Assembly: GCA_965262725.1 (NCBI GenBank)
Contig: OZ253555.1
Span: 1,280,001-1,344,000, forward strand
Direction of reading: 5' to 3'
Length of the DNA: 64,000 bases
Source of the DNA: Dehalococcoidia bacterium
GTDB lineage: Bacteria; Chloroflexota; Dehalococcoidia; UBA2979
The position numbers were made by a program, and so were the translations under genes. Positions 1 through 64,000 of this stretch are shown here, in pieces (position 1 is the first letter of the stretch; each line of letters opens with the position of its first letter). The notes beneath the pieces are model-generated. The model was not told where the DNA came from. It was given only the letters and a program-made list of their open reading frames with translations, and searched no databases.

Positions 1-403
1 CCACGATCTCCGGCAACCGGTCGAAGCGGCCGTGCCGAAGGGTGACCGCGTCGCCGAAGGGGGCCAGCCGCCCGCGGGCGACGTCGAGTGCCTGTCGATC
101 GCGATCGACCCCGAGCAGCCGGACGCCCGGGGTCGCCTCGAGCAACGCGCGCGCGTGGCCGCCCGTGCCGAGAGTCGCGTCGACGTAGCGCCCGCCCGGT
201 CGCAGAGCAAGCAGCTGCACGACCTCTTCGGGCATGACCGGCTCGTGTACGGCGCCGGCGGCGTTCGGACCGGCGGGCCCTAGGGGCCCGCCGGGGCGGC
301 GCGCCCTCCGACCGGGGCCGCGACGCGTCGCCGAGCAGGCACCCGAACGGTGACGGGGAGACGGGCCCTCCCCCGCGGTGGGCGGGACGAGCGGAGTCGT
401 CAC
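1..403 (-). CDS. rsmH: 16S rRNA m4C1402 methyltransferase RsmH (N-terminal part; runs off the window)
   Basis: Manual minus-strand translation gives HEPVMPEEVVQLLALRPGGRYVDATLGTGGHARALLE...LLGVDRD, the RsmH motif. In-frame GTG at 403 overlaps the mraZ stop (GTGA). Not in the ORF track; exact start uncertain. Confidence 0.9.
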   Translation of the reverse strand, partial: MTTPLVPPTAGEGPSPRHRSGACSATRRGPGRRARRPGGPLGPAGPNAAGAVHEPVMPEEVVQLLALRPGGRYVDATLGTGGHARALLEATPGVRLLGVDRDRQALDVARGRLAPFGDAVTLRHGRFDRLPEIV

Positions 404-825
404 GATCCAGGCTCGCCGCGAGCATCGGCTAGCGCGGCCGCCGTCTGCTCGCGCTCCCAACGCTCCGGGCTCCACAGCTCGACGTAGTCGCCGCACCCGA
501 TCACGACGGCGCGGCTCTCCAGGGCCGCAGCCTCGCGCATCCCCGCAGGCAGCAGCACTCGGCCCTGCCCGTCGAGTTCGACGGTGAAGGCGCCGGGCAG
601 GAAGCCCCGGCGCACCCGCCGGCCCCCGATGTCGCGCGTGCTGACGTGCGCTCCGAGCCGGGAGCGGACCTCCTCCTCGAACCCCTCCTGCGTGTAGAGC
701 TCGACGCAGCCGTCCCCGCTCGCCCGCAGGACGCCCCCGCCGGCAAAGGCGTGGCGATAGCGAGCCGGGACTGCCACCCGGCCACGGTCGTCGACCGCGT
801 GATCGAAAGAACCGAAGAAGTACAC
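400..825 (-). CDS. mraZ: Division/cell-wall cluster transcriptional regulator MraZ
   Basis: FFGSFDHAVDDRGRVAVP and LDGQGRVLLP (two DxxGR motifs), plus IGCGDYVELW. Lies upstream of rsmH. GTG start at 825 follows GGGGA. Confidence 0.93.
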   Translation of the reverse strand: MYFFGSFDHAVDDRGRVAVPARYRHAFAGGGVLRASGDGCVELYTQEGFEEEVRSRLGAHVSTRDIGGRRVRRGFLPGAFTVELDGQGRVLLPAGMREAAALESRAVVIGCGDYVELWSPERWEREQTAAALADARGEPGS

Positions 826-870
826 GCTGTCCCCGCTGCGCTCCCGGACGCTCGTGCGGAATAGGGAATA

Positions 871-930
871 CGCCCCATTCTGCCCCATTGCAGCTCCGAG
901 AAGCTATCACATGCCCCACCGCCCTCACAA
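871..930 (-). promoter_or_regulatory. Putative MraZ-binding direct repeats upstream of mraZ
   Basis: Minus strand shows GTGAGG, GTGGGG, ATGGGG and ATGGGG boxes, the last two exactly 10 bp apart. Resembles the known TGGGN/GTGG MraZ boxes. Confidence 0.55.
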
Positions 931-1016
931 CCGAGCCCGCGCGGCACCACGGAGGGCGTCGCCTCTTGCCCGTCGACGCCGATCGGGCGCACCGTGAGTA
1001 CGGTGGAGGGCTGGCG

Positions 1017-1559
1017 ATGGCGTTGCGTGCCGGCGTCCTGACGGTGTCCGATGCGGGGGCCCGCGGCGAGCGTGACGACACGGCCGGGCCCGCTGTCGCC
1101 GCGGCGCTCGCCGGCGCCGGGTTCGCCGTGGCGGCGAGCGCACTCCTCCCCGACGAGGAGGGCGAGATCGCCGCCCTCTTGCGCCGCTGGTGCGACGACG
1201 AGGACGTCGCCCTCGTCGTGACGACCGGCGGCACCGGACTCGCGCCGCGCGATCGCACGCCGCAGGCCACGGCCGGGGTGATCGACTACGAAGTCCCGGG
1301 CCTGGCCGAGGCGATGCGCGCGGCCGGCCGCAACTCTACGCCGTTCGCCTCGCTCTCCCGGGGCCTCGCCGGCGTGCGCGGTTCCACCCTGCTCCTGAAC
1401 CTCCCCGGCAGCGAGAGCGGCGCGACGGAGAGCATCGCGGCCGTGCTCGGAGTGCTCCGCCACGCGTGCACGCAGCTCTCCCTCCCGCGATCCGGCGGAC
1501 CGTCGGGCGCCGACCCCGACACAACGCACGCCGAGCTCGCGGCCGGTTCCGCGGAGTAA
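1017..1559 (+). CDS. mog: Molybdopterin adenylyltransferase MogA/MoaB family
   Basis: VLTVSD...DDTAGP, TTGGTGLAPRDRTPQAT, SLSRG and NLPGS motifs. ATG 1017 follows GGAGGG. Confidence 0.9.
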   Translation: MALRAGVLTVSDAGARGERDDTAGPAVAAALAGAGFAVAASALLPDEEGEIAALLRRWCDDEDVALVVTTGGTGLAPRDRTPQATAGVIDYEVPGLAEAMRAAGRNSTPFASLSRGLAGVRGSTLLLNLPGSESGATESIAAVLGVLRHACTQLSLPRSGGPSGADPDTTHAELAAGSAE

Positions 1560-1566
1560 CCCCGGC

Positions 1567-2316
1567 GTGCGCATCGACGTGCTGACGCTCTTTCCCGGCA
1601 TCCTCGAGGCGCCGCTCCGGGAGACGATCCTCGGGCGCGCCCGAGAGTCCGGCGTGCTTGAGGTCGTGATCCACGATCTCCGACCTTGGGGGCTCGGCCG
1701 GCACCGGTCGGTGGACGACTACCCGTTCGGCGGGGGGCCGGGGATGGTCATGCGGCCCGAGCCGTTCTTCACCGCCGTCGAGGCGATCCAGCTCCTCTCG
1801 GAGCCGGCGGCCGAGGTGGTCCTGCTGACACCCCAGGGACGCCGCCTCGATGCGGCCCTCGCCGCGGATCTCGCCGCCAGACCGCGCCTGCTCATGGTCT
1901 GCGGCCGCTACGAGGGGGTCGACGAAAGGGTCCGCGAGCACCTCATCGATCGCGAGGTAAGCGTCGCTGACGTAGTGCTCTCCGGTGGCGAGATCCCGGC
2001 GCTCGTGCTGATCGACGCGGTGGCGCGCCGGATCCCCGGCGTGCTCGGCGCCGAGGCCTCCCTGGCTGAGGAGTCCTTTGACGAGGGGCTGCTCGAATAC
2101 CCGCAGTACACGCGTCCCCGCGACTTCCGCGGCTGGCCCGTCCCTCCGGTCCTGCTCTCAGGTGATCACGGGGCGGTGGCGCGCTGGCGCCGGGGTGAGC
2201 GGGTACGCCGCACGCACGAGCGCCGGCCGGATCTTCTCCCCGGCGCCGCCCTCACCGAGCGCGAGCGGGCCTTCCTCGCCGACCGGTCCGCCGACGGCGG
2301 GGGCCCGGTTGACTGA
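1567..2316 (+). CDS. trmD: tRNA (guanine37-N1)-methyltransferase
   Basis: VDDYPFGGGPGMVM, CGRYEGVDERV, VLSGGEIPA, LLEYPQYTRP. Confidence 0.97.
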   Translation: MRIDVLTLFPGILEAPLRETILGRARESGVLEVVIHDLRPWGLGRHRSVDDYPFGGGPGMVMRPEPFFTAVEAIQLLSEPAAEVVLLTPQGRRLDAALAADLAARPRLLMVCGRYEGVDERVREHLIDREVSVADVVLSGGEIPALVLIDAVARRIPGVLGAEASLAEESFDEGLLEYPQYTRPRDFRGWPVPPVLLSGDHGAVARWRRGERVRRTHERRPDLLPGAALTERERAFLADRSADGGGPVD

Positions 2317-2420
2317 CCCCCGGCGGCCTCGACTCTGTGGTGGGGGGCGGCTAGACTGCGATCCTTCCTGTCCCATCGGCACCGCGCCGGGATGGCGACC
2401 GATTCGGGGGAGCAGTCGCC

Positions 2421-2780
2421 ATGCCGACCATCGACTTGCGCAAGCTGGCGCCGGAGCGCAACGTCGCCATCCCGGATTTCGGGGCTGGCGATACGGTGCG
2501 CGTCTTCGTGCGCGTCGTCGAGGGCGAGCGCGAGCGCATCCAGCCCTTCGAGGGCGTCGTTCTGCGCGTGACGAGGGGACCGGGCGGGAGCTTCACCGTC
2601 CGCCGCATCGCCTCCGGCGTCGGCGTTGAGCGCAGCTTCCCGCTCTCCTCGCAGCGAGTGGTCCGCGTCGAGGTTGTGCGCCGCGGTCGCGTCCGCCGCT
2701 CGCGCCTCTACTACCTGCGCGGCCGCACGGGCCGCGCGGCGCGCGTGAAGGAAGCACGCCGAGCGCCGAGCAGCTCGTAG
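2421..2780 (+). CDS. rplS: 50S ribosomal protein L19
   Basis: [44 protein letters not shown]. Follows trmD. Confidence 0.97.
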
Positions 2781-2819
2781 GGCGGCGGACCGCCGCCTCA
2801 TTCGGCCTATCATCGGCCC

Positions 2820-5663
2820 GTGAGTAAGCCGCCCGCAGGCCCCACCCAGCCCGATCGGGAAGCGCCGGGACGCAGCCGCTACGTGCGCGTCGCCGTCAAC
2901 TCCGGGCAGCGCACGGCTATGACTTTCACCTACCACGTGCCGCCGGGGCGGGAGGTCCGTGCGGGCGAGGTCCTGCACGTCCCGTTCGGGGCGCGCACGC
3001 TGCAGGGGGTCGTCGTCGAGGGTCCATTCGACCTTCCCGGGTACGCCGGCACGACCCGCCCGATCGATCCCCCGGTGGAGGGCGCGCCGGTGATCACGGC
3101 GCGGCGCCTCGAGCTCGCGCAGTGGATCGCCGATCGCTACCTCGCGCCAGCTTGGGAGTCCTACGCGCTGATGCTGCCGCCGGGCGCGAGTGAGCGCCCG
3201 CAGACTCTTGTCGCGCGGGCAGCCGGCGGGCCGCAAAACGACGGTGATCCGGAGGCGCATCCCCGCCTGCCGGAGCCGCAGGCACGGCTCTACGCCCTGC
3301 TCGGCCCGGATCCGCGCCCCGCGGAGGAACTGCGCGCGAAGGCGGGCGAGCGCGCTTTCGACCAGGCGCTGGCAGCCTTGGTGCGACGGGGTCTGGCTGA
3401 GAAGCGCTATCGGCTGGGGCGGCCGCGCGGGCGAGCGCGCGTGGCCGAAGTCGTGCGCCTGCTCGTCCCGCCGGAGCGTGCGCGCGCTGCCGCGCTCGCG
3501 ATCGAGGGGCGCCGGCGGTCACGACCGGCGCGCGTGCTTCGTGCCCTGCTGGATGCGGGCGTGCCGCTTCCCTCCGAGGAGCTCGCCCGGATCGCGCGCG
3601 GCCGCGCGGTGGTCGAGGCGCTCGTGAGGGACGGTGTGCTTGAGCCCGCTCCCCCTGGCGAGGGGAGCGGATCCGGCCCGCGCGGGGAGGATTCCCCCGG
3701 GGCGCTGCGCCTCGCCGTCTCGCGCGAACGGGCGGAGCGCGCGGCGCTGCGCCTCTCGCGCACGCGCGCCGATGAAGCGTCGGCCGCACTCCTCGAGCGG
3801 CTCGCGGCCGACGCCGAGGGGGGCCGCGAGCCGACGGCGCGGCTAGCGGGCCTCGGCCGCGAGCTGGGCCCCGGCGCGCGGGCGGCGGTGGAGCGACTGG
3901 CCGCCGAGGCGCTCGTCGCCGTCGACGAGGTCCTGGATCGGCGCGACCCTCTCGCCGGACTCTCCGTGCTCACCCGCCCGCGCCCGGAGCTGATCGGCGA
4001 TCAGCGGGTCGCCTCGGCGCGGGCACGCGCGCTCATCGACCGCGCCGCGACGGGCGGGGATGGCGGCACGCCGCTGCTGATGGTGGGCGTGACCGGATCC
4101 GGGAAGACGGAGGTCTACCTCGATGCGCTGGCGCACGCCGTCGACCGCGGGCGGCGCGGCATCGTCCTCGTTCCCGAGATCGCCCTCACGCCGCAGACCG
4201 TGCGGCGCTTCGCGGAGCGTTTCCCCGGCCGCGTCGGCGTGCTCCACTCCGGGCTCTCGCTGGGCGAGGCATTCGACGAGTGGCACGCCGCGGCAGAGGG
4301 CCGCTACGACGTCGTCATCGGCTCGCGATCGGCGATCTTCGCGCCGGTGCCCGACCTTGGCCTAGTCGTAGTCGACGAGGCGCACGAGTGGACCTACAAG
4401 CAGGAGGATCCGCAGCCCCGCTACGACGCGCGCGACGTCGCGGCGCGCCTCTGCGAGCTCGCGGGCGCCGCGCTCGTGCTCGGTACCGCGACTCCGTCGG
4501 TGGAACAGTGGTATCAGGCGGTCTCGGGTGAACTGGAGCGGGTCGACCTTCCGCGGCGCGTGCGCCCGGTGCCGCAGCCCGGCGGGGGCGTCGCGGTGTG
4601 GCCCTCCGACGAAATGCCTGAGGTCGAGGTCGTCGACATGCGGGGCGGGCGCTCCCTCTTCTCGGAGCACCTCGCGCTGGCGCTCGGGGAGACGCTCGAG
4701 CGCGGCGAGCAGTCGATCCTCTTCCTCAACCGCCGGGGCCTCGCCGGCTTCCTGCTCTGTCCGCAGGGGCACTCGCCCGAGTGCTCCTCGTGCGACGTCT
4801 CGCTCGCGCTCCACACGCGGGGCGAGCCCTCCGGCGGCGCTCCCCCTCCAGACGAGGGCCCCGCCGCCCGCCGCCGGGTTCTGGTCTGCCACCAGTGCGG
4901 GCGCCGCCGGGGGGTGCCGGCGGCGTGCCCTCGCTGCGGCGGCGCCCTCGGGCCGGCGCGCGCCGGCACGCAGCGCGTGGAGCGCGAGGTGCGCCGCCTC
5001 TATCCGGCGGCCCGTGTCGCGCGCTGGGACCGAGACACGGCCCGCCGGCGCGATCATCACGAGGCGATCCTCGGGCGGTTCCTGGGGCAGGAGATCGACG
5101 TCCTGGTCGGAACGCAGATGGTGGCGAAGGGTCTCGACATCCCTGCGGTCACGCTGGTCGGGGTCGTGCTCGCCGACTACACGCTACGCGAGGGCGACTT
5201 CCGCTCGCGCGAGCGGACCTTTCAGCTGCTCGTGCAGGTCGGCGGCCGGGCCGGCCGGGCCGAGCGGCCGGGCCGGGTCGTGATCCAGACCCTGCAACCG
5301 GAGGACCGCGCCGTGGAGGCGGCCGCGGCGGGTGATGTTGATGGCTTCCTCGAGCAGGAACTGCAGTGGCGGGCGGCTCACGACTACCCGCCGATCCGGC
5401 GCCTGGCTCGGTTGCTGTTCGCACATCCACGCCTCGCCTATGGAGCGGAGGAGGCCGCCCGCGTGGCGACGGAGGTGCGCCGGCTGGCCGCCGGAGCCCC
5501 CCACGTCGAGGTGCTCGGGCCGTTGCGGCCGCGCTTCGCGCGCGTGCGCGGGCGCCACCGCTGGTCGATCGTCGTTAAGGCAGACGACCCGTCCACCCTC
5601 CTGCGCCCACTTGCCCTCCCCGCCGGCTGGCGTGTGGACATCGATCCGGCCAGCGTCGACTGA
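2820..5663 (+). CDS. priA: Primosomal protein N' (replication restart helicase)
   Basis: GVTGSGKTEVY, LVPEIALTPQ, VDEAH, LFLNRRG, Zn knuckles, GTQMVAKGLD, VDIDP. Confidence 0.95.
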   Translation: MSKPPAGPTQPDREAPGRSRYVRVAVNSGQRTAMTFTYHVPPGREVRAGEVLHVPFGARTLQGVVVEGPFDLPGYAGTTRPIDPPVEGAPVITARRLELAQWIADRYLAPAWESYALMLPPGASERPQTLVARAAGGPQNDGDPEAHPRLPEPQARLYALLGPDPRPAEELRAKAGERAFDQALAALVRRGLAEKRYRLGRPRGRARVAEVVRLLVPPERARAAALAIEGRRRSRPARVLRALLDAGVPLPSEELARIARGRAVVEALVRDGVLEPAPPGEGSGSGPRGEDSPGALRLAVSRERAERAALRLSRTRADEASAALLERLAADAEGGREPTARLAGLGRELGPGARAAVERLAAEALVAVDEVLDRRDPLAGLSVLTRPRPELIGDQRVASARARALIDRAATGGDGGTPLLMVGVTGSGKTEVYLDALAHAVDRGRRGIVLVPEIALTPQTVRRFAERFPGRVGVLHSGLSLGEAFDEWHAAAEGRYDVVIGSRSAIFAPVPDLGLVVVDEAHEWTYKQEDPQPRYDARDVAARLCELAGAALVLGTATPSVEQWYQAVSGELERVDLPRRVRPVPQPGGGVAVWPSDEMPEVEVVDMRGGRSLFSEHLALALGETLERGEQSILFLNRRGLAGFLLCPQGHSPECSSCDVSLALHTRGEPSGGAPPPDEGPAARRRVLVCHQCGRRRGVPAACPRCGGALGPARAGTQRVEREVRRLYPAARVARWDRDTARRRDHHEAILGRFLGQEIDVLVGTQMVAKGLDIPAVTLVGVVLADYTLREGDFRSRERTFQLLVQVGGRAGRAERPGRVVIQTLQPEDRAVEAAAAGDVDGFLEQELQWRAAHDYPPIRRLARLLFAHPRLAYGAEEAARVATEVRRLAAGAPHVEVLGPLRPRFARVRGRHRWSIVVKADDPSTLLRPLALPAGWRVDIDPASVD

Positions 5664-5799
5664 GGACGATCGCTCCGGGAGGCGCACAGGTGCCCCCGGG
5701 GAGCTGTCGCCCGTGGCGTGCCCCGTGGCGCGCAGACCCAAGCCGGGAGCGCGGGTACAATCGGCGCGGCCGCGCAACCGATGTGCCCCGAGGAGCGGC

Positions 5800-6369
5800 A
5801 TGATGATTCGTCCCATCCGCTATCTGGGCGACCCCGCGCTGCGCCTGCCGTCTCGGCGCGTGCGCGTCGTCGACGAGAGCGTCCGCCGCTTGATCGGGGA
5901 CATGATCGAGTCGATGGAGATGGCTCAGGGTGTCGGGCTCGCGGCGCCGCAGATAGGCGTGGGGCTGCGCGTGGTGGTGATCGGCCTGCCGGGCGAGCAC
6001 CCCTTCGCGCTGGTGAATCCCGAGGTGGTCGCACGCTCCGGGGAGCGCCGGGCCGAGGGCGAAGGTTGCCTCTCGGTGCCCGGCTACCGCGGTACGCCCA
6101 CCCGCTCCGTGCGGGTGGTCGTCCGGGCGCTCGACGAGCGGGGGGACGCCGTCGAGTTCAGGGCTGAGAATGACCTGTTGGCGCAGGCGCTGGAGCACGA
6201 GGTCGACCACATCAACGGCATCCTCTACGTCGACCGGCTCGGCCCGGACGGGCAGCTCAGCAAGATTCCGGGCCGCGACTGGTCCGAGGGACGCACGTCG
6301 CGGGAGGGACGGGGTCCTGAGAACGCCGCGAACGGTTCGCGGGATGCGGCGGCGGTGGGCGGTTCCTAG
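5800..6369 (+). CDS. def: Peptide deformylase
   Basis: GVGLAAPQIG, EGCLSVP and EHEVDHINGIL motifs. ATG 5800 follows AGGAG. Confidence 0.96.
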   Translation: MMIRPIRYLGDPALRLPSRRVRVVDESVRRLIGDMIESMEMAQGVGLAAPQIGVGLRVVVIGLPGEHPFALVNPEVVARSGERRAEGEGCLSVPGYRGTPTRSVRVVVRALDERGDAVEFRAENDLLAQALEHEVDHINGILYVDRLGPDGQLSKIPGRDWSEGRTSREGRGPENAANGSRDAAAVGGS

Positions 6370-6704
6370 TGGATGTTGTCCTCGCCCTCGTTGTCGTCGT
6401 CGCCGCGTTTTACTTCATTCTTCTCAGGCCCGTGATCGCGCAGCAGCGCCGCCAGCGCCGCGACATCGCTGGCCTCTCCGAGGGGGACGAGGTGCTGACC
6501 AGCGGCGGCTTCTACGCGCGCGTGGTCGAGATCCGCACGCCGGATCACGGCCCGACCCTGATCCGGCTTGAGGTCGCACCCGGCGTGGTTCTGAACGCCA
6601 CGCCCCACGCCGTGCAGGAGGTCAGCGCGCGCGCGCCGCTCGCTGGCGGGTCCGCGGATGCGCCCGATGCGCCCACGACCCCCTCTGCGGGCGGAGCGGA
6701 GTAG
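6369..6704 (+). CDS. yajC: Preprotein translocase subunit YajC
   Basis: N-terminal TM helix, FYFILLRP..QQRR, GDEVLTSGG. Upstream of secD. Confidence 0.9.
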   Translation: MDVVLALVVVVAAFYFILLRPVIAQQRRQRRDIAGLSEGDEVLTSGGFYARVVEIRTPDHGPTLIRLEVAPGVVLNATPHAVQEVSARAPLAGGSADAPDAPTTPSAGGAE

Positions 6705-6707
6705 CGC

Positions 6708-8177
6708 GTGCGGCTGCGCCGGAACACCGTCGCCCTCTTGGTGGTCGCGATTCTCTCCGCGGCGTCGCTCGTCGTGGTCTGGCCCCAGGATCCCGGACGC
6801 TTTCTTCCCGGAGTGGTTCCTTGGCCGGAGGGGCGCGGCGTCAGCATCGGGGGCTTCGAGCGCGAGGAGATGCGCCTCGGCCTCGACCTCCAGGGCGGCA
6901 CACGGCTGCTGCTGCGAGCGGTCGTGCCGGATGACTTCGACGGCGTCCTCGACGATGCCCTCGACGGGACGATCACGGTTCTGAGGCGGCGCGTCGACGG
7001 CGCCGGCGTCTCCGAGGCCGAGATCACGCGCCAGGGCGCGCAGGACATCTCCGTGCAGCTTCCGGGCCTGAGTACCGAGGAGGCGCGTCGCCTCCTCGGC
7101 CGCACCGCGCTGCTCCGCTTCTGCCAGCCGGCCTCGATTGCGGAGGGCGGGGGCGAGCCCTGTGACGTCGCGGGCCAGTTCGTCCAGGCATTCGGCGTGA
7201 TCGACGCCCGCCCGGTGGCGCTCACCGGCCGCTTCCTGCGCGCCAACGCCTTCGTCGGCACCGACTCGATCGGTCTCCCCCTGGTTGCCTTCGAGTGGAT
7301 CGGGGACGGACCGGAACTCTCCGAGCAGGTGACGAGCCGGCTGCTCCGACTCCCGCTCGCGATCTTCCTCGACGACGAGCTGCTCTCCACGGCGACGGTG
7401 CAGTCCGTGATCCGGGACCGCGGGAGCATCACGAACCTGCCGCTCGACCGCGCGCAGGAGCTGGTCGTGCAGCTGAACGCGGGCGCGCTGCCGATCGAGC
7501 TGAGCGTACTGCAGGAGCAGAACGTCGACGCGGCGCTCGGTGATGACTCGGTGCGCCGCTCGGTGCTCGCCGGTGAGATCGGGCTGGTGCTGGTGGTGCT
7601 CTTCATGATCCTCTACTACCGCCTCCCTGGCGTGCTGGCCTCGATCGCGCTCGGGGTCTACACGGCGCTGACGCTCGCCGTGTTCAAGCTCATCCCGGTG
7701 ACACTCACGCTCGCCGGGCTGGGCGCCTTCGTGCTCTCGGTGGGCATGGCAGTCGACGCGAACATCCTGATCTTTGAGCGGATGAAGGAGGAGCTCCGCG
7801 CCGGCCGCGCCTATGCCCAGGCAGTGGAGGCGGGCTTCCGCCGTGCCTGGCCCTCGATCCGCGACTCGAACGTCACGACGCTGATTACCTGCGGGATCCT
7901 CTTCTCGCTCGGCGGCGGCATCGACCTGCCCGGACTCGGCGCCTTCAACGCGCCCCTGGTTCAGGGCTTCGCCGTCACGCTCGGCATCGGCGTTCTCGTC
8001 TCGATGTTCAGCGCGATCGTTGTCTCCCGGGCGCTGCTTCGCTCCCTGGTGGGGACACCGCTCTCGCGGCGCTACGACTGGATATTCGCCGACGCGCGGC
8101 CGTTTCTGCGCGGGGGGGGCGGCGTGCCGGAGCGCCGGGACGCGGGGCCGACGGGCGGCCCCATGGCGGGCGCCTGA
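6708..8177 (+). CDS. secD: Protein translocase subunit SecD
   Basis: RLGLDLQGG, GMAVDANILIFERMKEEL, IRDSNVTTLI. Confidence 0.96.
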   Translation: MRLRRNTVALLVVAILSAASLVVVWPQDPGRFLPGVVPWPEGRGVSIGGFEREEMRLGLDLQGGTRLLLRAVVPDDFDGVLDDALDGTITVLRRRVDGAGVSEAEITRQGAQDISVQLPGLSTEEARRLLGRTALLRFCQPASIAEGGGEPCDVAGQFVQAFGVIDARPVALTGRFLRANAFVGTDSIGLPLVAFEWIGDGPELSEQVTSRLLRLPLAIFLDDELLSTATVQSVIRDRGSITNLPLDRAQELVVQLNAGALPIELSVLQEQNVDAALGDDSVRRSVLAGEIGLVLVVLFMILYYRLPGVLASIALGVYTALTLAVFKLIPVTLTLAGLGAFVLSVGMAVDANILIFERMKEELRAGRAYAQAVEAGFRRAWPSIRDSNVTTLITCGILFSLGGGIDLPGLGAFNAPLVQGFAVTLGIGVLVSMFSAIVVSRALLRSLVGTPLSRRYDWIFADARPFLRGGGGVPERRDAGPTGGPMAGA

Positions 8178-9493
8178 TGCGCTTCGAACACCTCGACCTG
8201 GTCGGCCGCCGGCGCTGGTTCTTCGCCGCCAGCGGCGGCGTCGTGCTGGCGGCGCTACTGCTTCTCGCCATCCCGCCGTCGCTGCGGCCCGGGATCGAGT
8301 TCACCTCGGGGACGACGGCGCTCCTGCGCTTCGATCGGCCGGTCGAACAGGCCGCGCTCCGCCAGGCCTACGCCGATCTCGGCCACGCGGAGGCGCGCAT
8401 TCAGTCGACGGGTGGAATCGAGTTCCTGGTCCGAACGCGCGAGCTCGACGTCCCCGACGAGGCGTTCGTCTCGCCGGCCCCGCCGGTCGCCGCTCCGGAA
8501 CCCGTGGGCCCCGTCCCCATCGAGCCCGTGGGGACCGCCGTTCTCGGGGCCGAGGACGCACCGCCTGGCACCACCGTGCTCCTCCGTCGTCCGTTCCAGA
8601 ACGACATCTGCAACTTCGGCGGCCTCGTCTCCGAGCTGCCGGCCGGAACGCCCGTGAAGGTCGTCGAGCAGCACCCCGAATGCGTTGCGAACGGGGGGTT
8701 GGTCTGGCGTGTGCTCGCAGAGGGGGAGCTCGGCTACGTGCTGAGCACGGACACCCACGGCTTCGCCCCGGTCGAGGAGGTGTCCGAACAGGTGTCTGCG
8801 ATCGACCTCGGGGAGCGCGGCGTGATCGAGAACGAGCTGGAGGCGCGTTTCGGCAGCTTCGCCGTGCTCGAGTTCGACACCGTCTCGGCGGTCGTGTCGC
8901 GCGTCGCCGTCCGAAACGCGACTGTGGCGGTCGTGGTCGCGGCGATCTTCATCATGGGCTACGTCGCGTTCGCCTTCTCATCGATGCCCTCGCCCCTTCG
9001 CTACGCGGGCGCCGCCATCATTGCGCTCGCGCACGATGTCCTCATCGTGCTCGGCGCCTTCTCGCTTCTGGGCAAGCTCGCGGGCACCGAGATCAATCTC
9101 ATGTTTGTGACCGGGCTGTTGACCGTGATCGGCTTCTCCGTCCACGACTCGATCGTGGTCTTCGACCGCATCCGGGAGAATGTTCAGCGAGCTCCGGACG
9201 CCCCCTTCGGCGAGAGCGTGAACACCGCGCTCGTGGAGACGATGGCGCGCTCGCTCAACACGTCGCTGACACTGCTCCTGACGGTCTGCGCCCTGCTCTT
9301 CCTCGGCGGCGTGACGATTCGCGAGTTCCTGCTTGTGATCCTCGTCGGCGTGATCGCCGGGACCTACTCGAGCATCGCGATCGCGGCGCAGATCCTGGTG
9401 GCGTGGGAGTCCGGCGATCTGGGCCGGTTGCGGGTGAGGCTCGGTCGATCGCTCCGAGGTACGCGGCGAAGCGGTTCCGCCGCCGGCGGCTAG
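8177..9493 (+). CDS. secF: Protein translocase subunit SecF with a ~120-aa extracytoplasmic insertion
   Basis: GIEFTSGT, ALAHDV, GFSVHDSIVVFDRIREN, RSLNTS, GTYSSI. Confidence 0.95.
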   Translation: MRFEHLDLVGRRRWFFAASGGVVLAALLLLAIPPSLRPGIEFTSGTTALLRFDRPVEQAALRQAYADLGHAEARIQSTGGIEFLVRTRELDVPDEAFVSPAPPVAAPEPVGPVPIEPVGTAVLGAEDAPPGTTVLLRRPFQNDICNFGGLVSELPAGTPVKVVEQHPECVANGGLVWRVLAEGELGYVLSTDTHGFAPVEEVSEQVSAIDLGERGVIENELEARFGSFAVLEFDTVSAVVSRVAVRNATVAVVVAAIFIMGYVAFAFSSMPSPLRYAGAAIIALAHDVLIVLGAFSLLGKLAGTEINLMFVTGLLTVIGFSVHDSIVVFDRIRENVQRAPDAPFGESVNTALVETMARSLNTSLTLLLTVCALLFLGGVTIREFLLVILVGVIAGTYSSIAIAAQILVAWESGDLGRLRVRLGRSLRGTRRSGSAAGG

Positions 9494-9517
9494 CGCCCCG
9501 GCGTTGCCGGGAGAGGC

Positions 9518-11365
9518 TCAGTCGACCAGAACCCGTCCCTCCCCCTCGCGGCGCGTGACGCGGTGGCGGTCGAGCGTCTCGAGCAGCGCCTGCGCGACGC
9601 GGCGGCTGGTGCCGAGGCGGTCGCGCGCCTCCGCCAGCGTGATCGCCCCGTGGTCGCGGATCAGCGAGACGACGACTGAGCGGGCCTCCTCGAAGGCGCC
9701 GCGCGCGAGCAGCACCCCGTTGCCGCAGTCGACGGCCGCCCCCGCCCCCTGCAGGTAGGCTACCTCCTCGACGTCGAGCTCAAGGCGCGGGACCCCGAGG
9801 CCGGCCTCCGCGAGCGCGGCCTCGGCGCCGTCGAGCCGGCGCCGTTGCGCCGCGGTCGGTCGCGGTGTCCACTCCGCCCGGGCGATACCGTCGGGACGCT
9901 CCGCGAGCGGCGGGACGAGTGCCTCGAGGACGGCCGCGAATTCCCGGGGCCCGACCGCGAGACGGCCGCGCAGCTCCTCCCGTGGCATTGCGAAGCGCAG
10001 CGGGTGCCCGGCGTGGTAGGCGTCCAGCACGCGGGACGAGCGGTCGAGCAGGCGGGCGGCTCCCCCTGAGGAGAGCAGGAGTGGTTCCCCGTGGGCGACC
10101 GGCAGCTCGCGCACCGCGCCGCGGGCGAGCAGATCGGCGAGCGTTTCCTCATGCTCGTCGGATGCGAGTTCCCCGACCGCAGCGAGCTGCGGACGGGTCG
10201 CCGGCTCAAGTCGCTCCAGCGCCGCCAGGAGGCGGCTCGCGGGCGTGTCCCGCGCCCGCTCGGCCAGCCGATCGAGAACGCGCGCGTCCGCGCGCCGGTG
10301 GCGCGGCGGTCCGAGCTCGACCACGCGGCCTCCCGCCACGGTGCGATCGGAGATACGCAGCACGAAGAGATCTCCCTCCGCGGCGGCCACCGGCGCCGAG
10401 AGGACGATCTGGCACCACCCCTCGGCGTTGGCCGGCACCTCCTCGCCGTCCAGCACGCGCACGCGGCCCTGTACCTCGTCGGTTCCGATGTGGACGGTGA
10501 CCCGCCGGTTGTGCCGCAGGGGCCGGTCCGGCAGGGAACGCACGCGTGCGTCGAAGGCGCGGGCCGCCCCGAGCCGGCCGGGCGGCGCCAGCACCTGCCC
10601 GCGGCGCAGCCGATCCGTCGAGACGCCGGCGAGGTTGACTGCAACGCGACTCCCCGGCTCCGCCGTCCGCAGCGTGCGCCGGTGCGTCTGCAATCCGCGT
10701 ATGCGTGCCGGCGGTCCGTCCGGGACCGCGGCCACCGCGTCGCCGACGGCGATGCGGCCGTCGAGAAGGGTCCCTGTGACCACCGTTCCGAAGCCCGCCA
10801 TCGTGAAGACGCGGTCGATCGCGAGTCGCGGCCGGCCAATGTCGCGGGGCGGCTCCGCGTCCAGGAGCGCGCGGTCTATGGCGGTCGCCAGCTCCTCCAG
10901 GCCGCTCCGGGCGATCGAGGAGACGCGGTGGATCGGTGCGCCGGCGAGCCTCGTCGGCAACAGCAGCTCGGCGATGTCGTCCTCCACCAGCGCGAGCCAC
11001 TCCTCGTCGGAGACAACGTCGCACTTCGTCAGCGCGACGACGCCGCGGCGTACCTCCAGCAGTTCAAGGATCTCGAGATGCTCCCGCGTCTGCGGCATGA
11101 TCCCCTCATCCCCCGCGACCACGACGAGCGCGAGGTCGACGGCGCCCACGCCGGCGAGCATGTGACGGATGAAGCGGACGTGCCCCGGCACGTCGACGAT
11201 CGAGACCTCGCGACCGGATGGCAGCGTGAGCCACGCGAAGCCGAGCTCGATCGTGAGGCCCCGCACGCGCTCCTCGCGCAATCGATCGGGGTGGGTCCCG
11301 GTCAACGCCTCGACGAGAGCCGACTTCCCGTGATCGACGTGGCCGGCCGTTCCCACGACAAACAC
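9518..11365 (-). CDS. selB: Selenocysteine-specific elongation factor SelB
   Basis: GTAGHVDHGKS, DRLREE..RGLTIELGFA, DVPGH; C-terminal winged helix ARDRLGTSRR..LLETLD. Confidence 0.95.
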   Translation of the reverse strand: MFVVGTAGHVDHGKSALVEALTGTHPDRLREERVRGLTIELGFAWLTLPSGREVSIVDVPGHVRFIRHMLAGVGAVDLALVVVAGDEGIMPQTREHLEILELLEVRRGVVALTKCDVVSDEEWLALVEDDIAELLLPTRLAGAPIHRVSSIARSGLEELATAIDRALLDAEPPRDIGRPRLAIDRVFTMAGFGTVVTGTLLDGRIAVGDAVAAVPDGPPARIRGLQTHRRTLRTAEPGSRVAVNLAGVSTDRLRRGQVLAPPGRLGAARAFDARVRSLPDRPLRHNRRVTVHIGTDEVQGRVRVLDGEEVPANAEGWCQIVLSAPVAAAEGDLFVLRISDRTVAGGRVVELGPPRHRRADARVLDRLAERARDTPASRLLAALERLEPATRPQLAAVGELASDEHEETLADLLARGAVRELPVAHGEPLLLSSGGAARLLDRSSRVLDAYHAGHPLRFAMPREELRGRLAVGPREFAAVLEALVPPLAERPDGIARAEWTPRPTAAQRRRLDGAEAALAEAGLGVPRLELDVEEVAYLQGAGAAVDCGNGVLLARGAFEEARSVVVSLIRDHGAITLAEARDRLGTSRRVAQALLETLDRHRVTRREGEGRVLVD

Positions 11366-11374
11366 GGAGCGCGC

Positions 11375-11677
11375 TTACCCGTCGATGACGCGAGAGACGG
11401 CGAACGGGTTCTGCGCGCTGCAGGCCGGGCAGACGAGCGGGAGCTCATCGCGCGGGATCGGCGTCGCACGGCCGTCCGAGATCGCGATCCAGATGTCGTC
11501 GCGCAGCCGCGTCGCGGGATCGCTGCGGCCGGCCCGGCCGCGCGCCGCCGGCCGGAGCTCCTCCTCGAGCCTCCGCCGGAACTCGGCGTCGGAGAGCGGC
11601 GGCTCGCCGGGCCGCGGAATGCGCCGCACGAGCACCTCGCGCCCGCAGCACTCGCAGCGGTAGACCTCGACGGCCAT
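11375..11677 (-). CDS. Hypothetical Zn-ribbon protein (CxxC-x~70-CPxC)
   Basis: YRCECCG...VCPACS. Packed between hemW (3-nt gap) and selB (9-nt gap), with GGGGG upstream. Confidence 0.75.
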   Translation of the reverse strand: MAVEVYRCECCGREVLVRRIPRPGEPPLSDAEFRRRLEEELRPAARGRAGRSDPATRLRDDIWIAISDGRATPIPRDELPLVCPACSAQNPFAVSRVIDG

Positions 11678-11680
11678 TCG

Positions 11681-12955
11681 CTACCCCCGAACCGTCGCGC
11701 CGTCCGCGGGAGACGGGTCCGGCGCGGGCCCGTCGTCGGGAAGGAGATCGACGAAGACCTCGTTGGCGAGCAGCAACCCGCGATCCGAGAGCCGCGTCAC
11801 CTCGCCGTCGCGCTCGAGCAGCCCGGTAGCGAGGTGACGGCGGATCGCCTCGCCATGCGCATCCGCGGGGCTCACGCCGAAGCGCTCCCGAAACCTCGTG
11901 TCCGAGACACCCTCGCGCAGGCGCAGCCCAAGGATCAGCGCGTCGGAGCGCTCCTGCTGGGGGCTCGGCGTCTCGCCGTAGGCGACCTGTCGCATCTGCG
12001 CGCGACCGGTCTCGCGCCGCTCGGCGAGGGTCTCGCGGACGCCCTCCACGTAGCGGTTCGGCGCGTCGACATCGGCGAAGCGCCGGCCGCGGAAGTATGA
12101 GTGCGCCCCGGCGCCCACGCCCAGGTAGGGTTCCGCGCGCCAGTAGACCAGGTTGTGATGGCACTCGTGTCCCGGCCGCGCCCAGTTAGAGATTTCGTAG
12201 TGGACATAACCGCCCTCAGCGAGCCGGCGGCGCACCCACTCGTACTGTTCCGCGGCGTCGTCGGGATCCGGCGCAGGGATCTCGCCCTTCGCCACGCGGT
12301 AGTGCAGGGGCGTCCCCGGCTCTACGGAGAGCGCGTAGCAGGAGAGGTGGTCGGGCTCGAGGGAGAGCACGCGCTCCACGCTCGCCTGCCAGCGGTCGAG
12401 CGGCTGGTCGGGCAGCCCGAAGATGAGGTCGAGATTGAGGCTCCCGAAGCCCGCTGCGCCCGCGTCGGCGACCGCCTGCTCCACCCTCTCTGGTGTGTGC
12501 TGGCGATCGAGAAGGGTGAGCTCCTCCGCGTGCATCGACTGCACGCCCATCGAGAGCCGACGGATGCCCATCTCGGCCAACCCGTGCAGGTGATCGCGGA
12601 GCAGCTCGGTTGGATTCGCCTCAAGCGTCCACTCCGCGCCGGGCGCCACGTCGTAACCCGCGCGGATCGCCTCGACGATGCGCGCCACCTCGGCGAGCGG
12701 GAGCAGGCTCGGCGTTCCACCCCCGAAGAAGACGCTCCCCACACGGTGCCCGCGCGCCGCCGCCGACCACAGCTCTAGCTCCGCGACCAGCGCCTCCACG
12801 TACTCCGGAACGAGGTGCTCGACGCCGGCGTACGCGTTGAAGTCGCAGTAGCCGCAGCGGCTGGTGCAGAACGGAATGTGCACGTAGAGCCCGAGCGCGG
12901 CGGGATCCGCCTCGTCGGCCGTTGCCAGGGTCGCGGGGCGGGTCTGGCCGGTCAT
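11681..12955 (-). CDS. hemW: Radical SAM family heme chaperone HemW
   Basis: YVHIPFCTSRCGYCDF, FGGGTPS, YEISNW, HNLVYW. ATG 12955 lies 6 nt after TACGCT. Confidence 0.92.
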   Translation of the reverse strand: MTGQTRPATLATADEADPAALGLYVHIPFCTSRCGYCDFNAYAGVEHLVPEYVEALVAELELWSAAARGHRVGSVFFGGGTPSLLPLAEVARIVEAIRAGYDVAPGAEWTLEANPTELLRDHLHGLAEMGIRRLSMGVQSMHAEELTLLDRQHTPERVEQAVADAGAAGFGSLNLDLIFGLPDQPLDRWQASVERVLSLEPDHLSCYALSVEPGTPLHYRVAKGEIPAPDPDDAAEQYEWVRRRLAEGGYVHYEISNWARPGHECHHNLVYWRAEPYLGVGAGAHSYFRGRRFADVDAPNRYVEGVRETLAERRETGRAQMRQVAYGETPSPQQERSDALILGLRLREGVSDTRFRERFGVSPADAHGEAIRRHLATGLLERDGEVTRLSDRGLLLANEVFVDLLPDDGPAPDPSPADGATVRG

Positions 12956-13041
12956 GGGCACAGCGTACCAGCCGACTCCTCGCCCGAGCGGCTGGGCTCG
13001 TGCGACACTCGGCCTTCGTGTCGCACAGCTGAGGGGTTGAC

Positions 13042-14829
13042 GTGCTGAAGAGTCACCGCTGCGGGGAGCTGCGAGCCGAGCACGCGGGCGAGCAGGTACG
13101 CCTCGCCGGCTGGGTGCACCGCCGCCGCGACCACGGGGGCCTCGTCTTCCTCGATCTGCGCGACGAAAGCGGGCTGGTTCAGATCGTGTGTCACCCCGAG
13201 AGCACTCCCGGGGCACACGCGGTCGCCTCCACCGTCCGCGCCGAGTGGGTGCTCGCAGTCGGGGGCGAGATCGCCCCTCGCCGCGAGGGAACGGTCAATG
13301 AGGCGCTCCCGACCGGTGCGATCGAGGTGGTGGCTTCGCATGTCCGCGTGCTCTCGGAGGCGGCCACGCCGCCGATCCCGGTGAACCAGGAGGCGGCGGC
13401 GGACGAGGCGACGCGTCTGCGCTACCGCTACCTCGATCTGCGCCGCGAGCGGATGTCGGCGAACCTCAGGATGCGCCATCGCGTGGTGCGAGGGATCCGC
13501 CGCTACCTGGAGGAGCGCGGATTCGTGGAGGTCGAGACGCCCATTCTCTCGGCCGCGACGCCGGAGGGGGCGCGCGACTACCTCGTGCCGAGTCGGGTCC
13601 ACCCAGGGCGGTTCTACGCGCTGCCCCAGTCGCCGCAGCAGTGGAAGCAGCTACTCGTCGTGGCCGGCTTCGAGCGCTACTACCAGATCGCGCGCTGCTT
13701 CCGGGACGAGGATCTCCGAGCCGACCGCCAGCCCGAGTTCACCCAGCTCGACATCGAGATGGCGTTCGTCGAGCAGCACGACGTCCTGGATCTGGTGGAG
13801 GGTCTCTACTCGGAGCTCTCGCGGGAGGTCGCCCCGGAGCGGCGTTGCGAGGTGCCCTTCCCGCGCATCCCCTACGTCGAGGCGCTGGAGCGCTTCGGCT
13901 CCGACAAGCCTGACCTGCGCTACGGCATGGAGATCGCCGACCTCAGCGAGCCGGCGGTCTCGGGGCAGCTGGGGATCTTTCGACGCGCGGTCGCGGACGG
14001 CGGCCGCGTACGCGCCTTCTCCGTTCCCGGCGGCGCCGACACGGCGCGACGCGAGATCGACCGCTTGACCGACCTCGCCCGCGAGGCCGGCGCCGGCGGC
14101 CTCGTCCCGGTCGCCTACGCGGGGAGCGGCCCCCTGGACGGGATCACGCTAGACGACGTGCGCTCGCCCGTGGCGCGCTTCTTCGACGCGGGGACGCTGG
14201 CCGCAATGGGCCGCCTCGGCGGTGCGCGACGTGGCGACCTGCTGCTCGCCGTCGCCGCCTCAGACGACGTCAGCTCGCGCGCGCTCGACGTGCTGCGCCG
14301 CGAGGTGGCTGCCACGCGCGGCCTAGCTGACAAGGACGCCCTCGCGTTCTGCTTCGTGACCGACTTCCCGCTCTTCGAGTGGGACGGGCGGGAGGAACGG
14401 TGGCAGTCCAGCCACCATCTCTTCACGGCCCCGGCGGATGAGGACGTGTCGATCGTGGAGAGCGACCCGGGCGCCGCCCGATCGCTCGCCTATGACCTGG
14501 TCTGCAACGGGCAGGAGCTCGCGTCGGGCTCGATACGCGAGCACCGCCCGGAGGTACTGCTCTCCGTGATGCGGGTGCTCGGAATCGACGAGCAGCAGGC
14601 GAGGGAGCGCTTCGGGCACATGCTGGATGCCTTCGGCTACGGCGCGCCCCCCCACGGCGGCATCGCGCCGGGCCTCGATCGCACCGTCGCGCTCTTCGCG
14701 CGCGAGCGCGACATCCGCGAGGTGATAGCGTTCCCCAAGACGAAGACGGCCTCGGATCCGCTCACCGGAGCCCCCTCCGCGGTCGATCCGAGGCAGCTGG
14801 CGGAGGTGCACATCAACCTCCGCCCGTGA
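13042..14829 (+). CDS. aspS: Aspartate--tRNA ligase, probably non-discriminating (Asp/Asn)
   Basis: GWVHRRRDHGG, ALPQSPQ, YQIARCFRDEDLRADRQPEFTQLD, GAPPHGG. His in RDHG is typical of ND-AspRS, and gatB is present in the window. Confidence 0.96.
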   Translation: MLKSHRCGELRAEHAGEQVRLAGWVHRRRDHGGLVFLDLRDESGLVQIVCHPESTPGAHAVASTVRAEWVLAVGGEIAPRREGTVNEALPTGAIEVVASHVRVLSEAATPPIPVNQEAAADEATRLRYRYLDLRRERMSANLRMRHRVVRGIRRYLEERGFVEVETPILSAATPEGARDYLVPSRVHPGRFYALPQSPQQWKQLLVVAGFERYYQIARCFRDEDLRADRQPEFTQLDIEMAFVEQHDVLDLVEGLYSELSREVAPERRCEVPFPRIPYVEALERFGSDKPDLRYGMEIADLSEPAVSGQLGIFRRAVADGGRVRAFSVPGGADTARREIDRLTDLAREAGAGGLVPVAYAGSGPLDGITLDDVRSPVARFFDAGTLAAMGRLGGARRGDLLLAVAASDDVSSRALDVLRREVAATRGLADKDALAFCFVTDFPLFEWDGREERWQSSHHLFTAPADEDVSIVESDPGAARSLAYDLVCNGQELASGSIREHRPEVLLSVMRVLGIDEQQARERFGHMLDAFGYGAPPHGGIAPGLDRTVALFARERDIREVIAFPKTKTASDPLTGAPSAVDPRQLAEVHINLRP

Positions 14830-14952
14830 TTGCCGGGCGCCTGTCCCGGAGCCCCGGCGCGCATCGCTATAATCTCGTGGTGGGTGCTGTCGCTGCGCCA
14901 CCCGGGGCACGATGTCCACGACCGGGCGGGCGAGGGGAACAGGGGAGTCTCG

Positions 14953-16647
14953 ATGGGTAGACAGAACCGGCTCCTCGGCATCCTGCTCGCCGCCCTCGCG
15001 CTGCTCGTTCTCGTGGTGGGAGGCCTGTCGGCGGCGCTCCTGATCGGCGGCGGGCAGAGCCCGGACGACGGCGGGGGGACGACCACCTCTCCCGCCGGCG
15101 GCGATGGCGGCGATGGCGGCGGCGTGGAGGCCGACGGAGACTCCGGCGAGGTCTCCGCCGGGCGGCTCCGGCTGCCCGGGATCGACCCGATCACGCTCGA
15201 CCCCGCGCTCGTCACCGATACCGGCTCCGCTCAGTACGTCGCCGAGATCTTCAGCGGCCTCACCACCATCACGCCCGACCTAGAGCTCGAGCTGGATCTC
15301 GCGGAGTCATTCGAGGTCTCGGAGGGCGGCCGGGTCTACACGTTCACGCTCAGACCGGACGCGCTCTTCCACAACGGGCGCCGCGTCACCGCCGCCGACG
15401 TCGTCTGGTCGATAGACCGCGCTCTCTCGCCGGAGACCTCGTCGCTGGTGGCCCTCTCCTACCTCGGGGACATTGTGGGCGCGCGTGAGCGCCGGCTCGG
15501 GAGGTCCGACACGCTCGAGGGCGTCCGCGCTATCGACGAGCGCACCATCGAGTTCACGCTCGACGCGCCGAAGCCGTTCTTCCTCTGGAAGCTCACCTAT
15601 CCGACGGCGTGGGTCGTCGACAGTCAGCAGGTGGAGGCGAACCCGCGGAACTGGACGCGGAACCCGAACGGCACCGGCCCGTACCAGCTGAAGGAGTGGC
15701 GCCTCGGTGAACGCATCGTACTGGAGGCGAGCGATCGCTACTATGGCGGCGCGCCAAGCGTCCGTGAGGTGCTCTTCGAGCTCTCCGGGGGCTCGACGCT
15801 GACGCGCTTCGAGAATGGTGAACTCGACGTCGCTGGCATCGGCATCAACGACCTCGAGCGCGCGCAGGACCCCAACTCCGACCTCGGCCCGCTCTACTCC
15901 AACTCGGTCGAGATGTCGATCTCCTACCTCGCATTCAACACCGATGCGCCGCCGTTCGACGACGTGAACGTGCGCCGCGCCTTCGCGATGGCTATCGATC
16001 GACAGAAGGTGGCTGAGACCGTCTTCATGAACGCGTGGCTGCCGGCCACCGGCATTATCCCGCCGCGTGTGCCCGGCTACACCTCCGAGGACAAGACCTT
16101 TGGCTTCGATCCCGACGGCGCGCGAGCGGCGCTCGCCGCCTCGAGCTACGGCTCCGCGGAGGCCCTGCCTCCGGTCACGCTCACCGAGATGGGCGGCGGC
16201 GCCTCGGCGTCGATCGACACGCAGGCCTTCCTCGAGCAGTGGCGCGAGGAGCTCGGCGTCGACGTCCAGGTCCGCCAGACCGATCGCGCCACCCTCACCG
16301 CCGACCTCGACGATGGCCGGCTGCAGATCTTCGTCGACGGCTGGTCGATGGACTACCCGGACCCGGAGAGCGTGATCGACCTCAAGTTCCACTCGACCTC
16401 GGCTCTCAACGACGTGCGCTACGAGAACGCGGAGGTGGACGGGCTGATCGAGGCGGCGCGGATTGAGCAGGATCCCGCGCGGCGCCTGCAGCTCTACCGC
16501 GACGCCGAGAAGATCCTGATCGACGAGGCGGCGTGGGTCCCGCTCTACTTCCCGCTCTCGCACGTCGTCGTCGCCCCGAGGGTCGAGGGCTGGTTCGACC
16601 CGCCGCTCATCATGCCGCGGCTTCGCTTCATCTCCGTGACGGAGTAG
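14953..16647 (+). CDS. Peptide/nickel ABC transporter substrate-binding protein (family 5)
   Basis: N-terminal TM helix and Gly-rich linker; TLDPA, LAESFEVS, YTFTLR..FHNG..VTAADV, GTGPY, PFDDVNVRRA. Confidence 0.92.
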   Translation: MGRQNRLLGILLAALALLVLVVGGLSAALLIGGGQSPDDGGGTTTSPAGGDGGDGGGVEADGDSGEVSAGRLRLPGIDPITLDPALVTDTGSAQYVAEIFSGLTTITPDLELELDLAESFEVSEGGRVYTFTLRPDALFHNGRRVTAADVVWSIDRALSPETSSLVALSYLGDIVGARERRLGRSDTLEGVRAIDERTIEFTLDAPKPFFLWKLTYPTAWVVDSQQVEANPRNWTRNPNGTGPYQLKEWRLGERIVLEASDRYYGGAPSVREVLFELSGGSTLTRFENGELDVAGIGINDLERAQDPNSDLGPLYSNSVEMSISYLAFNTDAPPFDDVNVRRAFAMAIDRQKVAETVFMNAWLPATGIIPPRVPGYTSEDKTFGFDPDGARAALAASSYGSAEALPPVTLTEMGGGASASIDTQAFLEQWREELGVDVQVRQTDRATLTADLDDGRLQIFVDGWSMDYPDPESVIDLKFHSTSALNDVRYENAEVDGLIEAARIEQDPARRLQLYRDAEKILIDEAAWVPLYFPLSHVVVAPRVEGWFDPPLIMPRLRFISVTE

Positions 16648-16710
16648 CGGCGGCCGCGACACGGGCGCGGCCTGCCGCGGCGCGCGCGCCGCGGGTGCTG
16701 AGGAGGATCC

Positions 16711-17697
16711 GTGGCCGCCTACATCATCCGTCGGCTGCTCTGGCTCCCCTTCATCCTCCTCATCGTCTCGTTCGCGACCTTTGCGATCGCGCGCTTCGGG
16801 CCGGGCGACCCGGCGAGCGTCGCTGCCGGCCAGTTCCGCGACCCGGAGATCCTGGCGCAGGTGCGAGCCGAGCGCGGCCTCGACGGCTCGATCCTCGAGC
16901 AGTACGGGCGCTGGCTCTCGGCGGCCCTGCGCGGCGACTTCGGCGAGTCGTTCCTGCAGCAGGGCTTCTCGGTCTCCGAGCTCATCTTCCCGAAGATGTG
17001 GATCTCGGCGCAGCTCGGCCTGATCGCGCTCGTCATCGTGTTCGCCCTCGGGATCCCGCTCGGGCTCATCGCGTCCCGCCTCTCGGGCACGTGGGTCGAT
17101 CCTTTCGTCATCTCGACGCTGCTGTTCCTGCGGGCGATCCCCGTGATCGTGCTGATCCCGCCGCTGCTCTGGTTCTTCGCCCTGAAGCTGGGTCTGCTTC
17201 CCGTGGGGGGATGGGGTGGGCTCTTCGAGATCTGGTGGATCGGGGGACTGATTGCGATCCCGATCCCCGATCCGCACCTCTATCTCCCTGTCGTGGCGAT
17301 GTCGATCGGCGGGTTCGGGGGCGTGGCGCGGCTTGTTCGCATAACCGCTCTGGAGGTGCAGGGGGAGGACTACATCCGCACCGCGCGCGCGAAGGGACTC
17401 CCCGAGTCCGCGATCGCCGGGCGCCACGTGCTGCCGAACTCGCTGCTGCCGCTCGTCACCGTGATCGGCTTCGCGCTCACCAGCATCATCGAGGGGGCCT
17501 TCTTCGTGGAGGTGCTGCTCGGCATCCCCGGCATCGGCCGCTTCACCTTCGAGGCCGTGGTCTCGCGCGACTATGACGTCATCCTGGCGATGACCGTCAT
17601 CACGTCGTCCGTCTTCGTCCTGATGAACCTCCTCGTTGAGATCTCGTACACCTTCATCGATCCGCGCATCCGCCTTGGCGCCTCCGCGGGAACGTGA
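16711..17697 (+). CDS. Peptide ABC transporter permease (OppB/DppB-like)
   Basis: YIIRRLL, PGDP, GDFGES, EDYIRTARAKGL, RDY, DPRIR. Confidence 0.93.
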   Translation: MAAYIIRRLLWLPFILLIVSFATFAIARFGPGDPASVAAGQFRDPEILAQVRAERGLDGSILEQYGRWLSAALRGDFGESFLQQGFSVSELIFPKMWISAQLGLIALVIVFALGIPLGLIASRLSGTWVDPFVISTLLFLRAIPVIVLIPPLLWFFALKLGLLPVGGWGGLFEIWWIGGLIAIPIPDPHLYLPVVAMSIGGFGGVARLVRITALEVQGEDYIRTARAKGLPESAIAGRHVLPNSLLPLVTVIGFALTSIIEGAFFVEVLLGIPGIGRFTFEAVVSRDYDVILAMTVITSSVFVLMNLLVEISYTFIDPRIRLGASAGT

Positions 17698-18674
17698 CGA
17701 GCGCCGTCACCCAGACGCCCGCCGTCCCGAGGGGCGGCGCCGAACCCGGCATCTCTGGGGTGAGTCCCGGCTCGATGCTGTGGCGGCGATTGCGCCGCAA
17801 GCGCCTCGCCGTGGTCTCCATGGTCGTGATCGCGATCATCTACGGTGCGGGCATACTCGCGCCGGTGGCGGCACCATATTCCTACGCCGAGCAGAACCTC
17901 GAGCGAACCCTGGAGGGGCCGAGCGCCGACCACTGGATGGGAACGGACCGGCTCGGGCGCGACATGCTCAGCCGCACGCTCTTCTCGGCGCGCACGACGC
18001 TCATCCTGACGGTGGCCGTCGTTCTGTCCGGCTCCGTGGTGCTCGGCATCGGACTGGGCCTGCTCTCCGGCTACAAGGGCGGCTGGGTAGACGGCGCGAT
18101 CATGCGTGTCGGCGACATCTTCGGCTCCGTGCCCGGCCTCCCGATGTTGATCCTGATCAACGCCACGACCCGCCCGCGCGTGGATGAGCTTGCGCGCTGG
18201 GTCGAGGAGCACACGCTCCTCTCCAACGAGCTCACCACGACCGGCGGCGCCTCCTACTTCACGGTCGCTGTCGCGCTCTCGCTCTTTGCGTGGGTGGGGA
18301 TGGCTCGCGTGATCCGCGCGCAGATCCTGCAGCTCCGCGAGCGCGACTTCGTGCTCGCAGCGCAGGCCACAGGCGCCACGGCAACCCGCGTGATCGGGCG
18401 GCACCTGCTGCCGAACATCGCCTTTCTCATCATCCTCTCGGTCTCGGCCGGGCTCGGCGCGATCGCCGGCTCCGAGATCGTGCTGACCTGGTTCGGGGTC
18501 GGAGTGCAGCCCCCGGCCGCCTCCTTCGGGCAGATGATCTTCGAGGGGTCGGGCGCACGGACGTTCCAGGCGCATCCGCACCTGCTTCTGGTCCCCGCCA
18601 TCGTCGTGACGGCGCTGATGTTCGCTTTCAATCTCCTCGGAGACGCACTCAACGACGCGATGCGCGGCCAGTAG
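17694..18674 (+). CDS. Peptide ABC transporter permease (OppC/DppC-like)
   Basis: HWMGTDRLGRDMLSR, ARVIRAQ..RERDFVLAA..G, FNLLGDAL. Confidence 0.93.
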   Translation: MTSAVTQTPAVPRGGAEPGISGVSPGSMLWRRLRRKRLAVVSMVVIAIIYGAGILAPVAAPYSYAEQNLERTLEGPSADHWMGTDRLGRDMLSRTLFSARTTLILTVAVVLSGSVVLGIGLGLLSGYKGGWVDGAIMRVGDIFGSVPGLPMLILINATTRPRVDELARWVEEHTLLSNELTTTGGASYFTVAVALSLFAWVGMARVIRAQILQLRERDFVLAAQATGATATRVIGRHLLPNIAFLIILSVSAGLGAIAGSEIVLTWFGVGVQPPAASFGQMIFEGSGARTFQAHPHLLLVPAIVVTALMFAFNLLGDALNDAMRGQ

Positions 18675-18966
18675 GATCCGATCGGTCATCGTCTCGGCCC
18701 TGCCGACCGACCACGCCCGCGCCGGCTGAGCACGCCGACGCCCGATGCGTGGCGGCCGGATCGCGGTGCTCGGTTCGGGGTTCGCCGGGTGATCCGAGCG
18801 GCCCCCGGAGGGTCCCGCGGCGGCGGCGGCGGGTGCCTGGGACCGAAGGGAGCGGATGATATACTCGGTCGGAATCGGCGAGCGCGCGGGCCGCGGCCGT
18901 CTTGGGGCGGCCGCGTTGCGTAAGTGGACCGATGTGAACACTCGACCGACGAGGGGAACGCACCGC

Positions 18967-20445
18967 GTGGTGGTGACGACCGAGCGGCTTCCACGCTGCC
19001 AAGTCTCGCTGTCGATCGAGGTCGCGCCCGAGCGCGTCGAAGCCTCGATGGAGACGGCGGCGCGGCGCATCTCCGAGAAGGTGAAAATCCGCGGCTTTCG
19101 GCCCGGGAGGGCGCCGCGCCCAGTCGTCGAGCAGACCGTCGGTCGCGGCGCCGTACTCCAGGAGGCGCTCGACCAGCTCGTTCCCGACGTCTACCGGGAG
19201 GCCCTCGAATCCGAGTCCATCGAGCCGGTCGACCAGCCCGATATCGAGCTCACCTCGACCGAGCCCCTCGTGGTCAAGGCCACAGTGCCGGTCCGTCCGT
19301 CGATCGAGCTCCGAGACTACGCCACGCTGCGCGTGCCGAGGCCGGAACCCCGCTCCGCCGAGCCCGTGGTCGAGGAGACGCTTGAGGGGCTGCGCCGGCG
19401 CTATGCCACGCTGGAGCCGGTCGATCGCGCCATCGCCTGGAACGACACCGTGCGCGCCGACATCACCATTGTCTTCCCCGGGCGGGAGGATCCCGACACG
19501 GAGGAGGACGCCGAGTTCTCCGTCCGCGAGGAGCATGCAGGCCCGCTCCCGGGGTTCCTCGAACGGTTGATCGGCCTCAAGCGCGGCGGTCCGCACGAGT
19601 TCACCGTCGACATCCCGGACGACTACCCGCTTGAGGATCGCGCCGGCGAAGCCGCGAGTTGCCGCGTGACGATCCACGACGTGAAGGAGGAGATCCTCCC
19701 AGATCTCGACGAGGATTTCGCGCGTTCCCTCGACGAGGGCTACGACAGCGTCGACGCGCTGCGCGCGAGCCTTCTGGAGCGGACGGCGGAGCGCCTCGCC
19801 GAGGAGTCGCTCCGCGAGTACCGGATGGAGCTCCTCGACCTGCTCGTCTCCCACGCGGAGCTCGACTACCCGGACGTCCTGGTCGAACGGCAGGTCGATC
19901 GCATGATCGACGAGCGGTCCAACCACGCCTCGCATACGCGCGAGGGGCTGGAGGAATGGCTTGTCGCCATCGGGCAGACGGAGGAGGAAGTACGCGAGGC
20001 GCTGCGCGACGCGGCCGATCACGCCGTCCGGCGCTCGCTCGTGCTCTCCGAGTTCGTCCGCGCCGAGGGGCTGGCCGTGGAGTCCTCGGCGATCGATGCC
20101 GAAGTGGAGAGGACCGTCGGTCTGGTCGAGGAGGATGCCCCCGGCCTCACGCCCGAGAACGCGCAGAGGTGGCGCCAGCTCGTCGAGTCGGAGGAGAGCC
20201 GCGCGAACATCGCGGAGCAGCTACTGACGACCCTGGCGATGGGCCGGCTCGTCCAAATCGCGGAGGAACCACCTGTGGAGGGCGACGGGGGCACGGCGCC
20301 CAGGCGGCGCACCGCCCGCCGTCGCCGCGCACGGACGACCGCCGCCGCGACGGAGGATGCGGGCGGGTCCGACGCCGACGAGGCGGATGCAGCCGAGGCG
20401 TCGGTCGGCGAGGGGGCGGAGCAGGCGGGCGACTCCCCCGGCTAG
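18967..20445 (+). CDS. tig: Trigger factor
   Basis: Ribosome-binding loop [10 protein letters not shown] and tig-clpP-clpX gene order. Start taken at GTG 18967. Confidence 0.92.
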
Positions 20446-20590
20446 CGAGGGAATGCAGCGTGCGCGTCGCCTCTCGCGGGGATGCGTGGTACGGGCGGCG
20501 GGATGCCGCCCCGGAACGGGATGGCCAGTGAGAGAGATCCGCTTTCGTCAGGAGATCGTCGAGCACGCCGGGATCGGTCGCCCTTCCGCG

Positions 20591-21199
20591 ATGGATCCCG
20601 GACGCCCGGCGGCGATTGTGCCGATGGTCGTCGAGACGAGCGCGCGTGGCGAGCGCGCGTACGACATCTACTCCCTCCTGCTGAAGGAGCGGATCGTCTT
20701 CCTGGGGACCCCCATCGATGACCACGTCGCGAACACCATCATCGCCCAGTTCCTCTATCTCGACCGGGAGGACCCGGACCGCGATATCCACCTCTACATC
20801 AACTCGCCGGGCGGGCAGATCTATGCCGGCCTCGCCATCTACGACACGATGCGGCTGATCCGCGCCGACGTCTCGACGATCGCCGTTGGTGTTACCGCCT
20901 CGATGGCGACCGTGCTGCTCTCCGCTGGGGCCTCCGGCAAGCGCTACGCGCTGCCCCACGCGACCGTGCACATGCACCAGGCGCTCGGAGGGGCGCAGGG
21001 TCAGGCGCGCGACGTGGAGATCGCGGCGAAGGAGATCCTGCGCAACAACGAGCTCATCCGGAACATCCTCGTGGAGCAGACGGGGCAGACTGTGGAGAAG
21101 GTCCAGACCGATTTTGACCGCGATTTCTACATGGACGCGAATCAGGCGCGTGACTATGGGATGGTCGACGAGCTGCTGACACCGGGATCCGGGACCTGA
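20591..21199 (+). CDS. clpP: ATP-dependent Clp protease proteolytic subunit
   Basis: VPMVVE...[32 protein letters not shown]. Confidence 0.96.
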
Positions 21200-21296
21200 G
21201 AGCGGCAGGGCGGCCCGCCGGGGCAGTGGTGGGGAGTCGTGACCGCATGATCGCGGAGACGGGGGCCGGGGGACCGGCCCCGCGACGCGGGAGCGG

Positions 21297-22628
<1,332 letters not shown>

Positions 22629-22705
22629 CGTCCGCGCCGATCGGGGTCCCGAACCGCTCATCTCCCGGGGTGGCGCCGACGGCGGTGCATGCGCCGCGCG
22701 CGCGA

Positions 22706-22711
22706 TATGCT
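22706..22711 (+). promoter_or_regulatory. Putative -10 box TATGCT, 6 nt before ATG 22718 (leaderless-type), upstream of the intron and nadK
   Basis: Same TAnnnT-6nt-start geometry as seen at priA, hemW, fmt and rarA in this window. Confidence 0.45.
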
Positions 22712-22814
22712 CCCCCGATGACGCAATCATCCACGTCGCGCGGATGCCGCGGCCTCCCCGACGGGATCGCGACGGCGCGCGCGTCGCTTCACGCCGTGTT
22801 CGAGTCCGTGCTGC

Positions 22815-23676
22815 GTGCGTCCGGAAGTCGAAGGGGTGGTGACGTGATGACGTGACCGGTCCGGAGACATGCTCGTTGCTGCCAGCCGGTGAGAGTCCGG
22901 CACGGGTAACTGTCAGGAGGCCCGTTAGCAGGTCGGCGGCGTGGACGGGAAACGGTCTGCGTCGAAGCCCGACGTCAAGAGCCCTATGAGGGGGAGCAAA
23001 CGTGCGGTCCGCAGCATGACGCGAAGTCTGCCGCGCCGTGAGACTCGCCTGTCTATTGACAGGACCAAGGAGGAGCCGAGCCCGGGTGGTCAGGGCGAAG
23101 GCCATGGACGAGGTGAAGATCCTGGAATGCAGCCTCAAGAAACCTCCCGGCGTATGGGACGTGGAACGTACGGAAGGTAGCGACGGGAACCGGAGAAGCC
23201 CTCCCCGGCCCGGCACCCTGTGAGAGGGCGTCGGAGCGAGGCGTCCTATAACCGGTCAGAGCCGGGAAGTGGACAGCCAGCCGGAAGGGTGGCGGAGGGG
23301 GTCGTAGTACCGCTGGAGCCGGACGGACAACATAACCGCCGGTGATGGGAAGGACCCCTACTTTGTCCGTGCATGTTGCTGGGGGTGTGGACTGGTGAGT
23401 GCCCCTCGGGGCTAGCAACCACTTGGTAGGGTTCGAGGCTCTCCGCACATGCTGTACCGGCTGGCCAAGGCACGACCCACGTTGTGGGGAGCGCTGCATG
23501 CCATCTGGTGAAGGGCATCGGTGAGCCGGATGAGGGAGAACCTCACGTCCGGTTCGATGTGGCAGGGGCTGGAGACGGACGCTGCTATGGCCGTGGAGTT
23601 GGGCACCACCGGGAAACCGGCTTGGAACTGATGCGCCACCGCCTACGGCTCGCACCGCGCCAGCCCCTGACCCTAC
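22815..23676 (+). mobile_element. ORF-less group II intron (ribozyme with deleted RT ORF)
   Basis: 5' GTGCG at 22815. DI closing stem TCCGG/CCGGA. DIII-like GGGGTCGTAGTACC...GGGAAGGACCCC. DV GAGCCGGATGAGGGAGAACCTCACGTCCGGTTC (23523-23555) with AGC triad and AC bulge. DVI GGCAGGGGCTGG/CCAGCCCCTG-A-CC with bulged A at 23670. 3' end ...CCCTAC. No RT-length ORF. Confidence 0.92.
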
Positions 23677-23695
23677 CGTGGAGGATCCGGTCCGT

Positions 23696-24568
23696 ATGAG
23701 CGCGCGCCGCGTCGTTGTCTGCTACCACCCCGGCATCGCCGGCGCGCGTGACCTGGCGGAGGGGATCTCGGAGCAGCTCCGTCGCGCCGCGTGCGAGCCG
23801 TGGATCGTCCCGCTCGGCGACGAGGGCGCGGTGGGCGTCGATCTCGCGGCTCAGGCGGAGGGCGCCGCTCTCCTGGTCTGTGTGGGAGGCGACGGAACCG
23901 TCCTGCGTGCCTCGGAGGCGGCGGGCCTCACCGGCACCCCGATCTTCGGCGTGCGCATGGGGCGCCTCGGCTTCCTGACGGAGGCGACGCCGCCGGGCGC
24001 CCAGTCGGCGCTCTCGAGAGTCCTCGCCGGCGAGGGGCGCGTCGAGGAGCGTGCACTGGTGCTCGCCACCATCGACGGCGGCGAGCCGTTGCACGCGCTC
24101 AACGACGTTGTGATCGGGCGTCGCTCGCTTGGGCACACGATCTCGGTCGGTGCGCGGCTCGACGGCGTTCTGATCGCCGAGTACCGCGCCGACGCCGTCA
24201 TCGTCGCGACCGCCACCGGCTCCACCGGCTACACGCTCTCGATCGGCGGGCCGGTGCTCACGCCGACGTCGCGGGAGCTGATCCTGATGCCGCTCGCGCC
24301 GCACCTGACGTCGCACAACCCGCTCGTCCTGCCCGGCGACACGAGGATTTCGCTCGAGGTCGCGCGCGGCGATGGGATGGTGGTCGTGGACGGCGTGCAC
24401 GAGCGCGCCATCGAGTCGGGCCAGCGCATCGAGGTGACAGGTTCGCCGCGCCGCGCCCGCTTCGCTCGGCTCGGGGACGAGGGTCAGTTCTATTCGAATG
24501 TCGCCGATCGGCTCGGCTGGCTTCGCTCCGACCACACGCTCGGCGCCGCGGGCGGCGAGCGACAGTAG
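23696..24568 (+). CDS. nadK: NAD(+) kinase
   Basis: VGGDGTVL, GRLGFL, ALNDVVI, ATATGSTGY.LSIGGP. Confidence 0.95.
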   Translation: MSARRVVVCYHPGIAGARDLAEGISEQLRRAACEPWIVPLGDEGAVGVDLAAQAEGAALLVCVGGDGTVLRASEAAGLTGTPIFGVRMGRLGFLTEATPPGAQSALSRVLAGEGRVEERALVLATIDGGEPLHALNDVVIGRRSLGHTISVGARLDGVLIAEYRADAVIVATATGSTGYTLSIGGPVLTPTSRELILMPLAPHLTSHNPLVLPGDTRISLEVARGDGMVVVDGVHERAIESGQRIEVTGSPRRARFARLGDEGQFYSNVADRLGWLRSDHTLGAAGGERQ

Positions 24569-24690
24569 GGGAGGTCCTTCCCCGCCCCCGGCGGCACACG
24601 GCGCTCGACATCCCTGGCCCGCCGCTCCGCTCCGCCGGCGAGTGCCGTCTCGCAGATGTCGCCGCCGCTTTGCCGTATTCTTGATGGACC

Positions 24691-25266
24691 ATGATCGAGG
24701 GCGAGACCAGTGCGATCGCGCCGCAGCCGGGGACGGGTCCGGCCGGGGTGCGGATCGAGCGAGCCACGGTGCACGACGCGCGCGACATCTGCGCGCTCAT
24801 CAACGTGTGGGCGGCGCAGGGGCAGATGCTGCCCCGCACGCTCGGCGAGACCTACGAGAACATCCGGGACTTTTTCGTCGTGCGGGAAGGCGGACGCCTC
24901 GTCGGCTGCGCCGCGCTCCACATCACATGGTCCGATCTCGCCGAGCTCAAGTCGCTCGCCGTGGATGAGCAGCGCCAGTCGTCGGGGTACGGTCGGGCGC
25001 TGGCGGAGGCGTGTGTCGCCGAGGGCCGGGCGCTCGGGCTTCAGCGGCTTTTCGCGCTCACCTATCGACCCGGCTTCTTCGAGCGGCTCGGCTGGGAGCA
25101 GGCCGACGTGATGTCGCTCCCGCGCAAGGTCTGGAACGAGTGCTACCGCTGCCCGAAGTTCCCGGGCTGCGAGGAGATAGCGATGGTCCTCGATCTCGAC
25201 GAGTCCTCCGCTCCCCTCACGCCACTGCCGCTCGCGACCGATCGCGGGGACGGCTCCGGCGCGTGA
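24691..25266 (+). CDS. GNAT N-acetyltransferase (short ArgA-like N-acetylglutamate synthase)
   Basis: MLPRT..YENIRDF, GCAALHITWSDLAELKSLAV, LPRKVWNECYRCPKFPGCEE. Confidence 0.85.
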   Translation: MIEGETSAIAPQPGTGPAGVRIERATVHDARDICALINVWAAQGQMLPRTLGETYENIRDFFVVREGGRLVGCAALHITWSDLAELKSLAVDEQRQSSGYGRALAEACVAEGRALGLQRLFALTYRPGFFERLGWEQADVMSLPRKVWNECYRCPKFPGCEEIAMVLDLDESSAPLTPLPLATDRGDGSGA

Positions 25267-25823
25267 GTAACGCCCCGGGGCCGACTGTTGTCACGAGGGA
25301 GAGGCTCCTCTCGACGAGGACCGTCGATGTGGAGCGCTCGCTGTTCCGCCTCGCGGACGGCCGCGAGACGGAGCGGATCGTCGTGCGGCACCCGGGCGCG
25401 GTCGCGATCGTCGCACTCGACGACCAGGAGCGGTGGCTCCTCGTGCGGCAACATCGCTACGCCGCCGGCCGCGAGCTCCTCGAGATCCCCGCCGGCACGC
25501 GTGAGCCGGGCGAGGCACCCGAGGTGACTGCTGCACGCGAGCTGCGGGAGGAGACGGGCTTCGCTGCGCGGGACCTCACGCCCCTCGGTGGCTTCTACAC
25601 TGCGCCCGGGTTCTGCGACGAGTTCATTCATCTCTTTCTCGCGCGCGGGCTCACCCGGGACCCTCTCCCCCAGGACCACGATGAGGAGATCAGCGAGCCG
25701 GTCGCAGTCACACCGGCCGGGGTCCTTAGCGCTGCGGCGTCGGGCGAGATCGAGGACGCGAAGACGCTCTCGGCGGTCGCGCTGATGTCCGCGCGAGGTG
25801 GGCCCGGAGCGCCGCGGCCGTAA
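25263..25823 (+). CDS. NUDIX hydrolase (ADP-ribose pyrophosphatase-like)
   Basis: HPGAVAI, EIPAG..EPGEAPEVTAARELREETG Nudix box, APGFCDE, IEDAKT. GTGA overlap with the upstream stop. Confidence 0.9.
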   Translation: MSNAPGPTVVTRERLLSTRTVDVERSLFRLADGRETERIVVRHPGAVAIVALDDQERWLLVRQHRYAAGRELLEIPAGTREPGEAPEVTAARELREETGFAARDLTPLGGFYTAPGFCDEFIHLFLARGLTRDPLPQDHDEEISEPVAVTPAGVLSAAASGEIEDAKTLSAVALMSARGGPGAPRP

Positions 25824-25994
25824 ACCCGCCGACCGGTCTCGCCGTCCGCCCGGCGTGCGGCCTCCTGATGGGCGGCGGGCTGCCCCCGGGGGCGGATCCG
25901 CGCGCTTGACCATGACTGCCGCCGCGGGAATAGTGGGGCCGTCAGGCCGGGAACGTCGCGTTCGGCGGCCGGTTGCTCGGGATGAGAGGCGCAC

Positions 25995-27755
25995 GTGGCT
26001 GGCGACCTTCAGCACGACCTGCTCATCGTAGGCGGCGGCGGCGCGGGGCTCCGAGCCGTGATCGCCGCCGCCGAGGCCTACCCGGATCTCGACATCGCGA
26101 TGCTCTCCAAGGTCTACCCGATGCGCAGCCACACGGTCTCCGCCGAGGGCGGGGCCGCAGCCGTGATCAAGGATGACGACTCCTTCGAGGACCATATCCA
26201 CGACACGATCAGTGGCGCCGACTGGCTCGCCGACCAGGATGCCGTCGAGTCCTTCGTGCGCGAGGCTCCGGGCGAGATGATCCAACTCGAGCACTGGGGC
26301 TGCCCGTGGAGCCGGGAGGAGGACGGGAGCGTCGCCGTCCGCCCGTTCGGCGGGATGCGTATCCGCCGCACGTGGTACGCCGCCGACAAGACCGGCTTCC
26401 ACATGTTGCACGCGCTGTTCCAGACGTCGCTCAGGTACACGCAGGTCAAGCGCTACGACGAGTGGTTCGCGACGCGCCTGCTCGTCGAGGACGGGCGCTG
26501 CCAGGGCGTCGCCGCGATCGAACTGCGCACCGGCGTGATGCGCGTGATCAAGGCGAAGGCCGTGATTCTCTGCACCGGCGGCGGCGGCCGCGTCTTCCCC
26601 TTCACGACCAACGCCGCCATCAAGACCGGCGACGGCATGGCGATGGCCTACCGCGCCGGCGTCGCCCTCAAGGACATGGAGTTCGTCCAGTACCACCCCA
26701 CCGGCCTGCCCGGCACGGGCATCCTCATCACCGAGGCCGCCCGCGGCGAGGGCGGCATTCTCGTCAACAGCGAGGGGCGGCGCTACCTCCAGGACTACAA
26801 CCTCGGCGAACCGATCGAGGTGACCGACCTGCGCCACCCGCAGTTGCGCACCATGGAGCTGGGCCCGCGCGACAAGCTCTCACAGGCGTTCATGCAGGAG
26901 CAGGAAGCGGGCCGGGTCTTCGAGGGTGAGTACGGCACCTACACGCACCTCGACGTTCGGCACCTCGGCGAGCGCCTGATCAACGAGCGCATCCCGTTTG
27001 TGCGCGAGCTGGCGAAGGACTACGCGGGGATCGATCCGGTGTACGCACCGATTCCCGTCCGACCTGTCGTGCACTACATGATGGGCGGCATCCACACCGA
27101 CACGAGCGGCGCCACGAGTCTGCCGGGTCTGTACGCCGCCGGCGAGTGCGCCTGTGTCAGCATCAACGGCGCGAATCGCCTCGGCTCGAACTCCCTGACC
27201 GAGCTGCTCGTATTCGGCCGGCGCGCCGGTCATGCGGCCGCCGCGTGGGCCGAGGAGCACCCTGAGTTCGACAGCGCCTCGATCGAAGCGCAGGGGGCGG
27301 ATGAACAGGCGCGCATCGCCTCCAGCTACCTCAGGCCGCGCGAGGGCGGCGAGCGGCTCGCCGCGGTTCGCCGCGAGCTCAACGCTACGATGGAAGAGGG
27401 CGCCGGCGTCTACCGCGACCATGCCAGGCTTGAGGCGACCACGCAGAAGGTCGCGGAGCTCAGGGAACGTGCTGCGCATCTCGCGCTCGACGACCACAGT
27501 GCGAGCTTCAACACGGAGCTCACGGCCGCGCTCGAGCTCGAGTTCCTCCTTGACGTCGGGGAGGCGGTGGCTCACTCCGCGCTCGCGCGCACGGAGTCGC
27601 GCGGCTCGCATCAGCGCACGGACTACCCGAAGCGCGACGATGAGCGGTTTCTCAAGCACTCGCTCGCTTACCGTACGGACGGTGCGCCCCGCATCGAGCA
27701 TTCGGACGTGACGATCACGAACTGGCCGCCGGCGGAACGGACCTACGGGAGCTAG
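25995..27755 (+). CDS. frdA: Fumarate reductase/succinate dehydrogenase flavoprotein subunit
   Basis: [17 protein letters not shown] (covalent FAD His), [27 protein letters not shown]. Confidence 0.93.
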
Positions 27756-27769
27756 CGACGGGAGGCGCC

Positions 27770-28540
27770 GTGACCAGCGAAGCGACCGCCACGCGCACCG
27801 TGACCCTCGAGGTCTTCCGCTACCACCCCGACCGAGACGACGCACCGTCGTTCCAGAGCTACGAGGTGCCCTACCGCGAGGAGTGGGTGGTCCTCGACGC
27901 GCTCAACTGGCTCAAGGACGAGGTCGACGGCACGCTCAGCTACCGCTGGTCCTGTCGGATGGGCGTCTGCGGCAGCTGCGGAATGATGGTCAACGGCCAG
28001 CCGCGGCTGACCTGCAACGCCTTCCTGCGCGAGCTCATGCCCGGGCCGATCCGTATTGAGCCGCTCCGCGGCTTCCCCGTCGAGCGCGACATGGTCACCG
28101 TCCTCGACGACTTCATGGAGAAGCTCACGGACGTGAAGCCGTGGATCATCCGCGAGCAGGAGCAGCCGATCGAGGAAGGCGAGTACCGCCAGACGCCCTC
28201 GCAGCTGGCCGACTTCAAGCAATTCAGCATGTGCATTAATTGCATGCTCTGCTACGCCGCCTGCCCCGTGTACGAGCACGAGGACGAGTTCATCGGTCCG
28301 GCCGCGCTCGCCCTCGCGCAGCGCTACAACCTCGACTCCCGCGATCAGGGCAACGCGCAGCGCCAGGAGCTGATCTGGTCCGACGAGGGCATCTGGGATT
28401 GCACGTTCGTCGGCGAGTGCAGCAGCGTCTGCCCGAAGAACGTCGACCCGGCGGGCGCGATCCAGCAGGCGAAGGTGGAGGCGACGAACAGCTTCTTCCT
28501 CTCATTCTTGCCCTTCACACCCCCGGGGATGGGTCGCTGA
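27770..28540 (+). CDS. frdB: Fumarate reductase iron-sulfur subunit
   Basis: [34 protein letters not shown]. Confidence 0.93.
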
Positions 28541-28542
28541 CG

Positions 28543-28932
28543 ATGCCCGGGCCGCTCCCGCGGACGAAGTCGAACGGCTGGTGGAACCGGCGCTGGGCGT
28601 ACCGCATCGTCCTGCTGCGCGAGTTCTCGGCGTTCCCCGTCGCGGCCTACATGGTGCTGCTGCTGCTGCTGGTCTCGCAGGTCCGCGAGGGCGAGAGCGC
28701 GTTCGCGGACTACCTCGACGTGCTGAAGAACCCGCTGCTCTGGATCGTGCACGCGGTGATCCTCGGCTTCGCCCAGCTGCACACCTCGACCTGGTTCCGG
28801 CTGATGCCGAAGGCCGTGCCGCTCAAGCTCGGGGGGTGGCGCGTCCCGGACGACCTGATCGTCGCAGGCGCTCACGGAGCCTGGCTGGCCGTCTCCGTGG
28901 TCGTGCTCGTGATCTTCCTGGTCCTGGCGTAG
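28543..28932 (+). CDS. frdC: Fumarate reductase membrane anchor subunit C
   Basis: Three TM helices; WW..YRIVLLRE and LHTSTWF.LMPKA are E. coli FrdC-like. Confidence 0.85.
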   Translation: MPGPLPRTKSNGWWNRRWAYRIVLLREFSAFPVAAYMVLLLLLVSQVREGESAFADYLDVLKNPLLWIVHAVILGFAQLHTSTWFRLMPKAVPLKLGGWRVPDDLIVAGAHGAWLAVSVVVLVIFLVLA

Positions 28933-28945
28933 AGGGGAGGACGGC

Positions 28946-29275
28946 GTGAGACCTTCGAACGAGCCGTTCTTCTGGGCGATCTTCTCCGCCGGCGGGATGA
29001 TCGTGGCATTCTTGATGCCGGTGCTGATCATCATCACCGGCTTCCTCGTGCCCGCCGGGGTCGTCGAGTTCGAGCAGCTTGAGAACCTGTTCGACTTCTG
29101 GCTCGTGCGGCTGGTCATTTTCGGCGTGGCGTTCTTCACCTTCATGCACGCCGCGCACCGCATCCGCCACACGCTCAAGGACCTCGGCCTGCGCTCGATC
29201 GCGACGCCGCTCGCCGTGGTCTGCTACCTCGCGGCGCTCGCCGGGACCGTCTGGGCGGCGACCGTCGTCCTGTAG
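28946..29275 (+). CDS. frdD: Fumarate reductase membrane anchor subunit D
   Basis: SNEPFFWAIFSAGG and HAAHRIRHTLKDL are E. coli FrdD-like. Confidence 0.88.
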   Translation: MRPSNEPFFWAIFSAGGMIVAFLMPVLIIITGFLVPAGVVEFEQLENLFDFWLVRLVIFGVAFFTFMHAAHRIRHTLKDLGLRSIATPLAVVCYLAALAGTVWAATVVL

Positions 29276-29537
29276 ACTGCTCCGGCAGACGACCCCCAGA
29301 GGCGGAAGGGTGCGATGGCCGCCCGACCCCGCGCGCTGTTCACCATCATCGGCTCGGGCGTTGCGATTGGCGCGGTCGCCGACCTGGCTGGGGATCCGCC
29401 CTCGTTCGTGACGGGCGGAGTCGCCGGAGTCGTCGTCGGCCCGCCGTCGCCGTCCTGGTGACCTTCGAAGCGACCCGAGCAGCACGCCCCCGCCTCTTGC
29501 GGCGGCGGAACGGCCGCGTCCCCGGCGCGCGGCCGGG

Positions 29538-30953
29538 TCAGGGGTGCGTCATCTCCTCCGGGCGGACCCACTCGTCGAACTGGGAGGCCTCGACGAGGCC
29601 AAGCTGCTCCGCGGCCTGACGCAAGGTTAGACTCTCGGCGTGCGCCTTCTTCGCCACCTTCGCGGCGTTGTCGTAGCCGATGTGCGGGTTCAGAGCCGTC
29701 ACCAGCATCAGCGAGGAGCGCATCAACTCCTCGATGCGCCGCTCGTTCGCGCGAATGCCGACGACGCAGTTGTCGGTGAACGAGCGCGCGGCGTCTCCCA
29801 GCAGGCGCAGGCTCTGCAGGTTGTTGTAGGCGATGACCGGCTTGAAGACGTTCAGCTCGAAGTGACCGCTGGAGCCGGCGATGCCGACCGTGACGTCGTT
29901 GCCCATCACCTGCGCGCACACCATGGTCAGCGCCTCGGGCTGCGTGGGGTTCACCTTGCCAGGCATGATCGACGAGCCGGGCTCGTTCTCGGGGAGTAGC
30001 AACTCCCCGATGCCGGCTCGCGGACCCGAGCCCAGGAACCGTATATCGTTCGCCACCTTCATTAGCGAGGTGGCGAATGTCTTGAGCTGGCCAGAGAGTT
30101 CCACTTGCGCGTCATGCGCGGCGAGCGCCTCGAACTTGTTGGGCGCGGTGACGAAATCAAGTCCGGTCAGGCGGGAGATCGCGTCGGCAACGCGTGTCCC
30201 GTACTCCGGGTGCGTGTTCAGTCCCGTCCCCACCGCGGTGCCGCCGAGTGCAAGCTCGCGGAGCCTCGGCTCGGTCGACCGGGCACGCTCCACCGCCTTC
30301 GACAGCTGCTCCGCGTAGCCTGAGAACTCTTGCCCGAGCGTGAGCGGCGTCGCGTCCATGAGGTGCGTGCGACCGATCTTTACGATCGAGTCGAACTCTC
30401 CCGCCTTCTTGGTGAGCGCGTCACGCAGGTGCGCCAGGGAGGGGACGACGTGGTGCGCGAGTTGCTCCGAGGTGGCGACGGCCATTGCTCCGGGGAAGAC
30501 GTCGTTCGAGGATTGCGACATGTTCACGTGGTCGTTGGGATGCACGGGGTCCTTGGATCCGCGTTCCCCGCCGAGCAACTCGATGGAGCGGTTCGCGATC
30601 ACCTCGTTGGCGTTCATGTTGCTCTGCGTGCCGGAGCCCGTCTGCCAGACGACGAGGGGGAAGTGCTCGTCGAGTCCGCCGTCGATCACCTGCTGCGCTG
30701 CCTGCCGGATCGCCTCCGCGCGGGATGCATCGAGCTTTCCGAGCTGCTCGTTCACGGTGGCCGAGGCGTGCTTCACGATCCCGAGTGCACGGATGAGCGG
30801 GCGGGGCATGCGCTCCTCGCCGATCCGGAAGTTCCGCAACGAACGCTCCGTCTGCGCACCCCAGTAGGCCCACGCCGGGACCGCGACCTCTCCCATCGTG
30901 TCGCTCTCGATGCGGGTCTGGACGTCACGCGCGTCGGACTGTGATGGGCTCAT
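29538..30953 (-). CDS. fumC: Class II fumarate hydratase
   Basis: [41 protein letters not shown]. Confidence 0.96.
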
Positions 30954-31024
30954 GACAGCATCTCATTCGTCTGGTGGGGAACCCCGCGAGGTCCCCGTCG
31001 CATGCCGGCTGTCTCGGCCCGCGG

Positions 31025-31957
31025 CTATGCCGCGGGCGTCGCGGCGACCAGCTCCTTCACCGCCTCGCCGGCCGCCCGCATCGCGGCCGCCTCGGAGTCG
31101 GCAAGCGGAATCTCGAAGACCTGCTCCACGCCGCCGGCGCCGAGTAGCACCGGCACGCCGACGTAGCCGCCGTCCACACCGTACTGGCCGTCCAGCAGCG
31201 CGCAGGCGGGCAACACCCGCTTCTCGTCGAGTAGGATCGCCTCCACCATCTCGATGGTGGCGTAGGCGGGGGCGGTGAAGGCACTGCCGGTCTTGAGCAG
31301 TCCGACGATCTCGGCGCCCCCCTTGGTGGTCCGCTCCACGACGGCGCTCACGCGGTCGGCCGACAGCAGCTGTGTGATGGGTACCCCGCCGACACTGGCG
31401 TTGGCGACGATGGGTACCATCGTCGCCTCCGTGTGGCCGCCGAGCACCCACGCCGCGACATCGCGGGGTGACGTGCCGGTCTCCAGAGCAATGAATGTCC
31501 GGTAGCGGGCGGAGTCGAGCATGCCGCCCTGCCCCACGACACGAGCCGGGGGCAGCCCGCTGGCGGCGAGGGCGACGTGGCACATCGCGTCCATCGGGTT
31601 AGCGAAGATCACGAAGACGGCGTCGGGCGACTGATCGACCGCATGACCGACGACCGAGCGCACGATGCCGGCATTGGTTGCGAGCAGATCCTCGCGCGTC
31701 ATGCCGGGCTTGCGCGGGACGCCCGAGGTCACGACGACCACGTCGGAGCCGGCGCTGTCGTGCCAGTCCGCGGTGCCCGTGATACGGGCCGAGGAGGAGG
31801 CCCAGGGGCCCGCCTCCTGGATGTCGAGCGCCTTTCCGGCGGCCAGCCCCTCGACGATGTCCACGAGCACGACGTCGGCGTAGCCGCGCTGCGCCGCCAG
31901 CTGCGCCATGGTGGAACCGGTCATTCCGGCGCCAACGAACGTCACCTTCTTGCGCAT
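31025..31957 (-). CDS. mdh: Malate dehydrogenase (LDH-like)
   Basis: GAGMTG, GVPRKPGMTREDL, LDSAR, LGGH, GGAEIV.LLKTGSA. Confidence 0.93.
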   Translation of the reverse strand: MRKKVTFVGAGMTGSTMAQLAAQRGYADVVLVDIVEGLAAGKALDIQEAGPWASSSARITGTADWHDSAGSDVVVVTSGVPRKPGMTREDLLATNAGIVRSVVGHAVDQSPDAVFVIFANPMDAMCHVALAASGLPPARVVGQGGMLDSARYRTFIALETGTSPRDVAAWVLGGHTEATMVPIVANASVGGVPITQLLSADRVSAVVERTTKGGAEIVGLLKTGSAFTAPAYATIEMVEAILLDEKRVLPACALLDGQYGVDGGYVGVPVLLGAGGVEQVFEIPLADSEAAAMRAAGEAVKELVAATPAA

Positions 31958-32009
31958 GCTTCCCCTTCTCCGCTCGGGACCGTCCGCCTGTCGGACACAG
32001 ACGCGGGCC

Positions 32010-33227
32010 CTAGTCACCAAGAGCTGTCTTGAAGCGCCGCTCGACCGCGTCAAGGTAGCCAGCCGTCGTCAGCCACGGTTGCTCCGAGCCGACGAGCAGC
32101 GCCAGGTCCCTCGTCATCTCGCCACCCTCGACCGCGTCGACACAGGCGCGCTCCAGCGTCCCGGCGAAACTCGCCACGGTCGGCGTTTCGTCCAGTCGGG
32201 CGCGATGTGCGAGCCCGCGCGTCCACGCGAAGATCGAGGCGATCGGGTTCGTCGAGGTCTTCTCGCCGCGCTGGTAAGCGCGAAAATGTCGTGTCACCGT
32301 GCCGTGCGCGGCCTCGGCCTCCACGGTATCGCCGTCGGGCGTGATGAGCACCGAGGTCATCAGTCCAAGCGAGCCGAATCCCTGCGCGACCGCGTCCGAT
32401 TGGACGTCCCCGTCGTAGTTCTTGGCGGCCCAGATGAATCCGCCGCTCCACTTCATGGCCTGCGCCACGAGATCGTCGATCAAGCGGTGCTCGTACGTGA
32501 TGCCGGCTTCGGCGAAGCGCTGGGCGAACTCCTCATCGAAGACCCGCTGGAAGATCTGGAGGAAGCGACCGTCGTACACCTTGAGGATCGTGTTCTTCGT
32601 TGACAGGTAAACGGGCCAGCGCCGCTGCAGGCCGTAGTTCAGGCAGGTGCGTGCGAAGTCGCTGATCGAGTCGTCGAGGTTGAACATGCCCAGTGCCACG
32701 CCGGGCGCGTCGAAGGCGTTCACCTCATAGGAGACGACGTCGCCGCCGTCCGCCGGTTCGAAGGTCAGCGTCAGGGTCCCCGGGCCCGGGATGTCGATGT
32801 CCGTCGCGCGGTACTGATCGCCGAAAGCGTGGCGGCCGATCACGATCGGCTGCGTCCACCCTGGCACGAGTCGCGGCACGTTCTCGCAGAGGATGGGCTC
32901 CCGGAAGACCGTTCCCCCGAGGATGTTGCGGATGGTTCCGTTGGGCGACCGCCACATCTGCTTCAGGCCGAACTCCTCGACACGGTCCTCGTCGGGCGTG
33001 ATCGTGGCGCACTTGACGCCCACGCCGTGCTCGCGGATGGCGTTCGCCGCCTCGACCGTGATGCGGTCGTCCGTGGCGTCGCGCGCCTCGATGCCGAGGT
33101 CGAAATAGCGCAGGTCGACCTCTAGGTAGGGGAGGATCAGACGCTCCCTGATCCACGCCCACATGATCCGCGCCATCTCGTCGCCGTCGAGTTCGACGAT
33201 CGGATTCTCAACCCGAATCTTCTCCAC
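32010..33227 (-). CDS. icd: NADP-dependent isocitrate dehydrogenase (eukaryote-like subfamily)
   Basis: [51 protein letters not shown] start at 33227. Confidence 0.95.
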
Positions 33228-33313
33228 GCCGTGTTCCCCTCGTCGCCCGCGCGTTCCGGTCGCCTGCCGCGTCGCCGCGACGCCCGCCCCGCGCGTTGGG
33301 TCTGCGGTGCCCG

Positions 33314-34855
33314 CTAGAGCGGGATGTTCCCGTGCTTCTTCGGCGGTGGCACGTCGGCCTTGGTGCGCAGCATCGCCAGTGCGTGCGCGATCTTCGCACG
33401 GGTGTCGCGCGGATCGATGACATCGTCGATATAGCCGCGGGCCGCAGCGATGTACGGGTGCTCGAGGCGCTCGCGGTACTCGGCGGTGAGCTCGGCGCGC
33501 TTCGCCTCCACATCCTCCGCAGCCTGAAGCTCCCGCCTCGCGATGATGTTCACCGCCTGGCCTGCCCCCATGACCGCGATCGCCGCGGTGGGCCACGCGT
33601 AGTTCACGTCCGCGGCGAGGTGCTTCGATCCCATCGCGTCGTAGGCGCCGCCGAACCCCTTGCGCAGGATCACGGTGATCTTCGGGACGGTCGCCTCCGC
33701 ATAGGCGTACACGAGCTTGGCACCGTGGGTGATGATTCCGCCGTATTCCTGCGACAGGCCGGGGAGGTAGCCGGGCACGTCCACGAGCGTGACCAGTGGC
33801 ACGTTGAAGGCGTCGCAGAAGCGCACGAAGCGTGCGGCCTTGCGCGAGGAGTCGATGTCGAGCACGCCGCCGAGGTACATGGGCTGGTTCGCGACCACGC
33901 CCACGGAATAGCCCGCGATACGCGCGAAGCCGACGACGATGTTCTGCGCGAAGAACTCGTGCACCTCCTGGAAGTCCCCGTGGTCGACCAGTTGCTCGAT
34001 GACGTCGCGCACGTCGTACGGCACCGCGTCGTCGTCCGGAACCATGCTCGCGATGTCGGACAGCCTCCGGTCGGGCGGATCCCCGGTGTCTGAATACGGC
34101 GGCTCCTCCATCTGATTCGGGGGGATGAAGGCGAGCATGCGGCGCACCTCCTCGAGGCACGCCTGCTCCCCCTCGATGGAGAACTGCGCCGCACCGGACT
34201 TGGCGTTGTGCGACATCGCCCCGCCGAGTTCCTCCTGCGTCGTCTGTTCCCCCGTCACCGCCGCTATCACGTCCGGCCCCGTGATGAACATCTGCGAGGT
34301 GCCCTTCACCATGAAGATGAAGTCCGTGATCGCCGGCGAGTAGACCGCGCCGCCGGCGCACGGTCCCAGGATCACGCTGATCTGGGGGACGACGCCCGAG
34401 GCCCGCACGTTGCGCAGGAAGATCTCCCCGTAGCCCGCGAGCGCCGTCACGCCCTCCTGGATGCGGGCGCCGCCCGAGTCATTGAGCCCGATGATGGGCA
34501 CCCCGATCTTCACTGCCAGGTCCATCGTCTTCGCGATCTTGGTGCCAACGACCTCGCCGAGCGATCCCCCGTAGACGGTGAAGTCCTGGGCGAACACGCA
34601 GACGGTGCGCCCGTCGATGGTGCCCCAGCCGGTGACGACCGCGTCGCCGTGGAAGTTCTCCCTGTCCCCTTCGCTCATTGAGACGGCGAGCGCATCGATC
34701 TCCTCGAAGCTCTCGGGGTCGACCAGGAGGTTGATGCGCTCCCGCGCGGTGAACTTTCCGCGCGCGTGCTGTGCGTCGATCCGCACCTGGCCGCCGCCGA
34801 GGGCGGCCTCCTCTTTCAGCGCCTTCAGCGCCGCGAGCTTCTCGTCGAAGGACAT
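33314..34855 (-). CDS. pccB: Acyl-CoA (propionyl-CoA) carboxylase carboxyltransferase beta subunit
   Basis: [50 protein letters not shown]. Confidence 0.9.
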
Positions 34856-35054
34856 GCACCTACCTCGGCTCACGTGTCGTCTATCTGGCCGGTGGCCCGC
34901 GTCAGTATCGTCACTCCCGCCCCGCCACGCCAGCGTGGACGGGCGGGCGGAGCGGTGCGAGGGAAGGTTCGGTGCCCGCCGACCGGCTCCGCCCGCACGC
35001 CCCGGGGCCGCGTCAGCGAAGCGTCATCCGGCCCCGGGACGCCGAACCTCGTGG

Positions 35055-35109
<55 letters not shown>

Positions 35110-35154
35110 CCCGCGGGATCATGGTTCCGGTGCCGTGGCCCTCGCGCGCGACGC

Positions 35155-35802
<648 letters not shown>

Positions 35803-35894
35803 CGTTGAGTCCCGGCCGGGGGAGACCACTTGAATGCTATGCGAGCGCCGGGTGTCCTTCAACCGCCGACCGGTGGCGGGGACGGCGAGCGGCA

Positions 35895-37226
35895 TCACTC
35901 GCGTGGGATCCCGCCCGTGGCCAGCAGCCGCCGAGCGAGTTCCTCGCTGATGCTGAGCATCCGCGCCAGGTCGTCGCGCGAGGCATTCGCGATGTTGTCC
36001 TCCGGGCTATGGATGAAGGTGTCGTCGCCGGAGTGCACTGTGATCGCGGGGACGCCCGCGGTGTCGAAGCTCGCGTGGTCGGATGAGGCGTACGGCGGAA
36101 ACGGTGCCGCGGGCAGCTCCTCGCCGAGGTCGCGCGCCACGATCGAGGCGTAGTCGGCGAGGCCGGCGTGGCCTCGCACGAACACGGGGGCCGTCATCTT
36201 CGACACCATGTCGAAGTTGAGCATGAAGGCCTCATCCCCGACGTCGTGGGCGGCCACGAAGGCCTCCGATCCGACGAGCCCCACCTCCTCGGCACCGAAG
36301 GCGACGACGCAGAGCGACTCGGCGCCGGGCGCGCCACGCAGCACGCGCGCGAGCTCGAGGATCAGCGCCACACCGCTCGCGTTGTCGTTGGCTCCGGGTG
36401 AGGAGGGCACGGAGTCGTAGTGCGCGCCGAGGTAGGCCGTGCACTCGGCGTCCCCGGCGCGGGCGACGACGTTCTGCGAATCGAGCGTCTCGGCCGTGGG
36501 CCCGACCGACAGCAGCGCGCCGGGAGAGGCCGCCTCCAGCGCCTCGAGCGCGGCACCGGCCTCGCTCGAGATGCCGAGTACGGGGATGGCGGGCCGCGCG
36601 TCGCCGAGCATACCGAGCAGCTCCCCCGCCTCGTTGTTCACCACCAGCAGGGCGGAGGCGCCCGCGCGCGCGGCGTTCTGAGCCTTCGCGGCGAAGGTCA
36701 GCACGCCGCGCTGCACCACCGCCACCGCTCCCCCTGCCTCGACCGACGCGAAGTCGGCGGGACTTCCGTGACCCGGGACCAGCACGACGTGCCCCTCGGC
36801 GGCGATCCGGGGCGCGCCTGCCATGAAGCGGGCGGGCAGCACCTCCCCGAGCGCTGGCGACGATGCCTCTGCTGCGTCGGGAGGGGGCGGCACGGGGAAG
36901 GTCTCGATGGAGACGACGTAGCCGGCGTCGGCGAGCTGGCCGGCCACGTAGTCGGCGGCTGCCCGCTCCTCGGGGCTCCCCGCGACTCGTGACCCGATCG
37001 CGACGGCGAGCACCTGCAGGTGTGCGAACGCGCGCTCGGCGTCCGCCTGTCCGGCCGCCGGGGTCGGCGCGATCGTCGCGGCCGCCGCGGGAGACGTGCC
37101 GGCGGGCGTGCTGGCCGGGGGCCCGGGGTCGGTCGCGGGTCCCGCTCCCCCTGAGCACGCAGCGAGCACGACGGCGACGGCCGCCGCGAGCGCCAAGATC
37201 GGCCGGGGCAGCGGGTTCCGGGTCAT
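35895..37226 (-). CDS. M28 family aminopeptidase with PA domain, lipoprotein
   Basis: LAAC lipobox, VQRG..FAAKAQNA (PA domain), GAHYDS, GANDNASG, AEEVGL.GS, NFDM, SDH. Confidence 0.9.
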   Translation of the reverse strand: MTRNPLPRPILALAAAVAVVLAACSGGAGPATDPGPPASTPAGTSPAAAATIAPTPAAGQADAERAFAHLQVLAVAIGSRVAGSPEERAAADYVAGQLADAGYVVSIETFPVPPPPDAAEASSPALGEVLPARFMAGAPRIAAEGHVVLVPGHGSPADFASVEAGGAVAVVQRGVLTFAAKAQNAARAGASALLVVNNEAGELLGMLGDARPAIPVLGISSEAGAALEALEAASPGALLSVGPTAETLDSQNVVARAGDAECTAYLGAHYDSVPSSPGANDNASGVALILELARVLRGAPGAESLCVVAFGAEEVGLVGSEAFVAAHDVGDEAFMLNFDMVSKMTAPVFVRGHAGLADYASIVARDLGEELPAAPFPPYASSDHASFDTAGVPAITVHSGDDTFIHSPEDNIANASRDDLARMLSISEELARRLLATGGIPRE

Positions 37227-37275
37227 GTGCTGACTCCGGCGGGCGGGGCGCTGTGGGCCCCGCCCGGGCGCGAAT

Positions 37276-37719
37276 TCAGCGGCCCTCCCGCCCGCCGCGG
37301 GCGCGGTACCAGCGTCGGATGCGGTCCATCAGGTTCGGTGTCCGGTACTCGATAGTGCGCCCACGCCACCGCTGTTGCTGCCTGGACCGGGGGCTCGCCG
37401 TGAAGATCAGGATCGCGAAGCTCGAGACGAAGAGCACGATTCCGGCGTAGAGCGCCCACTGCATCGCGAGCGGATGGATCCGCCGGAAGACGAGCGATCC
37501 GATGATGACGATGAATGAGAGCAGCATCAGTTGGGAGACGGATACGCGGCCGAGCTGGCGCGCCGCCGCGCGCTCTGCGGCGGACACTCTGTCGCCGATC
37601 TGTCGCAGCGCGCGGCGCCAGGCCCGGGCACGGGGTGACTCGGGCTTCGGGAAGTGCTCGATCTTGTTGAGGATCTCCTCGATCTCGTCCTTGAGCCTAT
37701 CCGGGTTCTTCTCGGCCAT
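37276..37719 (-). CDS. Hypothetical membrane protein (2 TM)
   Basis: MAEKNPDRLKDEIEEILNKIE..., two hydrophobic segments and a WRGRTIEY tail. Confidence 0.75.
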   Translation of the reverse strand: MAEKNPDRLKDEIEEILNKIEHFPKPESPRARAWRRALRQIGDRVSAAERAAARQLGRVSVSQLMLLSFIVIIGSLVFRRIHPLAMQWALYAGIVLFVSSFAILIFTASPRSRQQQRWRGRTIEYRTPNLMDRIRRWYRARGGREGR

Positions 37720-37847
37720 CGGCCAGCCCCAATGCGCCCTTGCCTGCCCCACTACACGAGATTGTAGCAGGGCGACCCCACTTCCCCCGCGCGTCCGCGT
37801 CCAGGTTGCGCGGGACCTCAGGCATCCCCGTCGGGCTGCCGCTCGCC

Positions 37848-39473
37848 TCACGCCTCCGGGGGGAGCGCCGGGCGGGCGGTGGGGGCGGGGAGTTCGTGCC
37901 AGCCACCGCCGCCGGGCGTCTCGATCCGCAGCACGTCGCCCGGCGCGACCTGAATCTCGGCGCGGGCCCCGAGCTCGACCTCGACCCCGTCGGCACGCTG
38001 CAGTGTGTTGCGCCCGGGAGCGCCCGGAGCACCCCCGGACAGTCCGGGCGGCGGCAGCCGGCGGCGCTCGGTGACGAGGGTGACCGTCGCCGGGGCGTGG
38101 AAGAGGTACTCGCGCACCAGGCCGTTGCCACCCGGATGCCGTCCCGCCCCGCCGGAACCCCGGCGCAGCACGTAGCGCTGGACCTCGAAGGGGTAGGCGA
38201 GCGGCAACGCCTCCACCGGCGTGTTCAGCGTGTTCGTCATGTGGGTGTGCACGCCGGAGCGGCCGGGGCGCCGTGGTCCGCCGCCCGCGCCGCCGGCGAT
38301 CGTCTCGTAGTAGGCGAAGCCCTCCCCGCTGGGCGTGGTCCCCCCGATCGTGATGTTGTTCATCGTGCCCTGCGAGGCGGCGGGGATGTGACCCGGCAGG
38401 GCCTGCGCGAGCGCGGCGAGCGCGACGTCGACCACCCGCTGCGACGTCTCGACGTTGCCGGCGGAGACCGCGCGGGGCGGACCGGCCGAGACGACCGACC
38501 GTTCACGGAGCTCGACCTCCACGGGCAGGTAGCACCCCTCGTTGGTCGGTGCATCGGGACCGGCGAGGCACCGCATGACGTAGTAGCACGCCGAGCGAGT
38601 CACCGCCGCGACCGCGTTCAGGGAGCTCTCCCTCGTCTCGGGGTCGCTGCCGGTGAAGTCGAACGTCGCCCGCTCGCCGTCGATCGTGAGCACGAGCCGG
38701 ATCGCGAGACCGTCGTCTCCCACCTCGAGGTGGTCGCTGGCCTCGTAGCGGCCGTCCGGGATACCGGCGATGACGCGCCGCATCGTGCGCTCGCCGTACG
38801 AGATCAGCGCTGCCGCACGCGCCGCGAGGCCGGCCTCGCCGAAGCGCTGGGCCGCCTCCTGCATCCGCCGGGCTCCGAGGGTGGTCGCTGCGAGCTGGGC
38901 GCGGAGGTCTCCGCGACGCTCCTCGGGCGCGCGCGAGTTGTGGGCGATCAAGGCGAGCGCCGCTTCGTTCGGCTCTCCTGCTTTCACGAGCCGCAGGGGC
39001 GGAACGACGAGCCCCTCCTGCAGCAGTTCCCTCGCCACCGGCATCGACCCAGGCGCCATCCCGCCGATGTCCGCGTGGTGGGCCCGCGTGGCGACGAAGC
39101 CGATGGGTGCGCCGGTCTCCCCGGGGGCGGCTTCGGGCGCGAACACGGGTGCGACCGTCGTCAGATCGGGCAGGTGCGTGCCGCCGAGGAAGGGGTCGTT
39201 GAGTGCCAGCACGTCCCCCGGGCGGAACGGGGCCAGTGCGAGCACCGCGCGGACGGCGGTCGGCATCGCTCCCAGGTGCACGGGGATGTGAGCCGCCTGA
39301 GCCACCATCGCGCCCCGGGCGTCGAAGACGGCACAGGAGTAGTCGCGCCGCTCCTTGATGTTCGGGGAGTAGGCCGTGCGGCCCAGCGCCTCTCCCATCT
39401 CCTCCGCGATCGCCGAGAGCGCCGCTTCGGCGATCGCGAGTTCCGATGCCGACAGCACGGCGTCGTCGCTCAT
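37848..39473 (-). CDS. Hydantoinase B/5-oxoprolinase family subunit
   Basis: [56 protein letters not shown]. Confidence 0.93.
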
Positions 39474-41584
39474 CGGGCCTCTCCGCTTCGCCGGAGCAGC
39501 AGGTTGCCGTGCTGGTCGGTGCTCGCGGACCAGCCGGGAGTAATGAGAGTCGTCGCATCGAGCTGCGTCAGAATCGCCGGCCCCTCCACGGCGTCACCGG
39601 TGTTCAGGGAGGCGCGCTCGATGACCTGAGTGGGCACCCGCTCGCCGTCGAACCAGCACCCGACGACGGTCGCGCCCGCCGCGGGGGACCGCCGCATCCT
39701 CGCCTCGTCCGGGCGATCCTCGCCCCCCGCGCGCGGCGGCTCCGCCAGCACAGGCGCGCCCGCAAGCCGGGCGCGGGCTCGCACCGCCACGACTTCAACC
39801 GGCGCGGTGGGGTCATGGTGGGCGAACCGTCTCTGGTGCAGGAGGTGGAAGCGGGAGCGCACTGCGTGGGCGGCTCCCGTGTCGAGCGCGCCGTCGCGGT
39901 CGAGTTCGACGGTCAGCTCGTACGACTGCCCACGGTAGCGCAGGTCGAGCGCGCGCGAGACCTGTACAACCTCAATCTCCCGCGCCAGCTCGCCCAGCAC
40001 CTCTCCGGTGACCTCGTCCAGGGCCGCGCGGAGGGCAGCGAGCAGCGAGGGGTCGTCCGGCGCGAGCGGGCGGAGGACGGAGCGCGCGCGCTCGGCCGTC
40101 AGGTCCGCGGAGGCCGCGCCGAGCGCCGCAAGGACGCCGGGGGCGGGTGGGATCAGCACGCGGGGCACATCGAGCGCCTCGGCCAGCGTGCAGGCGTGCA
40201 TGGGGCCTGCGCCGCCGAAGGCGACCAGCGTGAACTCACGGGGGTCGCGACCGCGCTGCACCGAGACCACACGCAGCGCCCGCTCCATGTTCGCGACGGC
40301 GACGTCGATCACAGCCTGCGCCGCGCGATGGGGGTCGCCGCCGAAGTGGTGCACGAGCCCGGATACGGCGCTCCGAGCCCGCCGCTCGTCGAGGCGTATC
40401 GCGCCGCCCAGGAGCCCGCCGGGGGGTCCCGCGCCCGGGCCCGCACGTCGTCCACCTGGACCCAGACGCCCGAGCACGACCAGCGCATCGGTGACCGTGA
40501 AGTCCCGGCCGCGGCCGTACGCGGCCGGGCCGGGGTCGGCGCCGGCGGACTGCGGCCCGACGCGCAGGGCGCCGCCGGCGTCGACGCTCGCGATCGATCC
40601 GCCCCCGGCCCCGACGGTGTGCACGTCGACGGTGGGAGTGCGTGCGGTCAGCCCGTCGATGTCAAGGTCCGGTCGCGTCGGCACTCCGGCGTCGCAGAGC
40701 GCGACGTCGGTCGAGGTGCCCCCCATGTCGAGCGTGAGCAATCGGTCGAAGCCGGCCAGCCGGGCCGCCGCGACCGCGCCCGAGACCCCCGCGGCGGGCC
40801 CCGACAGGAGCGTCGCGACCGGGAGCCTCTTCGCCCGCTCCACGCCAGCCGCGCCCCCATCGGACTGCACGATGTGCAGGCGGCCGCTGCCGCGGGTAGC
40901 GAGTCCCTCGGAGAGGCCCGCTAGGTAGCGGCCCATCAGCGGCCCGACGTAGCTGTTCAGTGCGGTCGTGGCGGTGCGCTCGACCTCGCGGTACTCCGGC
41001 GACACCTGTGACGAGAGCGAGAGGTAGAGTCCCTCCGCCTTGGCCGGCTCCGTGAACAGCCGCTCCAGGACGGGGTTCGCGTAGGAGTAGAGCAGAGAAA
41101 CCGCGAGCGACTCGGCACCCTCCTCGACTGCCCGGCGGACGAGCTCGCCGATCTCGTCCCGCTCCGCCGCGACGGCGACCTCGCCGCTGGGCCGGAGCCG
41201 TGCGCGCAGCTCGAAGGTGAGGTCCGCCGGCACGATCGGCTCGGGAGTCTCCGGCTCGAGGTCGTAGATGTCGCGGCGCGTCTGCCGCCCGATCACGAGC
41301 AGATCGCGCATTCCCTCTGTGGTCACGAGGGCGGTCCGGGCGCCGCGCCTCTCGAGCACGGCGTTGGTCGCCACCGTGGTGCCATGCACGACGAGGGTCG
41401 GGGCCTCCGCCCGCGACAGGCCGAGTTCGTCGAGACCCTGGAGCACGGCCCGCGACGGATCGTCGGGTGTCGACGGCCGCTTGTGGACCCGAATCGCTCC
41501 CTCGTCCCAGAGCAGGAAGTCGGTAAAGGTGCCCCCCACGTCCACGCCGAGGACGCGCCGCCTGGCCCCCGGTGCGTCCGCCAT
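39470..41584 (-). CDS. Hydantoinase A/5-oxoprolinase family subunit
   Basis: GVDVGGTFTD, HGTTVATN, EYREVER, LSGPAAG, DMGGTSTD, GAGGGS, FGGAGPMH. Confidence 0.93.
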   Translation of the reverse strand: MADAPGARRRVLGVDVGGTFTDFLLWDEGAIRVHKRPSTPDDPSRAVLQGLDELGLSRAEAPTLVVHGTTVATNAVLERRGARTALVTTEGMRDLLVIGRQTRRDIYDLEPETPEPIVPADLTFELRARLRPSGEVAVAAERDEIGELVRRAVEEGAESLAVSLLYSYANPVLERLFTEPAKAEGLYLSLSSQVSPEYREVERTATTALNSYVGPLMGRYLAGLSEGLATRGSGRLHIVQSDGGAAGVERAKRLPVATLLSGPAAGVSGAVAAARLAGFDRLLTLDMGGTSTDVALCDAGVPTRPDLDIDGLTARTPTVDVHTVGAGGGSIASVDAGGALRVGPQSAGADPGPAAYGRGRDFTVTDALVVLGRLGPGGRRAGPGAGPPGGLLGGAIRLDERRARSAVSGLVHHFGGDPHRAAQAVIDVAVANMERALRVVSVQRGRDPREFTLVAFGGAGPMHACTLAEALDVPRVLIPPAPGVLAALGAASADLTAERARSVLRPLAPDDPSLLAALRAALDEVTGEVLGELAREIEVVQVSRALDLRYRGQSYELTVELDRDGALDTGAAHAVRSRFHLLHQRRFAHHDPTAPVEVVAVRARARLAGAPVLAEPPRAGGEDRPDEARMRRSPAAGATVVGCWFDGERVPTQVIERASLNTGDAVEGPAILTQLDATTLITPGWSASTDQHGNLLLRRSGEAR

Positions 41585-41858
41585 CTGCGCCCCTCAATCG
41601 CCCGTTGTATTCTATCCGGGCGGCCGCCACGGGCAGCCGCCCGCGCGGGCGGCTTGAGCCCCCCGATTTCGCGGTTCCGCGGGCGGATCGCCGCCCGGAT
41701 GCGATGCGTCCGGGGGCGGCAGAGCGTGTGAAGGGCGCCTCGCCGGGCGTGGGCGGGAGGCGACCGGCGGTGGCCGAGTCTTGATCGTCCTCCGGGGGGT
41801 TGATAGCGTCAGTTGCCTACCCATCCCGCCTGCTGGGAGCCGTCGAGGAGCCGCGTCG

Positions 41859-42527
41859 ATGCCTGACACATACTCCGTGGAGCCCCGCACCACGCTCGGG
41901 AAGCGCGTCGCGCGCCTCAGGCGCCAGGGCGTGCTCCCCGCCAACATCTTCGGTCGGGGGATCGAATCCGTCGCCGTCCAGATCGGCGAGCGAGCCGTAC
42001 GCGATCTCCTGCACTCGCACGGCCTGAACACGCTCATCTCACTCGAGATCGCCGGTGAGAACTCCCCGCGTCCAGTGGTCGTGCGCGATGTCGGGCGTCA
42101 CCCCGTCACCCGCGCCCCGCTGCACCTCGACTTCTACCAGGTCGACCTTGAGCGCACGATCACCGGGTCGGTGCCCATCCAGATCGTGGGGGAATCACTG
42201 GCGGTGAGGGACCTTGGCGGTCTGCTGCTCGTCGGCGCCGATTCGGTGCAGATCGAGGCGCTGCCGGCAGATATGCCGAACAACGTGGCGGTATCGATCG
42301 AGGGGCTTGTCGAGCTCGACGACGAGATCACGGTGGGCGATATCGACCTCCCGGACACGATCACCGTGCTCAGCGACCGCGACCAGATGCTGGCACGCAT
42401 CGCGCGCCCGCGCGGTCTGTCCGCCGAGGACGAGGAGGCCGAAGGCGAGGAGGCCCGGGCCGCCGACGAGGAGACCGCCGCGGGCGGCGAGATGTCGGGC
42501 GGCGATCCCGGCGGAGCGGCGTCCTAG
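41859..42527 (+). CDS. rplY: 50S ribosomal protein L25 (long, Ctc-type)
   Basis: GK..ARLRRQGVLPANIFG, HLDFYQV, C-terminal domain and acidic tail. ATG follows GAGGAG. Confidence 0.93.
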   Translation: MPDTYSVEPRTTLGKRVARLRRQGVLPANIFGRGIESVAVQIGERAVRDLLHSHGLNTLISLEIAGENSPRPVVVRDVGRHPVTRAPLHLDFYQVDLERTITGSVPIQIVGESLAVRDLGGLLLVGADSVQIEALPADMPNNVAVSIEGLVELDDEITVGDIDLPDTITVLSDRDQMLARIARPRGLSAEDEEAEGEEARAADEETAAGGEMSGGDPGGAAS

Positions 42528-43675
42528 CCGCTCTCGGTCCGGGAAGGCCGGCGTCCTCGCGGACCCTGTCCCACCATCACGTCGGTCCGGAGCTGGCCGC
42601 ACGCCGCCGCGATCTGCGCGCCGCGCTCCACGCGCACCGTCGCCGCGATCCCTGCAATCTGCAGCTCGCGCTGGAAGGCGCGCACGCGCTCGCGGCGGGG
42701 GCGCCGGAGCCCCGCGCCGGGTACCGGGTTGTACGGGATGAGGTTCACGTGGGCCCGCTCGCCGCGGAGCCGCTGACCGAGTCGCCGCGCATGCGCCGGC
42801 TCGTCGTTCACGCCCTCGAGCAGCGCGTACGCGAAGGTGACGCGGCGTCCCGTCCGCTCGCGGTAGTGCCGCGCAGCACCGAGCAACCCGTCGATGGTGA
42901 TCCCGCCCGCCGTGGGCACCAGGCGCCGCCTGAGCTCGTCGTCGGGCGCATGCAGCGAGATCGCGAGACCGAGCGGCAGCCCTTCCTCCGCGAGCCGAGC
43001 GAGGGGTGCCATGAGGCCGACCGTCGAGATCGTCACCGCGCGCGGAGAGAGTCCCAGCCCCTCGGGCGCCACGAGCCATCGGATCGCGCGCATCGTTGTC
43101 CCGTAGTTGGCGAGCGGCTCTCCCATGCCCATGAACACGACATTCGTGACGCGCCGTTCCCGCTGCACGTGCAGGACCTGGTCGAGCACCTCCGCGGGCC
43201 GCAGGTTGCGGGTGAAGCCCTGCAACCCGGTCGCGCAGAACACGCAGGCCATCGCGCAGCCGAGCTGCGTGGAGACGCACACGGTCGTGCGCCCGGAGCG
43301 GATGTGTCCCTCCGCGTCGGGGTCGTACGCCATCCGTACGGCCTCGACCATCCCGCTCGAGCCGAGGTCGAAGAGGAACTTGCAGGTGTCCCCGCCGTCC
43401 GATTCCGTCGCCGCGACCACCGGCGGGGGCGCGAGCGAGAGGCTGTCGGCGAGTCGGCTGCGCAAGGGCCGGGGAAGGTCGGTCATCTGCTCGAAATCCG
43501 TGGCGCACGCCCGCAGCACCCAGCGTGCGATCTGATGGGCGCGGTACGCGGGGTGACCCCAGCCGCGGAGCAGCTCCCTGAGCTCCTCCAGCGAGAGGTC
43601 GAGCAGCGCCGTCCGGGCGTCCCCGGGCGGCCGCGCGGTGGCGGGAGGCCGGTCGGTTGTGCCGGAGGGGAGCAT
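42524..43675 (-). CDS. rlmN: Dual-specificity RNA methyltransferase RlmN
   Basis: CVSTQLGCAMACVFCATG, MGMGEP, SLHA, NLIPYN, AACGQL. Start approximate. Confidence 0.93.
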   Translation of the reverse strand: MLPSGTTDRPPATARPPGDARTALLDLSLEELRELLRGWGHPAYRAHQIARWVLRACATDFEQMTDLPRPLRSRLADSLSLAPPPVVAATESDGGDTCKFLFDLGSSGMVEAVRMAYDPDAEGHIRSGRTTVCVSTQLGCAMACVFCATGLQGFTRNLRPAEVLDQVLHVQRERRVTNVVFMGMGEPLANYGTTMRAIRWLVAPEGLGLSPRAVTISTVGLMAPLARLAEEGLPLGLAISLHAPDDELRRRLVPTAGGITIDGLLGAARHYRERTGRRVTFAYALLEGVNDEPAHARRLGQRLRGERAHVNLIPYNPVPGAGLRRPRRERVRAFQRELQIAGIAATVRVERGAQIAAACGQLRTDVMVGQGPRGRRPSRTESG

Positions 43676-43688
43676 CACGCAGGCCAGC

Positions 43689-44711
43689 CTATCCGCTAGT
43701 TCGATCACCGCCGCCGAGGCACGTGCCCAGCAGCCGGCCATCGCCGTGCAAGTACTCCTCGATCGTCATCGAGCGCCGGCCGGCGCGCTGCACGCGCAGC
43801 AGCGCGAGTCCGCCCTCGCCGGTCACGACCACGGCCCGGGACAGGCGCCCGGGGAGCATGGGGGTCAGCGGCTCGCCGGCGCCGGCGAGGACGGTGCCGG
43901 GGCGCGGGCCGTCCGCCGCATCCGGGAGCGACATCGGCCACGCCTCCTGTACTAGGAACGGCCGCCCCCCGCCGCGCTTGTCGGTGGGGTAGGTCGCGGC
44001 TGCCTGCGGCCACGGCTGGTATGCCCGGACGCGGCGCCAGATCTCGACGGCGGGGAGCGACCAGTCGATCGCGCCGTCGGATCGGGCGAGGCTCGGGGCG
44101 TAGCTCGCATGGGAGTCGTCCTGTGGAGCCGCCGGGATCGTCCCCGCCACCCACGCGGGTAGCCACTCGATCAGGAGCGACGCCCCGAGTTCTGCGATCC
44201 GGGAGGTGAGCGTGCCGGTCGTGTCCCGAGGATCGATCGGCGTGGGCGCCGAGGCGATCACTGGTCCGGCATCGAGCTTGCGCTCGACGACCATCAGCGA
44301 GGCGCCGGACTCCGCGTCGCCCGCGAGGATCGCCGCGGAGACGGGTGATGCCCCTCGGTGCCGGGGCAACAGTGAAGCGTGCAGGTTGATCACGCCGTGC
44401 GGGAATGCGTCCAAGAGGTGGGTGGGCAGCAGGTGTCCCGATGCGGCGAGGACGCCCACGTCGGGCCGCAGCGCCGCGACGTGCTCCGTCGTCTCGCGGC
44501 GGAGCCGTTCCGGCGCGAGCACCGGAATGTCGGCGGCCGCGGCCGCGGCTGCCACCTCGGTGGGCACCGGTCGACCGCTGCGGCCCCGCGGCCGTGGCGG
44601 TTGGGTGACCGCGCAGATGACGTCGGCCCACGGCGCCTCTAGCAGAGCCGCGAGCGTTGGCAGGGCGAACGACGGCGAGCCAAAGAAGACGACGCGGAGA
44701 GGGGGCTCCAT
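43689..44711 (-). CDS. fmt: Methionyl-tRNA formyltransferase
   Basis: [37 protein letters not shown]. Confidence 0.95.
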
Positions 44712-44770
44712 GCCCTCATCCTACGCCGGGAGCGGCAAGATCAAGCCGTTCACGTTGTCTCGTGATGATC

Positions 44771-44799
44771 TTGACACTACAGAACACCCGTTCTAGAGT
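44771..44799 (+). promoter_or_regulatory. recA sigma70 promoter with LexA (SOS) box in the spacer
   Basis: TTGACA(44771)-17 nt-TAGAGT(44794). GAACACCCGTTC (GAAC-N4-GTTC) at 44782-44793. Confidence 0.88.
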
Positions 44800-44875
44800 C
44801 GCGTTCGCGACGAACCTTCAGGACGGCGGAACTGTGACACCGCGGAGAGCGCGGAGCGACGAGAGGGGCCGCGAT

Positions 44876-46042
44876 ATGGGCAAGGGCCAAACTGCAGGAC
44901 GTGGGCGCCGGAAGGGTGGTCCAGGGGAGGCAGACGGTGCCTCGGGAACGCGCAGCCAGGAGCTCTCGAAGGCGATCGAGCAGATCACGAAGGACTTCGG
45001 CAGCGGCGCGATCATGAAGCTCGGCGACCGCGACGCGGCGCTCAACGTGGCGGCGATCCCGACCGGTGCCCTCTCGCTCGACGTCGCGCTCGGGATCGGC
45101 GGCGTTCCGCGTGGCCGCATCGTCGAGATCTTCGGCCCGGAGTCGGCGGGGAAGTCCACGCTCGCGCAGCACGTGATCGCTGAGGCGCAGAAGCGCGGTG
45201 GACTCGCCGCCTATATCGACGTGGAGCATGCGCTCGATCCCGAATACGCGGCTGCCTGTGGCATCGACGTGGACGAGTTGCTCGTCTCGCAGCCCGACAC
45301 GGGTGAGCAGGCGCTCGAGATCTGTGAGGCGCTCATCCGCTCCAACGCGCTCGATATCGTCGTCGTCGACTCGGTCGCGGCCCTCGTACCCCGCGCCGAG
45401 ATCGAGGGGGATATGGGGGACTCGCTTCCCGGTCTGCAGGCGAGGCTGATGTCGCAGGCGCTGCGCAAGCTCACGGGAGCGACCGCGCGATCGCAGACGT
45501 CGCTCGTCTTCGTCAACCAGCTGCGCGAGAAGGTCGGCGTGATCTTCGGGAGCCCCGAGGTCACCCCCGGGGGCCGCGCCCTGAAGTTCTACTCGTCGGT
45601 GCGCATCGAGATCCGACGCACCGAGAGCCTGAAGGATGGACAGACCTTCATCGGTAACCGCGTCCGTTGCAAGGTTGTGAAGAATAAGGTCGCGCCGCCG
45701 TTCCGGCAGGCGGAGTTCGACATCATGTTCGGCCCGGATGTCTTCGGCATCAACCGCACAGGCGACATAATCGACCTGGCGACGCACTACGAGATCGTGA
45801 CGAAGCTCGGGGCGTTTTACTCATACGGCGACCTGCGGCTGGGGCAGGGACGGAAGAACGCGTCCACGTTCCTCCGTGAGCACCCCGACATGTCGGACGA
45901 GATCGAGACGCAGGTACGTGCGGCCGCCGGGCTCCCCGGAACCCCGGAGCAGCAGGCCGCCGTCGTCGAGGAGCCCGCGGCCCAGGCTGCCGCGGGCGGC
46001 GGCGAGGCCCCGGGAGGCGGGTTGCTGCCGCTCGATGTCTAG
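44876..46042 (+). CDS. recA: Recombinase RecA
   Basis: [57 protein letters not shown]. Confidence 0.98.
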
Positions 46043-46589
46043 GCGAGCGGGCGCCGCGAGGGGCGGACTCGTCGGCCTCAAGCCGAGCGTGCCGGCGCCT
46101 CGCGGCGCGCTCGCCGAGGCGGTGGCGCTGCTCGCGCACCGCGCGCGTACGAGCTCCGAGCTGCGGGAGGCACTGGCCGGGCGTCACGCCCCGGGTGAGC
46201 TTGAGGCAGCCCTGGAGCGGCTTCGCCATCTCGGCTACCTCGACGACGAGGTCTGGGCGCGCCGCTACGTGGAGAGCCGTCGCGGGCGGGGTCGCGGCTC
46301 GTGGCTGCTGCGGCGGGAGCTTCTGCAACGGGGAGTTGACGCGGGCGTTGTCGAGGCAGTCCTTGCCGGCCGCGACGAGCTCGCGGCGGCGTGCGCGGCG
46401 GCTCGGCCGCGGCTTCGCGCGTCCGACGAGCTGCGCGCGGAGCCGCCGAGTCGCCGGCTCGCTGGCTTCCTCGTACGCCGCGGCTTCGCGCCGGAGGTCG
46501 TCGCGCAGGCGGTGCGCGAGCTGCTCGGCAAGGAGTTCGAGACCCAGGCCGGGGACCCCGGGGGTGGGCCGCCGATGGACGGGTCCTGA
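46035..46589 (+). CDS. recX: Regulatory protein RecX
   Basis: [35 protein letters not shown]. Overlaps the recA end. Confidence 0.88.
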
Positions 46590-46772
46590 TCGCCCACTAG
46601 GCCGTGTGGCGCGCCGACGCGGCGGATGCAAACGTACCTGTCCGCCGCGGCGAAGGCTCTCCGTTCGCTCGCGGCGGGTCGACGATGCTACGATCCCTAG
46701 GATCACACTACTGACTTCTACTCGTCGCGCGAGGCGATCGCGCGCGACCGAGCTGGCGAAGCGGAGAATCCA

Positions 46773-48296
46773 ATGGAAACCGTTGTAGTAGCTGCGGCGG
46801 CGGGCGTCGCCGTCGGCATGGTGGTGCTCTACGTCTGGGTGCGCGTTTCGTCGGGAGGAGCGGTGCGCGCCGCACGCGAGCGGGCACGCCTCATCGAGAG
46901 CGAGGCGGAGACTCGGTCGCGCCAGGCGCAGGTGCAGGCTGAGCAGGAGGCTCTGGAGTACCGGCGTGAAGCCGAGAGAGAGGCGCGAGATCAGCGTCGC
47001 GAGCTGACGCGCGCGGAACGCCGGCTTGAGCAGCGTGAGGAGACGCTGGAGCGCCGCGCGGAGGGGCTGGAACGCGGCGAGCAGAGCCTGCGCGAACGCA
47101 GCGATCGGGTTGACATCGCCGAGCGAACCGCCGAAGAGGAGCGTGTCGCCGTCGCGGAGCTTCGAGAGCGCATAGCCGGTATGACGGAGGATGAGGCGCG
47201 CGCCGAGCTGCTGGAGACGCTCGACCGGGAACTCGCGGAGGAGGCCGCACGACGCGTCCGCGCGATGGAGGCGTCGGCGAAGGCGGAGGTCGATTCCCGG
47301 GCTCGCAAGACACTCGCCACGGTCATGCAGCGCATGACTTCCGAGATCACGGCAGAGACGACGGTCTCCGTGGTTCCGCTTCCCTCCGACGAGCTGAAGG
47401 GCCGCATCATTGGCCGCGAGGGCCGCAACATCCGTGCCTTCGAGGCGGCAACGGGGTGCGACTTGATCATCGACGACACGCCGGAGGTCGTCACCGTTAC
47501 GGGGTTCGATCCGGTGCGGCGAGAGGTCGCACGCGTCGCGCTCGCTCGCCTTATCCAGGACGGGCGCATCCACCCCACTCGCATCGAGGAGGCGGTGACG
47601 CGTGCGCGCTCCGAGGTCGACGAGATGGTGGTGGACGCTGGCGAACAGGCCGTCGTGGACACCGACGTCACGGGGCTTCACCAGGAGGTCGTGAAGACGC
47701 TCGGGCGGCTGCGCTTCCGCTACTCCTATGGCCAGAATCAGCTGCGCCACTCGATCGAGACATCGTGGCTGGCCGCGGCGGTTGCCGCCGAGATCGGAGC
47801 GGACGTGGAAGTCTGCCGCGTCGGCGGGCTGCTGCATGATCTCGGCAAGGCAGCGGACCGCGAACTCGAGGGGACACACGCGCGCATCGGCGCCGACATC
47901 GCGCGGCGCTTCGGCGTGCCGCAGCCGGTTGTTCACTGCATCGAAGCTCACCACGAGGAGGTGCGGCCCGAAACGACCGAGGCGCTCGTCGTGATGATCG
48001 CAGACGGGATCTCGGGCGGGCGCCCGGGAGCGCGCCGGGAGTCGGTCGAAGAATACGTGAAGCGCCTCGAGGCGCTCGAGGCGATCGCCAACTCCTTCGA
48101 GGGGGTCGATGAGTCCTTCGCCATCCAGGCGGGTCGCGAGGTGCGCGTCATCGTGCAGCCCGATCGCGTGGACGACCTTGCCGCGAGCCGTCTCGCGCGC
48201 GACGTCTCCCGTAAAATCGAGGAGACGATGCAGTACCCTGGGGAGATCCGCGTGACCGTTGTTCGGGAGACCCGGGCCACAGCCACCGCGCACTGA
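46773..48296 (+). CDS. rny: Ribonuclease Y
   Basis: N-terminal TM helix and coiled coil, KGRIIGREGRNIR (KH domain), LLHDLGK (HD domain), AIQAGREVR. Confidence 0.97.
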   Translation: METVVVAAAAGVAVGMVVLYVWVRVSSGGAVRAARERARLIESEAETRSRQAQVQAEQEALEYRREAEREARDQRRELTRAERRLEQREETLERRAEGLERGEQSLRERSDRVDIAERTAEEERVAVAELRERIAGMTEDEARAELLETLDRELAEEAARRVRAMEASAKAEVDSRARKTLATVMQRMTSEITAETTVSVVPLPSDELKGRIIGREGRNIRAFEAATGCDLIIDDTPEVVTVTGFDPVRREVARVALARLIQDGRIHPTRIEEAVTRARSEVDEMVVDAGEQAVVDTDVTGLHQEVVKTLGRLRFRYSYGQNQLRHSIETSWLAAAVAAEIGADVEVCRVGGLLHDLGKAADRELEGTHARIGADIARRFGVPQPVVHCIEAHHEEVRPETTEALVVMIADGISGGRPGARRESVEEYVKRLEALEAIANSFEGVDESFAIQAGREVRVIVQPDRVDDLAASRLARDVSRKIEETMQYPGEIRVTVVRETRATATAH

Positions 48297-49072
48297 TGCG
48301 TGTCCTTATGGTTGGGGACGTCGTTGGAAGCCCGGGGCGTCGGGCGGTAGCCCGGCTGCTCCCCGAGCTTCGGCGGGACCTCGCCATCGACGTCATCGTT
48401 GCGAACGCAGAGAACGCCGCCGCCGGCCGCGGGCTCACCGTGCGGACCGCGAAGGAACTGCTCGACGCTGGCGTCGACGTGCTGACCTCCGGCAACCACA
48501 TCTTTGATGTGCGCGACTTCGTTCCCTCGCTCGACGGCGATCTTCCTGTGCTGCGGCCGGCGAACTACCCGGAGGTGACGCCGGGCCGGGGCGTGCTGAC
48601 GGTCCGCGGCGTGACGGTCATCAACCTCATGGGCCGCGTCTTCATGCCGGTGCAGGTGGACGATCCGTTCCGCGTGGCCGACACCCTCCTCGGGCAGCTC
48701 GCAGGACCCGAGCCCGTCGTCGTCGACTTCCACGCCGAGGCGACCAGCGAGAAGCAGGCGCTCGCGTGGTACCTAGACGGGCGCGTCGCGGCGGTCGTCG
48801 GCACACACACACACACACCGACCGCCGACGCGCGGCTGTTGCCGCGTGGGACCGCACAGGTGTCGGATCTCGGCATGGTGGGGGTGCTGGACTCGATCAT
48901 TGGCGACGATGCCGAGTCGGTGATCGATCGCTTCTTGACGGGGATGCCGACGCGCCTCCCGGTCGCCTCTGGCGAGGAGGCGGTTTTGCAGTCGGTGCTG
49001 ATCGAGATTGACGAGGAGACACGGCTTGCGACCGGCATCGAGCGCATCGACCGAGGGTGCCTCATTGTCTGA
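48296..49072 (+). CDS. ymdB: YmdB/TIGR00282 family metallophosphoesterase
   Basis: GDVVG, NAEN, TSGNH, DFHAEATSEK, GTHTH, DLGM. Follows rny. Confidence 0.92.
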   Translation: MRVLMVGDVVGSPGRRAVARLLPELRRDLAIDVIVANAENAAAGRGLTVRTAKELLDAGVDVLTSGNHIFDVRDFVPSLDGDLPVLRPANYPEVTPGRGVLTVRGVTVINLMGRVFMPVQVDDPFRVADTLLGQLAGPEPVVVDFHAEATSEKQALAWYLDGRVAAVVGTHTHTPTADARLLPRGTAQVSDLGMVGVLDSIIGDDAESVIDRFLTGMPTRLPVASGEEAVLQSVLIEIDEETRLATGIERIDRGCLIV

Positions 49073-49105
49073 CCATCGCGGGTGCTGCCGATGGGACGAG
49101 ATGTC

Positions 49106-49987
49106 ATGAGCCGGGGCGACTTCCACACGCACTCCACCCGATCCGACGGGACGCTGACGCCCACGGAGCTAGTCCGTCTCGCGTGGCGGAATGGCGTGCG
49201 CATGCTCGCGCTTACCGATCACGACACGCTGGAGGGGATCGCCGAGGCCCGCGCGGCGGCCTGTGAATTGCCGGGTATGCAGCTCGTTCCGGGTGTTGAG
49301 CTCTCCTGCGATTTGCCCGGGACCGAGCTCCACGTCCTTGGCTTGTTCGTCGATCCGGACGATGAGGTCTTCTCGGCCGAGCTCGCGCGGTTCCGCGAAG
49401 GTCGCGTCGAGCGCGGCCAGGCGATCGTGGACGCGCTCGACCGGCTGGGAGTTCCGATCGACTGGGAGCGCGTTCGCGAGATCGCGGGAGACGCTTCGAT
49501 CGGCCGTCCGCACATCGCGCAGGCACTTCTCGAGCGCGGTCACGTCGCGAGCATCCGGGACGCATTCGATCGCTACCTTGCGCACGACGGCCCCGCCTAC
49601 GTGAGGCGCGAGAAGCTGGAGCCGGAGCGGGCGCTCGAGATGATCTCGAGAGCGGGCGGCGTCGCGGTCTTCGCTCACCCATCCTTCTCGCGAGGCAATG
49701 ACGCCATCGCGAAGCGGCTGGCCGCCGCGGGCCTGTTCGGCATGGAGGTCTATTACAAGGACTATCCGCCGGACCTGGTTGAGGAGTTGCGGGGGCTGGC
49801 GGCCCGCCTCGACCTCTTCCCGCTCGGGGGATCCGACTACCACGCGTTGCCGGGCCAGCTCGAGCGCGAACCGGGCGACATCCCCCTTCCCGACGAGGTG
49901 GTGGATCGTCTGGTCGATGAGGTGCGACGCCGAGGCTGTCAGGTACCCGAACCGGCGCCCGCGCCCGCGGGTGATACGACACCCTAG
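49106..49987 (+). CDS. PHP domain phosphoesterase (TrpH/YciV-like)
   Basis: DFHTHSTRSDG, LTDHDT, GVELS, GRPHIA, AHP, GGSDYH. Confidence 0.92.
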   Translation: MSRGDFHTHSTRSDGTLTPTELVRLAWRNGVRMLALTDHDTLEGIAEARAAACELPGMQLVPGVELSCDLPGTELHVLGLFVDPDDEVFSAELARFREGRVERGQAIVDALDRLGVPIDWERVREIAGDASIGRPHIAQALLERGHVASIRDAFDRYLAHDGPAYVRREKLEPERALEMISRAGGVAVFAHPSFSRGNDAIAKRLAAAGLFGMEVYYKDYPPDLVEELRGLAARLDLFPLGGSDYHALPGQLEREPGDIPLPDEVVDRLVDEVRRRGCQVPEPAPAPAGDTTP

Positions 49988-49998
49988 GACGTGCCGCG

Positions 49999-50505
49999 GT
50001 GCCTGCGACTACCTGCGACCGGCATCTCGATACGGGGACCGAGCTGGGGTGTCAGCGCTGCGGCATTCGGATCTGCCCACGCTGCATGGTGGAGACGCCG
50101 GTCGGCTTCCGGTGCGCGGCGTGCGCGGCCGGGCGGCGTCTGCCGATGTATCAGCTCGCACTCGGCGACTATGCGCGGGCACTCGGGGTCGCGTTGCCGC
50201 TCGGCGCCCTGTTCGGCGTTGGCGGTGCACTGCTGCTCGCCCCCACGCCCCGGGGGGGCTTCGTCGTGCTCGTGCTCGCGTTGCTCGGCGGGGCGGCTGC
50301 GGGCCGCGTCGTCGCTGCGGCGATCGACCTCGTCACACGAGGGAAGCGCGGGAGGTCGATGCAGGTGGTCGCCCTCACTGCTCTCCTGAGCGCCGGGATC
50401 GTCCGCCTCGCGGTGGGAGGGGAGCTGGACCTCGTGACTCGAGATGTAAGCGGCCTCGTGGCCGTGGCGGCAGGAGTCGTGGTCGCGTGGGATCGGTTGC
50501 GGTAG
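49999..50505 (+). CDS. B-box-type Zn-finger membrane protein
   Basis: CDRH..T...CQRCG..ICPRCM..TPVGFRCAAC followed by about four TM segments. Confidence 0.8.
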   Translation: MPATTCDRHLDTGTELGCQRCGIRICPRCMVETPVGFRCAACAAGRRLPMYQLALGDYARALGVALPLGALFGVGGALLLAPTPRGGFVVLVLALLGGAAAGRVVAAAIDLVTRGKRGRSMQVVALTALLSAGIVRLAVGGELDLVTRDVSGLVAVAAGVVVAWDRLR

Positions 50506-50515
50506 AACCGTTCCC

Positions 50516-50776
50516 CTAACGCAGTCTGTCGACGGCGATCAGCAGCACAAGCAGGCCGAAGCTCGCAAGCGAGACGCTCAACACGCGCCGAAGCTCACCG
50601 CCGACGTGGGGATACGTGGTCCTGACTGCTCGCCGGCGCTGGGCCGTGCTCGCGGATGGGCTGGCGAGCGCCTGAAGCTTCGCAGTCGCCGCCCCTGCCG
50701 GGGATTCGATCGCGGGCGCAGCAGACGGGCGAGGCCGAACTCGGCGATCGCGTCTCGTGCGTCGACTTCTCGACAT
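50516..50776 (-). CDS. Small hypothetical protein, Arg-rich with C-terminal TM helix
   Basis: ATG preceded by GGAGGG; YPHVGGELRRV followed by a hydrophobic tail. Confidence 0.65.
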   Translation of the reverse strand: MSRSRRTRRDRRVRPRPSAAPAIESPAGAATAKLQALASPSASTAQRRRAVRTTYPHVGGELRRVLSVSLASFGLLVLLIAVDRLR

Positions 50777-50840
50777 CGGGTGGGCCCTCCCGGCGCGTCA
50801 GTCTATCGAGGCTCGTCGCTGCGAGGAAGGTCACCCACCG

Positions 50841-50869
50841 TTGACCGGCAGATTGCTCACGGCTACGGT
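50841..50869 (+). promoter_or_regulatory. Putative sigma70 promoter of tRNA-Asp
   Basis: TTGACC-17 nt-TACGGT, ending 14 nt before the tRNA. Confidence 0.6.
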
Positions 50870-50883
50870 ACACGTGGTCCTGC

Positions 50884-50960
50884 GGCCCCGTAGTGTAGCG
50901 GTCCAACACGCCACCCTGTCACGGTGGAGATCGTCGGTTCGAATCCGATCGGGGTCGCCA
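50884..50960 (+). tRNA. tRNA-Asp(GTC)
   Basis: Acceptor stem GGCCCCG/CGGGGTC, anticodon arm CCACC-CTGTCAC-GGTGG, T-loop GTTCGAATC, encoded CCA. Confidence 0.97.
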
Positions 50961-51189
50961 CAGGCCAAACCTGAAGTCGCGGCCCCCGGCTTGGCTGGCT
51001 CGGGTCATTCACGCGCGCAGTGGTCGAGTGCCTCGGTGGCAGGGCCGGGGATGGTCTTCCTGTAGCGCCCTGAGCACAGTCGCGCCGACCGCGGCTCCCA
51101 GCAGTGCTTCACCTCTGTGGCTCGCGCCGCGCCACACGAGACACCAAGCTCTTCGGGCTTCACCTTCGCCCGGACCGGGGCCTGCTCGA

Positions 51190-51540
51190 CTATGGATATC
51201 CGAAGCGATTGCGTTCGTCGACGAGCACGATGCGTGGACGATGCTCGCCGAGGCGGTCCTCAGAGACGCCCTCGTAGGCCATGATGATCACGAGATCCCC
51301 CGGATTGACGAGATGCGCTGCGGCACCGTTGAGTTGTATCTCGCCGGATCCCGCGGGTGCTGGGATGGCATACGTTTCGAGCCGCGCGCCGTTTGTGACA
51401 TCGAGGACGTGCACTTGCTTCCATTCAGCAATGTCGGCGACTTCCAGCAGTGTCTGATCGACACTGATCGAGCCCTCATAGTGGAGGTCCGTGCAGGTAA
51501 CGGTCGCGCGGTGGATCTTCGAGCGCAGCATCATTCGCAT
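51190..51540 (-). CDS. panD: Aspartate 1-decarboxylase
   Basis: [17 protein letters not shown] (Gly-Ser autocleavage site), [15 protein letters not shown]. Confidence 0.95.
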
Positions 51541-51759
51541 CCTTGGCGTGCTCCATTCTCCTTCAGACACCGTCACGCGCACCGCGCCGAGGAACCTACG
51601 CGACGTCTCGCCCATGCCCGGCGGGATCGTGCTCGATGAGATGACGCCAACGCATTGTTTGCCCAGTTTCGGACATGCACGCAACGCCTCGCGTTGTGGG
51701 GGCGAGGCTCGGGGCGGGTTCGGTCGAGCGGCGGATCGTGGTGGTCGACCTGGATTCCG

Positions 51760-52548
51760 CTACCGCTGGCCGAGGCCGAAGCCGCCGAGCAGCGAACCCT
51801 CCCCGCGCGCGCTGCCGCCGGCCGTCGGAGCGTTCTGGATGATGCGGTTCGCGAGTCGTGAGAAGGGGAGCGACTGCAGCCAGACACGCCCGTGGCCGGA
51901 GAGGCTGGCTAGGAACAGGCCCTCGCCCCCGAACACCATCGACTTGAGGTTGCCGGCTCGCTCGATCGAGTAGTCGATCCCGGGCTCGAGGGCGACGAGG
52001 CACCCGGTGTCCACGAGTATCTTGTTGCCCTGAAGCTCCTTCTCGATCACCGTCCCACCGACCGAGAGGAAGGCCATGCCGTCGCCGCTCAAGCGCTGGA
52101 GGATGAATCCTTCGCCGCCGAACAGCCCCGTCCCGAGGTTCCGTCGGAAGGCGATGTCGATCTTCGTCCCCAGCGCGGCGCAGAGGAAGGCATCCTTCTG
52201 CGCCAGGATCGTCCCCCCGAGCTCGGCCAGGTCGACGGGGAGGACCGTGCCCGGGAACTCAGCCGAGAATGCGACGACCTTCTTGCCCCGTCCGCCGTTT
52301 GTGAAGTGCGTGAGGAAGACCGATTCCTGCGCCATCGCCCGCTTGCCGGCGTCCTTGAGCCGGCCCCAGAGTCCCTGGTCGGGGTCGGCACCGTCCCCCA
52401 ACTTCGTCTCGAAGCGGACATCCGAGTCGAGGAACATCATCGCCCCGGCCTCACCGATCACGGTCTCGCCGGGGTCGAGTTCGACCTCGACGAACTGCAG
52501 ATCGTCGCCGAGGATGCGGTAGTCGATCACGTCACTTCGTCTCGCCAT
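51760..52548 (-). CDS. TIGR00266/AIM24 family protein
   Basis: GDDLQFVEVELDPGETVIGEAGAM, FGGEGFILQ, FGGEGLFLA, WLQSLPFSRLA. Confidence 0.9.
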   Translation of the reverse strand: MARRSDVIDYRILGDDLQFVEVELDPGETVIGEAGAMMFLDSDVRFETKLGDGADPDQGLWGRLKDAGKRAMAQESVFLTHFTNGGRGKKVVAFSAEFPGTVLPVDLAELGGTILAQKDAFLCAALGTKIDIAFRRNLGTGLFGGEGFILQRLSGDGMAFLSVGGTVIEKELQGNKILVDTGCLVALEPGIDYSIERAGNLKSMVFGGEGLFLASLSGHGRVWLQSLPFSRLANRIIQNAPTAGGSARGEGSLLGGFGLGQR

Positions 52549-52743
52549 GTGAGGCCTCTCCATCGCCCGGGCGCCCGGATGCGGGTCGGCCCTGCTGATG
52601 ATCATAGCGCGGCCCGCGTCGTGCGTGCGGCTCCCCACTGCGGGCTGGAGCAGCGGCGACGGAGAGGTCATCCCGACCGCGGAGCGCCGCGAGCGCCGGC
52701 CGCGCTTCCCCGGGCCGCCGGGGCCTCGGCGACGGCGTGCCGT

Positions 52744-53598
52744 CTAGAGGCCGGCCTCCTCGTGCAGGAATCTCTTCACCTCGGCGGACCAGAGGGGAAG
52801 GTCGAGGCTCCAGCTGAACTGGTTCGGCGCCGGTGGGCGGATGCCCCTCGCGTGCCTCAGGGTCGTCAAGAAGCGCTCGTGCGAGCGCCCGAGGTTCGAT
52901 TGCGCGCCGTGAATCACCAGCGTCGGAGCCTGAATACGTTCGGCCGCGCTCCACCCGTCGTAGTGGCAGATGGCCCACGGAGCGGCACCGTGCCACCCCA
53001 TCCCCTCGTAGACGGCCGGCTGCTCACCTTGATTCGCCTTGATCTCGTCGATGACGGACTGCCGCATCTCGTCGGCCGTGCGCGCCACGCCCTCCCTGAC
53101 CGCATGGACGGATTGCCAGATCTCGGCGAGGTGGCTTCCGTCCGAGTTCTCTCCTTCGCCGGTATGCACCGTCTTCATCGCTTGGAGTCGGGCGGGCGTG
53201 TTCCAGTTGAACGGCTCCTCAAGGATGGCCGCGCTGACACGGTCCGGCCAGTCCGCAGCCACGCAGGCCGCGATCATCGCGCCCGTGTGCGTGCCGAAGA
53301 CGGCGGCCTTCTCGATGCCGAGGTCGTCGAGCACCCAGATCGCGGCTCGGGCGAATTCCTCCGTACTCGTGTAGGGCTCGGACGGACGATCGGAGTCGCC
53401 ATAGCCCATCGTCGACGGCGCGATGCACCGGAACTCGTCCTGCAGGTAGGGAAAGGACCTCGACATCTTGGCGGAGGACTCGGGTGTTCCGTGGATCATG
53501 ATGATCGCAGGGCCCTCACCCGCCTCCCGGTAGTCAATGTTTCCGTGTGGGCTGTGAACGAAGCCACGCCGCACGTAGTCGATGCTGGTCTCTGTCAC
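52744..53598 (-). CDS. Alpha/beta fold hydrolase with atypical G-T-H-T-G elbow
   Basis: YREAGEGPAIIMIHG, GYGDSD, VFGTHTGA, IQAPTLVIHG. Confidence 0.85.
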   Translation of the reverse strand: MTETSIDYVRRGFVHSPHGNIDYREAGEGPAIIMIHGTPESSAKMSRSFPYLQDEFRCIAPSTMGYGDSDRPSEPYTSTEEFARAAIWVLDDLGIEKAAVFGTHTGAMIAACVAADWPDRVSAAILEEPFNWNTPARLQAMKTVHTGEGENSDGSHLAEIWQSVHAVREGVARTADEMRQSVIDEIKANQGEQPAVYEGMGWHGAAPWAICHYDGWSAAERIQAPTLVIHGAQSNLGRSHERFLTTLRHARGIRPPAPNQFSWSLDLPLWSAEVKRFLHEEAGL

Positions 53599-53649
53599 CG
53601 GCCTCTCCTTCTCTCCGCCGGGCGCTCTGAGCCGGCCTCTCGCACGATG

Positions 53650-54096
53650 CTACCGCGTCGAGCTGCCCCGTCGCGCTCTTCCCCGCTTCGTGTTGTCCCA
53701 CGAGCGTATCCTGCGGGCGTTGATGCGCGCCCAGATGAGGCCAGGGGCCGGCTTTGCGGGGAGCTCCTCCCCAGTCGCGCCCCGCATGCTGCTGGCGACC
53801 TGAGCCAGGCGCAGGACCTCCGCGGGGTCCTCGACGAGTTCCGCGTCACCCTGGATCAGCAGGCCGCGGAGCTCGTTTATTTCCGCCCCGCTCTCGAGCA
53901 GCAGGGCGACCTCCGGGTGGCACCGGATATTCTCCAGACGCGACCCCCGGGCGTTGACGAAGAGGTCGTCGCCGTCGCGGTAGTAGGTAGGCGGCACCGC
54001 GTGTGGGTAGCCGTCGGGACCAACGGTCGTGAAGATGGCCCAGCGGGGACCCGCGTCGATGAAGGCATAGGCTTCATCGCGCGTCATCGTGGCCAT
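53650..54096 (-). CDS. Pyridoxamine 5'-phosphate oxidase-like (possibly F420-dependent) protein
   Basis: MTRDEAYAFI, TVGPDGYPHAVP, NIRCHPEVALL, RIRSWD. Confidence 0.85.
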   Translation of the reverse strand: MATMTRDEAYAFIDAGPRWAIFTTVGPDGYPHAVPPTYYRDGDDLFVNARGSRLENIRCHPEVALLLESGAEINELRGLLIQGDAELVEDPAEVLRLAQVASSMRGATGEELPAKPAPGLIWARINARRIRSWDNTKRGRARRGSSTR

Positions 54097-54574
54097 CGAG
54101 TGCACCCTTACTCTCGGGGTTGCTTCCTGCGGAGGGTACACGCTCGGCAGAAGATGCCGGTACGAGCCTCCGCGCTGCGGTGAGGTCGAGCCGTGCCCGG
54201 GCCTCGACGCTGCCCATCCCTTCCACGGCGACGAGCTTCCGGCGGCTCCGCGCTCCCGCGGCGACACGGAGCGAGGAGACCGGCACGTCGAATGCTCGCG
54301 CGAGCACTCGCAGCAGCGCGGTGTTCGCGCGATCCTGAAGGGGCGGCGCCGTGACTCGGACCGCGAGCGTGGCGCCGCCTCCCGTGCCGGCGTCGGCCGT
54401 GAACCCCTCGATCAGGTCATGGCGCGCTCGCGGCGTGAGGCGCACCGCGAACGTGCCGCTCGGTTCCGCGCAGCCTGCGCGGTCGTCACGCAGTCGCTCG
54501 CGCCCCGCTGGTCGCGCTGGCTCGGGGTGCTTCCGATGCGGCTCACCGCGGCGCGCCCGCCGGTGAGGCGACAC
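54074..54574 (-). CDS. DUF167/YggU (UPF0235) family protein; start uncertain
   Basis: VRLTPRA, VRVTAPP..DRANTAL...LA, GARSRRKLV within ORF 54074..54943. Confidence 0.7.
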   Translation of the reverse strand: MSPHRRARRGEPHRKHPEPARPAGRERLRDDRAGCAEPSGTFAVRLTPRARHDLIEGFTADAGTGGGATLAVRVTAPPLQDRANTALLRVLARAFDVPVSSLRVAAGARSRRKLVAVEGMGSVEARARLDLTAARRLVPASSAERVPSAGSNPESKGALDGHDDAR

Positions 54575-56186
54575 CCGCCCCCTCGAAGAAGAAGGCATGC
54601 ACGCCACGGAAGCGGCTCGCCGGTCGGAAGAGCAGCCCCGTATCGACTCCCCGGAGCGAGGCCGGGACGAGGTACGTACGCGCGGGGTACAGCAGGACCA
54701 CGCTGGCCGCCCGCTCCACGAACCGCTCCGTGAACGCGGCGTAGAGGGCGCGCCGCTCCGTGACGTCGAGGGTTCGTCGGGCGGCCTCCAGCATCCGGTC
54801 GGATTCGGGGTCTTGGTAGGAGGCGACGTTGCGCCCCGGCGGCGGAATCTGCGACGTGTGCCAGCCGCTATAGGGATCCGGGTCGACACCGGCCTCCCAG
54901 CCGAAGAGCGCGACGTCGTAGTCGTGGAGGCCGAGGCGGGCACCGACGAGCTCGACGGCCGGTAGCGGTTCCACGGTCACCACCAGCCCCTTCGCGCGCA
55001 GCTGCTCCGCGAGGAGTTCGGCGAGGGCTACCCGGTCCGGCTCCGCGTTCGTGACCAGCGAGAGCGCTAGGACACGGTCGCCCGCAGCGAGCTCGCCCTC
55101 GTCATTTGGGAGCCACCCCGCCTTGGCGAAGCGCTCGACCGCCTGGGCGGGGCCCGGCGCGGATACCGGTGAGTGCGCCCACGAGAGGGGGACGATCGGC
55201 GCCGCCCCCGTCGTCCCGCCGGGATCGACCGCGAGCAGGGCCTCGCGGTCGATCGACGCGGCGATGGCGCCGCGCGTGCCCGCATCGTCCAGGGGAGGAC
55301 GCGCGTTGTTGAAGTAGAGCACAGTGAAGCCGTTCCGCAGCAGGTCGACGGCTCGCAAGTCCGGGCGCCGTTCGAGAACGGCAGCCGCCTGGAGGTGGCG
55401 TCCCTCCTCCATCAACGCGGCGTCAATCTCGCCGAGGGCGAGAGCCTCCTCGAGCCCGGCCGCGTGCGGGAAGAAGCGCAGTTCGATTTCGTCGATCGTC
55501 GGTGAGCCGAGATGGTAGCTGGGGTTGCGTTCGAGGAGGGCGCGCTCCGGGGAGAGCTCCACCAGCCGGTAGGGGCCGCTTCCCACCGGCGCCCGGTGGA
55601 AGGGTGACTCCAGGAGATCGAGGACGGAGAGGCCCGAGAGGAGGTGTTCGGGCAGCACCCCGAGCTCGGTCTGCGCGAGGAAGTCGGCGCGCGCCTCCGG
55701 CAGCCGGAAGATCACCGTGAGTCCGTCCGGCGTCTGCACCTCGACGCCTGCCCACCGCAGAGCGAGCGTCACCGCACCCTGGAAGCCCGACTGCTGGACG
55801 CGGCTGACGGTGAAGGCCACGTCGGAGGACTCGACGCGGTGTCCGTCGTGCCAGTAGAGGTCGTCACGCAAGCGGAAGCTGTACGTGCGACCGTCCGGCG
55901 TCACCTCCCAGGCCTCGGCCAAATCGGGGCGCGGTGTGCCGTCGCCCGCGATCCGCACGAGCCCGGAGAAGAGGAGAGACGCGAGATCCGCGTCCGGCGC
56001 GTGTCCGCGGGCGAACAACGGGCTCGGGCGCCGCGGAGCACCCACCACCCCCTCGACATAACGGATGCGCAAAGAGCGCTCCGGTGCGTCCGTCAGGCCG
56101 TACCACCCGACGACGAGAGCGGCGATCCCGCCGGCGAGCATCGCCGGCAGCAGCAGCCGGGAACGCCTCAGGTCGAGGAACGTCAC
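54543..56186 (-). CDS. Peptide ABC transporter substrate-binding protein (family 5)
   Basis: LFSGLV, PDLAEAWEV, YWHDG, PVGSGPY, DPDPY..WH; N-terminal TM helix. Confidence 0.88.
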   Translation of the reverse strand: MTFLDLRRSRLLLPAMLAGGIAALVVGWYGLTDAPERSLRIRYVEGVVGAPRRPSPLFARGHAPDADLASLLFSGLVRIAGDGTPRPDLAEAWEVTPDGRTYSFRLRDDLYWHDGHRVESSDVAFTVSRVQQSGFQGAVTLALRWAGVEVQTPDGLTVIFRLPEARADFLAQTELGVLPEHLLSGLSVLDLLESPFHRAPVGSGPYRLVELSPERALLERNPSYHLGSPTIDEIELRFFPHAAGLEEALALGEIDAALMEEGRHLQAAAVLERRPDLRAVDLLRNGFTVLYFNNARPPLDDAGTRGAIAASIDREALLAVDPGGTTGAAPIVPLSWAHSPVSAPGPAQAVERFAKAGWLPNDEGELAAGDRVLALSLVTNAEPDRVALAELLAEQLRAKGLVVTVEPLPAVELVGARLGLHDYDVALFGWEAGVDPDPYSGWHTSQIPPPGRNVASYQDPESDRMLEAARRTLDVTERRALYAAFTERFVERAASVVLLYPARTYLVPASLRGVDTGLLFRPASRFRGVHAFFFEGAGVASPAGAPR

Positions 56187-56205
56187 CGGCGCTGCTCCCC
56201 GGCGG

Positions 56206-56430
56206 CTACGACGCGACGACGCTCCATGCGGAGAAGGCGAGGAAGACCACGACGACTGCGATCGTCAGGCGATGCATTGAGCGCTGCAGACCGCGCCGGG
56301 CGCGGAAACCCGAGTCGACGCCCCCGAGCCCGGCCCCGAAGCCGGTGCCCCGCACCTGCATCAGCACCAGCACCGTGAGCAGCACCGAGATGAGGATCTG
56401 GGCGATGGCGATAAAGTCCCGTAGCTCCAT
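56206..56430 (-). CDS. secG: Preprotein translocase subunit SecG
   Basis: VLMQVRGTGFGAGLGG...RRG.. with two TM helices. Confidence 0.9.
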   Translation of the reverse strand: MELRDFIAIAQILISVLLTVLVLMQVRGTGFGAGLGGVDSGFRARRGLQRSMHRLTIAVVVVFLAFSAWSVVAS

Positions 56431-56441
56431 GGCTATCGAGG

Positions 56442-57776
56442 CTACGCCGGGGCATCGGGGCCGGCAACCTTCGCCACGACGCGGGCCTCCCGTCTGAGAT
56501 CGCGCTCCATGTAGCTGCGCATGACGGCGGCGGCGAGGCGCTCCGCGTCGTGGCGGTAGCGGTGCTCGTAGTCCACCAGATCGGCGAGCTCGAGGCGCGC
56601 TGTGCCGAAGTCGGTGTCGCCGCTCACCGTCACCGCCTTCGAGTGCCAGTTATTCGGGAGCGGCTGCCCGGGGAGGTTGTTGTTCGCGAGCACGACATCG
56701 GCCACCGCGTCCCGGTCGAGGTGGCGGCGTATCGCGTTGTAGTGGTCGGCGGCGGAGAAGCCATCGGTCTCGCCGTTCTGTGTCGCAACGTTCGCGACGT
56801 AGATGGTGTGGGCGGGGGAGTCCAGCAGCGCGTCACGGATCCCCGGGACGAGCAGGTTCGGCAGCACGGACGTGAAGAGGCTCCCCGGCCCCAGAACGAC
56901 TAAGTCCGCCCCCGCCAGCGCCTCCGTCGCCTCGGGGTAGGCCGGGGCGTCGGCCGGCACGATCTCGACGCGATCGACGGCGATCCCGGTCTCGGGTATG
57001 CGGGACTCTCCTTCGACGACGCTCCCGTCAGAGAGGTGGGCGCGCAGCCGGACGTCGGCCAGCGTCGACGGCAGGATGCGCCCGCGCACTGCGAGCACGC
57101 GCGACGTCTCGCGGATAGCCTCCTCCATCGACCCGGTCACGCCGGACATCGCAGCGATGAAGAGGTTGCCGAAGGAGTGCCCCGCGATGCGCTCCCCCGC
57201 ATCCTCGGCGAAGCGGTACTGGAAGAGGTCGGTGACGAGCGGCTCCGCGTCGGCGAGCGCCACGATGCAGGCGCGGATGTCACCGGGCGGGATGACGCCG
57301 AGATCCTCCCTGAGCAGTCCGCTCGATCCGCCGTCGTCGGCGACCGTGACGATCGCAGTGAGGTTCGCCGGATAGGGCTTCAGACCGCGCAGCAGCTGCG
57401 AGAGCCCCGTCCCGCCGCCGATCGCGACGATACGGGGGCCGCGTCCGCGCGTACGCTGCTGATAGATGCGCTCGACCACGCCTCCCTGCCGGTCGGGGGG
57501 GAGCGCGGCCGCCACGATCGAGCGGTTGAGCTCCCAGCCTCCGAACACGGTGAGTCCCGAGGCGAGCGTGATGAAGAGCAGGCCGCGCGCCCAGCGCGGG
57601 ATGTCTTGCAGCGTGATGGTGGCGACCCACGACGGGAACGCGTAAGAGACGTACACCTCACGGAGCAGGTAGGCGATGCCGAGCCCCATCAGCACGACGC
57701 CGAGGAGCATGATCAGAAGCCAGCGCTTGACGTGCAGGCCGACGTAGAGCCACTTCGCGAGATGGGACCGGCTCAC
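56442..57776 (-). CDS. yvcK: YvcK/UPF0052 (gluconeogenesis factor/GlmR-like) protein with N-terminal TM helices
   Basis: IGGGTGLS, VTVADDGGSSG, PPGDIR, GHSFGNL, GPGSLFTS, RHD. Confidence 0.9.
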   Translation of the reverse strand: MSRSHLAKWLYVGLHVKRWLLIMLLGVVLMGLGIAYLLREVYVSYAFPSWVATITLQDIPRWARGLLFITLASGLTVFGGWELNRSIVAAALPPDRQGGVVERIYQQRTRGRGPRIVAIGGGTGLSQLLRGLKPYPANLTAIVTVADDGGSSGLLREDLGVIPPGDIRACIVALADAEPLVTDLFQYRFAEDAGERIAGHSFGNLFIAAMSGVTGSMEEAIRETSRVLAVRGRILPSTLADVRLRAHLSDGSVVEGESRIPETGIAVDRVEIVPADAPAYPEATEALAGADLVVLGPGSLFTSVLPNLLVPGIRDALLDSPAHTIYVANVATQNGETDGFSAADHYNAIRRHLDRDAVADVVLANNNLPGQPLPNNWHSKAVTVSGDTDFGTARLELADLVDYEHRYRHDAERLAAAVMRSYMERDLRREARVVAKVAGPDAPA

Positions 57777-57886
57777 ACGGGGCCCCCGTCACTCTCCCCC
57801 GGCTTGATTAGCTCGCGCGACCCGCACCGTCAAACGTGCCGCGCCGTCGGGCGGGCGCGCCGGGACGGCCCGCCGCCGACCACAGG

Positions 57887-59404
57887 CTATCCGTCGAGGT
57901 GGCGGCGCAGTACCTCGGCGGCGTTCTGCGGATCGGCTCGACCCCGTGTCTGGCGCATCAGCTGCCCGACGAGGAAGCCGATCGCAGTCTCCTTGCCCCC
58001 GAGGTAGTCGTCCACGGCCTTTGGCTGGGACTGAATGACGTCGCGCGCGAGCCGATCGATCTCATCTTCATCACGGACCTGGGCGAGCCCGTGGGCCTGC
58101 ACGATCGATTGGGGCAACTCCCCGCTCTCGAAGGCGATATCGAGCACCTGCTTCGCCGTGGCGGAGGTGATCGTTCCCTCGGCCACGAGCCCCGCGAGCT
58201 CCGCGACGTGGCCCGGCGTGAGCTCCGTGTCGCGGAGCTCGGCGTCGGAGGCGAGCGTGTTCAGGAGCCGCGCGACGTCGCCCGTGAACCAGTGCGCGAC
58301 CGTTCGCGCATAGTCGTCGCGGTCGCCGATTCCGGTCAGGCCGGAGGCAAGGTGGACGGTGCGCTCGTAGTCATCGGCGCGTTCCCGGCTCTCCGTGAGG
58401 GTTCGTGCCTCATCGGGGGTCAGGCCGTACTCCTGCTCGAAGCGGAGGCGACGCTGCGCCGGGAGTTCGGCGAGCCCGGCGCGGAGCGCGCGGATCCGCT
58501 CCTCGTCGAGCACGAGCGGCGGCAGGTCGGGCTCGGGGAAGTAGCGGTAGTCGTGCGCCTCCTCCTTCGAGCGCTGCGGGGCGGTCTCCCCGCTGGCCTC
58601 GAGGTAGCCCCGTGTCTCCTGGACGATGCGCTCCCCAGCCTCGAGCGCCGCGCCCTGGCGACGGATCTCGCTCTCGATCGCGCGCCCGACGGCACGGAAC
58701 GAGTTCATGTTCTTCACCTCGACCTTGGTGCCGAGTTCGCTCTCTCCCGACGGCCGCAGCGAGACGTTGGCGTCACAGCGGAAGGAGCCTTTCTCCATGT
58801 CCGCGTCGGAGGCGCCGATGTAGCGCAGGACCTGACGTAACGCTCGAAGGAAGGCGACGGCCTGCTGCGCCGAGTGCATGTCGGGCTTGGTGACGATCTC
58901 CATCAACGGGACGCCGGCACGGTTCACGTCGAGCAGCGAGCGGGCCCCGTGCTCATCGTCGCGGTGCAGCAACCGGGCGGTGTCTTCCTCGAGATGGATA
59001 CGCTCGAGGTGCACTGTGTGCGCCGCGCCATCGACGTCGATGTCGAGTGCGCCGCCCACGCACAACGGCTCGTCGTACTGCGAGATCTGGTAGCCCTTCA
59101 TCAGGTCGGGGTAGGGGTAGTTCTTGCGATCGAACTTCGCCCGGGGCGGGATCGTGCAGCCCAGGGCGAGACCGGTGAGGATGGTGAGCCCTACGGCGCG
59201 CCGGTTGATTACAGGGAGCACGCCCGGCATCCCGAGGCAGACCGGGCAGACGTGGCTGTTGGGCGCGGTGTCCCAGTAGTCCCGGGAGCAGCCGCAGAAC
59301 ATCTTCGAGCGGGTGGCGAGCTGGGCGTGGACCTCAAGCCCGATCACCGGCTCGTAAGCGGCACCGGGGACCGCGGGCCCGATCGTCGTCACGGGAACAG
59401 ACAC
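57887..59404 (-). CDS. gatB: Asp-tRNA(Asn)/Glu-tRNA(Gln) amidotransferase subunit B
   Basis: IGLEVHAQL, FDRKNY.YPDL.KGYQISQ, HLEEDT, FRCDANVS, DYRYFPEPDL. Start at 59404 or 59392. Confidence 0.96.
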   Translation of the reverse strand: MSVPVTTIGPAVPGAAYEPVIGLEVHAQLATRSKMFCGCSRDYWDTAPNSHVCPVCLGMPGVLPVINRRAVGLTILTGLALGCTIPPRAKFDRKNYPYPDLMKGYQISQYDEPLCVGGALDIDVDGAAHTVHLERIHLEEDTARLLHRDDEHGARSLLDVNRAGVPLMEIVTKPDMHSAQQAVAFLRALRQVLRYIGASDADMEKGSFRCDANVSLRPSGESELGTKVEVKNMNSFRAVGRAIESEIRRQGAALEAGERIVQETRGYLEASGETAPQRSKEEAHDYRYFPEPDLPPLVLDEERIRALRAGLAELPAQRRLRFEQEYGLTPDEARTLTESRERADDYERTVHLASGLTGIGDRDDYARTVAHWFTGDVARLLNTLASDAELRDTELTPGHVAELAGLVAEGTITSATAKQVLDIAFESGELPQSIVQAHGLAQVRDEDEIDRLARDVIQSQPKAVDDYLGGKETAIGFLVGQLMRQTRGRADPQNAAEVLRRHLDG

Positions 59405-59487
59405 TCCACACCGCAGCGCCCGCCGGACGCCGCCGACAAGGCCCTGCGTCGCTCGGGCGGCTGGCAGATCGCCGCCCCCGCCCGCCC

Positions 59488-59646
59488 CTAGCCCTCGCCG
59501 CCGGCGTACTTCTCCGGATTGCCGATAAAGCGGTTGCGGCAGCCCATGTCGTCGAAGTAGATCCACGAGCCCTCGTGGTTCCACTTCTTCTCGAGCTCGG
59601 GGGTGATCGTCTTCCCGCAGACTGGGCAGGTGCGCGCTTCCGTCAT
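59488..59646 (-). CDS. Small YHS/TRASH-like metal-binding protein (52 aa)
   Basis: Manual translation: MTEARTCPVCGKTITPELEKKWNHEGSWIYFDDMGCRNRFIGNPEKYAGGEG*. RBS GGAGGG. Below the ORF-track size cutoff. Confidence 0.82.
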   Translation of the reverse strand: MTEARTCPVCGKTITPELEKKWNHEGSWIYFDDMGCRNRFIGNPEKYAGGEG

Positions 59647-59789
59647 AATCTACCCTCCATCGACGGGCCGGCCCCCGCCCTCAGCGGTACCGCGCCCCGG
59701 CTCTCTGCGTGTGACGTTACTACGCGGAGCGGGGCCCCCGCGACTGCCCCGCATCTCACAGGTGCGGCCGGTCGGCCTACACTCGACAT

Positions 59790-61124
59790 ATGACATCCCG
59801 ACGAGAAGGACCGCGCGGCGTTCCGCCGGGGGTGCAGCCGGCGCTCTTTGAGCAGCACGCCCGCGCGTGGGCGGCCCGCGGCGCGCCTCTGGCCGCGCGG
59901 ATGCGGCCTAGAGTCTTCGATGAGTTCGTCGGACAGGAGGCGGTGGTCGGCCCGGGGACGCCGCTTCGGATCATGATCGAGCGCGACGAGGTGTTCTCGC
60001 TGATCCTCTGGGGACCGCCCGGCTCGGGCAAGACGACACTCGCAGCGGTGATGGCGCACCACACGAGCCGCCACTTCGCCGACATCTCGGCGGTCAGCTC
60101 CGGCGTCGCGGATGTGCGCACGGTCGTGGCCGAGGCGCGGGAGCGGCTGCGCATCTCCGGGGTGGGCACGATCCTTTTCATCGACGAGATCCATCGCTTC
60201 AACCGCGCGCAGCAGGACGTGGTGCTGCCACACGTCGAGGACGGGACGGTGGCCCTCGTGGGCGCCACCACGGAGAACCCGTCGTTTCACGTCGTGGCGC
60301 CGCTGCTCTCGCGCGCCCGCGTCTTCCGGCTCGAGCTGCTCGGGTCCTCCGAACTCGAGAGCATTCTCCGGCGCGCGCTCGCCGATGAGGAGCGTGGCCT
60401 AGGGCGGCTCGATGTCGTGATCGACGAGACGACGGTCGACGCCATCGTCGAAATCGCGGGCGGCGACGCCCGCGCGGCTCTAAACGTGCTCGACCTCGCG
60501 GTGGCCGCGGCGGCGGGGGAAGATGGGCGCCGGCTGGTGACGCGGGCTCTGGTGGAGTCCGCGGCGCAACACCGTACGCTGCTCTACGACCGCGCCGGCG
60601 ATGCCCACTACGACACGGTCTCCGCCTTCATTAAGACCGTCCGCGGCTCCGATCCGGATGGGGCGCTCTACTGGCTCGCGCGGATGTTGGAGGCGGGCGA
60701 GGATCCGCTCTTCGTGGTGAGGCGTCTCGTGATCCTCGCAGCAGAGGACGTCGGGCTTGCCGATCCGCGGGCACTGTCGCTCGCGGTTGCCTGCCAGCAG
60801 GCTGTGCACTTCCTCGGGATGCCGGAGGCGGCGCTTCCGCTCGCCGAGGCGACCGTCTACCTGGCCCGCGCTCCGAAGTCGAACTCTGCCTACGCGGCGT
60901 ATCTGCGCGCGGTGGAGGATGCGCGTCGCACGCGTAACGAGGCGGTGCCGCTGCATCTGCGCAACGCCGTCACGGACCTGATGCGCGAGCTCGGCTACGG
61001 GCAGGGCTACCAGTACGCGCACGACTACGAGGGACACCGGCCGACCGATCAGACGCATCGCCCCCCGTCAGTCGAGGGCCGCGTCTACTACGAGCCGGGT
61101 CACCTGGGAGACGAGGCGCGATAG
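59790..61124 (+). CDS. rarA: Replication-associated recombination protein A (MgsA/RarA)
   Basis: PLAARMRP, WGPPGSGKTT, FIDEIHRFN, GATTENPSF, SAFIKTVRGSDPD, VPLHLRNA. Confidence 0.96.
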   Translation: MTSRREGPRGVPPGVQPALFEQHARAWAARGAPLAARMRPRVFDEFVGQEAVVGPGTPLRIMIERDEVFSLILWGPPGSGKTTLAAVMAHHTSRHFADISAVSSGVADVRTVVAEARERLRISGVGTILFIDEIHRFNRAQQDVVLPHVEDGTVALVGATTENPSFHVVAPLLSRARVFRLELLGSSELESILRRALADEERGLGRLDVVIDETTVDAIVEIAGGDARAALNVLDLAVAAAAGEDGRRLVTRALVESAAQHRTLLYDRAGDAHYDTVSAFIKTVRGSDPDGALYWLARMLEAGEDPLFVVRRLVILAAEDVGLADPRALSLAVACQQAVHFLGMPEAALPLAEATVYLARAPKSNSAYAAYLRAVEDARRTRNEAVPLHLRNAVTDLMRELGYGQGYQYAHDYEGHRPTDQTHRPPSVEGRVYYEPGHLGDEAR

Positions 61125-61235
61125 GGATGCCACAGGCCTCTCCGCGCCACGCGGGCCGTTGCCCGCGTGTTGCTATCATGCGCAGCGCCCGTCGGTCGCC
61201 CGCGGCCTGGGGGCGGGGCACGAGTGGGGAGTGAG

Positions 61236-62180
61236 ATGGGACTACGCGACCGCACGCCGCCGACCGTCGAGGAGTACCTCGCCGATCGTGAGCGCTTCAA
61301 GAACTGGGGCCGCTGGGGTGAGGACGACGAGCTCGGGACGCTGAACCTCATCACGGAAGAAGTGCGCCGCCATGCCGTCACGCTCGTGAGGGGCGGGCGC
61401 GCTGTCTCCTGCTCCTACCCGGTGGCGACCCGCCCCGGGCCGCGCAACCCGATGCCGGCGCAGCACTTCGTCTCTTTCGGCCCCGCGAACTCCGCCGACT
61501 ACATCGGGCTCTCGTTCCACGGCGTCGTGAACACGCACATCGACGCGCTCTGCCACAACTACACGGGCCCGGGCGGCGAGATGTACAACGGCTGGCCGAG
61601 CTCTCTCGTCACCTCGGCCGGGGCCGCCGCGAACTCCGTCGACCGCATGAGCGATGGCATCGTCACGCGCGGCGTGCTCTACGACATCCCGCGCCTGCGC
61701 GGCACCGACTACGTCTCGCTCGAGTCGCCTATCCACGGCTGGGATCTGGAGGACGCCGCTCGCGCGCAGGGCATCGAGCCGCGTGCCGGTGACGCCGTCC
61801 TGATCCGCGGGAGCATGGAGCGCTTCCTCTCGGCGCATCCGGAGCACGACAGAATGGGCGTTCCGATGCCGGGTGTTCACGCCTCTTGCCTGGAGTTCCT
61901 GCACGAGCACGACGCGGCCCTGCTCGGCTGGGACATGCTCGATGCCTCGGATCAGGGGTACCCGGGCACGATCCCGACGCCCGCCGGGACGCTTGCGAGC
62001 TGGCCCGTCCATTTCGTGGCGCTGCCCTACATGGGGATGCCGCTGCTCGACAACGCCTACCTAGAGCGACTAGCCGAGGCCTGCGCCGAGACGGGGCGCT
62101 ACGAGTTCCTCTTCCTCGCCTCCCCGCTGATCGTGCCGGGGGGAACCGGCTCGCCTGTCAATCCGATCGCCGTGCTCTAG
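61236..62180 (+). CDS. Cyclase family (kynurenine formamidase-like) metal-dependent hydrolase
   Basis: NWGRWGEDDELGTLN, THIDALCH, RGVLYDI, GGTGSPVNPIA. Confidence 0.88.
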   Translation: MGLRDRTPPTVEEYLADRERFKNWGRWGEDDELGTLNLITEEVRRHAVTLVRGGRAVSCSYPVATRPGPRNPMPAQHFVSFGPANSADYIGLSFHGVVNTHIDALCHNYTGPGGEMYNGWPSSLVTSAGAAANSVDRMSDGIVTRGVLYDIPRLRGTDYVSLESPIHGWDLEDAARAQGIEPRAGDAVLIRGSMERFLSAHPEHDRMGVPMPGVHASCLEFLHEHDAALLGWDMLDASDQGYPGTIPTPAGTLASWPVHFVALPYMGMPLLDNAYLERLAEACAETGRYEFLFLASPLIVPGGTGSPVNPIAVL

Positions 62181-62257
62181 CGCGTCGCTTCCATCCGGCA
62201 CGCCGTCGTCGTCTCGGTGCCGAGCCCGGAGCCGGGCAGGAGGTGCGCGTGGGCTCC

Positions 62258-62345
62258 TGGTGCCGGGGGTGGGATTCGAACCCACACGCCGCTGGTGCGG
62301 CCGCGGGGTTTAAGCCCGCTGCGTCTGCCGTTTCGCCACCCCGGC
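62258..62345 (-). tRNA. tRNA-Leu(TAA)
   Basis: Reverse complement GCCGGGG-TGGCGAAACGGCAGACGC, anticodon arm GCGGG-CTTAAAC-CCCGC, long variable arm, GTTCGAATC, ACCA end. TACAAT lies just upstream. Confidence 0.96.
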
Positions 62346-62414
62346 GCCGCACGATTGTAGGGGGGCGCCGCCTGCTCCGCGTCCGGCCCGCCCCGGCGCC
62401 CGGTGTGGCGGCTG

Positions 62415-64000
62415 TTAGCTCCGGGCCCGACGCGGGGAACGCAGGCGGAGGGAGTTCGACATCACCGACACCGAGCTGATCGCCATCGCGCCGGCGGCGG
62501 CGATCGGGTTCAGGAAGCCGCGCTCGCCGAGGATCGGCTGAAGCACGGGCGGCACGTCGTCCCGGCCGAGCAGCCCGAGCCCTAGGTAGCCGATCCCGGC
62601 GGCGACGGGGATCAGTGCCACGTTGTAGGCGAAGGCCCAGCCGAGGTTCTGCCGCATCGTACGGATCGTTGCGCGTGAGAGGCCGATCGCTCCGTCGACG
62701 CCCCCGATGTCGGCGCGCATCAGCGTCACCCCGGCCGTCTCCAGCGCCACATCCGTGCCGGTTCCGATCGCGATACCGACATCGGCTTGGGCGAGGGCCG
62801 GCGCGTCGTTTATGCCGTCGCCGACCATCGCGACGACGCGCCCCTCCGCCTGCAACTCGCGCACGATGCGCGTCTTCCCCTCCGGCTGGACGCGGGCGAT
62901 CACGCGGTCGATCCCCACGCTGCGCGCGACCGCGCGTGCGGCCTCGTGCCGATCGCCCGTGAGCATCACGACATCGACTCCGCGCGCCCGGAGCCGGGCG
63001 ATTCCCGCGCGTGCGGTGGCACGCACGGGATCGGCGACCGTGATGAGGCCGGCCACCTCCCCGTCAACGGCGACGAGGAGCGGCGTCTCGCCGTCGGCGG
63101 TTGCCGCCTCGATGCGGTCGGGGAGCGAGTCGCGGCCGGCCCCGCGGCTCGCGAGTAGCTCCGCCGTGCCCACGAGCAGCAGACGCCCCTCGACCGTGGC
63201 CTCCACGCCGCGTCCGGGGATCGCGGTGAAGTGCTCCGGCCAGGCGAGCGTGAGCCCGCGCCGCTCGGCCTCGCGGAGCACCGCGCCGGCGTAGGGATGC
63301 TCGGATCCGCGCTCCGCCGATGCGACCAGCCGCATGAGATCGTTCTCGCCGATCGGCTGGCCCCCGGTAGCGCCGGGGACGCGCTCAATACCGGTGACCT
63401 TGGGTCGGCCCTCGGTGATCGTTCCCGTCTTGTCGAGCACCACGGTATCGACGTGGTGCGCCCTCTCGAGCGCCTCCGCGCTCCGAATCAGGATGCCGTC
63501 CTGCGCGCCTCGGCCGATGCCGACCATGATCGCCGTCGGGGTCGCGAGCCCGAGCGCGCAGGGGCAGGCGACGATGAGCACCGCGACGGCGTTCAGGATC
63601 GCGAGCGTCGGAGCGGGCTCGGGCCCACCGATGAGCCAGGCGGCGAACGTGATCGCCGCGACGGCGAAGACGGCGGGAACGAAGACGGCGGCGACGCGGT
63701 CGACGAGAGCCTGGATCGGCGCCTTCGAGCCCTGGGCTTCCTCGACGAGCCGGATGATGTGCGCGAGAGCCGAGTCTGCCCCGACCGCCGTTGCACGCAC
63801 CCTCAGCACGCCCGTCGTGTTCAGTGTCGCACCGAAGACGGGGTCGCCGGCCGACTTGGCGAGAGGGAGCGACTCGCCGGTCAGCATCGACTCGTCGACG
63901 GCGGATGAGCCGTCGATCACGTCGCCGTCCACGGGGATCTGCTCGGCGGGGCGCACGATCACAATGTCGCCAGGCTGAACCGCCCGCACGGGGATCTCGT
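62415..64000 (-). CDS. copA: Copper-translocating P1B-type ATPase (N-terminus outside the window)
   Basis: [35 protein letters not shown] and MAISS (Cu+ P1B-1 signature). Confidence 0.9.

Follow-up and report, generated by a model that had tools for sequence, protein, structure and literature searches.

We analysed a window of 64,000 nucleotides from a Dehalococcoidia genome (contig OZ253555.1), in which a short upstream open reading frame (uORF), interrupted by a group II intron, lies between clpX and nadK. The features of the locus are as follows.

clpX, 21297..22628, + strand: upstream gene with the Pfam domains AAA_2, zf-C4_ClpX and ClpB_D2-small
Promoter-like block, 22680..22717, + strand: -10-like TATGCT at 22706-22711 and a 6-nt spacer; conserved in the relatives G001-G004
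uORF exon 1, 22718..22814, + strand: begins with ATG; 32 codons, then one base of codon 33
IBS2, 22801-22806, + strand: CGAGTC, within uORF exon 1
IBS1, 22810-22814, + strand: GCTGC, within uORF exon 1
ORF-less group II intron, 22815..23676, + strand: 862 nt, from GTGCG to CTAC
In-intron TGA, 22853..22855, + strand: end of the uORF on unspliced RNA, ~840 nt 5' of nadK
Candidate EBS2, 23042..23047, + strand: GACTCG, complementary to IBS2
Candidate EBS1, 23086..23090, + strand: GTGGT, predicted to pair with C-Y-R-C at -4..-1
Domain V hairpin, 23523..23556, + strand: placed by Rfam alignments and fold
Domain VI long helix, 23561..23672, + strand: bulged A at 23670; placed by fold and the RF00029 alignment
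uORF exon 2, 23677..23699, + strand: final TGA at 23697-23699
Shine-Dalgarno-like GGAGGA, 23680-23685, + strand: inside uORF exon 2, 10 nt 5' of the nadK ATG
nadK (NAD kinase), 23696..24568, + strand: Pfam NAD_kinase and NAD_kinase_C; starts with ATG

nadK is a single-copy gene (one tblastn match in the genome), and its alignments to relatives begin at residue 1. A GNAT gene follows after a 122-nt gap; the sole overlap within the nadK-GNAT-NUDIX set is a GTGA shared by the GNAT and NUDIX genes (25263-25266). An earlier, sequence-only reading of this DNA had described TATGCT at 22706-22711 followed after 6 nt by an ATG at 22718-22720, a uORF that stops at 22853-22855 inside the intron when unspliced, and a 39-aa ORF upon joining of 22814 to 23677, with its TGA (23697-23699) sharing an ATGA with the nadK start at 23696. 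It had also pointed to the upstream GGAGGA of nadK itself (23680-23685). We found all of these features where they had been placed.

Identity and target sites of the intron

The segment 22815-23676 is a group II intron, an ORF-less derivative. Rfam family RF02003 (group-II-D1D4-4) matched 22883-23019 with 102.8 bits against a gathering score of 49. RF00029 matched 23521-23676 with 37.5 bits; an insertion of ~100 nt in domain VI keeps this match slightly below the family's gathering score of 40. The ends fit group II introns, with GTGCG at 22815-22819 (5' GUGYG) and CTAC ending at 23676 (3' AY). The domain VI fold was more stable than that of shuffled sequences (z = -4.9; 0/200 shuffles folded as well), and its bulged A (23670) is the seventh base from the intron 3' end. 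We found no reverse transcriptase (RT) ORF in 22815-23676, where all + strand ORFs are ≤79 aa.

Within the intron, GACTCG is the sole perfect Watson-Crick 6-mer partner for CGAGTC. The candidate EBS1, GTGG(T), would pair with C-Y-R-C at -4..-1, a motif that fits 11 of the 13 compared target sites fully and the other 2 at three of four positions; these EBS/IBS assignments were made by complementarity alone. The region around the candidate EBS loops did not fold better than shuffled sequence (z = -0.75). A second EBS1 candidate was observed at intron position 22.

The genome contains 24 full copies of the intron, 100% identical and with ends at exactly 1 and 862. Thirteen of the 24 occupy one home site inside the RVT_1/GIIM gene of a larger intron, and the other 11, the nadK-locus copy included, are at look-alike sites. 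The larger intron is related and encodes RVT_1 and GIIM, its gene being split by the ORF-less intron in the copy examined. We observed that the nadK-locus site has a perfect IBS2 (CGAGTC at -14..-9) together with C-Y-R-C at -4..-1. The intron thus sits in the uORF because the site mimics the home site in another intron's RT gene. The 3' exon at the nadK locus starts with C, while A is at +1 in 8 of the 13 compared target sites, and exon ligation could be inefficient given this C.

This arrangement resembles that of the Thermosynechococcus elongatus group II introns TeI3 (ORF-less) and TeI4 (RT-encoding), as described by Mohr, Ghanem and Lambowitz (2010, PMC2882425). The features in common with that description are a deletion-derived ORF-less intron in many identical copies, dependence on a relative's protein in trans for splicing and mobility, a fixed site in the larger intron's protein gene that yields twintrons with identical inner introns, and spread to other sites with good EBS/IBS pairing. 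The host differs: it is a Dehalococcoidia genome with high GC content and an apparent association with sponges. The intron's home site is in the middle of the RT domain rather than between the first two ATGs, the position given for TeI3/TeI4 in that account (PMC2882425), so every twintron copy observed here needs inner splicing to make the RT. The copy studied here also differs in sitting within a short ORF that is putatively coupled to an essential gene.

Intron-less loci and the proposed splicing switch

The intron was absent from the nadK site in three of three congeners (G001, G002 and G003). In two public runs from two studies (X14 and X17), one contig each joined 22813/4 to 23676/7, skipping 862 nt. 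Over ~1,140 flanking bases, the X14 contig differs from the window by 7 letters (3+4) and the X17 contig by 1 (1+0); these contigs represent the empty-site allele if the libraries are DNA, and show splicing if they are RNA. In a metatranscriptome (X19), one 263-nt contig was identical to intron positions 22966-23228 and was not assignable to the nadK-locus copy. X19 also gave domain V matches from other introns, and X20 (recorded as 'RNA?') was similar. Matches in X19 and X20 were intron-internal only, with no exon coverage at the nadK locus. The congeners and the X14 and X17 contigs suggest that the insertion at the nadK site is very recent, and natural populations appear to contain both intron-bearing and intron-less alleles. 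We infer that the intron is spliced at the nadK-locus site.

The sequence-only reading had interpreted the locus as a candidate splicing switch. The intron, its junctions, the restored 39-codon ORF and the ATGA overlap all stood, whereas the switch did not find support. Such a switch would mean that the intron was recruited as a regulator and that conditional splicing (Mg2+, NAD(P) or stress) tunes the NadK, GNAT and NUDIX genes. The anatomy permits this, with the uORF stop ~840 nt before nadK on unspliced RNA and the ATGA overlap restored on spliced RNA, and splicing-controlled translation has precedents in the group I ribozyme of Clostridioides difficile (PMC3984707) and in Ll.LtrB, an intron described as a cold sensor (PMC7293003). 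However, all 24 recently spread copies are identical, so nothing in the intron is specific to this locus, and target-site mimicry accounts for its position. Its absence from the three congeners and from the near-identical contigs of two studies also stands against recruitment. The promoter, Shine-Dalgarno sequence and start codon are identical in the intron-less X14 and X17 contigs, so nothing here is adapted to the intron. An Rfam search of 22500-23900 with E values up to 1 returned intron families only and no aptamer. The case for an effect on the whole nadK-GNAT-NUDIX set, as had been envisaged, is weak in view of the 122 nt between nadK and the GNAT gene and an overlap confined to GNAT-NUDIX. 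We consider recruitment as a regulator very improbable.

The two precedents differ from the nadK locus in other respects. The c-di-GMP-dependent group I ribozyme of C. difficile (Lee et al. 2010, via PMC3984707) is similar in that splicing alters ribosome access to a downstream start. As described there, that ribozyme carries an aptamer for its ligand, has alternative splice sites and is fixed in position, whereas the nadK-locus intron is a mobile group II element present in many copies, and its site here is polymorphic. Qu et al. (2018, PMC6003770) deal with Ll.LtrB in the Lactococcus lactis relaxase gene, likewise a group II intron inside an expressed host message, and describe lower host gene expression as its effect. 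According to the same account, Ll.LtrB has its own protein and interrupts a coding gene; the intron studied here is ORF-less and interrupts an upstream stub.

Origin and conservation of the uORF

Conservation of the uORF and its overlap in intron-less relatives had been proposed as a test of the locus, and the result was positive in all three congeners with the clpX-nadK arrangement. In G001-G003, the promoter-like block and its ATG are retained, and the ORF that follows is in phase and ends in GTGA at the nadK start. Their uORFs are 26, 27 and 34 codons long, compared to 39 codons (spliced) in the window. The ATG and the exact overlap are therefore kept in 4/4 species despite four different lengths. 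The chance of this phase conservation in three further species is ~(1/3)^3 = 0.04 if they are independent, but the species are kin. These comparisons indicate that the uORF is older than the intron and more than a chance frame. The caution that the frame match had roughly a 1-in-3 chance falls away, since the uORF predates the insertion, and exact removal of the intron is bound to bring it back.

G004 also has this block (TATGCT, 7 nt, ATG), and there it starts a tlyA-like gene. Its product is a 253-aa S4+FtsJ protein, and its TGA overlaps the nadK GTG. A tlyA-like protein was found in one of five genomes of the genus (G004 only). Across the family, tlyA ends in [A/G]TGA at nadK in 8/8 tlyA-bearing loci. 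Because the block in G004 starts a tlyA-like methyltransferase gene that overlaps nadK, we interpret the uORF as a stub of a lost tlyA with its start and stop-start overlap kept, an origin newly recognised here. Homology of the stub's start block to that of tlyA is shown by the comparison with G004.

We searched for further relatives in genome and metagenome contigs using a 16-letter pattern (15 specified bases and one N). The scan gave at least 119 and at least 117 stretches in genome and metagenome contigs, respectively, nearly all of them chance matches. Of the 236 listed loci, two proved real upon tblastn filtering: L125, which is G002, and L215, which is 99.8% identical to G003. No further species with the locus emerged from these 236 listed pattern matches.

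The stub peptides are not conserved among the four species. GC3 is 0.85 in the window stub, which is coding-like, and 0.74-0.79 in the other three, which have no periodicity. On spliced RNA, the open stretch of the nadK frame begins at 22612 and that of the uORF frame at 21881, and all four stub species have the nadK frame open throughout this region. Such openness is uninformative, because long open frames are expected in DNA so GC-rich. It does leave room for a spliced message that encodes an N-terminally extended NadK, the open frame containing an ATG at 22744. We rejected this candidate as having next to no probability: nadK aligns with its counterparts in the three congeners from the first residue of the short form onwards, the tlyA-like gene abuts the nadK start in G004 and seven other relatives and leaves no room for an extension, and the extension is arginine-rich, as is typical of off-frame GC-rich sequence.

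Proposed ribosome supply to nadK

The TATGCT-6 nt-ATG of the stub has the modal leaderless-type geometry of the genome, and its ATG lacks a Shine-Dalgarno sequence. The description of this start as leaderless in type is borne out genome-wide, where TANNNT followed by a start at 6 or 7 nt is clearly enriched before long ORFs. A long high-GC3 ORF followed TANNNT-N6 in 93/277 cases and TANNNT-N7 in 63/248, compared to 7-17% at other spacings from 1 to 15 and 23% at spacing 0. For 52 of these N6/N7 ORFs, no in-frame ATG or GTG start lies further upstream. A sigma-70 consensus scan of 22500-23800 did not call the promoter-like block, because it requires a -35 element, which the leaderless-type promoters of this genome lack. 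This geometry suggests transcription from 22718, and an AUG at an RNA 5' end is generally translated (PMC9031893). A consensus scan of the same interval found no terminator-like site after clpX, so read-through transcripts from clpX are possible; these may make the stub ATG internal and without a Shine-Dalgarno sequence.

Translation of the stub and its coupling to nadK, which we likewise infer, have to be weighed against an account in which stub translation is immaterial. The old tlyA promoter would then drive a ~100-nt structured 5' leader, nadK would use its own Shine-Dalgarno sequence, the intron would be near-neutral and splicing would matter little for NadK. GGAGGA lies 10 nt before the nadK ATG in the window, and GGGAGG precedes nadK in G002 and G003; with its own GGAGGA and ATG start, the window nadK may need no coupling. 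The peptides are not conserved, three of the four stubs have no codon periodicity, and the phase conservation comes from three related species only. The architecture is also not in excess genome-wide: short leaderless-type ORFs with a 4- or 8-nt overlap with a long ORF showed no excess at spacings 6-7 (9/277 for N6 and 9/248 for N7, compared to 3-14 at other spacings), in a crude test that counts every internal [A/G]TGA in a long open frame. The leaders of the four stub species fold into strong structures, and no shared structure hiding the nadK start was found among these four folds.

Other observations argue against an immaterial stub. The ATG and the exact overlap persist in 4/4 species whose stub lengths all differ. 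No Shine-Dalgarno-like motif was found before the nadK GTG of G001, so this species would need coupling. The -10-to-ATG spacing is modal for leaderless starts, and the AUG would be the 5' end if the RNA starts there. We give the account of an untranslated leader a real but minority chance.

Known systems offer parallels for a translated stub. In mycobacteria, leaderless short ORFs (Shell et al. 2015, PMC4633059; Canestrari et al., bioRxiv 10.1101/834739) are described as unannotated short first cistrons, as here. The presumed transcript 5' end, the position upstream of a metabolic gene and a possible effect in cis are also shared. The mycobacterial ORFs described in 10.1101/834739 act by amino-acid-sensitive stalling or attenuation, whereas the stub peptide is not conserved. 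A conserved start, phase and 4-nt overlap without peptide conservation points to a simple ribosome relay. Termination-reinitiation at ATGA/GTGA, as described by Huber et al. (2019, PMC6728339), likewise involves a 4-nt overlap of an upstream stop and a downstream start, which at this locus is found in 8/8 tlyA-nadK relatives and 4/4 stub-nadK genomes. Unlike in that description, the upstream ORF here would no longer be a functional gene but what remains of a lost one.

Overall, we favour a recent selfish intron in a tlyA-derived, ribosome-feeding stub upstream of nadK, an accident of spread and not an evolved switch (probability roughly 0.6). Ancestrally within this Dehalococcoidia family, nadK would have lain behind a tlyA-like gene for an rRNA methyltransferase, the two genes overlapping by 4 nt ([A/G]TGA). 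Because of this stop-start overlap, ribosomes finishing tlyA could have restarted on nadK. tlyA would then have been lost in the lineage of the source genome and three congeners, leaving a stub of 26-39 codons that retains the promoter-like block of tlyA, its start codon and the nadK overlap. The stub most likely loads ribosomes at a 5'-terminal AUG and hands them to nadK by termination-reinitiation, and the GGAGGA within it would contribute to nadK initiation. Very recently, the mobile ORF-less intron would have reverse-spliced into stub codon 33, a look-alike of its home site. On unspliced RNA the stub would end 40 nt into the intron and coupling would be broken; splicing would restore it. 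Any dependence of nadK on splicing would be an incidental cost or a neutral side effect of the selfish insertion.

A more far-reaching version is that tlyA loss left a selected 'ribosome relay' stub that nadK still needs, and that NadK supply now depends on splicing assisted by a trans-acting maturase. We put this forward tentatively and think it rather unlikely. If it is true, the locus would serve as a natural experiment in which the cost of a group II intron to a bacterial housekeeping pathway, or its gating of that pathway, could be seen.

Bacterial group II introns seldom affect housekeeping expression. Here, an intron lies in a putatively translated leader ahead of the genome's sole NAD kinase gene, and other samples contain near-identical sequence lacking the intron. 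Such natural alleles would make it possible to measure how a bacterial group II intron affects an essential gene. Both this point and what the stub implies go modestly beyond known principles, without introducing a new mechanism. The stub indicates that a lost gene can leave only its start and a stop-start overlap behind, which suggests that nadK needed ribosome traffic and not the TlyA protein.

The intron between clpX and nadK

The genome under study, G000, is one contig of 3.67 Mb. We found a group II intron between clpX and nadK, with the following features (window positions):

21297-22628, clpX (Pfam)
22815-23676, group II intron, 862 nt, between clpX and nadK
23696-24568, nadK (Pfam)

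The intron starts with GTGCG and ends with CTAC. It matched the Rfam model group-II-D1D4-4 at 22883-23019 (102.8 bits). The domain V/VI model RF00029 covered 23521-23676 at 37.5 bits; an insertion of ~100 nt in domain VI keeps this score slightly under the gathering score of 40. In the predicted fold (z −4.9), domain V forms a hairpin and domain VI a long helix, with an A bulging out at position 23670 (seventh base counting back from the intron 3' end). We did not observe a reverse-transcriptase ORF within the 862 nt.

We compared the locus with four other species of the genus (G001-G004). In G001, G002 and G003, nadK directly follows clpX at a distance of 150-170 nt, without the intron. The intron sequence was present in five of the 41 genomes searched (G000 counted), at 100% identity in G000 only. 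Contigs from two public sequencing runs of separate studies, X14 (2,272 nt) and X17 (1,930 nt), join 22813/4 to 23676/7 and skip exactly 862 nt; over ~1,140 flanking bases they differ from the locus by 7 letters (3+4) and 1 letter, respectively. This evidence is one contig per run with library kind not on record; longest contigs of 48 and 79 kb make the runs look like DNA metagenomes. If the runs are DNA, the same species also has an allele with an empty site; if RNA, the contigs would be spliced message. The junction is exact in both cases. A 263-nt contig from a sponge metatranscriptome (X19) was identical to intron-internal positions 22966-23228, is not assignable to one copy, and is either intron RNA or carried-over DNA.

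Intron copies and target sites

We found 24 full copies of the intron in G000, each 100% identical over exactly 1-862, and four further copies that are interrupted or truncated. The intron is a mobile element that has spread recently. A single common site hosts 13 of the 24 full copies, one head-to-tail pair among them. This site lies within the RVT_1/GIIM gene that a larger, related intron carries (a twintron arrangement); identity between the larger intron and the 862-nt intron is 86% across the first 551 nt and 92% across the final 181 nt. The remaining 11 copies, including the one upstream of nadK, occupy sites with CGAG(T) at about −14 to −10 and usually C-Y-R-C at −4 to −1. At the nadK-upstream site, CGAGTC is complementary to intron GACTCG (23042-23047), and GCTGC can pair with GTGGT (23086-23090) using G-U pairs; from this complementarity, GACTCG and GTGGT are candidate exon-binding elements. 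The position of the intron upstream of nadK is thus explained by target mimicry.

In one twintron (L015, G000:C1:1183051-1186912; outer intron 385-3320, inner 862-nt intron 1501-2362), the inner intron splits the RVT_1/GIIM gene of a ~2.07-kb related intron midway through the RT domain. Judged from coordinates, the inner intron is present in every larger-intron copy seen (~12 copies, as well as 3 copies of a third type with 80% identity). If all copies are interrupted, an uninterrupted maturase gene of these larger-intron types may not exist in G000, and RT production would itself depend on inner-intron splicing. At G000:C1:549500-551223, one twintron contains two identical 862-nt introns arranged head to tail, which reflect either a true tandem insertion or an assembly artefact.

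Among the ectopic copies, one (L009, G000:C1:1821097-1824958; intron at 1501-2362) sits in sense orientation between codons of a long open frame, with 500 stop-free codons and cadherin-type domains on either side. The spliced frame has 1,550 codons, and the protein would need intron splicing to be made. Another copy (G000:C1:1524130-1524991) is apparently within a further reverse-transcriptase gene, judged from flanks that presumably represent the YGFxxGFRPG motif region.

The upstream ORF and its probable origin

The sequence-only reading had described a short ORF interrupted by the intron, and the sequence bore this out: TATGCT (22706-22711) precedes ATG 22718 by 6 nt, the unspliced frame stops at 22853-22855, and excision of the intron (22814 joined to 23677) yields a 39-aa ORF, the TGA of which (23697-23699) overlaps the nadK ATG. 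The open frame alone carries no weight, as the spliced form is also open from 22612 in the nadK frame and from 21881 in the frame of the upstream ORF.

Several long ORFs of the window share this start geometry, as had been claimed. Across G000, a long high-GC3 ORF was opened in 93/277 cases where ATG/GTG lies 6 nt after TANNNT and in 63/248 cases where it lies 7 nt after. Without any gap the rate was 23%, and for the remaining gaps of 1-15 nt it was 7-17%. For 52 of the 93 ORFs, the frame holds no ATG or GTG start further upstream, and we did not observe a −35 signal in those 52. TANNNT boxes lie 6-7 nt before the start codons of ~100 more long ORFs than background, lacking a −35 signal and frequently with C at −1. 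Leaderless-type starts seem common in G000. This enrichment, together with the examples in the window, makes a leaderless start at ATG 22718 plausible.

Conservation in intron-less relatives had been proposed as a check. The block matching 22680-22722 is kept in G001-G003 with TATGCT, the 6-nt spacer and ATG, and opens an in-phase ORF with a TGA that overlaps the nadK GTG; this ORF has 27 codons in G001, 34 in G002 and 26 in G003. The peptide is not conserved across G000-G003 and all four lengths differ, with phase kept in 4/4 genomes. The upstream ORF is older than the intron and better supported than it was from sequence alone.

In G004, a 253-aa S4+FtsJ (TlyA-like) gene precedes nadK; the conserved block recurs at its start (TATGCT, 7 nt, ATG), and its TGA overlaps the nadK GTG. 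The start block of the short ORFs was thus shown to be homologous to that of tlyA. With this query, G004 was the only one of five genomes in the genus to yield a TlyA-like protein; the negative genomes are 91.6, 85, 73 and 93% complete. tlyA ends in [A/G]TGA at 8/8 tlyA-bearing loci of the family. The simplest history has tlyA and nadK as an ancestral pair overlapping by 4 nt, followed by loss of tlyA in the G000-G003 lineage, which would have left a stub keeping the tlyA start and the overlap with nadK. The chance of phase surviving three or more additional changes in length is ~0.04, assuming independent lineages; because these lineages are kin, phase retention is suggestive, not proof. We did not observe a Shine-Dalgarno-like motif before the G001 nadK GTG, consistent with a need for coupling there. 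The end of the clpX-tlyA stretch on G004 contig 6 (L048, ~470-620) looks like a transposase C-terminus, judging by its sequence pattern.

Proposed coupling to nadK and known systems

The A of ATG 22718 would be the first transcribed base. Ribosomes would load onto this AUG at the 5' end of the RNA, translate the stub, stop at the TGA within ATGA and restart on nadK, probably aided by GGAGGA (23680-23685). In unspliced RNA the stub would end 40 nt into the intron, breaking this relay, and splicing, which needs a maturase supplied in trans, would restore it. The maturase gene of the larger-intron copy examined is itself split by the same intron. nadK is single copy in G000; therefore, the strain either splices adequately or uses nadK's own Shine-Dalgarno for translation.

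The proposal that splicing acts as a switch was not supported. The intron shows no conservation at this site, all copies are identical with nothing locus-specific, and Rfam finds no aptamer in 22500-23900 at E up to 1. The intron-less form (X14 and X17 contigs) has an identical promoter, Shine-Dalgarno and start codon. The suggested reach to GNAT and NUDIX is weak: a 122-nt gap separates nadK from GNAT, while the GNAT TGA does overlap the NUDIX start GTG (GTGA, 25263-25266), the second coupled pair of the locus.

In the TeI3/TeI4 system of Thermosynechococcus elongatus, ORF-less introns are reported to multiply by mobilisation in trans and to occupy twintrons as identical inner introns (PMC2882425); the 862-nt intron matches this system, being likewise ORF-less, multicopy and an identical inner intron of twintrons. 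The c-di-GMP group I ribozyme is a known case of splicing-controlled translation with a sensor and a fixed position (PMC3984707), whereas the 862-nt intron has neither. Published work also reports leaderless short ORFs as first cistron in mycobacteria (bioRxiv 10.1101/834739; PMC4633059), coupling at ATGA overlaps (PMC6728339) and host gene expression depressed by group II introns (PMC6003770). None of the papers returned by keyword literature searches dealt with a group II intron located within a coupled upstream ORF, or with a gene remnant retained for coupling, which does not show that none is in print. Overall, the locus combines two elements of known kinds, a mobile ORF-less group II intron in an ectopic position and a putatively leaderless upstream ORF, and the tlyA stub is an evolutionary footnote to this locus.

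Follow-up and report, generated by a model that had tools for sequence, protein, structure and literature searches.

The group II intron in front of nadK is probably a recent copy of a multiplied, non-autonomous retroelement

Why should a ribozyme that encodes no protein lie a few nucleotides in front of the only NAD kinase gene of a bacterial genome, and is it there as a regulator or as a passenger? The window (that is, the whole 64,000-nt stretch of DNA that was analysed) has the gene order clpP, clpX, intron, nadK, GNAT gene, with every gene on the + strand; the clpX-intron-nadK context, which an initial annotation had read from the sequence, is borne out by Pfam matches (Table 1). A single PF20143 match genome-wide makes nadK the one NAD kinase gene. 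The intron, here called A, is intergenic and in sense with nadK, whose coding sequence is left intact because the insertion falls 3 nt upstream of the likely ribosome-binding site.

Table 1. Features of the locus (window coordinates), exon-binding sequences of A and its relatives, and genomic positions of solo copies of A with their orientation relative to local genes
Feature	Position	Strand or orientation	Remarks
clpX (upstream gene)	21297..22628	+	Pfam zf-C4_ClpX and AAA_2
Spacer block GCGCGATATGCTCCCCCGATGA	22700..22721	+	near-identical across three congeners (spacer alignment); candidate, possible nadK promoter or leader element
IBS2 CGAGTC, 5' exon	22801..22806	+	6/6 pairs with EBS2; motif common to independent insertion sites
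IBS1 GCTGC, final 5 nt of 5' exon	22810..22814	+	5/5 pairs with EBS1 (2 Watson-Crick, 3 G-U)
ORF-less group II intron A	22815..23676	+	862 nt; one of 24 identical copies
Domain I (approximate)	22820..23194	+	RNAalifold, seven introns
EBS2 GACUCG	23042..23047	+	loop co-varies with own 5' exon in A, B, C, G003, G008, G018
EBS1 GUGGU	23086..23090	+	positions 3-7 of 9-nt loop, hairpin 23080-23096
Domain II (approximate)	23195..23293	+	RNAalifold consensus
Domain III (approximate)	23294..23362	+	RNAalifold consensus; compensatory pairs, columns 498/556 and 501/553
Domain IV	23363..23519	+	degenerate remnant of RT ORF 5' end; ORF-deletion joint near 23478-23480
Domain V	23523..23555	+	AGC triad, GAGA loop, 2-nt bulge; RF00029 and plastid DV models, compensatory pairs
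Domain VI	23559..23673	+	about 115 nt, unusually long, branched; bulged branch-point A at 23670
GGAGGA, likely nadK ribosome-binding site	23680..23685	+	read from sequence; 3 nt past intron end
nadK	23696..24568	+	Pfam NAD_kinase and NAD_kinase_C; ATG at 23696
nadK-leader exon junction without intron A			GTGCTGC/CGTGGAGG
Intron A, EBS1 GUGGU			last 5 nt of 5' exon RCYRC
Intron B, EBS1 CAAUU			last 5 nt of 5' exon GGUUG
Intron C, EBS1 ACCCU			last 5 nt of 5' exon CGGGU
G003 intron, EBS1 GGAAU			last 5 nt of 5' exon CUUCC
G008 intron (two copies), EBS1 GGGAU			last 5 nt of 5' exon GUCCU / AUCCC
G018 intron, EBS1 UCCCU			last 5 nt of 5' exon CGGGA
Solo copy of A	317108	sense	in RNase_T/ExoX-type exonuclease gene
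Solo copy of A	1524130	sense	in D-type RT gene
Solo copy of A	1822597	sense	in large cadherin-like protein gene
Solo copy of A	1853597	sense	in ABC-2 permease gene
Solo copy of A	3057210	sense	in weak DUF429-like ORF
Solo copy of A	537614	antisense	in phosphotriesterase-family gene
Solo copy of A	1018206	antisense	in histidine kinase gene, between HisKA and HATPase_c
Solo copy of A	380701	antisense	directly upstream of DDE_3 transposase start
Solo copy of A	1963038		without gene assignment
Solo copy of A	2536486		without gene assignment

Judged by covariance models and by covariation among relatives, the element at 22815-23676 is a genuine, structurally intact ORF-less group II intron, as had been supposed at the outset; its splicing is predicted. 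The hallmarks that had been picked out by eye are all present: a GUGCG start (GTGCG, 22815-22819), a domain V, a bulged A located 7 nt from the 3' end, and the lack of a reverse transcriptase (RT), for which a PF00078 search inside the intron gave no match. With CCCTAC (23671-23676) at the other end, the termini conform to the GUGYG/AY rule. They are also fixed independently, since 24 copies at 100% identity meet unrelated flanks at precisely these two positions. The Rfam models that had been proposed as a check both match: group-II-D1D4-4 (RF02003) matches 22883-23019 on the + strand with 102.8 bits, far above its gathering score of 49, while RF00029, which covers DV and DVI, matches 23521-23676 in a permissive local scan with 37.5 bits (E 1.9e-5), slightly below its gathering score of 40, and its alignment places a long insertion in DVI. 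Two DV-only plastid models match 23523-23555 (30.7 and 25 bits).

Comparison with related introns (B and C of the same genome, and introns of the genomes designated G003, G008 and G018) adds covariation. RNAalifold finds compensatory double changes in 21 of the 161 pairs predicted for DI-DIII (seven related introns) and in 10 of the 54 predicted for DV-DVI (five sequences). The closing stem of DI (22820-22824 with 23190-23194; alignment columns 6-10 and 387-391) shows such changes, and is recovered when intron A is folded as a single sequence (z = -2.3). The long DVI is retained in A, B, C, G003 and G008, with two compensatory pairs in its basal stem.

The intron is far from alone. Searching the whole 3.67-Mb genome with its 862 nt yields 41 matches. 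An exact-string search finds 24 letter-identical copies of A, to which BLAST adds four that are truncated or interrupted, about 28 altogether; the siblings that the initial annotation suggested seeking have thus turned up as 27 further copies, and the related RT-encoding introns B and C are candidates for the RT donor sought with them. B is present in 12 copies of 2,074 nt with a mutual identity of 99.8-100%, and its ribozyme is 86-89% identical to A; the three copies of C are 79-81% identical to A. There are two polymorphic positions among the B introns and none among the 24 copies of A, a uniformity to be read with the nature of the assembly in mind: the genome, whose close relatives carry the label MAG, is apparently a single contig assembled from a metagenome, and polishing may homogenise repeats and exaggerate identity to 100%.

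Where did an intron without an RT come from? Nucleotides 1-664 and 666-862 of A match an uninterrupted, ORF-containing intron of 2,073 nt in G003, on either side of its RT ORF of about 1.2 kb, and domain IV of A still contains the RT N-terminus in degenerate, remnant form, its start-codon region conserved with B and C in alignment. Because the G003 intron matches both sides of the RT ORF and a remnant persists in domain IV, A is a descendant of an RT-encoding intron through deletion of about 1.2 kb from domain IV. A-like DNA occurs in 4 of the 40 other related genomes searched; the 862-nt ORF-less form was found in none of the 40.

How does A find its sites? The window site, CGAGTC...GCTGC, matches EBS2 and EBS1 of intron A. 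The initial annotation had proposed EBS1-IBS1 recognition of this exact site, and to that extent it was right: EBS1 and EBS2 do pair with it. Its choice of loop was wrong. The strings on which it rested (GCTGC at 22810-22814, GCAGC at 23129-23133 and GCAGCA at 23011-23016) are all there; the GCAGC loop is rejected as EBS1 because the same loop is present in A and in B, whose targets differ. Covariation across seven related introns instead puts EBS1 at GUGGU, 23086-23090: this loop has six different sequences over the seven introns, each the in-register complement of its own exon end. Of the 13 A sites that were scored, ten have 5/5 pairing with EBS1 and three have 4/5; with EBS2, five have 6/6, six 5/6 and two 4/6. 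Pairing of at least 4/5 for EBS1 together with at least 5/6 for EBS2 is found at 11 of the 13 sites, against 2.7% of 200,000 random genome positions; a 14th site, that of the interrupted solo copy, has 4/5 and 5/6. The first base of the 3' exon varies among the sites (it is an adenine in 8 of 13). An EBS2 is used as a criterion against membership of class C, and its presence in A argues against that class.

A has its home site within the sequence that encodes the RT-3 motif of B and C, and every copy of that site is occupied, so that B and C with their inserts are twintrons. The insertion point (nt 1116 of B) lies within ...CFESIPH/DRLM..., that is, ...VETDIASCFESIPH/DRLMTAVEE..., the stroke marking the junction. 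The 12 B introns harbor 12 exact copies of A and one interrupted copy; at the homologous place in the three C introns there are one exact and two damaged copies. One B intron carries two A copies head to tail, and this tandem pair shows that an occupied site keeps its 5' exon and so is open to a second invasion. With A in place the B RT frame hits a stop shortly inside A; in silico excision of A joins ATACCGC to ACGACC and leaves an open frame of 461 codons, and the restored protein is identical to the uninterrupted G003 RT at 396 of 460 positions, gap-free over the junction. In all 15 B and C introns the N-terminal PF00078 (RVT_1) match ends at profile position 89, and the C-terminal part picks up at position 84, or at a later one if a second insertion lies in between. 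All 15 RT genes are split by A, and therefore no cognate RT gene is uninterrupted: a PF00078 search of the whole genome found none (0/15).

Has A thereby put an end to its own mobility? One could suppose that the burst is over, that A became immobile upon inactivating every cognate RT, and that the window copy is inert or a passenger capable only of splicing. The lack of an uninterrupted B/C RT gene would fit, as would the state of several B and A copies that are further broken by other insertions. Against this, splicing of A would leave the RT frame intact in six or more of the B::A copies, the 24 copies of A are all identical, the tandem pair is a re-invasion of an occupied site, and copy content apparently differs between samples, one of which (X1, discussed below) shows a flank missing from the assembly. 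We consider such a stranded state quite unlikely.

If A is mobile, what helps it? Full-length RVT_1 matches occur genome-wide at only 12 loci, with open frames of 475-500 aa, and these belong to an unrelated intron family, D/E. Its RTs, intact and (like those of B) without an endonuclease domain, might splice and mobilise A in place of the B/C RT, the more so as some Thermosynechococcus elongatus RTs are described as having relaxed specificity (PMC2882425). Yet that relaxed specificity, in the same account, holds only among RTs that are 84-100% identical, and the D RT is just 38% identical to the B RT; BLAST gives no match between the D/E ribozymes and A, and A retains the domain IV start-codon region that it has in common with B and C. 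The D/E family is accorded a small share of the likelihood; a helper of B/C type is the favored candidate, at somewhat better than even odds, with the rest going to some other helper or to none. B- and D-type RTs both combine RVT_1 and GIIM domains. The G003 homolog scores 396 bits with TIGR04416 (cut-off 300), and the nearest solved RT structures in the PDB are those of the GsI-IIC RT (3.3e-58), LtrA and the TeI4h RT, which are listed here as structural neighbors and not as the basis of a class tree.

Besides its copies in B and C, A has 12 solo copies, 11 exact and one interrupted. Their surroundings were assigned by Pfam searches on flanking ORFs, which replaced frame calling from GC3 (ambiguous on its own). 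At least two disrupt genes in antisense, a histidine kinase gene and one of the phosphotriesterase family (Table 1). Copies distributed in this way behave as a selfish element would, and not as a regulator. The orientation of the copies follows replication. The cumulative GC skew has its minimum at about 0.40 Mb and its maximum at about 2.51 Mb, and the sense strand of A is '-' up to 409,808, '+' from 537,614 to 2,536,486 and '-' again from 2,561,330. The terminus is imprecise, the skew being flat from 1.95 to 2.55 Mb; the copy at 2536486 sits 26 kb beyond the maximum. There are two exceptions to the strand rule (1451984 and 3120020), both of them B::A units; at all 12 solo sites the G-rich strand of the replichore is the one that carries the sense sequence of A. 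Gene orientation alone is insufficient to account for this bias, because three of the solo copies that obey the rule are antisense to local genes. From these 12 natural insertions, all on the G-rich strand, we infer that at the solo sites the intron RNA entered the lagging-strand template. RmInt1 is an example of an endonuclease-less intron that is primed at replication forks. Entry of this kind fits two published accounts: endonuclease-less introns are stated to take their primer from the replication fork (in the review PMC4424553), and strand bias of insertion has been surveyed by Miura et al. 2022 (PMC8919778).

Could the copies have been spread as DNA, by recombination or on insertion sequences, or be artefacts of assembly? 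The B::A units sit within repeated, transposase-like sequence, and some copies could have travelled along with it. At the 12 solo copies, however, there is no target-site duplication, the ends of the intron are exact and the 5' flanks are EBS-complementary; the flanks of B are more variable than B itself; and contigs of run X1 independently recover the junctions of several sites. Retromobility leaves next to no room for such explanations. (The antisense strand of B's repeated target resembles the C-terminal end of a transposase ORF, with a short open stretch at the copy examined.)

How old is the insertion in the window? In three of four same-genus genomes (G001, G002 and G003) clpX and nadK are adjacent without an intron; in the fourth (G004) about 1.9 kb separates them. 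Four public runs were also compared over 22400-24100 as assembled contigs. Two of these, X5 and X18, which come from two other studies, each yield one contig in which 22813 is followed directly by 23676; exactly 862 nt are missing, and the flanks differ at one position (22631 T>G). Comparison of the clpX-nadK spacer, proposed by the initial annotation, has in this way produced an empty site, in the three congeners and in these contigs. The run labels are 'DNA?' for X5 and '?' for X18: DNA would make the contigs an insertion polymorphism, RNA would make them ligated exons, and the ends are exact either way. Provided that the X5 and X18 contigs are DNA, the window copy is a very young insertion, recent and unfixed. 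X1 has contigs over both occupied junctions of the window copy and also shows a 3' flank of A that is absent from the assembly. The A content appears to differ between samples: word depth in the intron relative to the flank is about 500/15 in X1, 154/36 in X5 and 18/11 in X18 (about 33x, about 4x and 1.6x), ratios that are not to be read as copy number.

These observations bear directly on whether A has been co-opted for regulation of nadK, for instance by splicing-dependent control of the leader in the manner of C.te.I1. The location invites the thought: the ribozyme is intact, nadK is single-copy, and A, in sense, occupies what is presumably the leader, with 3 nt between it and the ribosome-binding site. 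The same site, however, is empty in three of four congeners and in contigs with near-identical flanks from two other samples; the window copy is letter-identical to 23 others, some of them gene-disrupting, with no change of its own; and the preferred site of A is the RT gene of related introns. Domestication is therefore very improbable. Of the description first offered, "active, non-autonomous or domesticated", the first two terms are supported by the covariance models and the covariation, by 24 identical copies whose targets match the EBS, and by the insertion polymorphism seen from sample to sample; the third is not supported, in view of the empty sites and the gene-disrupting siblings.

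On the reading that we prefer (with a probability of about 85%), the window element belongs to a family of non-autonomous, ORF-less group II retroelements whose copy number has risen recently in this genome, and it was placed here by ectopic retrotransposition; it is not a domesticated regulator. The following sequence of events is proposed: 1) A would locate its DNA targets through pairing of EBS2 and EBS1 with the 5' exon and reverse-splice into the lagging-strand template at replication forks. 2) An endonuclease-less RT acting in trans, most likely of B/C type, would copy it; that RT could be produced only once A had been spliced out of the RT mRNA. 3) The clpX-nadK copy would have arisen by such an ectopic event, in sense and just upstream of the nadK ribosome-binding site. 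4) A would be co-transcribed with the nadK leader, starting, it is assumed, at the conserved block at 22700-22721 or by read-through from clpX. 5) A maturase acting in trans would splice A from the leader, restoring the ancestral one. The window copy may be tolerated because it is spliced out, or because its removal is not needed for translation, or both: with the ribosome-binding site and the start codon downstream of A, an unspliced nadK message should still be translatable.

Read-through is considered because a strict simple scan of 22500-23800 found no terminator-like site; it returned no intrinsic terminators and no sigma-70 promoter sites. The metatranscriptome run X19 offers one contig of 263 nt, internal to the intron (22966-23228, depth 2.9) and possibly DNA carry-over; it is the sole RNA-library match, and X19 holds no junction-spanning RNA contig at the window site.

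One can carry the second of these steps further and think of A as the obligate gatekeeper of its own helper: the splicing of A would set the supply of B/C RT, and through it the joint mobility of all three introns, in a self-reinforcing way. This is put forward tentatively, its chances being rather worse than even. If true, it would amount to a feedback loop between hyperparasite and host, able to drive bursts like the apparent one here.

For annotation, the consequences are simple: the clpX-nadK spacer is best labelled as holding a mobile intron, not a regulatory RNA, and the split B and C RT genes are best taken as twintrons, not pseudogenes. Natural systems of proliferating introns serve as models for intron spread and for reliance on common trans-acting splicing machinery; an uncultured lineage (relatives are labelled Dehalococcoidia) here offers such a system, with a datable insertion polymorphism beside a single-copy housekeeping gene. 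A literature search found no publications on group II introns of this lineage.

How does A compare with what is known elsewhere? C.te.I1 of Clostridium tetani is likewise an ORF-less bacterial group II intron (McNeil et al. 2014, PMC3919590). In contrast to A it is described as a single copy in a genome without a related RT gene, where alternative splicing leads to protein isoforms (PMC3919590, PMC4424553); A is multicopy, accompanied by related RT genes and, at the nadK locus, outside coding sequence. In its RTs without an endonuclease domain, and in an insertion orientation that tracks replication, the present system resembles the fork-primed, endonuclease-less bacterial introns as these are portrayed in PMC4424553 and PMC8919778.

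The closest system is that of the TeI3 and TeI4 introns of T. elongatus (Mohr, Ghanem & Lambowitz 2010, PMC2882425), in which ORF-less TeI3 introns are mobilised in trans and are nested in TeI4 ORFs. As recounted there, TeI3, like A, is an ORF-less family derived from one deletion of the domain IV ORF, with ORF remnants kept, and it has many near-identical copies, EBS-matched targets and an RT supplied in trans (for A, the last is inferred). Both systems place an inner ORF-less intron in the ORF of a related RT intron, the inner copies being identical and the outer ones differing; from this pattern Mohr et al. concluded that the inner intron had inserted later and independently (PMC2882425). 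The differences lie in the RT gene: in TeI3/TeI4 the inner intron falls between the first two ATGs, so that RT can be made without splicing, and two introns are reported with continuous ORFs (PMC2882425), whereas here the RT-3 motif is split in all 15 cognate genes. The hosts also differ, the relatives of the present one being labelled Dehalococcoidia MAGs.

Nested group II introns of Methanosarcina acetivorans were reportedly the subject of a study by Dai & Zimmerly in 2003. They make the second closest system: according to Zimmerly & Semper 2015 (PMC4424553), ORF-less and RT-encoding introns home site-specifically into related introns, either their sequences or their ORFs, creating perpetual homing sites and multi-level nests. 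That host is archaeal, and A by contrast is found also at 12 or more ectopic chromosomal sites, host genes included. What distinguishes A from both of these systems is the use of an RT-3 catalytic motif as homing site, with all 15 cognate RT genes occupied, and, further, its many ectopic insertions in host genes and its different host lineage. The A family is among the larger identical-copy families reported, and it shows a tandem re-invasion and a clean replication-strand bias.

All 12 copies of B, one of the related RT-encoding introns that host the ORF-less intron A inside the RT gene, share a single repeated target, ...GGTGAGGTTG/TCAAGGATCTGG... (the stroke marks the insertion point), and B's flanks differ more from copy to copy than B itself does. 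Read in antisense, this target resembles the C-terminal part of a transposase ORF. Copies of B and of A are themselves broken in several cases by extra insertions of 1.2 to ~4 kb whose joints are marked by 4-13-bp overlaps; one of these insertions bears terminal inverted repeats, in the manner of an IS element. The order of nesting is the following: the repeat contains B, B contains A, and A contains an IS or another intron.

Outside the window, a single B intron holds two A copies head to tail. The pair suggests that an occupied site was invaded again, a step for which the 5' exon suffices. Congener G003 has an uninterrupted B-like RT ORF with a near-perfect target for A (TTCGAGTCGATTCCGC/A; the stroke marks where the intron would enter); a search of the G003 genome for the ORF-less A found none. 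In the public sequencing run X1, one A 3' junction (a loose end behind 23676) continues into a flank that is absent from the assembled genome: this is an additional insertion site, either in a subset of the population or in another organism of the X1 sample.

Domain VI of A is ~115 nt long and branched, with an internal hairpin capped by GAAA; conservation of the long domain VI in all relatives is backed by covariation. The spacer between clpX and nadK, in which the window copy of A lies, has its own conserved block, GCGCGATATGCTCCCCCGATGA, which is near-identical in three congeners, the remainder of the spacer having diverged; the block is a possible promoter or part of the leader. The clpX-nadK gap of congener G004 extends to ~1.9 kb, against a short spacer in the other three congeners.

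Across the whole source genome (G000), 59 matches to RF00029, the Rfam group II domain V/VI model, were found at E<=0.01. Part of the group II intron complement is the D family, unrelated to A, B and C, which encodes intact endonuclease-less RTs of 475-500 aa; full-length RT frames are present at 12 loci. An RT-encoding intron, E (1,923 nt, 85% identical to the D family), interrupts domain V of one A copy at A position 722/723. E-like copies (92% identity to E) occupy the equivalent domain V position of three B-like introns in G008, a genome of another genus. The homing site of the E family looks like the catalytic domain V of another intron.

Coordinates of the features discussed, and of tRNA genes in the window
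Feature	Location	Strand	Rfam match
Conserved spacer block	window 22700-22721		
Domain VI of A	window 23559-23673	+	
tRNA gene	window 50884-50957	+	RF00005, 65.2 bits
tRNA gene, long variable arm	window 62261-62345	-	RF00005, 56.5 bits
Extra insertion in B/A copy	G000:C1:291405-294032 (example)		
Tandem A pair	G000:C1:549500-551223		
E (outside the window)	G000:C1:734423-736345		
Extra insertion in B/A copy	G000:C1:1391733-1392940 (example)		
D-family RT locus (example)	G000:C1:1849783-1851697		
B target flanks (example)	L015:1-384 and 3321-3862		
Locus of the uninterrupted B-like RT ORF, G003	L021:1-3659		
clpX-nadK gap, G004	G004:C6:23695-25605		
E-like copies, G008	L036:6171-8086; L037; L038
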